64,000 nucleotides of DNA from Tricharina praecox (taxonomy: Eukaryota): the NCBI RefSeq assembly GCF_024521635.1, contig NW_026250423.1, forward strand, positions 248,001-312,000, given 5' to 3'. Made by a program: the position numbers and the translations under genes. Positions within the stretch are counted from its first letter, which is position 1. Each line of letters begins with the position of its first letter. Of the stretch, positions 1 to 64,000 are shown piece by piece. Under the pieces are notes generated by a model. It made no database searches, was not told where the DNA came from, and saw only the letters and a program-made list of their open reading frames with translations.

Positions 1-2604
1 TCGCCCATCCCTGGCTAATCATCAATAGGAATAACACCCTATCATGGTTAATTCTCCTGAAATGACAATTGAGCTACAGACTACCAAGCAACAGGCTATC
101 CTCGTCCTCTGCAGGATAAGTCACAGGCTTCTTAAGCTGTCCCAGCTTCTCACTTGGTCCATGCCTCGGTTTACCGACCCTAGACTTCGTCCTGTCCCAA
201 CCATCACCCTTACACCAACCGCACGCACACAGCGCAAAGAAGATCCTCTCGAACCTCCCTTTCTCGAACCCCCTCACCTCCTGCGCATACATATCCCCTC
301 CACCGTATCAACCACTGGACAGCGCTTGCACCGTCTCCCTGCTCGGGCCTGTGCCGGCTGGGGGAGTGCAAGAGAGCTTCAGCTCCGTGTTGGCGGAGTA
401 TTGGCCGCCTTGAAAAGGTGTCCACGGTTGAGTCAGACCTGTATACCTAAGTAAGGACTTATTGACGACAACGCGTTGATGCATGCGCAAGGAGGCAGTC
501 GGTATACCGCCTTGTCTGGCATCGTCCAGTTTATTTGTAGCACGTACGGAATACATGCAGCACCTAATTGATGGCTGTAGGTATTTTCCTCAGCTGTTGT
601 CTCATAATCTATGTTGCTCTCCACTCCGTTGGGAGAACTCCATCCAAATTCCGCGGACCTTTAGGGGCAGAGCCCCCTTTGATATCTTGGCCTGCAGAAA
701 TATGCAATGTTCGCACTACGGAAAACCCGGAAACCCTTAGATAAACGGTACATACGCGATGTACATGCTTAAGTACACTGCCTCTTACTATCCTAGTCGA
801 AAACCCCCCTTTAGAACTCCTAGCCACGCTATGGTGTACATAGTAGAAAAGACAACCACCAATTGGACGGAACCGCCATCATTGCGCGAGTGTTGGCATA
901 TGTCGCTGGCGTTGGGATGAAGTGATGGAGAGGAAAAGGCACCGGTATATCTAGTAAGCTGAACAAGGAACGAAGCGAGGCTTGAGCATCTTGCGAAAGA
1001 AACAGGCCGGTGCATGCGAGTGGCAGTGGGCACCATAGCTTAAATGGTCCGTGATTGTTATTGAGAGTGAGTTCGGTGGCTGATGCGGCCCGTCCGGTCA
1101 GTCTTTTGCCTCGCATCAGACTGCCTACCTAAACCAGAATGTTAATCCGTCTGGTGAAAGTAGTCAGGTTACCGGTATCCTTTCGGTCGACAGGCTAGAC
1201 GGACCGAGGCCAACCATTAACGGCTGCTGCAAAAAATAATGAGCAAGATCGAAGGACCAATCAATCCAATCGAATCCTAGGAAGGATTGGAAGTTTTTGG
1301 ACCGACTGGAGTTTGGCCGGCTGCGATCCTGAAATATATCTACGCTGCGTCTGGTGGTGAGGTTGGGATAAGCGCGTGGAACTTGCCGGTCGCTTGTTTG
1401 CTACGCCGCGACTAGGCGTCGGAGAAGAGTCTTGGTGATGTTAGTTCTTACTTCTGGGATGCTAGGATAAATTGGGCCATAACCGCAAGCTCATCGCCGC
1501 GCGTCTGTGCACGAGCACGTACCGTCGTTTACTACCCAGGTGCATCTGTATGTGAGTACACCTTCCCCTCCGTCCCTCAACGGTTGCTAATACCTAGGTA
1601 CAGCGATAGGAGAACATCCGCAGGCTAGAGACATAACTAATCAACGGGAAAACGTCCCATGCTCAGCGATCCTTGAGGTCAGGGGCAAATTCATCATATG
1701 TACCTGCACCATGCTTTGTCCTCCGCTTGCATTCCCTCAACATCCGTTGCGATATCTACCGCACATACCTCGCCCCCACTACCGCCACCACGTTCTAGTG
1801 GCTTCCTAAGCGGTTTTCTACCGGAGATGAAATCGAACGGACAGTCCTCGTCATGTAGACAAAGAATTATCATGGCTTTCTGACAGAGTTGACATCAGCT
1901 TTCAGCTTTCCCGTTTTGTCTGTGTATTCATCATGCTCGCATACATTTCAGCCTTCAGCCTTCAGCCTCAGTTCCAACCACTCACCTCTCAAAGTACTCT
2001 GCCATGATCTAATCATGCCGCATGTAGGTATGTCGGTATGTAATCAATGACGGAGCAGAAAAACAAACGCACTTCTCAGACAGCCCTCGAGTGACGGTAC
2101 GTGCGTTCAGCCCGCTCACCTACCTTTGAGGCTTGATCGGCATGTCCCTTGCTGTTTCTATTCTCGTCAGGACAATCCCCGACAGTGGACACTGATGGAC
2201 CGTACCCACGAAGATTTACCCGAATTGCCCTCGTGTCACATGCCCCAGTCTTTCCTCAGCATCGCTGTGCCAGAGGATGCAGGCGGAACACAGCACATCA
2301 TGTCTTACTGTACTCTACGGTACTTCTGTTTCTTGTATCGGCCGCGTACTCCCGCATCCAGAACCCACCCACCCACCAACCAAACAATGCATGTCTATCT
2401 ATAGCAAGGCGGGCAGTCAGAACTCAGAAGAGACTCAGAGTGCAGGCCGTCCCGCACCGGTCCGTTCATTCGGATTCCCCACGTCCTCATCTTCTGCTCC
2501 ATTTCCCACTCCCTCCTCTTCCCACCCTCCCATTGCCATGAGATAACGATTTATCCATCTCACCATCTCCACATTTCCATTCAACCCGCAAGCAAGCAAG
2601 CAAA

Positions 2605-3882
2605 ATGCTTCCCTCCCACCGGTCCAATATGGTGCGCCCACGCACGCGGGGCCGCACCCCCATCGCCATAATCCTCGTGTTACTGGGCTACATCTGTTAC
2701 CTACACTGGACTGAATCCTCCATCACCACCAGCAGCTCCCCCGTGAACTCCCTGGCAGACATCCAGATCACCACCGAGACGAAGGGATGGGCGAAAGCGG
2801 GACTGCCGGAAATCTCGATCTATCAGCGCCCACTGCTCCCCGTGCCGAAGGAGAAGATGAGGGTCGTCGTAGCGACAATGACGACAGGGCAGACCACATA
2901 CGATTACATCTCTCTGTCCAACAAAATCGGTACCTCACTTCCCCCATCCCCAGCCTGCCGTCCCCCCACTCCCGCCCTCAGACGCTAATATATCCATGAA
3001 GGCTACGTAAATAAGCATAATTACGCGATCAAAGTCGACTTCGCCCTCCCCAAGGATTTTGTCCCACTGCCGTTCTGGCACAAGCTGGACATGTTCGAGT
3101 ACCTGGTCCGCACCGGCGACTACGACTGGATCTGGTGGGTGGACTTCGACACCGTCATCACCAATACCACCATCAAGATCGAAGACATCATTGCCGATGC
3201 ACTGCGCGACGAGAAGAACCCCGATAACATCGACCTGCTTCTCACCTCTGACTGGTCTGCCTCCCTTGCTTCCCCCACACCCCACACCTCACATACTAAC
3301 CCCACCCCAGCTGGCCACTAAACGCCGGCTCGATGCTCCTGCGCGCCACTCCACGGCTGCTCCCGTTCCTCTCCTCCGTGTGGAAGTGCGGGGACGCGCC
3401 GAAGGAGCCGAGCGAGCAAGACTGCATCCGGGACATACTCAATTCGTCACCGCAGGAGCGTTCGCGCGCAAAGTGGATCGCGCAGAAGAAGATGAACTCG
3501 TTTCCCGAAGAGATCGGCTGCTACGATAGCAACAACCTCCCTTGGAGCCCTGGCGACTTCGTGATCCATTTCGCGGGCGCCTGGGCTCATCTCAAGGGAA
3601 AGGCAAAGAGGGATCCCTATGGCGTCATGATGCGGAAGTTTCATGAGTGGGTCGAGTATGTGCTCTCTCTCCTGGTTGGTTGGGCGGGCGGGCGGTTGTG
3701 CAAGGGGATCGGATCGGATGGCGCTGACTGATGGTGTGCTGTGCAGTAAGACAGAGCTGTCGGGTACGGAGAGGTACCAGGTCCTCGGCGAGGGACCGGA
3801 TGACAAGGGTCGGGATGAGAATGTGGTAACCGTGACGGTGACGGAGACGGTATCGAATAGTGCGCCGACGGCGGGGGCTTAG
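2605..3882 (+). CDS. Glycosyltransferase family 34 (MNN10/GMA12-like Golgi mannosyl/galactosyltransferase), 4 exons
   Basis: N-terminal TM anchor (IAIILVLLGYICYL). Removing introns 2930-3001, 3255-3310 and 3656-3746 gives ...NKIGYVNKHNY...FWHKLDM...DWIWWVDFDTVITN (DxD motif)...LNAGSMLLR...SEQD...MNSFPEE...PGDFVIHFAG, typical of GT34. Confidence 0.88.
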
Positions 3883-4397
3883 TTGGAGGCGGTGGATGGA
3901 TTACCTACATACCATCTCGACCGGCTTTTGGAAAGGATTTGATAGCTAATTGATTACGGCGTTGGTCTGGGGGTTTACTTATGGAGCTCGAATTGAACTG
4001 GATATACCTAATTGGGGATTGCAAAGGATGAGGTGGTTCGATTCTGCGAGGGTATATGATTGATTGCTCATGATCCACCCCCACTCGCCCACCATGAAAT
4101 GCAATGCAATGCCGTACAATGCAAGATCCCACAAACTGTGAAGTGCAATGCAATGCAAGAACTTGAACTATATTTTGAAGGCGAACACACCATGCCGAGC
4201 AGCCAGCAGGAAGCGGAAGGAAAAGAAGCAGTAAAAGAATAAGCCGTTCCGTTAATTTTACAAGTGTGGCTCGGTTCGACTAACACAAGGGGTAAAAACC
4301 AACACAACACCCGAATACCACCACTATCACCACAACCATCATCGTGTCGTAAGATTCTTCCCCATCCAACATCATTAACACTTTTTTTTTCTTCCCC

Positions 4398-6048
4398 CTA
4401 TTCGTCATCAGAGTCCTCTTCCTTCTTGGACTTCTTCTCCTTCTTGGCTTTCTTCTCCTCCTTCTTCTTCTTACGCTCCGCCTTCTCGTCGTCGCTCCTC
4501 TTTCGCTTCTTCTTTTCGCTTTCAGGCGCTTCGCCGGCGGGCTTGACGGGTGTGGTCATCTCCACGTCCGCAGACTCCGCGGGAGCGCTAGCAACAGGAG
4601 TGGAGGCGACGGCGGGCTCGCCGTCGACGGTCAGGGGAGCGGTGAAGTCGGTGTAGCTCTCCTTCCAGGTAGCGGGAGTGGCCTCGTTGTTTCGGCCGAA
4701 TTTCTGTAAATATCGTCAGTACATGTGATGGAGAGGTATTTAGAAGTAACATACGTCGAGCTTGCCGTCCGCCTTCATCTTCTTCTTCTCCTGGGCGGTG
4801 GGTCCGAGTCCCCATCTGCGGGGGTAGAGATCCCGCTCCATGATGCAGCGCTTGACCTTGGCGACGACTCCGTGGTCGCAGGTGGACAGCTCTACGGTGG
4901 ACATCTGCGCGATACCGAGGGCAATGGCTTCTCCCTTGGTGGTCATCAGGACAACCTCCTCGTTGACCTCGATGCCCTGCTCGTAACGGAGGAGACCGGG
5001 AATCATGAGCTTAGCACCGTAGCAGACAGCATTGACGGCACTGTCCTTGACCACGATACGTTTATAGGTGGTGAGGAGAGACTCGAGGGGCCGGATAACA
5101 CGGCGGAGGTAGGTCTCATCACGGGTGTTGTCCATCACCCACTGCGCGTCCAACAGATCGTGAAGAGTGACGATACCGTCATCCTCACCCATAGCTCCGG
5201 ACCGCACTCTTCGCAACTCCTGCATGTGTCCACCGACTCCCAACAACAGACCCAAGTGCACGCAGAGGGTACGGATGTAAGTACCAGCCTCACAGCTGAC
5301 CCAGAAGACACCGAGATGGCGGTCGTTGTCGAACTCCAGCAGCTTAATCTCGTGGATGGTTCGGATACGGAGCTGACGCTTGACAGCGGAGATCAACGGG
5401 GGTCGCTGGAACAGCGCTCCGGTGAGGGTCTCGAGCGCGCGCAGAACCTGCTGTTCAGACTGAACCTTGTCGTGGAGACGGACGACACACACGTACTCCT
5501 TTCCGGCACCCTGCTGGGACTTTACCAGCCGAGTCGCACGGTCGATACAGACGATCAGACATCCGGTGACCTTGGGGTCGAGGGTTCCACTGTGTCCAGT
5601 CTTCTCACACCTGCAAAAAGTCAATGCGCGTTCTCGCACGCATAACCCCGCTGCGATTGGAGGAGCGCGCACCTCAAAATCCTCTTGGCCCACGCAACGA
5701 CTTCGTGAGAACTGGGATTGCTAGGCTTGTCGAGGTTGATAACACCACTGCTGATGTAACTCTTGATGTCGCGCTTGAGAGGAGGAGCACCGCAAGGAAT
5801 CGGCGTGAAGTGACCGGTGCGCACGAGGAGTTTGTCGTAGTTCTTGAGGAGGAGACTGCATTGCACATGCGATCAGTGAATTGCTCTGCGTATCGTCCGC
5901 CCCGCCATAGAAAGAGACAAGAACGAAGGGAATTGAACGAGAGGAAGCAAGGCGAGTCTTACGGGAACTGCGAGTAGTCAACCGCGGGTGCAGTAGCCTG
6001 AGGCTTGATGACCTGATCTTCGTTATCCTGCTTCTGAACGGAAGCCAT
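4398..6048 (-). CDS. CBF5: H/ACA snoRNP pseudouridine synthase Cbf5/dyskerin, 4 exons
   Basis: Motifs [46 protein letters not shown], a PUA domain and a KKE-rich tail. Introns 5962-5856, 5672-5611 and 4754-4704. Confidence 0.97.
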
Positions 6049-7233
6049 TGTATTTAGTGGGCAGCGTTCGTCTGAAGCGGGAGATCGGTTGTGGTGTGGT
6101 TGTTGTCGGAATTGACAAGAAGATGTGTTGATGGTGGGAGCGGGTGCGAAGAAGTTGGGTCAAGACAAAAAAAAGGTAGAAAATTCCAGAGTGGCTGGGG
6201 TGCGTGGGGTGTCAGCCACATGGCGGGCTTCGCCGTCAGGAAAAACGCGAAACGTGAACCTTGAGACCCACTAGCAGCCACTATCGCCACAAGTCGGGTT
6301 TTACGAGCACCTGACCGACTCCCGCCAAGCCGTTCAATCCACTCCGGTCACATGGCCGTCTCGTTTCGCTCTCCCCCACCGCATCTCTCGAGCACAGAAT
6401 ACCACCGTACCGGTATTCGCCAACTTCCGTAGTCCAAGTTTACTATCTTCCAGGATTTACAGGATTTAACCGAGTGATTGATGATGATCAATACCGATGA
6501 GCGAGTAACCCAGCGAGGTGCGGTTTTTCACGGTCGCTCGACACTGGGTGGTCCTTGTTGTTGTTACTGCTGACTCCTGAAGACCATCGAGAAGGTTGGT
6601 GCGATTGGTGATAGGAGAAAGCCCGTAGGGAAGGATAGTGGGGTTTCGATTCTACATTGTATCGGTTTCATCGTATGGTACTGGTACTCGACCGTTCCTG
6701 TTTCTTGCCAGTTCCACCTCATCCTCCTTCTATGCCAAGATGATTGTGCCATAAGAAATCACAAAGAAAATTTGCACTCATGTTCCCATTATTCCTCCTC
6801 GTTCCCGTAGATACCCAACGATCCTCGAGCCCTTGTGGCCTCATCGTGCCTGCACTGATTGATCCTGGCTGAGACACTCAAGCCACTCAAGCCACATTCA
6901 CTATCGCGTTTCGTCACACAACGCCAATTTCCTTGCTGTCACTGCCAGGGCCTGCGACAGACAAATAATCTGTGACCAATAGCCTGCAAGAACACAACAC
7001 CAGACGGACCCGTAAGTACCAGCCTCTTCAGTAGCCACGAGGGAATATTTCTTGAGCTCCTTCTCATACTCTCCTCCTCATCCAGCAAACTCCGCGCCGC
7101 ATACAAAACCTCAACCCTACACGATCCATCGCCTCGGAACACGCCTACCTATCCAAGTACCCGCCTAGCTCTTACCTCTCGCCAGCTCCACTAGCAAGCT
7201 TCACGCATCGTCGCACTTCCGGCACACCCCGCG

Positions 7234-8913
7234 ATGGCCGACAGCAGCACTCCACTGCCCTCGTCGGCGACGAATCCGAACAACACCGTCCCCGAGCACG
7301 CAGCGGACGAAGACCTATCATCGCAGCCCAACTCGCCTCCGCTTTCGCGCTCACACTCAACCGCGTCTTCATCCGGGCAAACGCAGGATACCGATGACTG
7401 GGATTTTTTTCCTCCGTTGGACAAGCTCACGGTCTTTGACTACCTCGATCAGCTCGCGCTGCCGCAACGTCTCGAGAAGATCAACAGGACCTATCTCGTG
7501 CAAAGAGACAAAGTCAAGCGGGGTTTCGAGAGCACCCGGGTCAAGGCACGGTTGAGAACCGATCAGGAACTCGAGAAGTACCGTGAGAAGTATAGTAAAG
7601 GTCTCGACAAGATCTTGGAGAACTGGAACGATACAAAAATCGTTTCTTCGAGGGAGAAGCTGTCGTTTGTGGTCGGTGTCTCGAATATTTTCATCACTGG
7701 ACTTCTGATTGGCGGATATCCGTATGTCTCTCCGGCGCAGATGGCTGTGCCAACCCTGCTAACATGTGTTTGTAGTGAATGGATGCATGTCTGGTATTCG
7801 TTGCAGTTGCTCTACTTCATGCCGATTCGGTACTACACTTACCATCAGATGGGGTATCATTATGTAGGGCTCACTGATCTGCCTTTCTTCCCTCTTGGCA
7901 TGCATGATTGCTGACATTTATACAGTTCCTGGCAGACTTATGTTACTTCGTCAACGTGATGCTTGTTCTTGCCATTTGGGTGTTCCCCAATTCGCGAAGA
8001 CTGATGATATCCGCGTACTGTCTCTCGTACGGCAATAACGCGTGGGCGATTGCCATGTGGAGGAACTCGATGGTCTTCCACTCGTTGGACAAAGTCACCT
8101 CGCTGTTCATTCACATTATGCCTCCAGTGGTCCTGCACTGTCTCGTTCACCTCGTAGATCCGGTCTACTGCGCCGAGAGGTTTCCGGCCATCAGTAGGAT
8201 CAAACACGTGGAACTGTATGGTCTCTGGGAGATGATCATCTGGGCTACAGTTCCGTACGCAATCTGGCAGTTGAGTTATCATGTCTTTATCACGGTATGT
8301 GTATACCCGGGGAATTAGCCGCTCCTCTACCCGACAGCAACTGACAGTTTGTAGGTTAGAAGACGTGAAAAGATCGCAGCCGGCCGTCCCACTTCGTTTA
8401 CATGGCTCAAGAAGAGTTACAAAAAGACGTGGATCGGCAAGATCGTCCTCGGTCTACCGTCGGCGATGCAAGAGCCCGCGTTCATGTTTGTCCAATATTC
8501 GTACGCTGTCGTCACCATGTTGCCGTGCCCGCTGTGGTTCTACAACCGCAAACTGTCCGCGATATTCATCGCCTTCGTCGGCTTGATGAGTGTCTATAAC
8601 GGCGCAACATACTACAGTATGCCTTATCCCCCAATACCACTGTGCCTGTACTGACTAGGACGCAGTTGATGTCTTCGGGAAGCGATTCCAAAAGGAGCTA
8701 GAGCAGCTTCGGAAAGATGCCGCCAAGTGGCAGAACTCGCCGCCTCCGTCGGAGCGGGAGCTCGACAGAAGCTACAGTCTGGACAACATCCCGAAGTTGG
8801 ACTCGCAGAATACCGATCAGAAGGCGTCTGCCTCTGGGAATGAAGCGATCAGTCATGCATCTGGTATGAAGGAGCGGAATGCTACCACTGGATCTCTTCC
8901 ACTGGATGCGTAG
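7234..8913 (+). CDS. GPC1: Glycerophosphocholine acyltransferase (DUF2838 family), multi-exon membrane protein
   Basis: The spliced product contains EKLSFVVGV, MPIRYYTYH..GYHYFLADLCYFVN, WRNSMVFHSLDKVTSLFIHIMPP and YNGATYYIDVFGKRF. Four canonical introns; stop TAG 8911-8913. A possible 5'UTR intron donor GTAAGT lies at 7012. Confidence 0.9.
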
Positions 8914-9280
8914 ATATTGGCGCTATGGGATCTGGATGGTGGCTTTATGTGCTTTCGGAATTCGATGAATTAATGATTGTGACTTTACAGCGTTAAACAT
9001 CCTGGTGGGGTTGTGGGTATGGATTGGTGAAACTGAAGCGGATACCTGTATCTTTTTCATGAGGGTCGTAATGATGATTTTGGTCACCTAATTGCGAATA
9101 TAATGCACTTCTCATTTTGATACTACCATAATTGCCATTCATGGACCCTGAATTGGGCCTGCGGCTCCCACTAACCGCCTCTAACTACAGGGATTGCCAA
9201 CGACGTCACCACTCACTAAATCTCCAGCCTACAACTTTACTCTATCCACCACCCCATCAACAACCACCTCCGAGACCACA

Positions 9281-10015
9281 ATGTGCACCCCGCGAACACT
9301 CCTTCACCACCTCCCACGACGAAAACTGCCTCTACCACGCCTCAATGGCCGCGCCTACACCACCCCAGCTCCCCCACCCGCCCTCACGCCCATCTCCCTC
9401 TCCCTGCGAACCTCGATGCGCTCTCTGCCGCACCCCGTCATAATCCTCACGACCGGCTCCGCCAACAGCACCCCCAGCAGCGGCGGCGGCAGCGGCGACA
9501 GCACGGGCGTGGGAATAACGCTCAGCACGTTGACATGCCTATCGCTTTCCCCGCACCCTCTCATAAGCTTCAACATTAAGACGCCGTCGCGGACGTCGTC
9601 GGCGATCCACGCGCACCCTTCTGGCGCCTTCACGGTGCACGTGCTCTCGTCGACGGCGCATGCGGCGTTCGTCGCCAACGCTTTCGCACAGGTCGCTGCT
9701 GCTCCCGGAGAGAAGGCCGATCCGTGGAGGAACCTGCGCGGGGGCGTGCTAAGAGACGGGGAGACTGGCGTGCCTGAGTTAGGCGCTGAGGATGGCGTTG
9801 TTGCGAGGTGGAGGTGCAGGAAGTATAGGGTCGTCCAGGTCGAGGATCATGAGATCTGGGTGGGCAGGGTGGTCGATGTACAGGTGCTCGGTGAGGGGGA
9901 GGTGGCGCTGGGGTATGCGGACCGGCGGTTTAGGGGTGGTGGTGAGGTGGTGGTGCCGGAGTTTGGGAGGGAGGGGGATGTGATCAAGGTTGGCGAGGAG
10001 GAGGAGGCGAGTTAA
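9281..10015 (+). CDS. Flavin reductase-like FMN-binding domain protein, probably mitochondrial
   Basis: Motifs LRTSMRSLPHPVIILTT, GITLSTLTCLSLSPHPLISFNI, FTVHVL and VEDHEIWVGRV. Arg/Leu-rich N-terminus from ATG 9281. Single exon. Confidence 0.82.
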   Translation: MCTPRTLLHHLPRRKLPLPRLNGRAYTTPAPPPALTPISLSLRTSMRSLPHPVIILTTGSANSTPSSGGGSGDSTGVGITLSTLTCLSLSPHPLISFNIKTPSRTSSAIHAHPSGAFTVHVLSSTAHAAFVANAFAQVAAAPGEKADPWRNLRGGVLRDGETGVPELGAEDGVVARWRCRKYRVVQVEDHEIWVGRVVDVQVLGEGEVALGYADRRFRGGGEVVVPEFGREGDVIKVGEEEEAS

Positions 10016-10132
10016 ATGATACCAAAATATGGTGGAGGTAGAGGATGCATGATTGTGTAAGATTATAGATGATGGATGGGTAGCATTTTCAGGAGTAAAT
10101 CTACTATTATGTCTGTTGTACATATGTGTAGC

Positions 10133-11251
10133 TCAATAATGCTTTTTCCCATGATGGCCCTCGGGAATAAACCACATCTCGAGGTAATACCTCAACTTCA
10201 TGAGGGCGACCTGGAGATCCAACGTCCGGTAGGACGTCATGAGCGCCATAACCTCAAACCCCTTCTCCACTCTCCAATGCTTCCTGAGCTCATCGCAAAC
10301 CTCCTCATCAAGCATCTCCCACATCGGATGGACAGGTAACCTCTTCCCGCCGACTAGCGCCATCACTCCCCCCAGATCCATCTGCGGTGGTGGCTCTCTC
10401 GCTCTGTATCCAGCACTGGTCATGTTCCTGAGCGTATCCTGATCCGCAAACTCCCCCTCCACCGACCCCCTCCCCTCTCGGAAATCCAGCACAGTCATTG
10501 GCTCCCCGGCAGCCAACCACGCCTCCTCACCCCCCACCACCCTATCAACATCGGTACTCAACATAGCCCTCTGGGCCTCCTGCAGCACCCTCCTGCGCAG
10601 CTTCATCAACACGAACGCGTCCATATCCTTCCTCCAAGTGATCTTTCCGACGACACCACTCTTTCTTTGCGTATCACTCAGCATCTTGGCCCACACTTTG
10701 CCACCACGGCCCATATTGGGCGCCTGCGCCTTAACAGCCGACTGAGTAGCGAGACAGTATCCAGCGACGGTATGCGTAGGCGCGGCGCCCACATCGAGCC
10801 CGTCGGGCAGCATCCACGGCTCGCCAGTGGCAGGATTGCTCTTGACAACGAACCGCTTCAGCAGTGCCGCGGGCAGCCGCCGGTGGAAGTCCGCGTCGTT
10901 GCGGATCGGCGTCGCCAGGATCGCCGCGTACGGGTTCTGCCGCAGCGCCCATTCGCGCGGGCTCAGGCCCGGCCCTGCGGTAGGCGCCGCTTTGGGGTGC
11001 TTCTTCGAGTATGGCAGGAATGTGGCGGCGTTTAAGAGCGGTGAGACGGCAGGCACTGGTGGGTTGTAGGTCGGTGCGGTGCGTTGCAGGATGCGCAGCG
11101 GTTGCGCTGGTTTGCGCGGGCGTCGGTTCCGGCCGCCATTATTTTTGCGGCGGGGAGGAGCGCGGGCGGAAGTGGGTGGGGTGGTTGAGAAGAAGGCGGA
11201 TGCTGAGGATGGCCGCGAGAGTGCTCGTGGTATTGTGGTGAGGCGGTTCAT
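10133..11251 (-). CDS. Fungal protein of unknown function with a mitochondrial-presequence-like N-terminus
   Basis: 372-aa intronless ORF starting MNRLTTIPRALSRPSSASAFFST. Ordered, conserved-looking blocks include NPYAAILATPIR, PWMLPDGL and LQVALMKLRYYL. Confidence 0.75.
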   Translation of the reverse strand: MNRLTTIPRALSRPSSASAFFSTTPPTSARAPPRRKNNGGRNRRPRKPAQPLRILQRTAPTYNPPVPAVSPLLNAATFLPYSKKHPKAAPTAGPGLSPREWALRQNPYAAILATPIRNDADFHRRLPAALLKRFVVKSNPATGEPWMLPDGLDVGAAPTHTVAGYCLATQSAVKAQAPNMGRGGKVWAKMLSDTQRKSGVVGKITWRKDMDAFVLMKLRRRVLQEAQRAMLSTDVDRVVGGEEAWLAAGEPMTVLDFREGRGSVEGEFADQDTLRNMTSAGYRAREPPPQMDLGGVMALVGGKRLPVHPMWEMLDEEVCDELRKHWRVEKGFEVMALMTSYRTLDLQVALMKLRYYLEMWFIPEGHHGKKHY

Positions 11252-11518
11252 GGGTGCGTGGAGTGAGGTGGGAATATCGAAAATTTGAAGAGCCGCAATG
11301 GATAACCTGCCCCGCGATTTGACAGGTCATGTGATTGGTAGAGTGATGCGGTGTGGATCGAGTTTTTGGATCGTGAGTTTCATTCAGGCGTCACTTGTCA
11401 AGTACTGGTGTTGAGTGACGAGATAACAAGTACTTCGCTATAAATATACATCAACCCGGTGCTTATATTTGCAGCAGTCACTTTTGTCTATCTCGATGAA
11501 AACTCAGCCCTCAGCCTT

Positions 11519-12663
11519 CTAATCGCGTGTGGTACGCGAGTTTGAGATGGGCATGACCAGAATATCCGTCGCACCCAGCGCCTCCAGCTTATCCATCACG
11601 GTGGCGATGTTCTTCTTCTCGACCATAGCGCTGACAGCGACCCAGCCCTCCTCGTCCAACGTCGTGACCGAAGGCGCACGCTTTCCGGGGGTGATGATAG
11701 TGGCCTCGGTAATCAGGTTGCGGGGGACGTTGTAGGTGCAAAGGATGTACTTCTTAGCTGTGATGACTCCGCGTATCCTGGACTCGATCGTGTTGATGAG
11801 CTCCGGGTTTGAGGGGTGCTTGGACTTGATCAGGATGGCGGTGGTCTCGAGGATTGTGGCTATGGGCTTGAGGCCAGCCGCCTTCATGGTCTCGCCTGAT
11901 TCTAGTACGGGTCAGTCTAGCACCTTGTAAAAGAACGGAAGGAAGAACCCACCAACGAGATCCACGATTCCATCCGCAACACCAAGCGCGCAAGCAGCCT
12001 CGACACTACCACCGACATACTTGATCTTCGTAGCCAACCTGCCCATTGTGCTGCCACTGCGCGCGCCGCCTTTTACCTCGACATCGAGCAGATCTGCCTG
12101 GTCCTTTCCAGCCTCCTTCTCCTTCCCGGCTTCCCTCTCCAGATTCGCAAAGTACTCTCCAGCCAGCCCGATGAAGGACGTACAGATCTGCTTTCCGATC
12201 AATTGCTTGGGGTCATCGTACTCTCCGTTCTCGGGGACCTGGATCTGCAGCTTGCAGCGGCCGAACTGGAGATCGAGGAGCTCCTCGACGTCGCTCTGGG
12301 CCTCAGCCACCTGATCGCGTCCAGTGATTCCAAGGTCCACCCGTCCCTCACCAACGAAGGTTGGGATGTCGGCGGCCGGGAGAAAAACGAGGGCGATCGG
12401 AAGGTTGAGACACAGCGCGATGTCGAGACGCGAGTGACGGTGGAACTGAATGTCGCTACCGTGAAGAAGGTCAAGACATTGCTGATTGAGACGGCCCTCT
12501 GGTCGGGTGAGTCAGACGGTGAAGAGGAGTCGGTTTTTCAGCAGGACTCACTCTTGGGTACGGCAAAGAGCAGACGGTCGTTCAGGCTGGGGCTCACGTT
12601 AAAAGAGGGCTCGGAGGTGGGTCGCGGGGGAGATGAGGGAACAAACTGGTTGACGAGATCCAT
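11519..12663 (-). CDS. HIS1: ATP phosphoribosyltransferase, 4 exons
   Basis: Motifs RLLFAVPKKGRL, FLPAADIPTFVGEGRVDLGITGRDQV, GGSVEAACALGVADGIVDLVESGETM and ITPGKRAPSVTTL. Confidence 0.97.
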
Positions 12664-12875
12664 CGCGTATATTCGAGTTTTGACTGTAAAAAAATGCGGG
12701 GAGAAAAGCAGAGGATTACAAGTGAGGGGATTGCGATGGATGAGGAGACGAAGAGAAAGAGGAGAGCGTCGGACTCGAGGTCGTAGAAATTGGATCTGAC
12801 GGTGGGAACGAGGGGATTCGATGGTGTGGTGTTGGAATATGTACGAGTACAAGATGCAGGTATGACTGGTTGCGA

Positions 12876-13175
12876 TGACTGACTCCTCGGGTGCTTAGGC
12901 GTCGTTGGGGTGGGTCTCGATGCGCCGTCGGCCAACTGAAACACTGCACCGCTGAAACGAATAGTGGGGCAGCCATGCCCCATATGGACCCCTCAATGCC
13001 CAGCGCTATTCGGCATTGACTGATGAAATGGGGAATCACACGAAGAGCTTTGAACGAATGTAAAGGCGCGGCGTGCACTGTTCTTGCTTTGGTAGGCAAA
13101 GGACTTCCAAGTCATTCCGGTTCGATCAATTCATAAACTTTGACATCTCGTACATACACTCCGGTGAGTCAGTCA
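12876..13175. promoter_or_regulatory. CpcA/Cpc1 (Gcn4-type) cross-pathway control elements upstream of HIS1
   Basis: TGACTGACTC at 12876-12885, and TGAGTCAGTCA at 13165-13175 (contains a full TGAGTCA site). Both lie upstream of an amino-acid biosynthesis gene. Confidence 0.6.
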
Positions 13176-15242
13176 CTCTGGGGTGTGTTCCGAGTCCCTA
13201 GTGGTCCCGGATCATTGTTTTTCCGGAGAGATCTTCCGCCGTCGGTGCCTGACGATCAACCATGACACACCGGGCGCCGATAAGCGCACGGACAACTGTT
13301 GGCGGAAGAACCCCAGCCCGCTCCGAAGTCCGTGGTCGGAAGATCTTATAAGACTCTTCTGCCATGGCAACTGCTCCTGAACAGCAGCTCCCCGCCTCGG
13401 TTCCGCTAGAACGCCTTCACGTGGAGTCACTCGGCAAACTTGGTCTAGCTCATCTCATCCCTCGATCGCGAGCTTCTTCCTCCTCCTCCTCCTCTCCTCT
13501 TCATGACCATCATAAATCCCCTCAATCCGGCCAAACATAATACCGGGTCAGCTCGCTTGTTTCTCGATGTTGCACGAGACGGAGCTGCGGGCTTTATATA
13601 CTCCTCACTTCGGAAGGTTCCTACCATTTCCCGCCGGCATAATTCCCGGAGTCGGCGAGTGGGACAGAGATACCCCGCGGGTCAAGGGCGATGTAATCAA
13701 AACAAAATGCGGAGTTTCTCCAAGCACGGCGGTGGAACTACCTATTTGCGTCTGGCCATGGATGGATGATGCCATCAGCTATCAAATGACACCTGCTCCA
13801 TCTCGGTCTTTCCGCTGCTGGAGGATTCTTGCCCGAGCTGGTCTCCTCTCTCGCATAGAATGAGTCTTCAATCAGCACCGCAGCCAAGAGTTGGAGCTGG
13901 ACATCTTTTGCCACCATCACATGTCAACATGGGTGGCCTGGACTTCGCAGTGTCTGCCAACGTCGACCCAGCCCGGGGCCTACCGTGCACTCAGTCCGTT
14001 ATATCCCGTGGGCACTCTACCTTCCCGTGACGTGGTTCGCAAATTCGTTTTGATTGCGGTATAGGACAGATAAAGTTATTGCGGCTATTGCAGCCTGCCA
14101 TTTTGCTTGTGGCTCTTTCGTCGACGGGAGCAAGGGGTTTGAGTGGCCTGCGAGACCACATCAATACGATGGCTGGATGGGATACGTACCTGCTTATGCC
14201 AATTTCACCTGGGGCCTGCCCACGGATAACGTACATCCATGCGTACGTTTTGTGGTTCGGGGCGTTGACGACGACGCCTTGACATCGGCAAGTACGGCAG
14301 ACGTTCACCGCCCTGTCAGCTCAGGGGGGCACTTGGCGACATGGCCACGGCGGACCTCTCGCCAGTCGGCCATGGATCACATCCTCCGGGGCTCCTACTA
14401 TCTCACTAGAAAACCCTGTATCATGACCCTGTTCAACCGATGGATTGCCCTGGCCTACTCATACCTTCGCTTTAGTTACCTACGGCCCCCGCAGTCTTGA
14501 TAGTACCTGCCTACGTCCTCACCTGCAGGCTCATTTACGGCCTGCAATTCCGGCATCCTGCGCCCCCTTTTCATGGCGAACTTGCCCACTCGCGGCCTCA
14601 ATACCTCAGCTGCCACAAACGACTCCATCGAGGATCGGGGCAGCGACATAGTGGTCGTAACCGACGCCACCTGGACGCGCCCGCTTGATTGCTTGGCCAT
14701 GTCGGGAGGGCTGAGGATTCGGGGTATTGTTATTGTGGGGTATTGGGGTAAAGGCCTTGGTATGTCCGGGGTGCATATTGACGGCGGCTGGTGGTATACG
14801 CGGTGGTGGTGCTGGATCAATATCCTAGCAATTCCAAAACTACTTTATATTAACGGCTGTACTTGGCCATGCTTCCGAAGGGAAAAAACAGTTCACCTGA
14901 TTACTTTCGAGCGAAGGTACTGTACTCTATCACGGAATACACCAAAGCCTCGAGTATATGGCATTTCGTCACACTGTTTTTCTTTCTGATCTAGCACAAA
15001 AAAATCTTCAGCCCGACAGATGGGGAACGGACAACTTCATGAGTTTTCACCGAGGCTTCGTGGTGCGTGGCTTTCGTTCGTGACAATTGTCCCCGAGAAT
15101 CGACGGCCATCATGGAAAATCGTCGAGTACATAAGGGAGGCTTCGGAGACGAGTTTTGAGCTTCTTCATCCAGTCCAGCAAGCCAGCTTCCAGCACTGCA
15201 TTGAACATCACTCACTACATCCGCCGGAAAACTAGCAGCATC

Positions 15243-16481
15243 ATGAAGTTTACAATCCTCGGATGGGCCTTGGTTGGTCTGTCGCAGCTCATCTCGGTAT
15301 GGCTTCTTCCACATCTTCTCTGGCAAAAATGAACACACACTGACCAGAGTTTTCTAGGCTGCCCCTTCTACCATTAGCAAGCGCCAGTCCGCCGAGGCCG
15401 CGAGCGTCGGATATGCCACCTTGAACGGAGGTATGTTTGCTTCCTAGCGAGCAGTTGAGCCAGACAATAGCTAACTCACAAACTTTACAGGCACCACTGG
15501 AGGAATCGGTGGTACCGTCACCACAGTCACCACTCTGGCTGCCCTGACTGCTGCCGTCGCCGGTGACGCCAAAAAGATCGTTCTCATCAGCGGAACCATC
15601 ACTGGCGCTGCCCGTGTCGACATTGGTTCCAACACCAGTCTTCTCGGAAAGAACTCCGCCGCCGGTACATATCCCCTTCTAGGAGTATCCAAAGACAGCT
15701 TGCTGATGTTTCCTACCAGCTCTGGTCGGAATCGGACTCAGAGTCTACAAGGAGAGCAACGTCATCATCCGCAACATCAAGGTCTCCAAGGTTCTCGCCG
15801 GCACCGGTGATGCTATCGGTCTTCAGCTCGCCACCAACGTCTGGGTCGACCACGTTGAGCTCTTCTCCGACATGGACCACGACAAGGACTACTACGACGG
15901 TCTTCTGGACATCACCCACGCTTGTAAGATTTCTCCATCTCTTTCACCGGCGAACGATGCATGCTAACACGCAAAAGGCGACTGGATCACCGTCTCCTAC
16001 TGCTACTTCCACGACCACTGGAAGGCCTCGCTCGTCGGCCACTCCGACAGCAACGGCGACGAGGACACCGGCCACTTGACCGTCACCTACAAGCACAAGT
16101 AACTCCCTCATCTTCCCCCCTCTATCTCCCCCGCTAACAACCCCCAGCTACTGGAAGAACATCAACTCGCGCACTCCGTCGTTCCGCTTCGGTACCGGCC
16201 ATGTGTACAACAACTACTTCCTGAGCGTCAACGACGGCATCAACACCCGCCAGGGTGCACAGCTCCTTGTCCAGAACAACGTGTTCGAGGACACCAGCGA
16301 CCCCCTCTACTCCACCGACGACGGCTACGCCGTTGCCACCGGAAACGACTTTGGCATTGGCGCCAACGAGGCCCTCGCCGGCACCCTCACCACCGTGCCT
16401 TATTCGTACAGTCTCGGCTCTACCAGCACCACCAAGGCGTACGTCATTGCCAACGCTGGTAACAGCTTGACCATTGGTTAA
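15243..16481 (+). CDS. Secreted pectate lyase, polysaccharide lyase family 1, 6 exons
   Basis: Signal peptide MKFTILGWALVGLSQLISAAP and a KR processing site. Motifs GYATLNGGTTGG, NVIIRNI, GDAIG, NVWVDHVELFSD, YYDGLLDITH, HDHWKASLVGHSD and NSRTPSFRFGTGHVYNNYF. Five canonical introns. Confidence 0.95.
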
Positions 16482-16780
16482 ATGCTTAGCCCGCTGCCGT
16501 CGGGGACGAGGGGACGAGGGGACGAGGGGACGAGAGAGATTGGAAGTGTTTAGTTTCGAATTTGTTGTTTTATGTAGGGGGAGGATTGATCAATCGGGTG
16601 GAGAGTTGAAGGACAGGTGCCTGTGGATAAAAAAACTGGTGGAAGAATACATTCGTTTGGTTGCAGACATGAAACCGAGTGATATTTGGAGATGTAGTGA
16701 CCCCTCGCCCGTGACTTTTACGTTCCCATATCCGTTCTATTTTACATTGATATTGTACATGATCTCTTTCGTGTGATCGA

Positions 16781-18266
16781 TCAGAGCTCCCGGCCGGTAA
16801 TCCCACTATTTTCCACTTGGCTCTCCTCGATCTTCTCCTCCGCTATCGTTTCTTCCGCTTCAGTAGCAGTGAGTATCCCTTCGGCTGCGGGGACCTCAGC
16901 AGTAGCAGTGGGAGCCGCTATCGTTTCTTCCTCTTCAGCGGCAGTGAGTATCCCTTCGGCCGCGGGTGTCTCAACAGTAGCATCGGGAACCTCGACTGCC
17001 GGTTTAACCCTCAAATTCTTCGCGTGGCCCGGCCCCTCACCCCCTCTCGCCTTCCTCCTAAAAATCCCAAAGAACCCACCTCCAATAACTCTCTCAAAGC
17101 TTGTAGGTCTACAAACCATCTCATACTCCGACTCTCTGCCTTCCTCCCCCTCACCCACTGCTCCGGCATCATCCTTATTCTCCGCCTCTGAAATGCTCAA
17201 CTTCTTATCCGACCTCGACCTGACACGGGCATACCTAACATCCCAGCTCCTCAGCCCGGCACCCGTGCCAGCCCCACCAGGGAATTCAAGCACCTGACTG
17301 AGCACCAGCGGCAGCCTCTGTGTCTTCACCATCTTCAAGCACGCGGCCACCTGCGTTATACTCGGACAAAACACGCCGACAATCCCATCCGTCAGCGTCG
17401 CCTCTGCCGCAGCAGCCAGGTGGTCGTCATGTCCGGGCAAGTCCAGTAGCACGGCATAGAGGAACCCCTCAGCCTCCCCCTCGCCATCCCTCGCTTCCAA
17501 CCCGCGCTCTTTCATTTGCTGGCGTATCCACACGCTCGGATCACCAACATAGAACTCGATATCGTCCATGTACATCCCGCGGCGAAACCCCTTAACGACA
17601 TCACGGGCATGCGCCGAGTGCTTCGCCGAAATGTCGAGCGAGTGCACCACCGCCCCGCGGCGCGCCTTGTCCTCCTCCGACAGCGGCTTGGCCAGGTGCG
17701 TGTTCCCCGCGTGCACGGTGCGTGCCAGCGCGAGCGTTAAGCTTCCGTGGCCGGTGCCGGCCTCGAAGATCTCCAGCGGCGCGCTGCCCTCCGCTAGCGC
17801 CCCGCCGTCCACATGCACATCCAGCAAACTCGCGATCGTCGCCGCGTCCAACGGATAAACCTACCGGTCCCCCCTCTTAGCCCCGTCCCCCTCCCCCACC
17901 ACCCCCCGCTCCGCCGCCCAAACCTAAAAGACATACCGGCGTCACAATTCTCGGGACTCTGGTAACATACTGATCAAGGGTCGGCCAGGTGAGGCGAAAC
18001 TCCGTTCCGCGGCGCGTAGCGAGAATGTCGCGCGGGCCGCGGCCGATGATGTCCGTGTGCGGGATCGAGCCGTGGTGCGATTCCGCGGACTTGTGTGCTG
18101 CCAGCGGCTGCGTCAGGTACACTTTTTCTGGATTGTTGGTGTGCCGTAAAAGAACTCGGTCACCGGGAGCGAAGTAGGGGATGTTGGAGGAGACATTGCG
18201 GACTTGCGCTTGGGCGAGGGCTTGCCGCCGGAGAGAGTGGAGGAGCGGCCGGAGTGTGCGTGACAT
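16781..18266 (-). CDS. tRNA (adenine-58-N1) methyltransferase, GCD14/TrmI family, mitochondrial type (TRMT61B-like), 2 exons
   Basis: Presequence-like MSRTLRPLLHSLRRQALAQAQVRN. Motifs HHGSIPHTDIIG, PTLDQYV..PRIVTPVYP, EAGTGHGSLT (SAM-binding), LLDLP and FCPSITQV. Intron 17936-17861. Confidence 0.85.
16840..16989. repeat. 75-bp tandem duplication within the TRM61-like CDS
   Basis: ccgctatcgtttcttcc...gcagtgagtatcccttcggc.gcggg starts at 16840 and again at 16915. It encodes PAAEGILTA..EETIA twice. Confidence 0.9.
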
Positions 18267-19253
18267 AAATACTGCCGTGGTGGGGGTGGGTGGGGCGGTG
18301 GTGGGGTGGTGGGGTGGTGGGTGGTGGAGAGAGGTTGCGTTAAGCTTGGTGGAGGATTTAGAATTTAGAGTAAAGATGCACCCACGACTGCCACGCTAAA
18401 GTCGCTTTAGCCTCCTGTCAGTGGAACTCTATGTACTTGGCGGGAGATCGTCAGTGAGGCTCGGCCGAGTTCCGACGGCCGCTGATGGGAATAGATACTT
18501 TCTTAGGCTTTATATATACCGTGAAGTCAACCAAAACTGCGTCCAATTAACTCAGATACATCCTCAGACGTGAACCGTGGCAGCCGTGAGCACATATTTC
18601 AGCGTATGAAACTCAGACTGGACGCTTTGGCAATCGGTAAACGACGAGATAATCGTTGAAACTCAAAAACAACAACCACCCAAAATCTGCCTCGCACCTT
18701 GGCATTCGGGTGTCATCCACGTTCAAGTACCTGTCTCCATCCCTAGAGTACCCGCGTTCTTGCAGATTATTTAGCGTTGGACCATGGCGCCGGATGTCAT
18801 GTTCTTTCGACTCCACCAGGTTTACCGGCGGAAGACCTGAAGTTGAAGTTCCATGTTATGATACCAGTAGTTATTCGTCGGAAAGAGAAGAAATCCAGAG
18901 TATGCACAGACCAAGTACCAACCAGGAAATTGAAGAAAAACGAGAACTTTTCTTCATCTGCCCGGGCCCTCATCGTCATCACGAAATCTAATTCCTACAC
19001 TTCTTCCGACCAATGCTCCTCCATCCTCTCCGTATGATCTCTAAAAAAACGAAGTACTCCAAATAAGTATCAAAGAGAAAAAAAACATCTGTCGCTAAGT
19101 ATATAGGAAAGGTGAAAAAAACTAAGAATGAAAAAAACTCCGTGGATGAAGAACACAACATATTCCGAATATTTGATGGAGCATGCTGCAGCGAAAATGG
19201 TACGATCGTGATATTGTACAAAATCGATATAGAAAGGAAAAGAAAAGCGACGA

Positions 19254-22200
19254 CTATAACACTTCTTGTACGAACTTCTGTGTATCGCGGAAGAGATTAG
19301 AACCGATCATTGTAGTGTTTATGGAGGGATGAACTTACCACGAAGAATGCCTTGAACTGCTTCACGTCTGTCTGTCTTAGGCTGTCGCAGTACTCTTCGG
19401 TACCCCTGCTAACGCCGATGCGGGGGAAGATGGCGCCCTTGAGGCTGTCCAGGAAGCTCTCGCCTAGCTTCAGGTACAGCATCTTCTGCAGCGACGCAAT
19501 CTCGCCGAGTACTGCTCTCCCTTGGGCATCCTTGGGGTTGAAGCCGGATGTGTACGGGATTTCCCAGCACAGGAGGGAGAAGCGCTCAGTCATGAGGTTT
19601 TCGAAGCCGGAGAGTGGCTGTTCTTGAGGGGGAATGGCTCCCACTAGGGTTGTTACTATCTTGTTATTACCAACGGCAGGACCGAAGACGAAGGACATCT
19701 TGTTGAGAAGGTTGACGGCGAGTTTTTGTGTGGTCGGATCTGAAATCTCTTTGGCATAGTGCTCAATTACATTCAGGACAGTCTCGAATTGGTCCTTGTT
19801 GGCTGGAAACAGTGTCAGTAGGCTCGATGGACTCGACGTCGGGGGAAATTCGCAAACCTTCGCTGACAAGAACCTGGCCAAGATCATTGTTCAGAATGAC
19901 TACAATGAAATTGAGGAAGTCTCTTCGAAGCTCGGCGAGCTGGACCTCGTCGTCTGTCCCGGTCACTGGTTCTGAGAGTGACGTAAAGATGCGTTGCAAC
20001 AGCGGCATGAGCAGATCGTTCAGCATGTCGAAGATCACGTTCTGGAAGACGGGTCAGCTATGGCAAAAACAAGGGAATAACAACAAAGACAAACCTTAAA
20101 ACCATGAATGAGATGGTTCATCAACTTGAGAAACATAGAGACCTCCTCCTTAGTAGAGCTCTTCGCCATCAATCCCGCGATCCACCGAGGCAGTGTCGGC
20201 AGGATATTCGGACCCAGAACTCCAACGATGCGCGCAAACGAAAACCTCGCCGATTCTCGGATGATAGCAAAGTTGCTCAATCGCTCTAAAGCGACCAAGA
20301 TGGCCTCAGTAACCCGCCCAAACTCCTCTGCAACTTCTGGAGCACAGCTCTTGTCCGGACGACTACCCGTAACCCAATCGGAGAAGCCCTTTCCCAGTGT
20401 GCCGAGTGCCATAACGTCATGGTGAATCTGAAGTGCGGCCATCAAGTCTCCACTCTCTGCCGATGCAAGGTTCTTCTCCATGTCGGCAAACATTGGTGTC
20501 GTTACCGATTTGACCAAGACGGCCTGTTTTTCGACAGACAATGTTGGGACCGAGCACATGCACCCGACTGCTTCGAAGAGGTAGAGTTGGCTCTCGAAGG
20601 TCGAATCCCCAGTCTGCTGGGACTCTGACATTTCATCTGCGTCTTGTTTATCTTTTGGCAATTCCGCACGGATAACGAGCAGGTCGCCCATAGCTCTCAT
20701 GATCGTTTCGGCAACTTCACCCATATGCTGTCTCAGGCTCTTGACAAAACGATGAAATAGGTACCACGATCGAGTTCTAACACGGATATGGGTGTCATGG
20801 ATACACTTATTGAACCCCTCTAGTGCCTGTGGGATGTAGTTCGTGTGCACTTCAAAAAATGCGGTATGTCGCATGAAGATTTCCATAGACTTGAGTTTGA
20901 TAACTGGGTGAGGATGATCCGCGACATCTGCGCGCAAAAGGTCAGCAAACTAGCTCGACCCATCGTACTGAGAGTTGCCTTACTAGAAGCCATCATTTTG
21001 CCCAACATGTTGACGAGTCTCTCCGCTGGAAGACCGGTAGGTTGCCCCTTCGCGAACAGACCACCGTAACGCATCGCCATCTCTCCAAAGGAAGACATCT
21101 CATAAAGAGCCAAGTCCACATCACGCCAGTCAACCGAGTTGTTGCCACCTTGCATCCTGTCGAAAGTTCCTTCTACAAGTTGGGACATCAGATCGATATA
21201 GAGGCCTTCATCGATTGTCGAGATAGCATCTTGCATAGTCTTGAGCTGCCTCCTCAGCTGCTCGAATTCTGCCTCCTCCGACTGTTCATCCTCATCCCCC
21301 CAGTTCGTGTCGGCATCGTATTTCGTCTTCATCACAATTGCGTTCAAAATCGGCTGAAGCATAGCTGCGTGCCCGGGCATGAGTCCCCCGGTAACCTTTT
21401 TTTCCTTGCGGATGAATGACAGGAGCTCGGTGGTGACGGGGAAAACAGCAGCAGAGGTATCATCGTAGTCATCGGAAAAGAACCGGAGCAGCAAGGGCAG
21501 AAACATTTGAAGCAGATTTTCAGCCCGGTGCTTGTTGTTTTCATCAACATCGTCCTAGCAATTGTCAGCATGGTCTCCGAGATGGAATATCAGGTGTACC
21601 TACTCGGCCCAGTATGGCGACAATATCCATCATGGCCGCATTGACCAACTTCGCCGCCCCTTCGGCAAGATCTGTATCATAATCGTCCGCCTTCTGGTCC
21701 TGTAGGGCTGGAGACTGAGCGATCTGATCTGCGATCTGTCCAACATTGAGGAAAGTAATCAGGTCCAGTTTGTCTGCGGGCTTCATCTTCTTGCTAACGA
21801 TTTCGGTCAAGGCACCAATCGCCGCATCGCGAACCTTGCCGCCAAAGTCCATAAATTGGAAGAGCTGGCTCAACATCAAGTCATTAACGACGAGCGAAAT
21901 ATCAATCCAGCTGACCCATCGGCTAATAATCCTGAGACCCATCTCTACGACTGAGTTATCTTCTTTGCCCTTCCACTCCTCCATGATCTCCTGCCATGTC
22001 GCGACTAGGTTCCGCATGTCTCGCTCACGCACACAATCTTTGATCATAACATTCCTCTGCCCCTCCTGCGGAGTCCTTGGTATAAGAACATCAGCGACCT
22101 CGTCGTGAACACTGGCGCATACACGCAAGAAGAACTGGATACCCGGGAGGTTGTCCCACCCAGCGCCAGGCGAGGACTTGCCGAGAGCGATCAGATCATC

Positions 22201-22742
22201 GAAGAAAGTCTGCCAGCTGTGCATGTATGTTGCGATGAAGAGCATCGTCATAACCTGACCGAGCTTGTTCTGGATGAAGGCACTATCCGAGGGAGCAGGC
22301 CCGGGCCCATAGCTCTTCAACACATATTCCCAAATAACCCGACGAATATACAGTATGGATTCGTCGTCTGCGCGCTGCGAGCGTCGATCGATAGCTTCCT
22401 TCAGGATCTCAAGGCAGTACATGCAGGTTGTTTCGGACGCCCGCGGGGTACGGATGAAAAGCGACAATGCTGCCTGCCAGCCATCTTCGGAGGCTTTGAC
22501 GGTGTGGATGTAGGTGACAGCCTGTGTACATCAGTGGTGAGCTGGAGCTCGGCGGCAACTTCAGAGCGTGGGGAATGGACGAACTTGTTGCGCGAGCTGG
22601 GGGTCAGCATGACGGCGAGGGTCCGCCGCGATCTCCACAGCTTGTTCCAACTAGTGTTCCAATATGTCAGATGATAGCCCTAGCAAAAACTGCTGCGAGG
22701 AGAATGCCGGACTAAGAGGTGTAGACTCACTTGGACGTCCAT
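19254..22742 (-). CDS. LOS1: Exportin-T (tRNA nuclear export receptor), multi-exon
   Basis: Importin-beta/HEAT-like protein with FIQNKLGQV, W..FFDDL, FFLRVCASVHDEVAD, IKDCVRERD, WVSWIDISLVVN, RVRTRSWYLFHRFVK and FESQLYLFEAVG. First coding exon is MDVQ; last exon is KFVQEVL*. Confidence 0.92.
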
Positions 22743-24132
22743 TGCGGCTTGCGAGCAACACTTGAACAGCGTCGCTGAATGCTATTCCGTGATCACTGGA
22801 AAGCGACTTGGCAGGCGCAAAAAGCGTAGCGGTTCCGTTACGCGTGAGATGTGTCGCGTGTGCGGGGTTATGACGAGAGGGTGGTTTTTTTTTTCTGTCG
22901 GAGGTGATGTGTCCACGCCAGGTGCCGATCGATGGTTGCGAGAGTATTATCGAACTGTTGCGGCTACTAACGATATCACAGAGGGGTTCTCAGGTGATAT
23001 TGATATTTCGACAGAGGTTGTCTAACGTTATGGCGGGTATGGAAATGTTGTTCTGTTGCGTCGCATCTGTTGCTTGAGGTGAAGAGAGGCCTGACTGTTA
23101 GCTGGAAGGAATTAACTTGTATGGTGGGGCAATCGTTGACGCTTGGACCACCTCTGACTCTCGAAGCACGTGATAGGTAGCCCTTTAAGCGTTGTGGTCC
23201 ATTTTGAGGTCGTGTAAACCTACAACAACCACAAAAGTCACTCTAGCCGGATACTCTACAACAAGTTAGAAACACCATCCATGTGCGTTGGTGATTCAGA
23301 ATGCAATTTTCGATATTTCAGGCCTATCTGGCCAGAAGTTGCATGCATGGAAGAGCTTTCAACGGCCACGTCTTGTCAACGCCACGCCAGAAGTTCAGTC
23401 CCGGATCTTTACTCGCTACTTCTCGCTACACGTAAACCGATACTGCGACGGCTCGTAAGGGACGGACGAGTGAGGCAGCATGATACGGACGACGTACGGA
23501 ATGACGGCTTTCCTTCTGCTCGGTTCTTCTGGAGACTTTTACTAGTTCGCATTCGATCAGCCCCCAAGAAATCTACACCTTGTACAACGGTCAGGATTAT
23601 TGTGCCTACCGACTGGATGCAGTGTAACCCCACGATCAACGAACTTCAACTCGGCAAGCTGCGTCCCAAGTCGATGACCCGTTTGGATGCCGTAGGGAAG
23701 ATATCTAGCGTTTGGCTGTGTCACCGCCACGCGTTCTAGCCGAGATATTTTACCCGGGAGAGGAACGGCGCCTCGTCAACGGGAAGGATTCCGCGGCGGG
23801 TTGCTGGCTCGGCACCTGGCTCGAAACTATCACGATCTCAAAGCCAAAAGTGAAGATTTACGTCACCTTGCAGCGGAGCCGCACTTTAATCCCCCAGGAC
23901 TGACTTGGCGTGCGAACACTTGTTCTTAGTCCTTTACCGGTGATATGGTTTAATTGATGCAAAGCCAGTGAGTCATATGATGCGCCCAGACTCAGTATCC
24001 ACCAACTCACCCCTGATCGCCATTGGGTTCGCATTCATAATCACATTGTGGGTATATACACCAGTATCTAACCCATATATCCAACCCAACGCCATAACTC
24101 CACCACATCATCCAACCGATTGTACATTCAAT

Positions 24133-26560
24133 TCACCATTGATCCCCCAAGATTCAGTCCCGACATAGTCAATCCATTTGTAGCCACGGGACTTTCCACA
24201 GCATTAAGCTTCTCCTGTTGGAGTCGTATGAATGCAAGCTTTTGAAAGCGGTTCAGGGAATTGTAGAAATGGCGGCCAGCCTAAACGTATTAGAAAAGGT
24301 AGTGGTGGGGTTAAGTGGCCGGGGTGTTTACCATGTGGACTGATATACGCTCGAGCAAATCCACGATTGCGAAGCGGACTTTCTGAGAGGGGTGAAATAG
24401 ACCCATCGATATGACGAATAATCCTCCCTGGCTCTCCGGGAGTGCACAAAGCAGCTACACAGGGGGTTAGACATCAATCATATCTGGACGAGCATGCAAG
24501 CCGCTTACTTGGTTAATCTCCTCGTAATCATTCACATACTCCTTCAAAGACTGGTATATCTTTGCGGATTCTTCAGTTGACAGCTTCAACGTCCGTAAAC
24601 GATCAATTTGATGTTGCAGGTCCATGATTTTGATCGGTTTCGCAACATAGAACGACTGGACATCCTGCACATACGCATGATAACTTCGCGTACCTCTCCA
24701 GCCTTCAATGCGCATCATATTCGCCGACAGATCCCGGTGTTTCGACTGCTCATCTGGCCACACATGGCCGTGTCCGCGGATGACATGATTCTCCTCATGC
24801 CCTATCCAAAGCTGGCTTGAGCCGAAGACTAACTCTTCGAAGGCAGCGGCCATGTGCGTGAAGCGGATGACATAGTCTCTCCACTTTGCCCTGACAGCTT
24901 TCTCTCCAAAGCGAGACGAGATACAGTGCACAATGTCGTCCATGAACGCGTTATCACCGGTATCGTGGTGTCCTGATACAGTGGATATAGCGCCGAATAA
25001 GGTTGCGCTGTCGCTAGGGCCTGGCTGCTTTGTTTCGGTAGATATCTTGATGCGGCCCGTATCGATATTGCATAGGATGTCCCACCAAGTGGGGTGGTGA
25101 GCGAACGCCGGGTTCTTGACACCGGCGATGAAGCCAGGCACCATTAGGAGCTCGTCGACCTTCGAGAGATCTGTGTATGGAAACGCATGGCGAGTGAAGC
25201 CACGAAGAGTGCCACCACTTACTAACGCGCACGCTGCTAACACATGGTTTGCTACTTCTCCCGACGGCCTGTCATGGCTTAGGAAAATGATTCTTTTCTC
25301 GGTGAGAAGGCCGTTTATCAGAACAATCACTGGATGTGTATATGGACCGTTTGTTGTGAGGTGGGGGTGAAGTGGAAAGGGCTGAGGGTTCTGTGCATGC
25401 GGAGCTGAAAATGTTGTAATCAGTTGGATCAGTGAGAACTGGCGAATGACCGATGTCAGCCCATTATCACCACAGGATACGGCTCGAGAATATAGGACCT
25501 ACATCACCAACGGTCTCGGGCACGATGGCAACGGGCACTCGGATCGGTACAGGTATGCCATTGTACACCACCTTTGTTTCGAACTCGTGACTATCCCGGT
25601 TTATTGTAATTTTTCCATTCATTACTTTGTTTCTTCCAGGTGCCAGGTCAATGTACGTGGTTGGTCTTTTCTCCCCTTCGGAGTCCGCCGTCCCCGGTAC
25701 TCCCAGTGATGTTGAGGGTGAGCGAACATGCGATGCCGCAAGCGCCGCCGCAGTGAGTGAGGTTTGTGCCATCTCTTCAAATTTCTCCGAGAACATATCT
25801 TTGTTGTCGCTCGCGGAAAGTATCTGGCGTTCGAAGATGGACAGCCGCGGCATGGCTGAGAGGTCCATGCTGTTTACGGAGGTAAACAGCTTTGTCAGGA
25901 TATCAACCGACGGGTTTTTGAAATAATCCTCCAGCGCAAAAAGGAGTAATGGCTTGTAGATATGCAGGAAAGAATGCCGCGTACATATCGCCATCGCTTT
26001 CACTATTGCACCTCTATGCAATATCTATTAGCTTCCAAGTCTGTGCATGCATAGTCGGCCCTACCCCACCTTTTTGCTTCTTTATCATGCTTCGTGATGA
26101 CAAGATTAAGGACGTATATTAACGGCGCCTGCACACCGGGTTCTTGCTGTTCTTCGGTTTGCTCGGCGTCTTTGTGTAGGAAGAAGATTGTCCAATCCTG
26201 ATCGCGAGTATGGGCTCCATCCGGAAGCATGAGCTCCGCCAACATGCTGTTATGCGAGTCGGCATGATCAGCGAGTGTTCGCATGCGAAGTATTGGCTAC
26301 ATTGCACGGGCTTACTGTTCATCGCCACTAATTGGATTCGGATATTGGTGCTCCATGATGGACCCTTTATCGATGGAGAATTCGGCCACGAGAATGTAGT
26401 CGACATGTTGCTGATTCGCTGAAACATAGTATCCGCCTCCGACCATATGCCCATTACCGCCAACGCTTCGTGAGCTTCCGACGCTGGCTCGAGAGACGAC
26501 AGTACCGGCAGTGCTAGCTGTGGTCCTAATGGAAGCTCCGTTGAGACTGGTGCCCGTCAT
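24133..26560 (-). CDS. mesA: MesA/Afi1 polarity protein (Arf3-interacting, DENN-like), 6 exons
   Basis: Motifs [66 protein letters not shown] and [29 protein letters not shown]. Canonical introns; stop at 24135-24133. Confidence 0.9.
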
Positions 26561-27107
26561 CTTGAGGTTTCCGGTGGTGGTTGGGCGTTCGGGATAGGAG
26601 CTATGGGATTGCTTGTGTACACGCGTGGGTCGTCACTCCTCCATTGACAAGGAGATGGTGATGTGCCGCCTGGGAGACAGTTGAATTGTGAGAACAATAA
26701 CTTGAGATATGCTGTCAAGAAGTCAAAGGCGGGAGACCGGGGAAGCGAGAGAGACTCGATGAGCTTGACTGAGTGAGCTTGACTGCAAACCACGGGCGGC
26801 TCTGTCGCATTCCCATCCCCTTGGAGAACTAGCCCTGTGTAACTCGAGCTGTCATTCGTTTCTGTGTTGATCATTACCCTGTTGTCATAGCAACTGAGTG
26901 CGGAGCGCGTCAAAGTTGCTCGCTCCACACACTTACGCGCCGCTACTTCCTGTCTTTGTTCTTACAGCAAAAGATTCCCATACGCCGTACTAACAGAACA
27001 GAACTCCCGCCTACGTCCTCTCGATACACCGGCTTATTAGGCAGGATATATATAAAGATCCTTTTACCGGCTACTCCACTGCCGTCCTCCCGACCCCTCC
27101 TTCCACG

Positions 27108-30100
27108 ATGCCTCCGAAAGCAGCGGCTCCTCCGAACCCATATATCACAATCAAACAATCTCTCTCCGCCGAGTCTTGTTCGAGTACAACATTAGCATTG
27201 CTCACCGAAACCCTCTCAGGCCCTTCCTCGTCACTTCAAAAGGGACGAAGTGCTCGACCTGCATCAACTTCGAAAACCCGGCCGAATGTTCCACTCCAAT
27301 TACCAATCGCCGACCGGTCAAGGCTCGCAGTCGAGGTCATCAATGGCAGTCTACGCTCTCTGGCATCCCATATTGAAGCTGCGAAGGCAAAATCATCAAG
27401 TGATAGCACGCCACCGCCGGGCAAAGACGTTGCAAAAGGAGGACGCAGACTCATGACACAACCTGAAAAGGTGCTAAAGGCACGGTCCGGAAACAACAAC
27501 GACATGTCACTTGGTGCTTCTGATGGTGTCGACTACCTGGCAATGTGCTGTAGCTTTTCGATATCATTTTTGATATCCAACGAATCAGTCGAAGGCATCC
27601 AAGCAACGCAACCACTACAGACGGAGAATGCACGACTCAGTCTTGCGGGGAAGTTGACAGCGCTTGGGAGATACGGCGTCGCAATGAATGAGCTGAAGCT
27701 GTTGAAGTGGAGACTATTGGGTCTTATGCGAGGGGATAGTGGTGGTGAGAGTTGGTTGGTTGATGTTAGAAAGAAAGTGGCCAAGGAGGATTTCTCAACA
27801 CTGTTGGATTTTCCCGGGGTTTCAGCAATGAATTCAGCATTTCCTCTAGTAATTCAATGCCAACTTGGAATTTTGCGCTGCGTCGTAGGGATGAAGAAGC
27901 CCGGCTTAGCAGATGTAAGAACCACCACCATAGATCATTTCCTTGGATGCTAATTTCCGTATCAGACTATCCTACCCTCACTGTCGGCTGAGACCGGCCC
28001 TATCGCATGCACCAAAGCACTTGCTAAATCGTCGGCTTCGAAGGCGTTATCCCATATCACCAGCCTATTGCAGATGTTGCTTACTTTACCACCATCTATC
28101 TCTTCGAATGAGGACTCAGTCTCGTCCTCTAGTCAAACACTCTGCGCACCGAATACCGCATTTCTTCTTCAGTTCCTGAGCGTAGAGTGTTTGTTTATCC
28201 AACGGAAATTACGTCCAGAACCGAACCCCAAAAGCTTGTGGGAGTATTATGGGAAGTATCTAGCAACCTATATCCGGAGGACACAATCGTTGGATCCGAA
28301 CCGTAAACGAGAACGATATACACTCATTAGAGATACAATAGAAAAAGTGAAAAGGAAGTTCACACAGGAAGCGTTATCTCTTGAAGTCTACAAACTGGTA
28401 TCCCTGGCAGCATCGGAATCGAATCTCCCCGCAGAATCCCAACGATGGACCAGAGAATGGCTAAATGCGTTGCAAAAGGGCGGCGATCCGATAGACGAGG
28501 CCCTGACGGTCCTTTGTCAAGTTAGGTTGGCTGTTCTGGAACTGAAATCATTACGTCTAGCACTCGTCGCCCAAGGGATACCCCCGCTCGATCAACTAGA
28601 AACTATTGAGACAAGGGTTGCTCTTGCTTCCGAAGGGCTGGGGACCATTTCACGAGGGCGAAAGCCAGACCTCTACCTCTTACTTGAGGAAGCAGGACAG
28701 TTCAGACGTCATTGTCTTGCTCTTCTGTCTGCGCTACCACACGAAGGACGAAAGGTCGGAAGCGACGCAACAATCCAAGCAGAACGGAAGCTACGAAACA
28801 TTTGTGACCGAACCTTTCGAGGTGTGGTGAAGTTTTGCCGCAAAATCATGTCCTTGGGCACTACCGAACAGGAACAGGAAAGAATAGAGTCGATTCTACT
28901 CCCTGCAGTAGATACCGTGGTCTCGGCATGTCTGTGGGGATTTGATATCCGAGATGAAGAGTCATGGACGAACATCCAAGAGTTTCTCGGAGATTGCTGG
29001 ACGACGGTGAACTCTATTGAGAGGGAGAAGCCCGGAACGGTGGAGACTTTCTACAACAAGCTTTCGACGGTCTTTTGGCAAATGTTCCTGCTTCTACGAA
29101 AAGCGCCTGGGTCTGAGAATAAAGCCGTGAAGGCCCTCCGGAATAGCATAAGTGCAATGCAAGATAGACCGGTTCCCGAACTCATCAGTGCGTCGATTGC
29201 AAGAAAATGGGAGATTCTGGGAGGCTTATACCTGAGTGTTCGGGAATACCGGAACGGCGAACAGGCCTACCTTAAAGCCTTGGAGATTGCCTCATCGACT
29301 GGCCTACTAGAGGAGCTCGGAGAGCGTGCAACGCAAGGCGAATCTATCCAGCAACTAATCAGCAGCTCTGGTAAAGAGATTGCCTCGGTCGGCGCGGTAT
29401 TGACAGGTTTGGTCAAGATAGCAACGAAGAAGAAGGATAGGGTCGCTGCAGAATTGCGATTTGACGCTTATGGTCTCAACACCACCAGTAGAGGCTGCTT
29501 ACTCGAATGGTGCTTCTCTCTGGCTCAAGAGCATATGACGGATGATGGTTCGGTGGTGAGAGTGCTTGGGGAACGCCTGCTGGATGTCTACGAACTCGAG
29601 GAAATGCCGATCCGCCGGAGCAGAGTCGTCGTCAATCTCTTGGAGCTAGTCGTTGATCAACCCGAATTGCTTGACCTAAAGGAGGTGCGACTTTTGGCAA
29701 ACGAAGTCCTCGAGTGGGCAACCGGTGTTGCTTCTTGCGATTTCGACGAGGATGCGGGTCTTGAGAAATTTAGAGATGATGTTCTCGCCCGTTGCTGCAT
29801 GGGACTGGCTTTGTCTGACTGGCCGAATCGCTCGGACCTCGTGCTAGGGGCCTGTGAATTGTGGAACGGCATCATCCAACACGAAGGACATTGGGATGGC
29901 ATTGTGTGCAGGGTCGACCATCCAGAAAACACCATCAAACGGTTGGGAATGTCTGCGGAGTTTTTCGACATGAAAGGGGAGTACGACGTGAGGCTAGTGG
30001 TTCTAGAGTTGGAACTGGGCCTACGGAAAATGGAGGTTACGCCGAATTACGACGGTAAGTCTTTTGGGCCATTATCTCGCAACTAAAACTAATGGGGTAC

Positions 30101-33100
30101 TTCTCTAGCTTTGATTGGACTATATTCTAAAATTGGTCTCCAGTATTTGCGGCTGGGATACTCTGGAAAAGCGGGAATGTCACTCGGAAGGGCCCAAGCA
30201 TGGCTCAAAAAGTTGGGCGACGATGTTGCCACTGCGACCCAGCTCGAATGGCATCTTGCGTATACGGAGTATCTCGTTAGTATCGGAAACCTGGACAAAG
30301 GGTTGCAGTATTTCGATGTGGCGGGTCAAATCGCCTCTCGAGATGAGGATTTCGAATCCTACAAAACCAGCAGCAGTGGAAGTTTGAAACGTGTGAAAGT
30401 GAACCGGGCGATTGCCGACGCTGCATATGTCTCAAGCTTACTCGCTTTCGAGAAGGTGAGCCCCGTCTTCTAAAGGGTACCGGTCATTATGCTAACGACT
30501 GTAGGGAAACGCCAACGAATCACTTGTCCATGCGCGCCGATGTATCAAGCTTAATACTAGAGCTTGGACTGCGCTACAGATGATGAGTAATACTGCAAAA
30601 TCCCAAGGAACAGACTCCCTGGCGACCAATCTGCAGGCGCTCTCTCTGGCGAAGGAGAATTCTGACAATACCGATGCTTTGAATCGACCTGCTCTATGGT
30701 CGCTCGTATCGGCCCTTCATCAGGGGTATATGCAGACCGCTAACATATATCGACACCTTGGCATGATCCGGGAATCAATGTATTACGTCAATGAAGCTCT
30801 CAAAGCGCTCCAGGCTGTCGACGCGAAACCAATCATTGATTGGACGAATGTATGGCTCGGAGATCTGAAGATCAGGTGTGGCGAGACCGAGGAAGGCGAG
30901 GCAATTCTCAGGGCTGTAGAAGAATCCATGAGTGCAACTCGAGCAATGATTTCTTTCCATGTGGCCAAAGGCAATCTGGAAAAAATGCAAGGAGATTTCG
31001 AGTCGGAAGTGGGAGCTTATCGGGCCGCAGAAAAGATGATCGACGAGCTGCTTGCCAAGGCTATGGACAAATCGACAGGAGACACTGAAGTGCAGGAGGA
31101 GTTGCCCAATCAGTAGGTTTTATGCATCATTCCTGTCTGCTTGATACTAATAGCGCCCAGAGAGGACGCAATGGATATCGATGAGGAGAAACCTTCGACT
31201 CGTTCAAGGACGCCTACACGGTCCAGGACCCCAACGCGGGCCAAAACACCGACACGTGCAAAAACGCCGACCCGTGCAAAAACACCGACTCGAGCGAAGA
31301 CACCTACGAGAGGTGGCAAGGCTGCTGCTGCAAAGGCCGCTGCTGCTCAACCAACTTCTGGAGAATCGGCTTCATCGATTTCCAGCGAGTGTGTATCGTT
31401 GTTGAAGCAGAAGGGTGACATCCAACGACTGATCGCCCAGAGCCTGGCTCTACAAGGGGAATGCGACCTTGCTGCAGAGATCCTGGAACGAGCAGCCAAG
31501 CAGCCAGTAGGAACCCAAGAAGTCATTTCACAAGGTCTCGTCGAAGCCACAACACAGTTTCATGAAGCCTTTTCTCTGGTTGCGTCGGATCCGGTGTTTA
31601 GCGTGTTACAGGATTCAACAATATCGCTGCCGAGTGTCGTAAGAGCTCTTGAGATTGCTGCGGCATCCCCGGTCAAGAAATCCACGCGCAGAGAAGCCGC
31701 CAAACCATCCAAAGACTTTATCATGGTACTTGAACGTGCCAGAGATTGCATTTTCAGAGTCCATTCCAAGGCTATGAAAGCGGGGTCGTCCACTACAATA
31801 CCCCGAGTTGCTTCGCTTCTCACCAGCATCATTGTCTTGCTCTCCGCCCTCACAAACTCCAAGGGGCCAGGTCCTGAGCATCCTCTTTATGCTAGCTATT
31901 CGTTGGGTATGTAATTAATCCGATGCTCGTTTGTGACCCCACTGACAAAAACAGAGTTGCAAAAGGTGCTAGCAACGCAAAGGGAGAAACTGGTTGTCGA
32001 AACCGACAAGTTCGTCCTTACTGCAAAAGAAGACCTACATTGGCCTTCAGTCGGTGTGCCGCACGCTCACACGGCACGATTCGATATCATTCCGTTCGAG
32101 TTTCTGAACTTCCAGTCGGAGTACGTCGATATAATCCCGAAAAAATGGGCGGCGGTATCCGTAACGATGAGTGACAACAAGAAGGAGCTTTACATCACTC
32201 GCTTCCAGTCTGGAAAGAGCCAGTTAATGGTCAGGTTACCACTCAACCGCCACAATTCTCGGGACGACTATGAAGAAGTGATCGAGTACGAGATGGCTGT
32301 TTCGACTTTGAAGGAAATCATCTCGAAGTCAAATACCAGCACTCAGCACGCCAAGTACATGGAGAATAAGGCGGATCGCGCGGTATGGTGGAAGGAACGT
32401 GAGTCACTGGACAAGGAAATGAGTGATTTGCTCGAAGGGATTGAGAAGACCTGGCTCGGAGGCTTCAAGGGAATATTTTCTCAGTATCCGAAGAACCTGG
32501 CACTATTTGCGCGATTCAAAGCGACTTTCGATAAGATACTTTCCAAGCTACCCTCGAGGAAAAGGAAAAAGGGTGGAAAGGTAGAGATTGATTACCGAAT
32601 TCTGGAGTTGTTTATAGCACTAGGCAACCCAGATGGACAGGACCTGGTCGAGGCACTCACAGACTTGATTTTCTTTGTGGTCGACATCTTGCAGTTCCAT
32701 GGCGAAGGTAATGCCTATGATGAGATCGACGTAGATTCGGTGAGTGGTTCCCTTGAATGCATCACGGTCCCCTATAGCTGACAAACCTTCCAGATGGTCG
32801 TGGGACTGACCGGTGCTTTGTCGGCATATCATGAAGAGGCGGCACTTAACCCGGAAGACATCGAAGCAGAGGTTGACCATACCATCCTCATCCTTGACAA
32901 AACCGTTCAGACACTCCCATGGGAATCGATGCCCTGTCTCCGCGAGCACTCGGTGTCACGACTTCCATCAATGGCGATGTTGCGGGACCGAATCCTCCAA
33001 ATGCAGCAGACCAATGACGACCCAACCTCTCGTGCGGGCCACTACGTCGCCCGCAGTTCGGGCACTTTCATCCTCAACCCGGACTCGGACCTCAAGAATA

Positions 33101-33597
33101 CGCAAAAGATGTTCGAGTCCGACCTCAAGACGCTACCGGGCAACTGGACCGCAGTGGTCAACCGAGCCCCAACAGAAGAGGAATTTAGGGAAAACCTCAC
33201 GTCGAAGGATATCATGCTATACTTCGGCCACGGCTCGGGCGCCCACTACTGCCCGCCACGGACCATTCGCAAGCTCGACCGTTGCGCAGTGACGTGTCTG
33301 ATGGGCTGTTCCTCCGGGGCGCTCAAAGATGCCGGGGAATTCGAACCCTACGGCATGCCGACCAACTACCTCATTGCGGGATGCCCTGCCATCCTGGCAA
33401 ACCTGTGGGATGTAACAGACAAGGATATCGATCGGTTCACTAAGGACACGCTGGAGAAGTGGGGACTTATCGGGGACCGTGGCAAGCCGGGTATGAGCTT
33501 GGTCGAGGCGGTGACGAGCGCGAGGAAGAAGTGTCTTCTTGGCTACCTCAATGGCGCAGCACCGGTCGTCTATGGCATTCCCGCCTATGTAAAATAG
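27108..33597 (+). CDS. ESP1: Separase (peptidase C50; Esp1/Cut1/BimB), 7 exons
   Basis: Large helical N-terminal region. C-terminal motifs RLPLNRHNSRD, WWKERESLD, TWLGGFKG, LPWES.PCLR..SVSRLPS, FILNP..DL..TQ, catalytic YFGHGSG and LMGCSSG, ANLWDVTDKDIDRF, and YLNGAAPVVYGIP. Six canonical introns. Confidence 0.96.
31204..31311 (+). repeat. Six 18-bp coding tandem repeats encoding (S/A)(R/K)TPTR in separase
   Basis: Translates to SRTPTR SRTPTR AKTPTR AKTPTR AKTPTR AKTPTR, with varied third codon positions. Confidence 0.95.
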
Positions 33598-36500
33598 ACT
33601 GCGGGTGCGTGGTGTAGTTATTTGGCATATCTTGCCGTGTTGATGGACATTGGTTTTGGTGTACATACATGGTCTTACTCTGCGATGCTAGGTTGCCAGT
33701 GATCCAACAGCTCTTTACGGTCAATGGGCATGTCTTGGTTCGACGACGGGCACGTCCGTTTTGGTGTAGATATCTTTGCTCTTCAATGTTGAATAAGTGC
33801 AACCAAGTACTTATTGCTGCTTACTTGACTCCACCGGTCATTGACCGCGTTTTGGAGTTGTGCCAGCCCTTCATCGTATAATACTCGCGAGAGGTATGGG
33901 CAAGGTCCAGCTTGAGAATCAAGGCCTGTCGACCAGTCGCTTCTATACTCTACGTATTGCTTTTCATTTCTTACGAGTGAACAGCGGTCGAGATGGTCGA
34001 AACCTCTGGCTGGGTCCTTATGTTCGGTTGGGTTGGGTTTGAGGTTGCGAGTTATCGTCCGTGACGGCTGGGGGACGTAGGTAAGCAGCTTATTTAGCGA
34101 TGGAGTCGGTGTGGAATATTATTCTTATTCTTATTATCATTCCTATTCTTATGTTGGGCTTTGTTTTTATTGTTTTAAACCCCCCAAAAAGGTGTTTATC
34201 CGAATCCCGATTCCTGATGCCCGTAGTTAGTTAACTAGAGTCCCGGTCATATGGGGCGGACAACATTCCGATTCGTATAGAGCCCGGTGAGACTCACTGA
34301 ACGCCGGACTGGGGGGCGGGATCCGTACATGGTAGCGCGAGTAGGGTACATACCTTCTACATGCCTCCCATACCTGGTACTCTAGGTACCGTAGGTACCG
34401 TATGTACCTAGAGTACGATCAAACCCCACCCAACCCCACCTCACCTGGTGGTGTTGCTGCTGCTGCTGAACTGCCGGTAGTCTCTAGCTACATAACTACG
34501 GATATATATTTACGCACGAGGCACGGGTTTCGTGTTTACTCTAGTTAACTATGGGCAGTAGCGCAGTACGGTATCACGGCCGGGCCCCGGCGAGTTCGGG
34601 GTGGACACTAGAATCTATGACTTACCGGTACTCCACACTCGTGTTCGTGGTGTTGTTGTTGTATTTGTTGTTATTGCTGTGGACAAACAGCCAGGTGGGC
34701 CTGGTGGAAATCTGATGGGTAAGTATCATCGTACATGGGGGATTCGATTGGATACAGCCTAGGAAGGTAGGTACTCTACGTACTCTACGTACTCACCCCT
34801 CCGAGACACCCACCGAGGCCGGATGCAAGTTCATGATTGGTCACGCGCGTACGAACTACACAACACGCCCTAGATACTCGACATTAGCCCCCATAAATTA
34901 CTCGTATATATGGAAGCTCCGTTTGGTTGGCCAGGGATCAGTGAGTTGCAGTCCAGCACCAGCACCAGCACCAGCATGTAAACACCTACTCTACACTACT
35001 CTACTCTATGTGTGTGTTGTTTTGATCGCCAGCATGGGTATCACTACAGTATCTAGAGTAGAGTAGATACCGCGGCTTCTCCCTCCCTCCTTCCCTCCTT
35101 CCCTCCCTCCCTCCCTCTCTCCCTCTCCCACTCGGATCTTTGCCGTTTGTTTGTTTGGTGGTGGGAGAGTTAGCGAGTGCGCATTGGCTGTGTGTGTGTG
35201 AGTATTCCGTCGGGAGCTTCTAGAAACTTATGCAGTGTCTGAGTACCCACTCTATTCTATTACACAGATCTAAGTTGTACATACCTACACCACTACGCCA
35301 TGCCATGCCGTAGCCAGGTGGAGTGCCTCGGACGCCGGGGTTTTCCATGAGAGATGGTGATGAACCTGGTCCTTCTTCGTTCTTCCCCTTCGCCCTTCAC
35401 ACCCCTCCTGTTCCCGTTCCCCGTGTCGAAGTGTAGGTGTGTACCTATGTATGTGTTGGTGGGTAAGTCACTAGAACTAGTCACTGTGCTTTTGAAGATC
35501 TCGTTTTGTTCGAGGACGTGTTCACCGTCCACCGTCCAGCGTTCAAACAGCGGGCCTACGGCGATTGATGGTCGTATGTAGAAGCTCGTAGTGCACACTG
35601 CACACTGCACACACACCCACATGTCCGAGACTTGGTCAAGGCCAAGGTCATCTCTCGTTCTCAACTCTTGTTCGGTAGATGTTAAACCACACACCCACTC
35701 GGATCGGACGATTCCCTTCAGATTCTTGGCGTAAGCACCGCACATGTCAGTCAGTCAGTCATGTGCGCAGCGCGGGCGTATGTATGTACTCTACATAGGT
35801 AGTGAATCCTGGGGGCTGGAGGGCTGGAGAGGTTGGGATCTAGATCGGACTTGTAGGTATGTATGTGTGTATGTATGTACTGTGGCCAGGACAGATGGGG
35901 GGAGAAAACGGGGTGGTGGGTGGATTATTCGTCCAATCCTTTCATTCTGAGATGATAGGTACTTCGGGACCTATATGAGAAGGGGATTATAGCTGTCAAC
36001 TGAACACAACATTTATACTTCCATACATGTGCCAACGGATGTCGCTGTAAGTTGTAACTTGCAACTATCCCGGCTGAGGCCTGAGGACCAATGTTGATCT
36101 CAGTATCTCAGTGGTCGAGAACGAAGACATACCACTGAAGATTGATCATTGACAACAGCCGATTTTCGGGGCGTCCAATCAGAGACGACACTTCACGGAG
36201 CCTGCCTCGTAGAAGACTCCGTAGAGCAACCACAGAGCAACCCAAACGATTGATCTCTCCTTCATGATTGAATGCACCAGACAGAACTAACGACTCGCCC
36301 CCTCTCCCACAGAAAGGAAAAAAAGTATATAACGTTTGCTTGCTTACGCAAACGGGAAGCAGAAAATACCCGATATCGGTGCCTTCCGAGTGATATGGTA
36401 TGCACAGGTGTAGCCACTCTTCCGGCGGAATCATTCGGGGGCTCCTCCACTCGATGGATCATGGAAAGCGATGAGGCCTTGAATAGGTACCCAGCTCTAG

Positions 36501-38799
36501 GTATCGGTGAACCATCGACAACCTTTGACCTTCGCATCCTCACCCATACATAGCATTGTTGTTGTCATACCTCATGGGGTTTGTTGGTGGAATACATACT
36601 TGGTAATCTTGTGTTCGCGGCCCGGGGCGGAACCCTGTCGTGAGTCGTGAGCTCACTACCTAGCAGACGAGCCTGGAGGATGATATGCTAGCATGTCCAC
36701 ACCCTGCAGAAGTGTATATGCACCTCTCACGGGGCTACCAACCCCCATCTCGGTCGTGGTGATGGGGAAAGATGAACCGCCGTTGCACAGCAGCCTCGTG
36801 GACAAGGTAGTTGTTGCTGGGTTAGTTGGGAAAGTGTGTGATATCAAAGGTGTGTGATATCAAAGGTGTGTGTTGTGTGTTGTGCGGTATTGTTGATGGT
36901 CACTCTCCTTACGCAGCCCAGCAGCCCAGCAGCCTGTCCGCCTGTCCGCCTGGTCCAGTTGTTTAAAGCGAGCCGATTAGGAATGCTGGCTGAGCGGTGT
37001 CAGAAGTGGTCGGCAGGAGGACGAAGGTTTGCACCTGCCACCTACCACCTACATACTAGTATGCAAGCTGCAAACTGCGAGTCTAGCTAGGTGTTTGCAC
37101 CGTGCCTTCACTTCACATCTCATCCCTCCCCCCGCAAACTAGTAGATATTGAAACCCTCCCTATATAACACCCCTCTATATCTTAGATCTTGGGCCGAGG
37201 AAGACGTGTATGCATGTATGCCAAGGGCCAAGGTCAAGGCCAGAAGGGAACCTCGCACGGGGGGGCGGAGTTCTTAAAGCTTAGCATTTTATCCCCTTTC
37301 TCTCTCCTTCGATGGGGTATAATAGTTAAGATATGGGGTAGCGGTGTATATTCGACGTGCACAATGCAGTTGCAGTTCTTCCTCGTCTCCTCGTCTCCTC
37401 GTCTCCGACCGGGTTCGACCGGGTTCGACCGTCCGAGACCTTATGCGTGGTTGTGGGCGAGTTGTGGGGGCTATTTACCTACCAGTATGTACATAACAAA
37501 GTGCTAGGTAGTAGGTAGATGTTCAGTACGAATAACTACCTGAACCCCACCGTGCTCGCTCGCTTCCTGTGCTCGAGCCTTGCAAGTTGCAACTCGTACA
37601 TACTGGTACTATGCACCGTATTAGTATGGAGTGCCGTAAGCGTTGCGGAACATGCTGACGTTTCGTCCGTCCACCGGTTCAGCGATCTATGTACTAGCTG
37701 CCATCTGTCGCGCCCGCCCAGTCCGTCCGGTCAATGCCGCGTCATTATCATAACGGGCCGCTTGTCGACGGGTGTGCGCGGTCAGTCGATCGAGTGACAA
37801 AGAATGCTCCGGTGCGCATCCCACTACTACTGCAGCTTCGATACCACTACTCTCACTAGTAGGGTAGAGTACTCTACGGTATGTACGACGTCGACGGCAA
37901 AAGTTTCCCCCGTCGTCCGCAGACTACATATCGTCGCCACTGCTCCAGCCGCCAGCATTCCGTCCACGGGCACTGGCTGACAAGTTGTAAGCCGTATGTA
38001 AGCCAGTCAGACAGACTTCACGGATCACCCCCGTTTCTCGGGGAGGAAGCTGGAAGCTGGGCGGCGGCGGCGTATGTGTGTGCCTAAGGCAGGAAACTCA
38101 AGGCTGATCTGTGCCCTGCCCTTTGTCGTCGTCGTCCTCGTCGTCATCTTCCGGTACCTAGATAGATGAAGGAAGGAAGATGTTTGTCAGAGTTTTTTGG
38201 AGCGAGTACCTGCATAATCGCAGGCAGAGAGCGCTGACTCCGTCACAGTTTACATGCTAGGTAGATGTAAGTACTACTATATACCGGTGCTCGAGCTCGT
38301 TTCGCGAGCATCCTTCCTTCCATCCGGGTTGCGCCCCGGTGTTCTTCCCACTTTTACGGGATGAAGAACGCATTCCCGAGGCAGTTAGATAATTACAGGC
38401 AGATAAGATGTACAGAATTATTATCAACCTCAAACCCTCGATATGTAAATTTTCAGAGTCCCCTCCGATTCTCACCCGTGTCTCCAAGTTTAACGGTCTC
38501 GGTTTCCAAGTTCCAAGTTCCAACTTTTACTTGTGCGGTTCCACGATACGGTAACCAAACCAAACAAAAAACGTTCTAGAAGCCTTCCGCGATAGTTTAC
38601 TTGCATCTTTCGATTCATCCCCCTGCACCCACCCACCCACCCACACCCACACACGCATGAATCCCGTTCCACCCTTCCATCCTTCCACCCTTCCATCCAC
38701 CCTTCCTTCAGGCTTCCCTTCCCGTCCGCGGACCGCCGCCCGCCAAGCCTCCCATTCTCGCCACAGAGTGACACACAAGCCTTTTTTTTCCCGCGCCAA

Positions 38800-38843
38800 G
38801 TCCCGCCGTGTCCCGCCGTGTCCCGCCGTGTCCCGCCGTGTCC
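38800..38843. repeat. Minisatellite (GTCCCGCCGT)x4
   Basis: Read directly: four perfect 10-bp units plus a partial unit. Confidence 0.9.
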
Positions 38844-40465
38844 TACAACTACATACAACCACTCCCGCCATAATCCTCCGCGCCATCCTCCGCAGTCCGC
38901 AGGCCCGTTCCGAGAAGAAAATAAAAGCAACGTCCATGATGTACTCTAATTTTGGTCCACCCATCACCAGGCACCGCCGCCGCACCACACCGAGGCAAGT
39001 AGTGAGGCTTGGCCACACTCGTGAAACGTGAAACCGCCAGTCCAGTGCAGCCCCGGTCCGGTCCGCGCCGCGCCACGGAATAAGAAAGAAGAAAAAAAAG
39101 AAGAAGGAAGCAACGAGGACGTCATAATTCTAGAACCCTACATAGAAGCCTATGTAGACCCGGCGCAGGGGGCGAGGGCCGTTTACCGTTCGTCTGCCCG
39201 TCTGTCCGCCTGTCTGCCCGTCTGTGGCCTGTCGGTCGGAGGTTCTCTACGGGGTTGGGGAAGGTTCGCATATGCAAATGCAAACTCGCCGCTGAACAAA
39301 GTGATCGTGCGCCTGTCAGGCTGGCAGGCGGTTGCGAAAGTGAATCTTGCTTGCGTCGTGTCTGTCTGCCTGCCTGCCTGCTTACCTGCCTGCTTGACTG
39401 CGTGCGCCGTGCGTGCTTTACATACATACGAAGCAAGTTGGTGGGCCGTATGTAGGTGGGTGGTGGGTGGTAGTGGCAGATCGACAACCGGAGCATCGAC
39501 AACACAACAAACGAGCATCCAGAATCCAGCATCTAGCATCTAGCATCTCGGATCTGCGGCCTCAAGTCGAAGTGAGGCAAGTCAAGGCAAAGGTAAGGCA
39601 AACTTCGAAGGCGAGCGGAGGATAGACATATGGAGCCACGTGCCTCCAGTGGTGAGTACCTATTGAATACTGTACACATCCAACGTGGAGTATGTACTGA
39701 GTACAACAGGTACAGTACATCGACTGGGCTGTCCGACTCGCTGTTCTAACATCGAGTAGACAGGCAGTGTATGTATATTCGTGTTGTTCGTGAGAACTAT
39801 GTACCTGGATATCTACTACATATGGAATGTTTCTTGGTAGAGCAGGTACAGGCACCGCCGACGGCTTACATACTCCGGGTGGCTCGAGATTCCACGTGGC
39901 TCGAGATTGCACGGATATATTCCAGCATCACAGATGACGACTCACGGACCACGAATCACGATATGTAGCCCGCTGGAGTCCGAACAGTGTAGTGTAGAAG
40001 CGCAGAGCCCCTATGTGTATTCAACACACACATCCAAAGCCAGTCGGTCAGTCGGTCGTACACATGTAGCGCTTTTATCCAGTGAAACATCAGGCAACTT
40101 GCGTGCGTGCGCAGTTCAGAGTTCAGTTTCAATCGCAACCGGCCTAAATAAGTTGTCATGCTCGAGCTGGCGGCAACGGAAACCGAAAGGCAAAAAGAAA
40201 TCGCCACTTTCCAGATTTTATGTACAATACACATGTAATTTTGGGTTCAGGTCGAATCGCTCGTGACTCGTGACTCGTGAGATGAAGTCAGCAGCAGCTG
40301 GCCGCTCCGGACGGACAGTTTGGTTGGTTGATTGGCTGGTGACGTTCGCACCCGCAAGATTTCGAATTCAGGAAAGTGGATGGAAGGCTGGAAGCAGCGT
40401 GGAAGGCGGAGTGAGGGTCAGGGTTGGGTCGACGGGTGGGTGAGGGTTGAGGTTGAGGTTGGGGC

Positions 40466-40497
<32 letters not shown>

Positions 40498-42217
40498 AGA
40501 GTGCAGAGGAGCAGTGGGTGTTCGTCGCAAAAGAGGGAAAATAGGTGAGACAGGCGCCCCCCCGCCCGCGCCCCCCTCCCTTCGTTATCCGTTCCATATG
40601 CAAATGCAAACATGCAACTATCGATCGCGTACGGGCAGGCAGGCACGATTTTATTCACGCTGTTTTGTACTCTGGACGCAGTTACATACTCGTATGTACA
40701 TAGAAAAGGACTCGTGGGTGGGTTCCAGTGCTGTGCAACGGTTATATCATAGAGTACGGTACTCTATGTAGTTAATGTGGTGCCGCCTTCTTCTTCTTCT
40801 TTCCTTCCTTCTTTCCTTCCTTCCTTCGATCGACAAGGTTATCTATGTATGTAGAGTGCAAGGAAAATTCAGGAGCGGCGCAGACGCAGAAAGGAAGGAC
40901 GCAGGAACGTTGGCCGTGATTGGTCCGCCGTCTTGGGACGAAAGACAGGAGAGCCGAGTTAGAGTATAGTCCCCCCGGACGCTAGCAAGGAGCAATCTGA
41001 CCGTGCAACCTCATCGGGCTTGGCGGGAGTGAGCGTTCGTGAACGACGAGTGGAAATCCTGTCATCCGTGACTCCGTAGCGTTTCGTCCGTTGGCAGGCG
41101 AGCGAGCGAAACGAAAGACTGGATATGCACGCACTCGTCGCAGTCCGGCGTGCGCTGGTAGTTATCACGAGGCCGGACATCCACGAAGCCCGAAAACACT
41201 ACTGACAGGCCTATCGGTACCTACGTACCCACGCTGCACCGGAGTGCACGATAGGTAACAATGGCCCCATTCATGCATGGATTCCCAGACTTTCTGTCCG
41301 GAACATCTCGAGGAATGTGTTTGTTTGTGCTCGGAAGCAAGGCCAGTCCCACTTGTCCGCCAGCAGGATGACAGCGAGCAAAGACGGACACATATCCCAA
41401 ACACTCGCAGGGAGGAGTGTTGTGGCGGCTCGCCATTGGGGCGGTCGCCGAGAGCCAAAACATCTGAAGCTCTGGTTAAAGTAATCGGAACGAGCCATGG
41501 ACAAAGAAAGAAGTCACCATGTCGCGGTGCGGTGCGGGCCGGAGGTGCTGTGTGGAGATGCCCGTAGCCCGTCTGCAGCGGCCGGTCGATCGCGGCATCC
41601 GATTTATGGTCCGCAAGGGGAAGGGTGCCAGGAGAGGGGCGAGTGGGGGAAGGAGACTGAAATTTCTGGAAAGTTCGTTGGCCGCGCGGTAATGGAGAGC
41701 AGAGTTCCGCACGCGCGGAATCTAATCCCGCACGCCGACCAGCGTTGCGCTAGAACGAAGGAGGACGGGGGCGGCTTGCAACCGGGGAGTCCGGACAACC
41801 CTACGGTCCACGGGAGGGAATGCTCGAGTGCGCAGTCACGGTGTTCATTCCCCCTGGCCAACATCAGCATGAAATATAGACATGTAGGATCTCCGGCAAG
41901 GTGGGTGGGATGGAAGATGGGACGGGTGTGCGGCTATTCGATCAGGCTGAGGAGGGGTCAGCATTCGAAGGTGGATGTGTATGAAGGTGCTGGGTCCGAA
42001 GTGCTCTTTCTCGGTCATTCGCTCGATACCTACGCTTACGGACTGCTGCTTACTAAGTACGACCGTTCAGGCTGAGAAGAAACGGTACTTGAGTGGTTAT
42101 TTCATTACCGACGAAGGTCGATAGCGGGCTGGGCGGTTGAAGATGAGAGTAGGACCAGGTTCAGGCATGTAATTGGATATATTGTATTATTGGATGATCG
42201 ATGTGAAGACAGTAGGT

Positions 42218-42253
42218 GGAGGAGGAGGAGGAGGAGGAGGAGGAGGAGGAGGA
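42218..42253. repeat. (GGA)12 microsatellite
   Basis: Read directly. Confidence 0.9.
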
Positions 42254-42414
42254 AGCGGACGGGAGTCTGGTCGGGGGGAAGGGGGTTGCCGGTGGCGGGC
42301 TGGCTCTTTCGCAATTCGGCAAAGTGGATGGAAGCAGCATGGAAGGAAGCACGAGCGGCGAGGGATGTTGGTTGGGGTTGTTCTCGAACTTCCAAAGTCG
42401 TCTGGTGCGCTTTA

Positions 42415-42480
42415 TTCTTCTCCGTCTGCTTTCTTCTTCTCCGTCTGCTTTCTTCTTCTCCGTCTGCTTTCTTCTTCTCA
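42415..42480. repeat. Short tandem repeat of TTCTTCTCCGTCTGCTTTC-like units, about three copies
   Basis: ctccgtctgctttcttctt occurs three times in tandem. Confidence 0.85.
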
Positions 42481-44580
42481 GCTTCTCCTCCGCCTTCCAT
42501 CCTCATTTCGAGAAAGCGAGGTGAAGGTGCGAGGCGAGAGTGAGACACTTGCTGGCTCCCTATTCGCTCTCGTATGGCAAAAAAATACGCACGAGTAGTG
42601 AGTGCTGCCATCCTACGATCGGGTCGAGATCGCGAGCGCCAGACAGGTCGAACACGCCCCACCCACCCACCCACCCACATGCGTCCGAAACCTTCAGAGC
42701 GAAGCACTCCAGGAGGGATGATCGCGCGCACTCGCAGAGCACACGAGGATGGTGGGCGAAAATAAAAATAAAACCCGAACTGATGGCAACGAAGCGCTGC
42801 CGTCGCCGCTGTTGTCTGGGTTACGGCAACAGACCACGCCGATTCTGCCCAGAGGGCTTATAGTGGGTTTCCGCAGCAGTGGGCAGTGGGCAGTGGGCAG
42901 TGGGCAGTGGGGGGAAGGGGTGTGTGTCTCCCGCTTAGTGTCTGTATGTTCTTCGGCCGTTCCCCGGAGAACTTCGGTGCAGATTGCCCGCCTGCCTGCC
43001 TGCCTGTGTTGAAGGGGGCAGATGGTTATGTATGTCGCAGCACGTATGTCGGAATCACTGACGATCGCTGTAAGGACGATGAAGATCAGTGAATGCGGGC
43101 GTGTTTCGATGGTCGGGATACCGAAGTAAGCAGGTGGTCGTGGACTCTTTCCTGAGTCGCTCTTCGCGTACGATGCATATCAGAGCACTCCGTGAGCAGC
43201 CCCGAAAGTCCGTGGAGAGTGTGCCCAGGACTCGGCGTCGGCTCAAGGGAGGGCAGCCGAGAACCCACGGTCTTGTCCAGAGGTCGAGAGGTCGAGGATT
43301 TGTATTTGTAGTGACGGTGATGATGACGAGAGAACCGGCGAATGAATTAGTCATTGTAAGAGAATGGGGGGGTGAGAACGAACGACTGGCAGACTGAATG
43401 GATTTTGGGTGAATCGCCTCTGCCTCGACTGAGGAGGTTATTGTGACTGCATCCTATCGGGTTGTCTCGTCTCATGTGTGTGTTCGTCTGAATGCTACTG
43501 CACTCATCGCATTCTTTTTACGAATAGCCAACTGAGTACGTATGTGCGTAGGTAGCTACTTTAGCCAGCCTGCCGGGCTATTTCTCGTAGCCATTCACCG
43601 TCTCGTCCGCTTCTTTTCTTCTTCTTGATCTTCTTCCTCTTCTTCTTCCTCTTCTTCGTCCTATTCTTCTTCGTCTTCTTCTTCTTCTCGTCCTATTATT
43701 CCCTTCCCTCTCGCTACTTAGCTACTTACCCACCTCGTATCCCTCCCCCCACTCCCTTCCCCCCGTAAACGCCTCCGGTCCCTTCGGCTCCCTGCGCCCA
43801 AGTGTGCTGCACGCCCATACACAATCCATAGATACTTACATACTGCACACACACACCTGTGCTACCGGCTCTCCCACTCCTCCTCCTTCCTCCTCCCTCC
43901 CTCCTTCCTCCCACTTCTCCTCCTCCCGTCTTCCTCTTCCTCCTCTCCTCCTCTCCTCCTCCCCCTCCCCTCATCCCGATATAGCACACTTACCGACTAC
44001 GAACTCTCAATTTTTTGCAACTATACGGCAAATACCAATCGTCGTGCCTAACCTACCACCCTCGCCGTCGCCGGACTCCTTCACTACCCTCCTTTCACCA
44101 ACTACTTAGACAGCTAGACCCCCTCCCCCCACGATTGTCGCAACCCTTGACTCGGCCCAACTCTCTTGGCCCCCCCGTCCACTCGGTCGCTTTCTTAAAA
44201 GCTCTGTGCTCGACGATTCGTGTCCTTTTATCCTACTGGATGCTCGCCCACCGCCTCGATTAATCCCTTTGACTCCTCGCGCGCATCCATTCACACAGCT
44301 CGTCGCAGCCTCCCCATGAAATCGAATTGAACTACACGGTAATAGGTTCACCGGGTCACCAATCGGAGCTGGAGTTCGCCGACTGGCAACTGTAACATCA
44401 ATTGGTATTCAACAATCGGGGAGCCGTATCGAAGGCGATAGAGTACACACCTGAAGCGGTCGGGGGGTCCACGGCTATCCACCACGAAGACGGGGCTAGG
44501 GACACTCGTATTGTAGGCGGGACACACTCTCGTATCAGCACACATCGCTATCCCAAACCTTCGATATAGTCAGACATACC

Positions 44581-47285
44581 ATGGATCCAACAGCGTTTCA
44601 AGTCGTATATGTTGATCGGCGTGCGAGTTGCGACCGAGTTGTCTTTCGGGATGCGACGGGGCAGAATGGGATCGGTCAGGAGCATGGCACAGTAGAAGAA
44701 AATGCACAAAGCCTCCTTTTGGCATTCTCTTCTGGTATGTTTTTTTTCTCCGTTGATTTCTACTACTTCCTCATGACAGGCCGCGGTGTGCAGTGAATAA
44801 TTCCAAATACTGACGCACAATATGCTTACAGTGTCTATCTGCAACTCTGCTCAGAGTTGTCTGACAACTCTGTCGGATAACGATGGCAACAATCCGATCC
44901 TACTTCTTGTCGAAGTCCCAATAGAGCCCCAACCGGACGAAGATAACAACATTCACGACGGACGGCACGATTCCGGAATAGCATCAGGACCCGCTGACAT
45001 GATGCTGGGCTTGCCGCTGTTGAAGTATGTCTGCTCGGAGATCGAGAGCATGCGGATGCCGAACTCAATAATACCCGTCGCGCTTCTGACACATGACGAT
45101 GATGGTCTGGTAGCACCGCGGGCGGAGCTCGAAGACGATTCCAGAACTGCTCGGGAATTGAAATGCATTGATAATGGGGCATGGGACGCTTTTGAGAATC
45201 CGCTTTCCAAGGACAGTGTTAGGACGATGCACATGCACTGCTACCGGGCCCGGAAAACTATCCAGAAGACCAGAAAGCGGTCGTGGGTTGGCATAGATGA
45301 ACCGAAGGCCGACAATTACTCGTATCTGCGAGAAAAGATGTGAGCACGACTTTTATACCGGGGAGTGTTACTCGAATTCTAACGAGATGATCACACAGGG
45401 TTCGAGAGCTCATGACCGAAATATGCTGGCCTAAGAAGCTGAAGGTTTCGTCCAACGGAGGGTAGGCTTTTTCCCTCGTCCGTGCATTTCGATTTCCGTC
45501 ACTGATTATGCGCAGCCGGGTTAGGATACCTATCACACGAGCCAACGATGTGGAGAAAGCGGTTGGGCGATGGGATTTCTCTGCCCATGATTTCTCGGAT
45601 GAAGAACTCGTCCACTGCGCTCAAACCATGTTCCAGCACGCTTTCACGATGCCGGAGGTGTCGGAATTTGTCATTCCGCCAGGTAACACCTTTTTGCGCG
45701 TCGCAATCGTCCCTTTGTTTGATCACCAACTAATTCAACGATAATAGATCGTATGGTGGATTTCCTACTTGCATGCAGGGGAACCTATAACGACCAAGTA
45801 CCTTACCACAACTTTCGGCACGTTGTGGACGTGCTGCAGGCAGTGTTTTTCTTCATGCTACAGCTTGGAGCATTGCCACACTATAAGCACCACAAAATGG
45901 GCGAGCTGGATGAGGAATCGACAGCGAAATCGCTCGCCCACCTTATTACTCCGTTGGATGCGCTCACCCTGTTGGTAGTTGCTATCGGTCACGACGTCGG
46001 TCATCCCGGAGTGAATAATGCGTTCCTCGTCACTCTGAAGGCCCCGCTTGCTCAGCTGTACAACGACAGATCTGTCCTCGAATCCTTCCACTGTGCCGCG
46101 TTCTCACAGGTGTTGCGGAAGCATTGGCCGAAGGCGCTGGATCAACGCAAGATGATAATAGACATGATCTTGGCGACGGACATGGGCTTACATTTCGATT
46201 TCATGGGAAAGCTGGACAAGCTCAGGAAGAAATACGAGAAGGAAGGTGGATCCGGCGTGTGGGAGGAGAAATCGGTCAACGATCATCGGATCCTTTTGTG
46301 CGCACTTATCATCAAGTGCGCTGATATCAGCAATGTGGTAAGTCTTACGCCAATTTACTAGCTCTGCACAAAGATCACTCGGGCTAACATCTCCTAGGCT
46401 AGAAAGCACGAGTGCTCCGCGCAATGGGCTACCATCTTGATTGAAGAGTTCTCCCGGCAAGCAAACATGGAAGTTGATCTAGGGATCCCGTCGTCCCTCG
46501 TCGCTCCGCCGATAACTGGGTCCGTCGTTGCACTTGCCAAATCTCAAGTTGGATTCATGAATTTGTTCGCGATACCTCTGTTTCAAAATCTCAGCACGGT
46601 GTTGCCGGAAATGCAGTTTAGTGTCAGCGAGCTAGTATCGAATAAGGATGCATGGAGCAGAAAGAGCGAAGTTCACACTTATCAACGTCCCGAAGACAAT
46701 AAAACGAGTGGAAGTGCACAGCAGCAACAGAAGCTAGCGTCATCCTCGCTCTCGGTACCGTCTTCGCGTCCCCAATCGACCCACGAACATGAGCAGCACC
46801 ATGCGCCGAATCGCCACCATCTTCCTCCCGTTCTGGGCACGGCCTTGATGGAGGCCGACATCCCGAATTCGGACAACGAGCCATCCATCTCGGGTTCCGA
46901 AATTCGGTCCGGGGTCGCATCCCCGCGACTCAACGATACCACCGTGCAACGGCACCCCGGAAACGGTAATGCCGCCGCTGTAACCGTTGTTGTTACGCAT
47001 CCCAAGATTCAAACTAACGGATATGGGCCGGTTTCCGAGAAGAGGCCGACCTATCAGCACTCGACCGAACACTTAAGAGCTGTCTCTCCGAATGATGCAT
47101 CGTCATCTCCGGATCGGCCCAGATCATCGCCCCCAGATCTTGGGGATTGCAGCGATCAATCGTGTTCGAAGGGTTGCTGCAACACTGCCATCATCCCCAG
47201 TGGGACCATGGAGCGGAGATCATCACGATTCTTTAAGAAGGTCAAGCTCTGGAAGACGTGGCGAAAGGAACCTAGTGATGGGTGA
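44581..47285 (+). CDS. PDE2: High-affinity class I cAMP phosphodiesterase (Pde2/PdeB/PdeH), 6 exons
   Basis: Motifs WDFSAHDF, VPYHNFRHVVDVLQA, AIGHDVGHPGVNNAFLV, YNDRSVLESFH, ILATDMGLHF, IKCADISNVAR, EEFSRQ and SQVGFMNLFAIPLF. Five canonical introns. First in-frame stop is TGA 47283-47285. Confidence 0.95.
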
Positions 47286-48677
47286 CTATATGGTCGGTAT
47301 GACTATACACCGGGAGCTGTCGACAATACTACCGCTTTCAACAGTACGGACGCACCACCACCACCACCATCTGCGCTGAAGGAGAAACCGCTCGTTACGG
47401 ATCTGATATTAGCCAACCGAATGCATGATACAGTTGTTCGACCCAAGACAAGTGCGGATAATACCGCGCAGGCGACTGTTGCGGCGGTTGCGCGGTTAAG
47501 TCGGATCAAAAAGATGAAAAGTTTGCATTGCTTTTAGATGTTAATTTCAGGAGGATGAGCCGGCGGTTCTATGCCATTTTTTGCGGTTTCTACTTTTCCG
47601 TTCCTTTGCTTTCCTCCTTCTCTTTGTATGTGTGTGTCTTCGTTTTTCCTTACGGGTATCATTCGGCGGTGGGGGCTGGGGATGGTGGTGGGTGGTTTGG
47701 GGGGAAGGGGGGAGTGCGTGCGTTGTTGGTTGTGTGGGGTTCTTTCTTCATTGGGGATTCCTTGCTGCTGTGTCTGGTTCTCATTCCGCTTTCTGGGATC
47801 ACGGCGTTTGTGGGTCTGTGCGTGTTCTTTTGGCTTCTTTTTTCCTTTTCCGCGATTATTTTGTGGGTTCTTTTCTCTTCTGCCCTTTTGTCCCCTTTTT
47901 TCCGTGGGGATTCTTCACGAATAAACGACAGGAGGAGGAGGCTGTCGGACCGTGCGATGGTACATATCTTCTTATATCGGGATTGGGCTTTTCTTCTTTT
48001 TTTTCTTCTTCTTCTTCTTTGGGCTCTCTGGGAGGGGTTTTTTGTTTTCGGCTTTTCGTTTCTTTCGGGGGAGGGGGTGGGGGGGGGCGGTGGAAATCCG
48101 TGTTTGATGTGGATGTGGATGTGGATGTGAATGTGGATGTGAGGTTGAGGGGATTATTCGGGAGGTTCGTACTTCTTTTCTTCTTTTCTTTTCTTTTCTT
48201 CTTCTTTTCTTCTTTTTTCTTCTTTTCTTCTTTTCTTCTTTTTCTTTTACTTTTGCTTTCTCCGTGTGTTTGTGTGGCTTGTACAGTATATAACGATGAG
48301 AGATCCTTGTTTTTTACTTTCTACTTTCTACTTTCTGTGTACTTCTATTTTTCTTTTCTTTTATTTTATCGATCAGATGGTGGGGGAAGCATATTTTCTT
48401 CTTTTTCTTCTTTCTTTTCTTTTCTTGACGTGCATATAGAGGCGGGATGGAGGATATGAGGGATGGCGATGGGGGGCGTATGATGGTAGTGATGGTGGTG
48501 GTGGGTACGGACGGGGTGGGATTTGCGGGCGAAATTTTCACTGGAGATTTTTTTGATATCTGCACACGTTTATGAAGGGTCACTCGAGAACTCGAGAAGG
48601 ACGAATAACTGTAACTGAGCATTGCGCAGTGCGTACACCCCCATACCTATGCATACGAACCACGATGGTATGTATCC

Positions 48678-50588
48678 CTACCATACCGACTTCCCACCCC
48701 AACCCACCCTCTTCCCACCCCATGCCACCAGCCTCGCCGGATCCACGCCCACGCCCCCAGCAAGGTTGAAGTACGCCAGGGCCAACATCGCCACGGCGAC
48801 CAGCACCAGCGTCGCCGCGGCCCCCGTTCCCGCCCCCGAGCCACCGGTGTATGTAACGTCCCAGTCCTTCCACCGCACGAAATGGCACGCGTACAGGAAG
48901 TGCGACTGGCTCCAGGGATACATCATAGCGTTCCAGCCGGAGGCTTTGTCGCGGTACCAGGCGCTGCAACCGCCAGTGTTGAACACGGACGTGGACAGCG
49001 CCGCTTGCAGCCGCTGTACGTAGCTGCGCTCCGCTGAGGCTTTGGGCTCGACGCGGGAGGCGGCGCCAGAAAGGATCGCTGCGGATACTTTGAGGGCGTA
49101 GTTTGCTGTGCTGTGGCGGGGCGGGACGTGTTAGCTATGTGTGTGGTGGGGGGAGGGGAAAGGGGTGGGGGGAAGGTACTTCTCGCACGCCATGATGCAG
49201 CTGGTGTGGCCCGTTCCAGTGTTTGGGCCGAGGAGCATGAAGAAATTGGGAAAGTTCGATACGGCGGTGCAGTTGTATGCGCCGACGCCACCAAGCTTGT
49301 CCCAGTGCGCCTGGATGGATTCGCCGCCGCGCCCGCGGATGTCGATGTTGGCCAGGTAATTGCTCGTGGCAAAGCCGGTGGCGTAGATGATTACGTCTGC
49401 GGGGTGGAGTGTGCCCGCCGATGTCCGCACGCCGTCGCGAGTGATCTCCACGATCGACGAGTCCGTGAGCGTCACGTTCGGCCGGTTGAGGGACGCGAGA
49501 TAGCCGGGTGATGGGTCGTGGATCCGCCGCTTGCAGCTGATCTGGAAGTCTGGGATCAGGAGGGAGTGGTATTTTTCGGGCGCCTCGCGGCGCATGTAGG
49601 ATGAGACGCGCGCCATGTCTTTTTTGCGCTGCTCGGCGGACCAGGCGCTGGAGCCTTGCAGACGGTAGCCCCATTCCGCGCCGAGGAAGATGAGGAAGCG
49701 GTGGAGACGCTGGGCGAGCGGGAGCCACTTGAGTGCCCAGCGGATTACCGGGGTGTATTCAAAGTGTGTGGAGGGCTGGATCCAGTGCTTGCTGCGGATG
49801 AATTGAGTAAGGTGGCCGACCTGGGGGGCGATTCTGGGCGTAATTTGAGCGGCCGTGCCTGCGGAGCGGCTGTCAGCATCCCACTTCTTCCTCCTCTTCT
49901 TCACGGGATGGGACTGGCAATAAGGCCGACTTACATCCATTCCCGATCAACGCCACCCGCTTGCCCTCGAGCTGCACACCATGATCCCAGCGGGCGGTGT
50001 GCATCTGCTTTCCGGCGAACGTCTCCCTTCCCTTGATATCGGGCACATTCGGATTTGCGAGCAGGCCAATGGCCGAGATCAGTATCTTGCACTCATGCAC
50101 GTACTCCTCGCCGGTAACCAAGTTCCTGAGGTAGACATCCCAGCGATCGCGGGCATCGTCCCATCTGGCAGCGTAGACCTGGGTCCGAAACGTGGTTTTT
50201 GACGGGATGTCGTAGTCGGCTGCTACTTTGAGAAGGTACGTTTTGATCTCGCCCGAGGGCGGGTACACCTCCGTCCACTCCGCGTTCTGCGCGAACGAGA
50301 AGCTGTACAGTGCTGTGGGGACATCGCAGGCGGCACCTGGGAAAGCAGATCAGCACTCAATCCACATACACATCATTGAGTCCTGTGGATGCTACGGGCG
50401 AGCTCACCGGGGTAGGAGTTCGCATGCCATGTGCCGCCCAGCTGGTCATCCTGCTCATAGAACACGACATCGTCGAAGCCGTACGAGATCTTGAGACGGG
50501 CGCCGAGTGCGATGGCCGAGATGCCGGCGCCGATACAGACCACGGTCGAGGTCCTGGGCGGCGACGGTTTCGAAGCGGAAACCGACAT
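48678..50588 (-). CDS. Baeyer-Villiger-type flavin-dependent monooxygenase with a C-terminal hydrophobic anchor, 4 exons
   Basis: Motifs VVCIGAGISAI, GGTWHANSYPGAACDVP, the BVMO fingerprint FAGKQMHTARWD, VALIGNG, ADVIIYATGF and FPNFFMLLGPNT. Confidence 0.92.
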
Positions 50589-51424
50589 GGTGGTGATACA
50601 ACGCGAAGAAGCAAGAATTCGAAGCAAGGGCAACCCAGCAGCCGATCAACGAAACGCGTTTTTTTTCTTTCTTTTCTGGGTGGACGAGTTTGAGACGGGG
50701 ATATGTATAGCAGAGTGTGCAAGCTCGATAGCGGAATATTGGCGAGCTCGCGCGGGAAAAGCGTGAATCTTGAATCTAAACCTAACGGGACGAGCCAGGG
50801 CTGAGAGTGTTCCGGAGTAGGGGGTTTGGGCGGTTTTCTTCGGGGGGATGCGTTCTTTTAAGCTACATACGTGCCGTATGGGCGCCACATAGGTACCACA
50901 TATCGGTATGTAGAGTGTGGCCATGTATGCAACTCTCAGAACTGGCTGCTGCTGCTGCCGTGCAGGGCGTGGTGGTGGTTGTTGTTGGTCGTTGGTCCGA
51001 CTCCAGATCCATTGAACGACGAGTGACACAGTCCGGATGTCGTCCCCTGCTAGCTGAAGATAGTTATCCCACAACAACGAACCGCAGCAGCGGCACAACT
51101 AGTCATCTGCCGCCCGGACGATCCGTCTCTCGGTAGCCAGTCGGGGCAGGGAGTGCGATTCGATTGCGAGAGCATGCCGCGATCTACGCTGCCTTTCGTT
51201 TATGCCGTTACGCGGCGGCGGTGGCCGTGGGGAAGTGAAACATTCCCTAGCTTGGCGATGTGGAGACACGGTTGGATGCAGAGATGATCTCCACATCCTA
51301 TCAGAAGGTTGAGCTCGGAATGAGGATGCCGGATTAGAAATGCTTGGGCAGCGTCGGATAGCAGTCGAGAGTCTTGGATCTGTGTCTGGCTGCGAGTACT
51401 CTAAAATCTGTACTCCATGAATTC

Positions 51425-51760
51425 ATGTCAGGAGGATCGATGCAAGAGCTTCCAGCGGGCCTCAGCCGCAATCGGGTATGGTTGAAGGTCTTGAACTGCT
51501 ACTTGGTTTGGGAGAAGAGCCAATTCATCAATTCCCTGCTTCGGTGGAAATGTACCCGTGAGTCGTGGCGGACATGTAAATCCTATCCGGACACCGAGGG
51601 AGTGCGGTGGGCTTTAAAACGTGATCAAAAGCACGCTGTCCGGATACTTTGTGCCTACCACGACGACTGCGGTTTATGGCAGGAACTCTACGCACTCTGG
51701 GTATTGATGTTGACAACAACAAGGCAAAGGCAGGAACTTGGCATCCCCCTGGATGGTCGG
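51425..51760 (+). pseudogene. Possible degenerate F-box/ankyrin-repeat gene relic
   Basis: Fragments ELPAGL..VLNCYL..FINSLLR (F-box-like) and VRWALKRDQKHAVRIL, plus LRTLGIDVD (ankyrin-like) in a shifted frame. The resemblance is by eye only. Confidence 0.25.
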
Positions 51761-53373
51761 AGCACTGCAAACCCATTCGAGTTCATTCCCGATTACCTCT
51801 CTCACCACCTACATACTACTATATACTGCAGTGAAGTCTTATAATCTTCACTCGCCTCGGCAAGTTCTGCATGGCCTTAGTGCTATCCGTCCGTCCATAC
51901 TATGGGCTTGCATGTTGTCCATCATCGAGTTCGGAGTCCCAGCTAGATACATACGAGGCCAATGACACCACAGGTATGATCTGATATCTACTCTTCATCC
52001 ATGCGAACCTACCCCGACAATGCGCGGATACGCCGACAGTTCGCGGATATGTCATCAAAGATTCGAGCCCGAAGAGCACACGATGAAGTTGAGTGCATTC
52101 GATATGTAATCAAGAGCATCTCGAAAGTCGACGTCATGTAGTAGATCTTTTGCGATGGCCGCTAGATTCTCTAGGTATGTGCCCGTTCCATCCAATCGAT
52201 ACAGTTACATAGTAGCGGTATGAATTCCAGCGCAGAACTCCACATCAACACACCCTCCCCTCCCCTCCTCCATCTTCTCTATCATCCCCACAGTCCAGCA
52301 AACCCCCCGTCGCCGTGATTCCCCCACCCTCTGGTATGCACACTGTACAGTGGTACATATCCGAACCCACTACTCTACTCTCCGACCCATGCGAAAATCT
52401 GGGGAACTGCACGGCAGCACGCATCGGCTGTCTCCGGTTATATTAAGTGCATACTTGGTTGGCTATTTATCTACATAATCTATGTACATCTAGTTAGCCG
52501 GAGCCGAGGATGTTGATCTACCTGCTCTACCTACAGGCTATGTACAGCTTGTGATTCAACTTTCTCCTTAAGTGTTTGATCACCATAAGTACGTCCGTAG
52601 GCCCGTAGCATTCGGCCTTGGTATGTAGAATATCTAGGTCATGCCTACATGACCGTGTCCTCTTCCCCACTGCCCCACGGCTCGATGTGGATTTCCCCAC
52701 TCCCCACTTCCCCACTGCCCCCCGCTGGTGATTCTTGTTTAATCATCATTGCGCTGTTCGACCTCACTACGGTATGTGCCGGTACATAGATCACGGCAGA
52801 TACATACTTCATGGTATCCGTTCCCACCCCGCTGGCGGCGAGCACGATGCCCCCCCTCCACCGCTTGTGATTCGATTACACAGCTCGACGATCCGACGTC
52901 CTCCACTGAGTGATATCCCGTGAACATAGATCTGTCGTCGTGCCTGATTATTAATACCCCATCGTTAGTCGTCACAGTGGTATAAAGTATGTAGGCGGGC
53001 CACCGGGCCATCGAGGTGGTCAGACTCCTATGTACGGCTGCATCCGCTGCATGTCAGCTTATGTATTGGAGGATCTACATACGCAGTCTAGATGTCCGTC
53101 GGCAATGATATAAGCCGAGCGGAGGGGATGACATGGCTACATGGCTGGGTATGGCGGGTGTAGGTATCAAAAAAGATTGGATTAATGGGGCTCGTCGTCG
53201 GATGGATGGATGGATGGATAGAAGAAAGTAGAGTGGGAACATTCATACATACTTCGTGCATAGGGTACTCATAGCATAGGATACATCATACAGGAAGAAA
53301 AAACATGAATAACAAAAAAAAAGAAAAGAAAACGCCCGTCATATCATCACAACAAGCCATATGATAGAGTATA

Positions 53374-54366
53374 TCAAAGCTTCGACGACGGCTCGTCCGC
53401 CTGTTTATCCGCGGCCGTCGGCGTAGAGCATCTCGCCTTGATCCAGTCCACCACGTCGTTCGCAAACACAACCCTATCTTCGCCGGGCTCCGCATGCAGC
53501 TTATGGTACCAGCCATCGTACACCTTGAACGCCTTATCGTCGACCTGCAACATATCGACGAACCTCCTGCTGGCCTCGCAATCCGTGACCCTATCCGCGG
53601 TACCATGCGCGACCAGCACGGGCAAGCTCCTCGGAAAACTCGCGGCCACCTCGCGATCCTGCAGCTGTTTCCCGCGGTCCAGCATCTCGACGATGCCGAG
53701 CAGCGTGCCCGTATCGTGACATAGCGGATCGTCCGCAAAGACCCTACACGCCTCCGTGTCCCTGCTCATGGCCGCAGCATCGAGCTTATTGAGCAACTGT
53801 CGCCCGGGGAAGACCCTAGCGGCGAGCCTGCCCGCCGCAAGCACGACGGCCGCGGGCCGCGCCCCGGCCGCGAAATCGATCATGGGGCTCCAGGCGACGA
53901 CGCCGGCGAGGCTGTTGCGGTGGGCGCCCCTGTGCGCGTAGGTGAGCGCCGTGCCACCGCCCATCGAGTGCGAGAGCAGGAAGAGCGGGAGGCCGGGGTG
54001 CGCCGACAGGCGCACCAGCAGCAGCTCGTCGATGTCCGCCAGCAGCTGCCGCGTGTCCCCGCTCACCCCCCATTGCGAGGTGTTGGAGCCGCAGCTACGC
54101 CCCCAGCCTCGCTGGTCGAACGAGAAGAGCTCGATTCCGGACTGCGCGAGGGTTTCCGGGAACGAGAAATACGCGTTGCTGTGGTCCGAGAAGCCGTGCA
54201 GGAAGAAGGCTTGCGCTATGGGTGCGGTCGGCGACTGGAGGGAGTTAGCGAGGTGCTAGTAGGCCGTGGGTGCGCAGCTAGTTAGCTGAGTAACCTTCCA
54301 CGTCTTGGTGTACACTTCGACGCCGTCGCTGAGCTTGAAGGTGGATTCTTCGGTCGTGGCCGTCAT
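53374..54366 (-). CDS. Alpha/beta hydrolase, monoglyceride lipase/lysophospholipase (Yju3-like), with C-terminal PTS1, 2 exons
   Basis: Motifs VYTKTW, FLHGFSDHSNAY, FDQRGWGRS, nucleophile SHSMGG, AHGTADRVT and YDGWYHKLHAEP. Ends SSKL*. Intron 54294-54235. Confidence 0.9.
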
Positions 54367-56241
54367 AATTCTTTCTTTATTTCTTTCTTTCTTTCCGGAG
54401 CGTCGCCGTGGGTGAAGAGGCCGTCGTGGCAGCTGTTTCTATGCCTTTTTAACGCATGCAGGTCCGGAACCCGTGCTCGTTCGAGCTTGGGGCCGGCATG
54501 TGCTCTTCGGCTGTGTAACTCGTTGACGGTTAGCTAGCCGGCGGCATTCACTGGAACACTAGTAATACGTAATCATGTGCTTGTATATATGTATGATGTG
54601 AACCGTTGGGATGCGCTGCTAACCATTCATGCGGGGAAACTAGCATTTGCGTTCGAGAGCTTTTACATAGGACTGGTTGTCTATGTGCTAGAAAAGACCA
54701 TCTATTTCACCGTTTCCAAGAACATTGGACCTGCTCTTTCCAAGCTCCTGGAAGTCAGGCTCGAGGTAGGATTGGAGACCATCTCCAGCCCACTGCAAAT
54801 GTCAGTGGATGACACAAGTTGTAAATTCGGATGTTGACTGTTTGACGAGATTCTGGCGAGATTCTGGCTATAACAAGTAGTGAAGAGCTAAGAGCCGGAG
54901 GGGCCCTTCGCCGACGTTGTGAGTGGAAAGGGTGGAAGAGGCCGAGTACGAGACACAAGAGAGAAAGAGGACGAGACTAGAAATGGACCACCTGTAGTTA
55001 TAATTTAGGAAGTCCCGGACTAAAGAAGACGATCACAGCGACCGCTGAACAACAAATCAGGTAACAGACAAGAACGATGAAAGCAATGGTGATGGACGAT
55101 GAGACAGACAGACGGACCCGCCGGCAAAATAAACAAGAGCACTCTGAACGTTTAACCCCGTCGAATCGGGTCTAGCCAGGTCGGCAAAATTTCACCGCTC
55201 GTGCATCTGCCATGCCCGCCATGCCCGCCGTTTCCGCTGTGTCCCACAGTAGGTACCCAAGAGCTATTCGGCTTTGGCTTTGGCTACCATGAAATACTAT
55301 ACTACGTGCTGGGACTTGGAAGAAGTCTACATGCAGTGGAGTTATCTAGGCGAGAAAATACCGGGCTGGGCTTTTGGTTTATCATTCTGTACGGTATTTG
55401 GCCGAGGAGAGGTTAGGCTTTGTCTTCGCAGAGCACTCTATAGTATCATAGATATCACTCACTCGTCGGGTGAGTGTACATGATTTCCAGCGGCGCAGCA
55501 GTCAACGACTTCCCCACTCTCTCAGACAGACAGACAAAAACGACCTCGTGAGCGACGGCAACGGCACCGCATTACCTTTCACACCCAAGGACCGTAATCA
55601 ACTGGCACGCCCTCACTCCTGCGAGGACTGCACGAACGAAGAGCCAAGGCAAGATATGAGTCTGGCGGTGGTTCCTAGAGAAACGTGAGAACAGGAGACA
55701 TGAAAAGTAGCGAAATGATCATCAGGAGGTCTTCCGTGCAGGTAAATGGATACATCTTTGTAGTCTTCGGGATGTGTGGTAATCCCACCCCGGCCGGAAG
55801 CTTCACCTGTGAGCACAAGGTTGTGATCCCCTCCATGAGAGTGGCAAATCCCAACTAGGAACTCCCGCCCAGCTCCCAGATCTCACCGAGAGCCACGACT
55901 CGACTCCGAGTCGGTACTCCGCCCGGGTGGTGCGAATTCTACTGGGTCGTAGGGAATTACTAGGCTTGGTGGTTCATAGTATCTTGAGGTAAGTAAGCAG
56001 CGCGAAGCACTCGTAGAGATCCTATGCGGCCGCCCTTACGGCCCCAAAGCCGAAGTTGTACACATAGCGGAGTTTAATCAGCATCACCTATCAAGATCTC
56101 ACAGAGCACCATCAAGAGAACAGAAACCGGAAGCGTTATGAAGCATGCCGCTACATATCTACAAGAAAAACGCTTCACACAAATAGAGAGCTCGAAAAAG
56201 AATGACAGAAAGGGCCATGAGCCGGCGGGACGGGAAAATCG

Positions 56242-58173
56242 CTAGACTTCTCTCTCCCCCTCCTCCCCCTCCTCCTCCGTTTCGGTATCATCATGCACCG
56301 GTGCGCTAGGCTGCGTCGGCGTCGTAGGGGCTGATTGCGTGGGGATGCCGTAGTTAGCAGCAGCCTCGGCCTCCTCTTCCCTATCCAGCTGCAGCAGGTA
56401 ACTCTCCCAGAGCTCGATGAGCTCCTTCTGCGCCTCGACGGCGCTCTCGAGAAAAGTTTCGACGCCGCTCTTGAAGTCTTCAACCTTCTCGCGTTCGAAG
56501 CGATCGAGTTCCTGGCGCATGAGACGTCCCATATCCTCGAACAGCACGCGGGCCTGGTGGAGTTTCCGCTCCGAGTCTGCTACCTCGGCGCTGAGCTGCG
56601 TGAGGCGATCCTGCTGTGTTTTGCCCTGGCGCTGCAGCTTCTCGAATGTCGTGCGGCGCTTGATCAGTTCGGTTTCGGCGGCGTGGCAGGAGTGGTATGC
56701 TTTCTGGCGCTGCTGGAAGGCGAGCTTGATCGAACCGATGATACGGATGTATTCGTCTACAGTGATGCCGATGGTGAGGACGTCCTGTGCGGCTTGTCGC
56801 TCGTGCAGCTCTTTGATGCGGATTTGAAGCTCGGAAAGGTTGTCAAGAGGGGAGGATAGCGATTTGGAAAGCTCAACGGTGGAGAGTGCGTGCAGCGAGG
56901 AACTGAAGTCGTTGGCTGCTTCGGCAAGGTCTCGGCGCTGCTTCACTACTCCATCGATGGCTTTGAGGAGGTTCTTGAGCTGCGTCTCGAGAGCGTCGAG
57001 GTACTGGCGGCGGTCGTGAAACCACTGTATGTGATGTCAGAGCAACGATTCACAGAGTAAGGGAAGGCAGCCATACATCGTCTGTCTCGATGAACTTGGA
57101 GGATGATATCCCACCACCAAAGCCCAGGAACCCCTTGCTTTCCGCGGGGAGCGGCGACTGCTTCTCACGATTCTTGATATCCTGGCTCAACGATTCCGAC
57201 TCGAGGAACAACTTGAGGTCTCCATCCTGCAGCAGGATTGGGTGCTGGCAAATCCTATTCACCATACGCTCCAATGCTGCTCTGCGCGACTCGACGAAGT
57301 TCTCATCGAACCGACCGACGGCCTGCTTCTCCGGAGGCGGAGGGACGACGACACCAGGATTATTGGTATTCAGCACCTTGTAAAGCCACAAGAAATCGCT
57401 GTACCTGCGGGTGACCGAGAACTCAGGGACTCTGAACGCTTTGGAGGTGGTCTACACGGATTAGCCATGCATCCTCGCTGCCACCGTTGCCATCATCATA
57501 ACCACACCTTTGTTCGAACATTGTAGACGGTGTGCGCACTGGTCAGATCTCCAACTTTATGCGGATCGCCCACGACAATCTCGAACATCGGCTTAGCAGC
57601 AGCGGGCTGCCCCTCAGCACCGCTCCCACCGCCACCACCGTGATGTCCCCGTGTCTCGCCCTCCTCATCGTCAAACCCAATATTGTCAAGAGCATCCCTC
57701 ATTCCCGGCCTTGCCGCAGCCGCCGCAGCCAAAACTACGCTCCCTCTCCCCGCCGCGAGCGGCGACGCCTCCTTTACTGGGGGTTGCGGCGGAACATCCT
57801 GGGCGGTCGACTGTAGTAGCGGAGTAGTAGGCTCGGACGAGCCGTCGCCCAGGGGGCCCAGCGGTCCCTGATCATCTGAGATGGCCTCGGCGCGGACGAC
57901 CTGGCGGCCGGGACGACGCGGAGTCCGCCGGGTTTTCGGGGCCGGCGGTGGGTTTGGGTTCGAGTCCCCTTCTCCTCCGTCCTGTGTTGCCGAGGGTTCA
58001 GCTGCAGGCGCGCCGTGTGATTCTTCGTGCTCGGATTTGAAGCCGTTCTCGTGGTCGGTTGGTAGAGCGACAGGAGGTGTGCTCGAGGATCGCTCGTCGC
58101 CCCATGGTGAGGCGCCTTCGGTGTCCAGGTCGGCCAGGGAGGAGAGCGGTGGAGGAGATGTGCCTTCGGACAT
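56242..58173 (-). CDS. VPS5: Retromer sorting nexin Vps5 (PX-BAR), 3 exons
   Basis: Motifs FEIVVGDPHKVGDLTSAHTVY.VRT, VTRRYSDFLWLY and PGVVVPPPPEKQAVGRFDENFVESRRAALE, plus BAR-region ELDRFEREKVEDFKSGVETFLESAVEAQKELIELWE. Confidence 0.95.
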
Positions 58174-59074
58174 TGTGATGGGGTGAGAATGAGGGGTGCG
58201 AGGGGGCCGGAGATGCGATGTAGCGGCGATTACAGATGCTCCGTAGAAATGTGGATGGTCGATTGGTGCTCGACCTAGTTACTATGCTGTGAGCTGCGGG
58301 ATGTTGATTGACCGTTCGCTTGGCACCCCCACCACAAGCTCAACCCCGGACAGTATGACCTAATCCGTTTTGAATTTGGGCGTTTGTCCCTCGTGTTCCG
58401 ACCTCCGACCTGTCCTCACGCGTGGCTGAGCGTGGCTGAGCGTGGCGCTCCAATGACACGGGCGATGACTTGACTCTAGATTAGAGTGTGATGTGCATTG
58501 ATCAAAAGTTAGAAGACAAACTGAACCTCGTGCTTACCATGTGGCTTTGCGCCCGAAATTGTCAGTCATTCATCTTTCCTTACTTTCTGAAAAGTCAACC
58601 ACCAAATTGACGAGCCAATCGAAGAAAATTGACTACCGACAGCACCAGTCAATCGAAAATATTGACGACTCATTAAAAAACAGTGATGCAGTCGCACAAC
58701 AAAACAAAGGCCAATCCGCAACCAAGTGGATTATAGGGCTGCAGCGGATGGTCACCTCTCTGAACTACGGTAGTTACCGCCTTTGTCTCGCAGGAGATAT
58801 GGTACAAGCCATCGATGAAACAGATCATCTTGACCATCGAATAGAGGGTAGTAGCGGGCTACACAAGGGCACGGGGGGAAGGCCCAGACTCGAAGTAAAT
58901 TCTGCCAGTAAACACCACTATTTCATTGCCCTTTTGCTGCAGATAGATATAACCGATCCAACCCAGCTTACCACTACTTTCTAAAACCAAAACCAAAAAC
59001 ATCATTGCGCCAATATAGATAGTAAACCAAGCCCAACATAAACAACCAACCTGTCAACCAAACCCCAAAAAATT

Positions 59075-60783
59075 CTACACCTTTCCCTCAGCCGCCAACA
59101 TCTCCTCGACGGCAGCCCTGACGAGCTCCGGGTCCGCCTTCGCAATGACCCTGACGCGCTTCTCCCTCTGCTCGAGCCCAATAAACTCCTTCGGCCTGAC
59201 GGAGGTCTCAAAGTCGTAGTCGGCCTGCTCCTTCAGCGCCAGATCGACCGCATGGTTGAACTTTGCCGGGTGGGCAGTAGACAGCGAGACGAAGTGGACG
59301 TCCTTCTCGCCGGCCTGCTTCGCCTTCTGTATCAGGCGCATAGCGGCGGCCACGCCGATGGCGCTGTGGGGATCGAGCACGTAGGGCGCCGACGGGGGTG
59401 TGGTGTAGACGTGCTTGATGGTGTCGACGGTCTGCAGGTCCGAGACGCGCTCGGAGGCGAAGTCCCGCCTGGTGGCGTCGAGGACAGTGTCGGGGACTAT
59501 CGTGGTGCCCACGGTCTTGAGGCTATCCATCCACTGCAGCACGGTCTTGCCGGCGACCTCCTTCTGCTGCTTGGTTGGCTCGCCGCTGCTCTGTGGGACT
59601 CCCGCGACGGACTCGAGCGCGAGGTACCAGAGGAGACGCTCGAAGTTCGAGGAGACGAGGATGTCCATGGCCGGTGCCAGGGTCTCCTTGACGCCGCCGG
59701 GGTGCGCCTTTGCGCCGTCGGCTGCGATGCCGCCTTCGGCCTCCGAGGGCGAAAGCGGGTGCTTCTCGTAGCGCCCGCTCTTGACGAAGCGGTCGAGAAT
59801 GTCGTTCTCGTTGGTGGCGATGACGAGCCGGTCAATGGGCAATCCCATGCGCTTCGCGAAGTATCCAGCAAGGATATCGCCGAAGTTTCCAGTCGGCACG
59901 ACGAATCTGATCTTCGGGGTCTGGCCCTCGGGCAGCTTGTTCGCCAGGGCGAAATACGACGAGAAGTAGTAGACGATCTGCGCCAAGATTCGTGCCCAGT
60001 TGATGGAGTTGACGGCACCAAGGTTGTGCGTCTTGCTCAGCACAGGGTGCGAAAACAGCGTCTTGACGATGTCCTGGCAATCATCGAACGTTCCCTCCAC
60101 CGACAGGTTGTGCACATTCTCGTCGAGCACCGTAGTCATCTGCGCCTCCTGGATGGGCGACACTTTGCCGCGAGGATGCAGGATGAACACGCTGACGTCC
60201 TTCTTTCCACGCAGACCGTAGATGGCCGCCGAGCCGGTGTCACCACTTGTCGCGCCGATGACGGTCAACGCATGGCGCTTTCCACCCTCCGTGCCCTGCT
60301 GCGCGTTCTTGCGCACCAGGAAGTACTCGAAAAGGTTACCGACGAACTGCAGCGCCACATCCTTGAACGCGAAGGTAGGGCCGTGGAACAGCTCCAGGAC
60401 GTGCAGGTTATCCTCGGGCACGAGGTCGACGACGGGGGCAATCTCGGGATGGCGAAAGGTAGAGTACGAGCGCTCGACCAGCTCCTTGAGGTCTTCTGCG
60501 GGGATCTCGTCGGGAGAGATGTACAGCGACAGGACCTCGCAGGCGAGGTCCTGGAATCGGAGCTTTGACCAGCGCGAGGCCCAGTCCTGCGGGAGCGAGG
60601 GGATGGCCTCGGGGATGAACAGACCGCCGTCGTCGGCGAGTCCCTTGAGCACGGCTTCTTCGAACGAGAACTGCAGCGACAAGGTTAAGCCCAACGCCGC
60701 ACCCGCAGGGATGGAAGGCTACTCACGCCGTAGGAACCGCCGCGGGAGCTCAAATATCGCTGTGAGGGAGACGGCGCAGCCAT
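59075..60783 (-). CDS. THR4: Threonine synthase, 2 exons
   Basis: Motifs YLSSRG, FSFEEAVLKGLADDGGLFIP, PLP site LELFHGPTFAFKDVALQF, ATSGDTGSAA, NSINWARILAQ, VPTGNFGDILAG and STAHPAKF. Intron 60726-60671. Confidence 0.97.
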
Positions 60784-61761
60784 TGTGAGGATTGTTGGAC
60801 GTTGGTGAGGCGTGACTGGACGAATTGATGGGGGCGAACGGGAAGATACAACGAATGCGGAGGGACGGTGCGGGGGAGGGGTGAAAAGTTGAAGTCGCGG
60901 CTGAGGACCCCATGAAAAGGCCAAGCCATGCAGCTAAACTCCAATGTCATCAGCTCGTGGGTGAGATGACTGGTCGTGGAAACTCGGTGCATGGTTACCT
61001 TATTACGACCTTCAATGCCGTCGTTGAGTCTTCGGACGGACTGGCCTAATTACCACCGAGACACTCTTCATTGCGTATATGGGCTACACAGTTTGTATTC
61101 CCCGGACTGTAGAATTAGGTTTTCGTGCCACTCATAACCTCACATGTATACCTTAATCTATTCAATAGACATGTGCTCCATCCTCTTGGAACCGCTGGTT
61201 GAAATCGGAGGATCAATGATATTGAATTAACAGGCTGCCAAACATGGGGTGACTGTACCAGTAATTACCGCAGAACAACCATGTCCGATATAAATCGTCA
61301 CAGTCAACCATGACCAAAAAGCTACGCCTCGTGATCTTCATACGGGGATCTCTATCTCCTACCCAATAAACTCGTCATCACGAAAACTTCTCATGTTAAA
61401 CATCCGATTAAGAAATCGAGATTCACGTAAAAGCACTCGGCCGCTGGCATCGACGCTCCTTCATCTGAGCTTAGATACTAGTTGGTGACGCCCGCAGCCT
61501 TTCTTCACGCAGAATACAACACAATTCTCCGTATTTCCGTGGTTTAGATATCAAGGAGCCAATCGCCACTTTAAACCTTTATTGATCCCTTCAAAGGACC
61601 ATTGATGCTCTGCATTGGTTGGTGTCTCCCACGCATTGGCTTGACCGAAAAAACATATGATATTATACATGCTATACCGTAAAGTAGCAAAACCCAAACT
61701 TTTGTATATGCACCAACACAAAAATCATTAAACTCATGAAGCCGCACCATTTTCTTGCAGA

Positions 61762-62466
61762 TTACCTCTTTCCAATAGAACCGGAACCGGCCTTCTTTGG
61801 CTTCAATACGGCAGCCGGCGCCCTTCCGCCCTGCAGAAGATTCTTCTTCTGTTGTCTCTCGTTGAGCTTGATATTCTTCTTGCGCTCCTCGCGGTTGAGT
61901 TTTCTTGGGTTGACCTCGTCACCCTCGGCCGTCTTCTTCGTGTCGTCGATCTCCACGAGCCACTGGTCTTCCACCTCTTTGTTCTTGCCCTTGTAGCCCC
62001 ACTTGGGAACCCACTCCTGCTTCTCTTCGTCGTAGACCATCTTGCCGTCGCGGGGCTTGGTGCGGATGCCCTTCTTCTTTGCAAACAACTCCCTGTAGAA
62101 GAATCAGCAATCATTCTCCGCCACATTTTCAACCAAAAGGTAGACAAACCACTTGGTCAACTCCTTCAGTCTAGGAATTGGCTTCTCTCTGGGCAGCGGT
62201 GTGACGCCCTCCGGGAGCTCAACGAAGATTCCGTCCTTGGTGGATTTCAGCGGCAGCGCAGTAAGCACCTGGTTGATGAGTGCCTGAGCACCGTCGCGGA
62301 TCGCCACCGAAAGGCATTCCTCGCGCGCAGTGGCGTAGAGCGCAGCATCGAGAGGGTTGTTGTCGAAGGCCGTCAAGTGGCCCATGTCGAATTCGAGAGG
62401 AATTGGCTTCTCAACTGTTACGACGAGCTTTTCGCGCTTGGCGGGGGCAACCTCTGCGGCGGGCAT
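61762..62466 (-). CDS. RRS1: Ribosome biogenesis regulatory protein Rrs1, 2 exons
   Basis: Motifs FDMGHLTAFD.NP, RDGAQALINQ, LPREKPIP...LTKWELFAKKKGI and WVPKWGYKG. Intron 62149-62093. Confidence 0.95.
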
Positions 62467-62710
62467 TGTGAGGACTTTGGTGGTGGTTGTAGGTGGGGGG
62501 AAGTGTGGTGATGGTGGTGGTGGTGGAACTGCTTGCGAAGAGATCTCAAACTGTCGCGCAAGTGGAAGGAAAAGTTTCAGCCGCATCCGCAATAGGATTA
62601 GCGGAGGCTCGTTTTTTTGAACATCACCTTCCCCCCACCAACCCACCAACCGCAGTGCGACCCACCCCCCACGGACCTCCTCCACACCTCAATTGACCTG
62701 CACATCCATC

Positions 62711-64000
62711 ATGGTGCTCTCGACCGCTGGCTGGCGGTGCCTCCGCTCTACAACCATCCGCCAGCTCCCACGATCACTCGTTCCTACTACCCCCACGGCA
62801 GCAGTAGCATTCACCACCTCCGCGGCGACCCTCGACAAGAGCTCGAAACCCAACGTCAAGGGGGGGCAGGGGCGGAACGTACAGACGGGCCAACAGCGAG
62901 TCGGCGGAAGGGGTGGTCCTCCAACTACGGAGTCGAAATCGCGGGCTGCATACAAGGAGGGCGAGCGCAAACAAATACGTCAGCGCATCGTGCTCTCGAA
63001 TACCAACGCGCCGCCGGTAAACCTCGGCGAGCTCACGGTCGAGGTTTCCATCCATGAGCCCACCGTCGGCAGTGTGTTCGCGCTTGCTCCACACGATGTG
63101 GACAAGTTGAGGGAACTTCAGGCATTCAGGCGTACCCAGGATTGGAAGTTCTTCTACCGCCCTAGTACGGTCATGCGGAAGGAGAGTTTGGTGCTGGGAG
63201 AGATGCTGAAGGAGATCCAGGAGGGTGAAAAGGGGGCATGCGAACGTGTTATTCTTTCGGGTCCCAAGGGGAGTGGGAAGAGTGTGCTTTTACTACAAGC
63301 TATGTCGTGGGCGCTGCAGAGGGAGTGGGTAGTCATCAACATTTCCAATGGTACCCGTCACACCCTTCACACAGCCAGCACCTCCATATCTAATCAGCTT
63401 CGATGCTTCTTCTAGCCCACGATCTGGTGATAGGCCACACCGAGTACGAGCATGACGCGACATCGGGCACCTGGGCACAGCGGGAATACACACGGTCGCT
63501 TCTATCGCGCATCTTGTCCGCCAACCACGCCGTCCTCGCCCGCATGAAGCTCTCCAAGGACCACACGCTGAACCGTATCGACTTCCCCGCGGCAACCGAC
63601 TTGGCGCAGTTCTGCCAACGCGGATCGCGCGACGCCACGATCTCGCACGAAGTGTTCACCACTCTCCTCGAGGAGCTCTGCCACGCCGGCCGCCCACCCG
63701 TCCTCTTCGCCGTCGACTCGCTCAACTTCATGATGCAGAACTCCGACTACCACGACCAGGACTACAACATCATCCACGCGCACGACCTCGCCATCCCCCG
63801 GCACTTCTGCGACTTCCTCAACGGCACCCGCGCATTCCCGCGCGGACTGGTCATCGGCGCCACATCGCTCGCCGGTGCCCCGCGCACCGACGCCTTCGAG
63901 TACGCCCTCCGTGGCTGGAAGCTCCCCGCCTACTCCAAGCTGGACACTAGGATCGCTCCTAGCATTGCCGGCGCCGAGGTGATGGAGATCGGCGCCATGG
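62711..64000 (+). CDS. RSM23: Mitochondrial small-subunit ribosomal protein mS29/DAP3, truncated at the window end
   Basis: Presequence MVLSTAGWRCLRSTTIRQLPRS. Motifs GERKQIRQRIVLSNTNA, AFRRTQDWKFFYRPSTVMR, P-loop GPKGSGKS and PPVLFAVD. Intron 63351-63415. Confidence 0.9.

Follow-up and report, generated by a model that had tools for sequence, protein, structure and literature searches.

Why should the reading frame of a cAMP phosphodiesterase gene in Tricharina praecox stay open for dozens of codons beyond its stop, and why should that stop carry a sequence context known for leaky termination? In fungi, growth form, mating, fruiting and interaction with hosts are under cAMP control, and the level of cAMP is set by a high-affinity phosphodiesterase. 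In the window, the 64,000-nucleotide stretch of T. praecox DNA analyzed here, the phosphodiesterase coding sequence ends GAT GGG TGA CTA (47277-47288) and is followed by 83 open codons up to a TAG, exactly as originally predicted in both coordinates and translation. The original prediction held that the TGA-CTA stop is subject to programmed readthrough, which would produce a long phosphodiesterase isoform. This is supported by comparison of the context, the frame and dN/dS, and by mRNA that covers the stop without an intron there. We put the probability that a long isoform is produced via conserved UGA-CUA readthrough at roughly three in four, a judgment made from sequence.

Results

The phosphodiesterase gene and the open frame behind it

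By its match to PF00233, the gene product is a class I 3',5'-cyclic nucleotide phosphodiesterase of the Pde2/PdeB type. The two matches have E values of 8.4e-46 and 4.8e-12 (157 and 46.5 bits, with a cut-off of 24.8) and together cover profile positions 1-237 of 238 across two exons. When joined, the exons form a single open frame of 789 codons, and runs X1 and X2 contain RNA contigs with the five GT..AG joints (Table 1). The deposited T. praecox protein P0001 is 100% identical to the enzyme across its tail, and the annotated phosphodiesterases of Pyronema, Trichophaea, Sphaerosporella, Ascodesmis, Morchella, Tuber and Choiromyces, compared as proteins only, all share the same end point.

Table 1. 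Features of the phosphodiesterase locus, in window coordinates.
Feature	Position	Strand	Evidence or remark
Class I cAMP phosphodiesterase CDS	44581..47282	+	six exons, 789 codons, PF00233 and RNA joints
Phosphodiesterase exons	44581-44734, 44832-45339, 45399-45461, 45516-45682, 45748-46337, 46398-47282	+	RNA contigs X1 and X2
First stop TGA followed by CTA, leaky UGA-CUA context	TGA 47283-47285, CTA 47286-47288	+	read directly; unchanged in X1 and X2 RNA contigs
In-frame extension, 83 codons	47286..47534	+	frame 0 open in 14/14 sequences; variable linker half, then constrained half
Predicted helix, extension residues 56-75	47451..47510	+	AlphaFold2 on alignment A3; leads into basic terminus
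Conserved C-terminal motif, basic run then Ser-x-His-Cys-Phe	47502..47534	+	last 11 codons
Second stop TAG, end of putative long isoform	47535..47537	+	TAG in window and 13/13 loci
3' UTR on same RNA contig as spliced CDS	47538..47665	+	X1 record 1; X3 contig

How unusual is the open frame in T. praecox itself? The chance of an 83-codon run is 0.017-0.035 from base composition and 0.02-0.09 under a first-order Markov model of the local sequence. The figure of about 2% in the original prediction therefore stands under uniform composition, but other models give higher values, up to 0.09. Across the six frames of the window, 83 or more open codons lie behind 317 of 3976 stops (8%). With a chance of 2-9% and about 20 genes per window, such a run could by itself be a chance event. 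A codon-usage score with stops included looked coding-like, driven by the absence of stops, hence stops were removed and nulls were added. Scored in this way, the T. praecox extension alone reaches 0.051, compared with -0.067 +/- 0.08 for open shuffles (6.75% of which reach 0.051), and -0.036 +/- 0.18 for other open runs (26% of which reach it); coding pieces score 0.208 +/- 0.162, and 18% of them lie lower than the extension. No Pfam family matches the extension. The T-rich sequence that had been placed past the second stop does set in there: positions 47538-48600 are 43% T and 12% A, and the extension is 22% T and 28% A. The hexanucleotide behind the stop is CTA-TAT, which differs from the CAR-NNA hexanucleotide of the yeast PDE2 type.

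Conservation of the stop, its context and the extension

Relatives were fetched with alignment A2 of the normal phosphodiesterase tail only, the extension being kept out of the seed. From 232 pattern matches in metagenomes, 13 were confirmed, corresponding to 13 loci; these are contigs of similarly numbered records, duplicates included, and the window and loci together hold nine distinct extension sequences. By blastp of the last exon, the loci are nearest to T. praecox (81-85%), Trichophaea hybrida (92%) or Tuber/Choiromyces (71-82%). These Pyronemataceae-like and Tuberaceae-like relatives have conserved the stop together with its context, the reading frame and the C-terminal motif. Conservation of TGA-CTA, one of the checks proposed with the original prediction, was found in 13/13 loci, and the longer string TGA CTA YAT GG does not vary across the window and all 13. 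The codon upstream of the TGA varies (GGG, AGG, GCA), and the base after CTA is T in the window and in L001, L009 and L010, and C in the other 10 loci; the G of the longer UGA CUA G motif is absent in all 14 sequences.

The reading frame, a second proposed check, is held through whole-codon indels. In 14/14 sequences frame 0 is open for 72-90 codons past the stop and closes with TAG; the extensions are 72, 79, 80, 83, 88, 89 or 90 codons long, with net changes that are all whole codons. Across the same span, frames +1 and +2 contain one to eight stops, and no antisense frame was found open in all lineages. The extensions begin L-[YH]-G and terminate K-x-K-S-[LF]-H-C-F in 13/13 loci, and past the second stop, alignments within the Tricharina-like group require 80-120 gap columns per 250 nt.

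Does the extension evolve as a protein? By the measures used here it does, as protein-coding sequence in the phosphodiesterase frame, and dN/dS lies below 1, as had been anticipated, in frame 0 only. The frame-0 pN/pS of the extension is 0.22-0.55, from pairs that have common branches and from alignments built on the frame-0 translation, which gives a slight lean to frame 0. It is significant in five of seven pairs: window-L009 (0.22, P 5e-6), L001-L009 (0.28, P 1e-4), L011-L013 (0.36, P 9e-4), window-L002 (0.47, P 0.0012) and L005-L013 (0.42, P 0.0036). The remaining two are window-L001 (P 0.097) and L011-L012 (P 0.13). Of 14 tests run in frames 1 and 2, not one detected a synonymous excess at P<0.05. 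Both pN/pS and the frame test were hand-made on nine sequences, rather than forming a genome-wide statistic. Constraint is weak in the first half of the extension (pN/pS 0.40-0.63; pooled P 0.037 from two clade-independent pairs), and strong in the C-terminal half, where pN/pS is 0.10-0.56, with values of 0.10-0.24 in four of five pairs.

A search of 1.84 billion representatives with the 83-residue extension returned two short metagenome ORFs that share its terminus (E values of 4e-8 and 8e-6), one of which is a Trichophaea-like extension read from its first ATG. Among proteins of near length, profile A3 once more gave P0009 and P0010 and nothing else. When the same profile was run on proteins of 159-2000 residues, no fused form with a sense codon at the stop was found among 8000 scored candidates, which is weak evidence. 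The 559-residue repeat protein P0011 (E 1.5e-4, 31% identity over residues 16-52) was taken as a low-complexity match, and the ESM Atlas search for the extension gave no usable match.

Architecture of the extension

Among the features that the original prediction had singled out in the tail, the basic-plus-Cys terminus proved to be the truly conserved part in the 14 sequences. Residues I74, K76, K78, S79, H81, C82 and F83 are invariant in the 10/10 extensions that were aligned. The RPKTS motif is present but is kept in the two closest lineages only, and the polyproline motif did not hold up, the run shifting in position and length among relatives. The extension does not end in a PTS1, as had been noted: it ends H-C-F in 14/14 sequences, which is outside the PTS1 patterns printed in PMC4207609. 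In the AlphaFold2 model of the extension, the helix block at residues 56-75 has a pLDDT of 69-75 within a whole model of low confidence (mean pLDDT 59.1, pTM 0.24). The first half of the tail is probably a disordered linker.

A hairpin had also been proposed over the stop. The GGUG/CACC and UAUGGUC/GACUAUA pairings are correct, with a 5-nt loop, but four nucleotides (ACUA) are left unpaired on the 5' side, not the A of the stop alone. The hairpin has an energy of -14.3 kcal/mol and a z score of -1.76; 12 of 200 shuffles fold equally well, and it is lost when the folded context is 78 nt (z -0.20) or 141 nt (z +1.06). No consensus RNA structure emerges across relatives (-0.73 kcal/mol, 3 pairs). 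As a stop-associated element, the hairpin is weak and not conserved.

RNA across the stop

The mRNA carries the extension, with its UGA intact and unspliced. Spliced RNA contigs from two studies retain the TGA and cross it unspliced: the X1 contig (record 1) spans 46397-47665 and the X2 contig spans 46397-47514, each with no joint and no changed letter, and the X3 contig covers 47484-47645. Comparison of RNA with DNA at A47285, as the original prediction had recommended, revealed no changed letter in three runs, with the evidence consisting of assembled contigs, in which rare isoforms and variants are lost, and the tissue being unspecified. The RNA contigs break in a low-complexity stretch past 47665, and the uncovered parts are no evidence of a poly(A) site. 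Habitat cannot be read from run X3's small share or from the zero shares of X4-X6.

Discussion

How might ribosomes come to translate the extension? We propose that most would terminate at the UGA at 47283-47285 and release the 789-residue enzyme. Because UGA followed by CUA terminates poorly, a minority would decode the UGA with a near-cognate tRNA and continue for 83 codons to the UAG at 47535-47537. The tail so added would comprise a variable linker, then a helix, then a basic terminus with Ser-x-His-Cys-Phe. Readthrough, rather than another route, would be the source of ribosomes on the extension, and three other routes and a chance explanation have to be weighed against it.

The stop could lie inside a facultative in-frame intron, with the long isoform arising from a minor spliced mRNA. 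In T. praecox the candidate intron would be 63 nt long, with its donor GTGACT at 47282 and its acceptor CAG at 47344, or would use a donor 8 nt upstream of the stop. Frame-keeping GT..AG pairs do span the stop in 14/14 sequences, and the GT found 8 nt ahead of it keeps its position. Constraint is strongest in the C-terminal half, which lies downstream of any acceptor of this kind, and rare variants are dropped from RNA contigs. However, no joint is seen near the stop in X1, X2 or X3, though all five real introns are, and the Tuber-like loci, with GCA TGA at this point, lack the GTGACT donor; on these two grounds the 63-nt intron was rejected as the main route. The donors at -8 (GTGATG, GTGAAG, GTGACA) differ at position 5, and the acceptors lie at non-homologous places across lineages. 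Nor does an intron need an invariant TGA CTA, an open frame or whole-codon indels up to its acceptor, all of which hold in 14/14 sequences. Splicing is thus an unlikely source of the long form.

A shade less likely again is sexual-stage A-to-I editing, which would change UGA to UGG at A47285 and make the long form only in fruiting bodies. Stop-loss A-to-I events occur in fruiting bodies of filamentous ascomycetes, with the Pezizomycete Pyronema among those covered (PMC5381528), and like readthrough they lengthen proteins at the C-terminus while the genome stays unchanged, in the same fungal class (PMC5381528, PMC11156358). The RNA runs used here are of unspecified tissue, and contigs would hide rare variants. 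Editing, which the original prediction had put forward as an alternative, is nevertheless a poor fit to the fungal preference described in PMC11156358 for U at -1, hence for UAG and UAA stops, as the phosphodiesterase stop is UGA and A47285 is preceded by G. Conservation of single editing sites between species is described as rare (PMC5381528), unlike the invariant TGA and CTA found here, the three runs have no changed letter at 47285, and the local hairpin is not conserved.

The conserved C-terminal part might instead be a separate small protein, initiated independently within the 3' UTR or from a different transcript. Metagenome annotation lists two such pieces, 61 and 55 residues long with an ATG start, as hypothetical proteins, but these merely begin at the first ATG of the extension. 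A separately initiated ORF is improbable: six of 14 extensions (L005-L008, L011, L012) have no in-frame ATG and its place differs in the others, one of which has its sole ATG 13 codons from the end; the frame, moreover, is tied to the phosphodiesterase stop in 14/14 sequences. Least probable of all, and strongly disfavored, is a chance open frame in the 3' UTR, conserved as an RNA element and not through translation: the 2-9% chance of the run and a single-sequence codon score lying between nulls and coding pieces would allow it, but only frame 0 shows the synonymous excess, insertions and deletions come in whole codons, third codon positions change under a preserved amino-acid motif, and the relatives yield no consensus RNA structure.

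If readthrough does supply the long form, what might the tail be for? Its basic-plus-Cys end may alter the location of the enzyme, through membrane binding and perhaps S-acylation, or its lifetime, and would thereby tune local cAMP. It is conceivable, although we would bet against it, that readthrough of Pde2-type stops is an old ascomycete regulatory device, of which yeast has one version and Pezizomycetes another. The Pezizomycete tail, with its amphipathic helix, basic run and terminal Cys, would then be a lipid-binding or S-acylated membrane anchor that puts a small, translation-controlled fraction of the enzyme where cAMP is made. Were this so, termination efficiency would shape cAMP signals in development or symbiosis. 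If the long form is real, current gene models miss an isoform hidden behind an annotated stop across two cup fungus families, including truffles. A literature search found no paper on a phosphodiesterase readthrough tail in these fungi.

In Drosophila and mammals, readthrough extensions have been found via the coding signatures that they carry past the stop (PMC3840789, PMC4132726); unlike those sets, the present case is from a different kingdom and was assessed with pN/pS and a frame test on nine sequences. Closer in mechanism are the known UGA-CU(A) cases, which include Tpi1, Pgk, Rpe1 and Art1 of Ustilago maydis and human LDHB, MDH1 and AQP4 (PMC4207609, PMC4973966). UGA CU(A) alone is enough for efficient readthrough in U. 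maydis and HeLa cells, and a G after CUA raises efficiency but is not required (PMC4207609); in human cells readthrough from the consensus alone is about 4% (PMC4973966). The phosphodiesterase resembles these cases in having UGA then CUA, a conserved stop and in-frame extension, and a motif, functional in those cases and conserved in this one, at the very C-terminus of the extension. Unlike the fungal UGA-CUA cases described in PMC4207609, which have short tails with a PTS1 end, its tail is 72-90 residues long and ends H-C-F, and its CUA is followed by U or C rather than G. It is also a signaling enzyme, unlike the fungal UGA-CUA metabolic enzymes in that account. If true, this would be a fungal UGA-CUA readthrough case with a non-peroxisomal tail.

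Yeast Pde2 is a class I, high-affinity enzyme of the same family as the T. praecox phosphodiesterase. The original prediction had invoked S. cerevisiae PDE2 as a known readthrough target; this is real (Namy et al. 2002, cited in PMC4446449 and PMC4973966), but the context there is another one, stop-CAA-GAA (PMC4446449), and the extension is of 22 residues and leads to proteasomal degradation (PMC4973966). As in yeast, where enzyme fate and cAMP are altered, a stop that is read through would give a C-terminally extended form; unlike in yeast, the T. praecox context is UGA-CUA, and the 83-residue tail has a conserved basic-Cys end. If true, the T. praecox enzyme would stand beside the classic yeast PDE2 case as a natural counterpart, arrived at via a different stop context.

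A conserved extension beyond the phosphodiesterase stop

The 83 codons that follow the first stop of this phosphodiesterase (PDE) gene form a real and conserved C-terminal extension, so far missing from the annotation of this signalling enzyme. From sequence comparison it is almost certainly translated in the enzyme's frame, and the extended form is most likely made by programmed readthrough. The deposited protein P0001, from Tricharina praecox, a Pezizomycete, is 100% identical to the window's PDE tail. Direct reading confirmed the stop context, open frame and translated extension described in the original prediction, and composition bore out its claim that T-rich (and A-poor) sequence sets in only after the second stop.

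Features of the PDE gene and its 3' region
Feature	Position	Strand	Detail
Class I cyclic-nucleotide phosphodiesterase gene	ATG at 44581	+	PF00233, E 8.4e-46 and 4.8e-12 (two exons)
Splice joints (X1, X2)	44733/44831, 45339/45399, 45460/45515, 45680/45746, 46336/46397		
63-nt exon	45399-45461		between introns 45340-45398 and 45462-45515
Normal tail	47037-47282		
First stop TGA (CTA follows)	47283-85	+	gene end GAT GGG TGA CTA; direct sequence reading
In-frame extension	83 open codons to TAG 47535-37	+	same frame as PDE
Direct repeat TGACTATA	47283-47290, 47300-47307		second copy 17 nt downstream
T/G-rich low-complexity DNA	47540-48500		simple repeats

By itself, the open run is unremarkable: its probability by chance comes to 0.017-0.035 with base composition and 0.02-0.09 with first-order Markov models of local sequence, and when all six frames of the whole window are taken together, 317 of the 3976 stops have at least 83 open codons after them. 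With the missing-stop effect removed, its codon-usage score lies between those of non-coding and coding controls. In the low-complexity DNA further 3', two stretches, of 222 and 304 codons, lack a stop, surely by chance; RNA contigs fragment there, one piece opening with sequencing-adapter letters at 47773. In seven Pezizomycete sequences the normal tail contains invariant blocks (R-P-R-S-S-P-P; S-C-x-K-G-C-C; R-R-x-S-x-F-F, then a basic Trp-rich stretch) that look like a Cys cluster and a kinase-site-like basic motif.

Conservation and selection in relatives

We regard the comparison of relatives at the DNA level as the decisive test. Metagenome contigs were searched with an alignment of normal PDE tails only, which makes the sample blind to the extension. 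Thirteen loci were confirmed from 232 pattern matches, several being duplicates from similarly numbered records; with the window they comprise 9 distinct extension sequences. Last-exon blastp assigned T. praecox as nearest named relative of L001, L009 and L010 (81-85%), Trichophaea hybrida of L002-L004 (92%), and Tuber/Choiromyces of L005-L008 and L011-L013 (71-82%). All 13 have TGA then CTA at the PDE stop, within an invariant TGA CTA YAT GG preceded by a variable codon (GGG, AGG, GCA), and frame 0 then stays open for 72, 79, 80, 88, 89 or 90 codons to a TAG, net length differences being whole codons in every case. The extensions begin L-[YH]-G and end K-x-K-S-[LF]-H-C-F. Frames +1 and +2 contain 1-8 stops over the same span, and each antisense frame is interrupted in at least one lineage. 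3' of the TAG, aligning the Tricharina-like group takes 80-120 gap columns per 250 nt, versus 3-12 in the extension. In Tuber-like L005-L007 the frame that ends at the PDE stop is open over 546 codons, and in L008 over 400, versus 287-312 in the other loci; this longer frame, reaching up to about 1640 nt upstream of the stop, suggests that L005-L008 lack the last intron.

Within-group extension pairs give dN/dS of 0.15-0.53 (Nei-Gojobori counts; the L002-L003 pair has two changes only). Conserved TGA-CTA, a conserved frame and dN/dS<1, the checks proposed with the original prediction, all came out in its favour. In tests whose pairs share branches and whose alignment was built on the frame-0 translation, synonymous excess was significant in frame 0 in five of seven pairs (P 5e-6 to 0.0036; the others 0.097 and 0.13) and in none of 14 tests of frames 1 and 2 at P<0.05. 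Constraint is uneven: pN/pS is 0.10-0.24 in the C-terminal half in 4/5 pairs and 0.40-0.63 in the first half, where two clade-independent pairs pooled give P 0.037.

PDE proteins, annotated or assembled, of seven relatives (Trichophaea, Pyronema, a Sphaerosporella-cluster transcript, Ascodesmis, Choiromyces, Tuber and Morchella) share P0001's end point, none reaching into the extension. The extension alone had three matches among 1.84 billion representative proteins: two short metagenome-called ORFs of 61 and 55 residues (E 4e-8 and 8e-6) that have its very C-terminus in common, and a repeat protein, which was discounted.

Route to the extended form

At the junction only the UGA-CUA context is invariant. 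In Ustilago maydis and in human cells that context by itself makes readthrough efficient, according to PMC4207609 and PMC4973966. The stretch from stop to conserved end remains open and in frame despite several indels, a requirement of readthrough and editing alone. Readthrough, the central claim of the original prediction, appears the likeliest route, at a probability of roughly three in four. A-to-I editing of UGA to UGG, also raised there, shares the need for an open stretch but fits poorly: PMC11156358 gives the fungal preference as U before the A, hence UAG/UAA, and PMC5381528 describes fungal editing sites as seldom conserved.

Could the stop instead lie inside an intron, from GTGACT at 47282 to CAG at 47344, whose 63 nt would keep the frame? 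Contigs from X1 and X2, runs from two studies recorded as probable RNA, have all five introns removed, and their last piece is unbroken over 46397-47665 and 46397-47514, respectively, with no joint near the first stop and no letter changed from the window anywhere. The TGA is thus present in RNA, the mRNA includes the extension, and the predominant transcript lacks a stop-removing intron, although assembled contigs are blind to rare isoforms, RNA ends and low-level editing. The candidate splice sites are also not conserved across loci. X3, recorded as an environmental metatranscriptome, has short spliced contigs identical to the gene (depth 3-4, 44831-47645), covering 47319-47469 and 47484-47645 here. 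Contigs of all three runs include a 63-nt exon missing from P0001, whose translation aligns with a segment of Pyronema, Tuber and Morchella proteins and which makes the PDE 789 rather than 768 residues. That the conserved end is a separate small ORF is argued against by the lack of an in-frame ATG in 6 of the 14 extensions (13 loci plus the window). Selenocysteine at UGA is no option in such fungi, according to PMC4207609.

The hairpin predicted over the stop forms locally (-14.3 kcal/mol, z -1.76, 12/200 shuffles equally good, 4-nt bulge) but is gone in longer sequence context, and relatives have no conserved counterpart, their consensus fold being three pairs at -0.73 kcal/mol. The direct repeat TGACTATA, eight bases of which the first three are the stop codon, forms one hairpin arm; it is kept in L001 and absent from more distant loci.

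Possible role of the tail

An AlphaFold2 model of the extension (mean pLDDT 59, low confidence) is coil for the most part, residues 56-75 forming a helix. The invariant residues are a basic run and terminal S-x-H-C-F, as expected of the polybasic-plus-Cys end that had been proposed, and this terminus is no PTS1. The RPKTS motif and proline run lack conservation across the groups. The basic amphipathic end and terminal Cys suggest membrane binding, possibly with S-acylation; alternatively, the tail may alter stability, as in yeast Pde2.

Comparison with known systems

A search of a limited body of papers, by title and abstract, turned up nothing on phosphodiesterases of filamentous fungi being read through, nor on readthrough in Pezizomycetes. 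In its mode, the predicted extended T. praecox PDE resembles examples of UGA-CU(A) readthrough known from fungi and animals, whose sequence-level features it shares apart from the optional G after CUA. It is also parallel to readthrough of yeast PDE2, which differs in its CAA-GAA context and in its destabilising tail of 22 residues rather than 83 codons.
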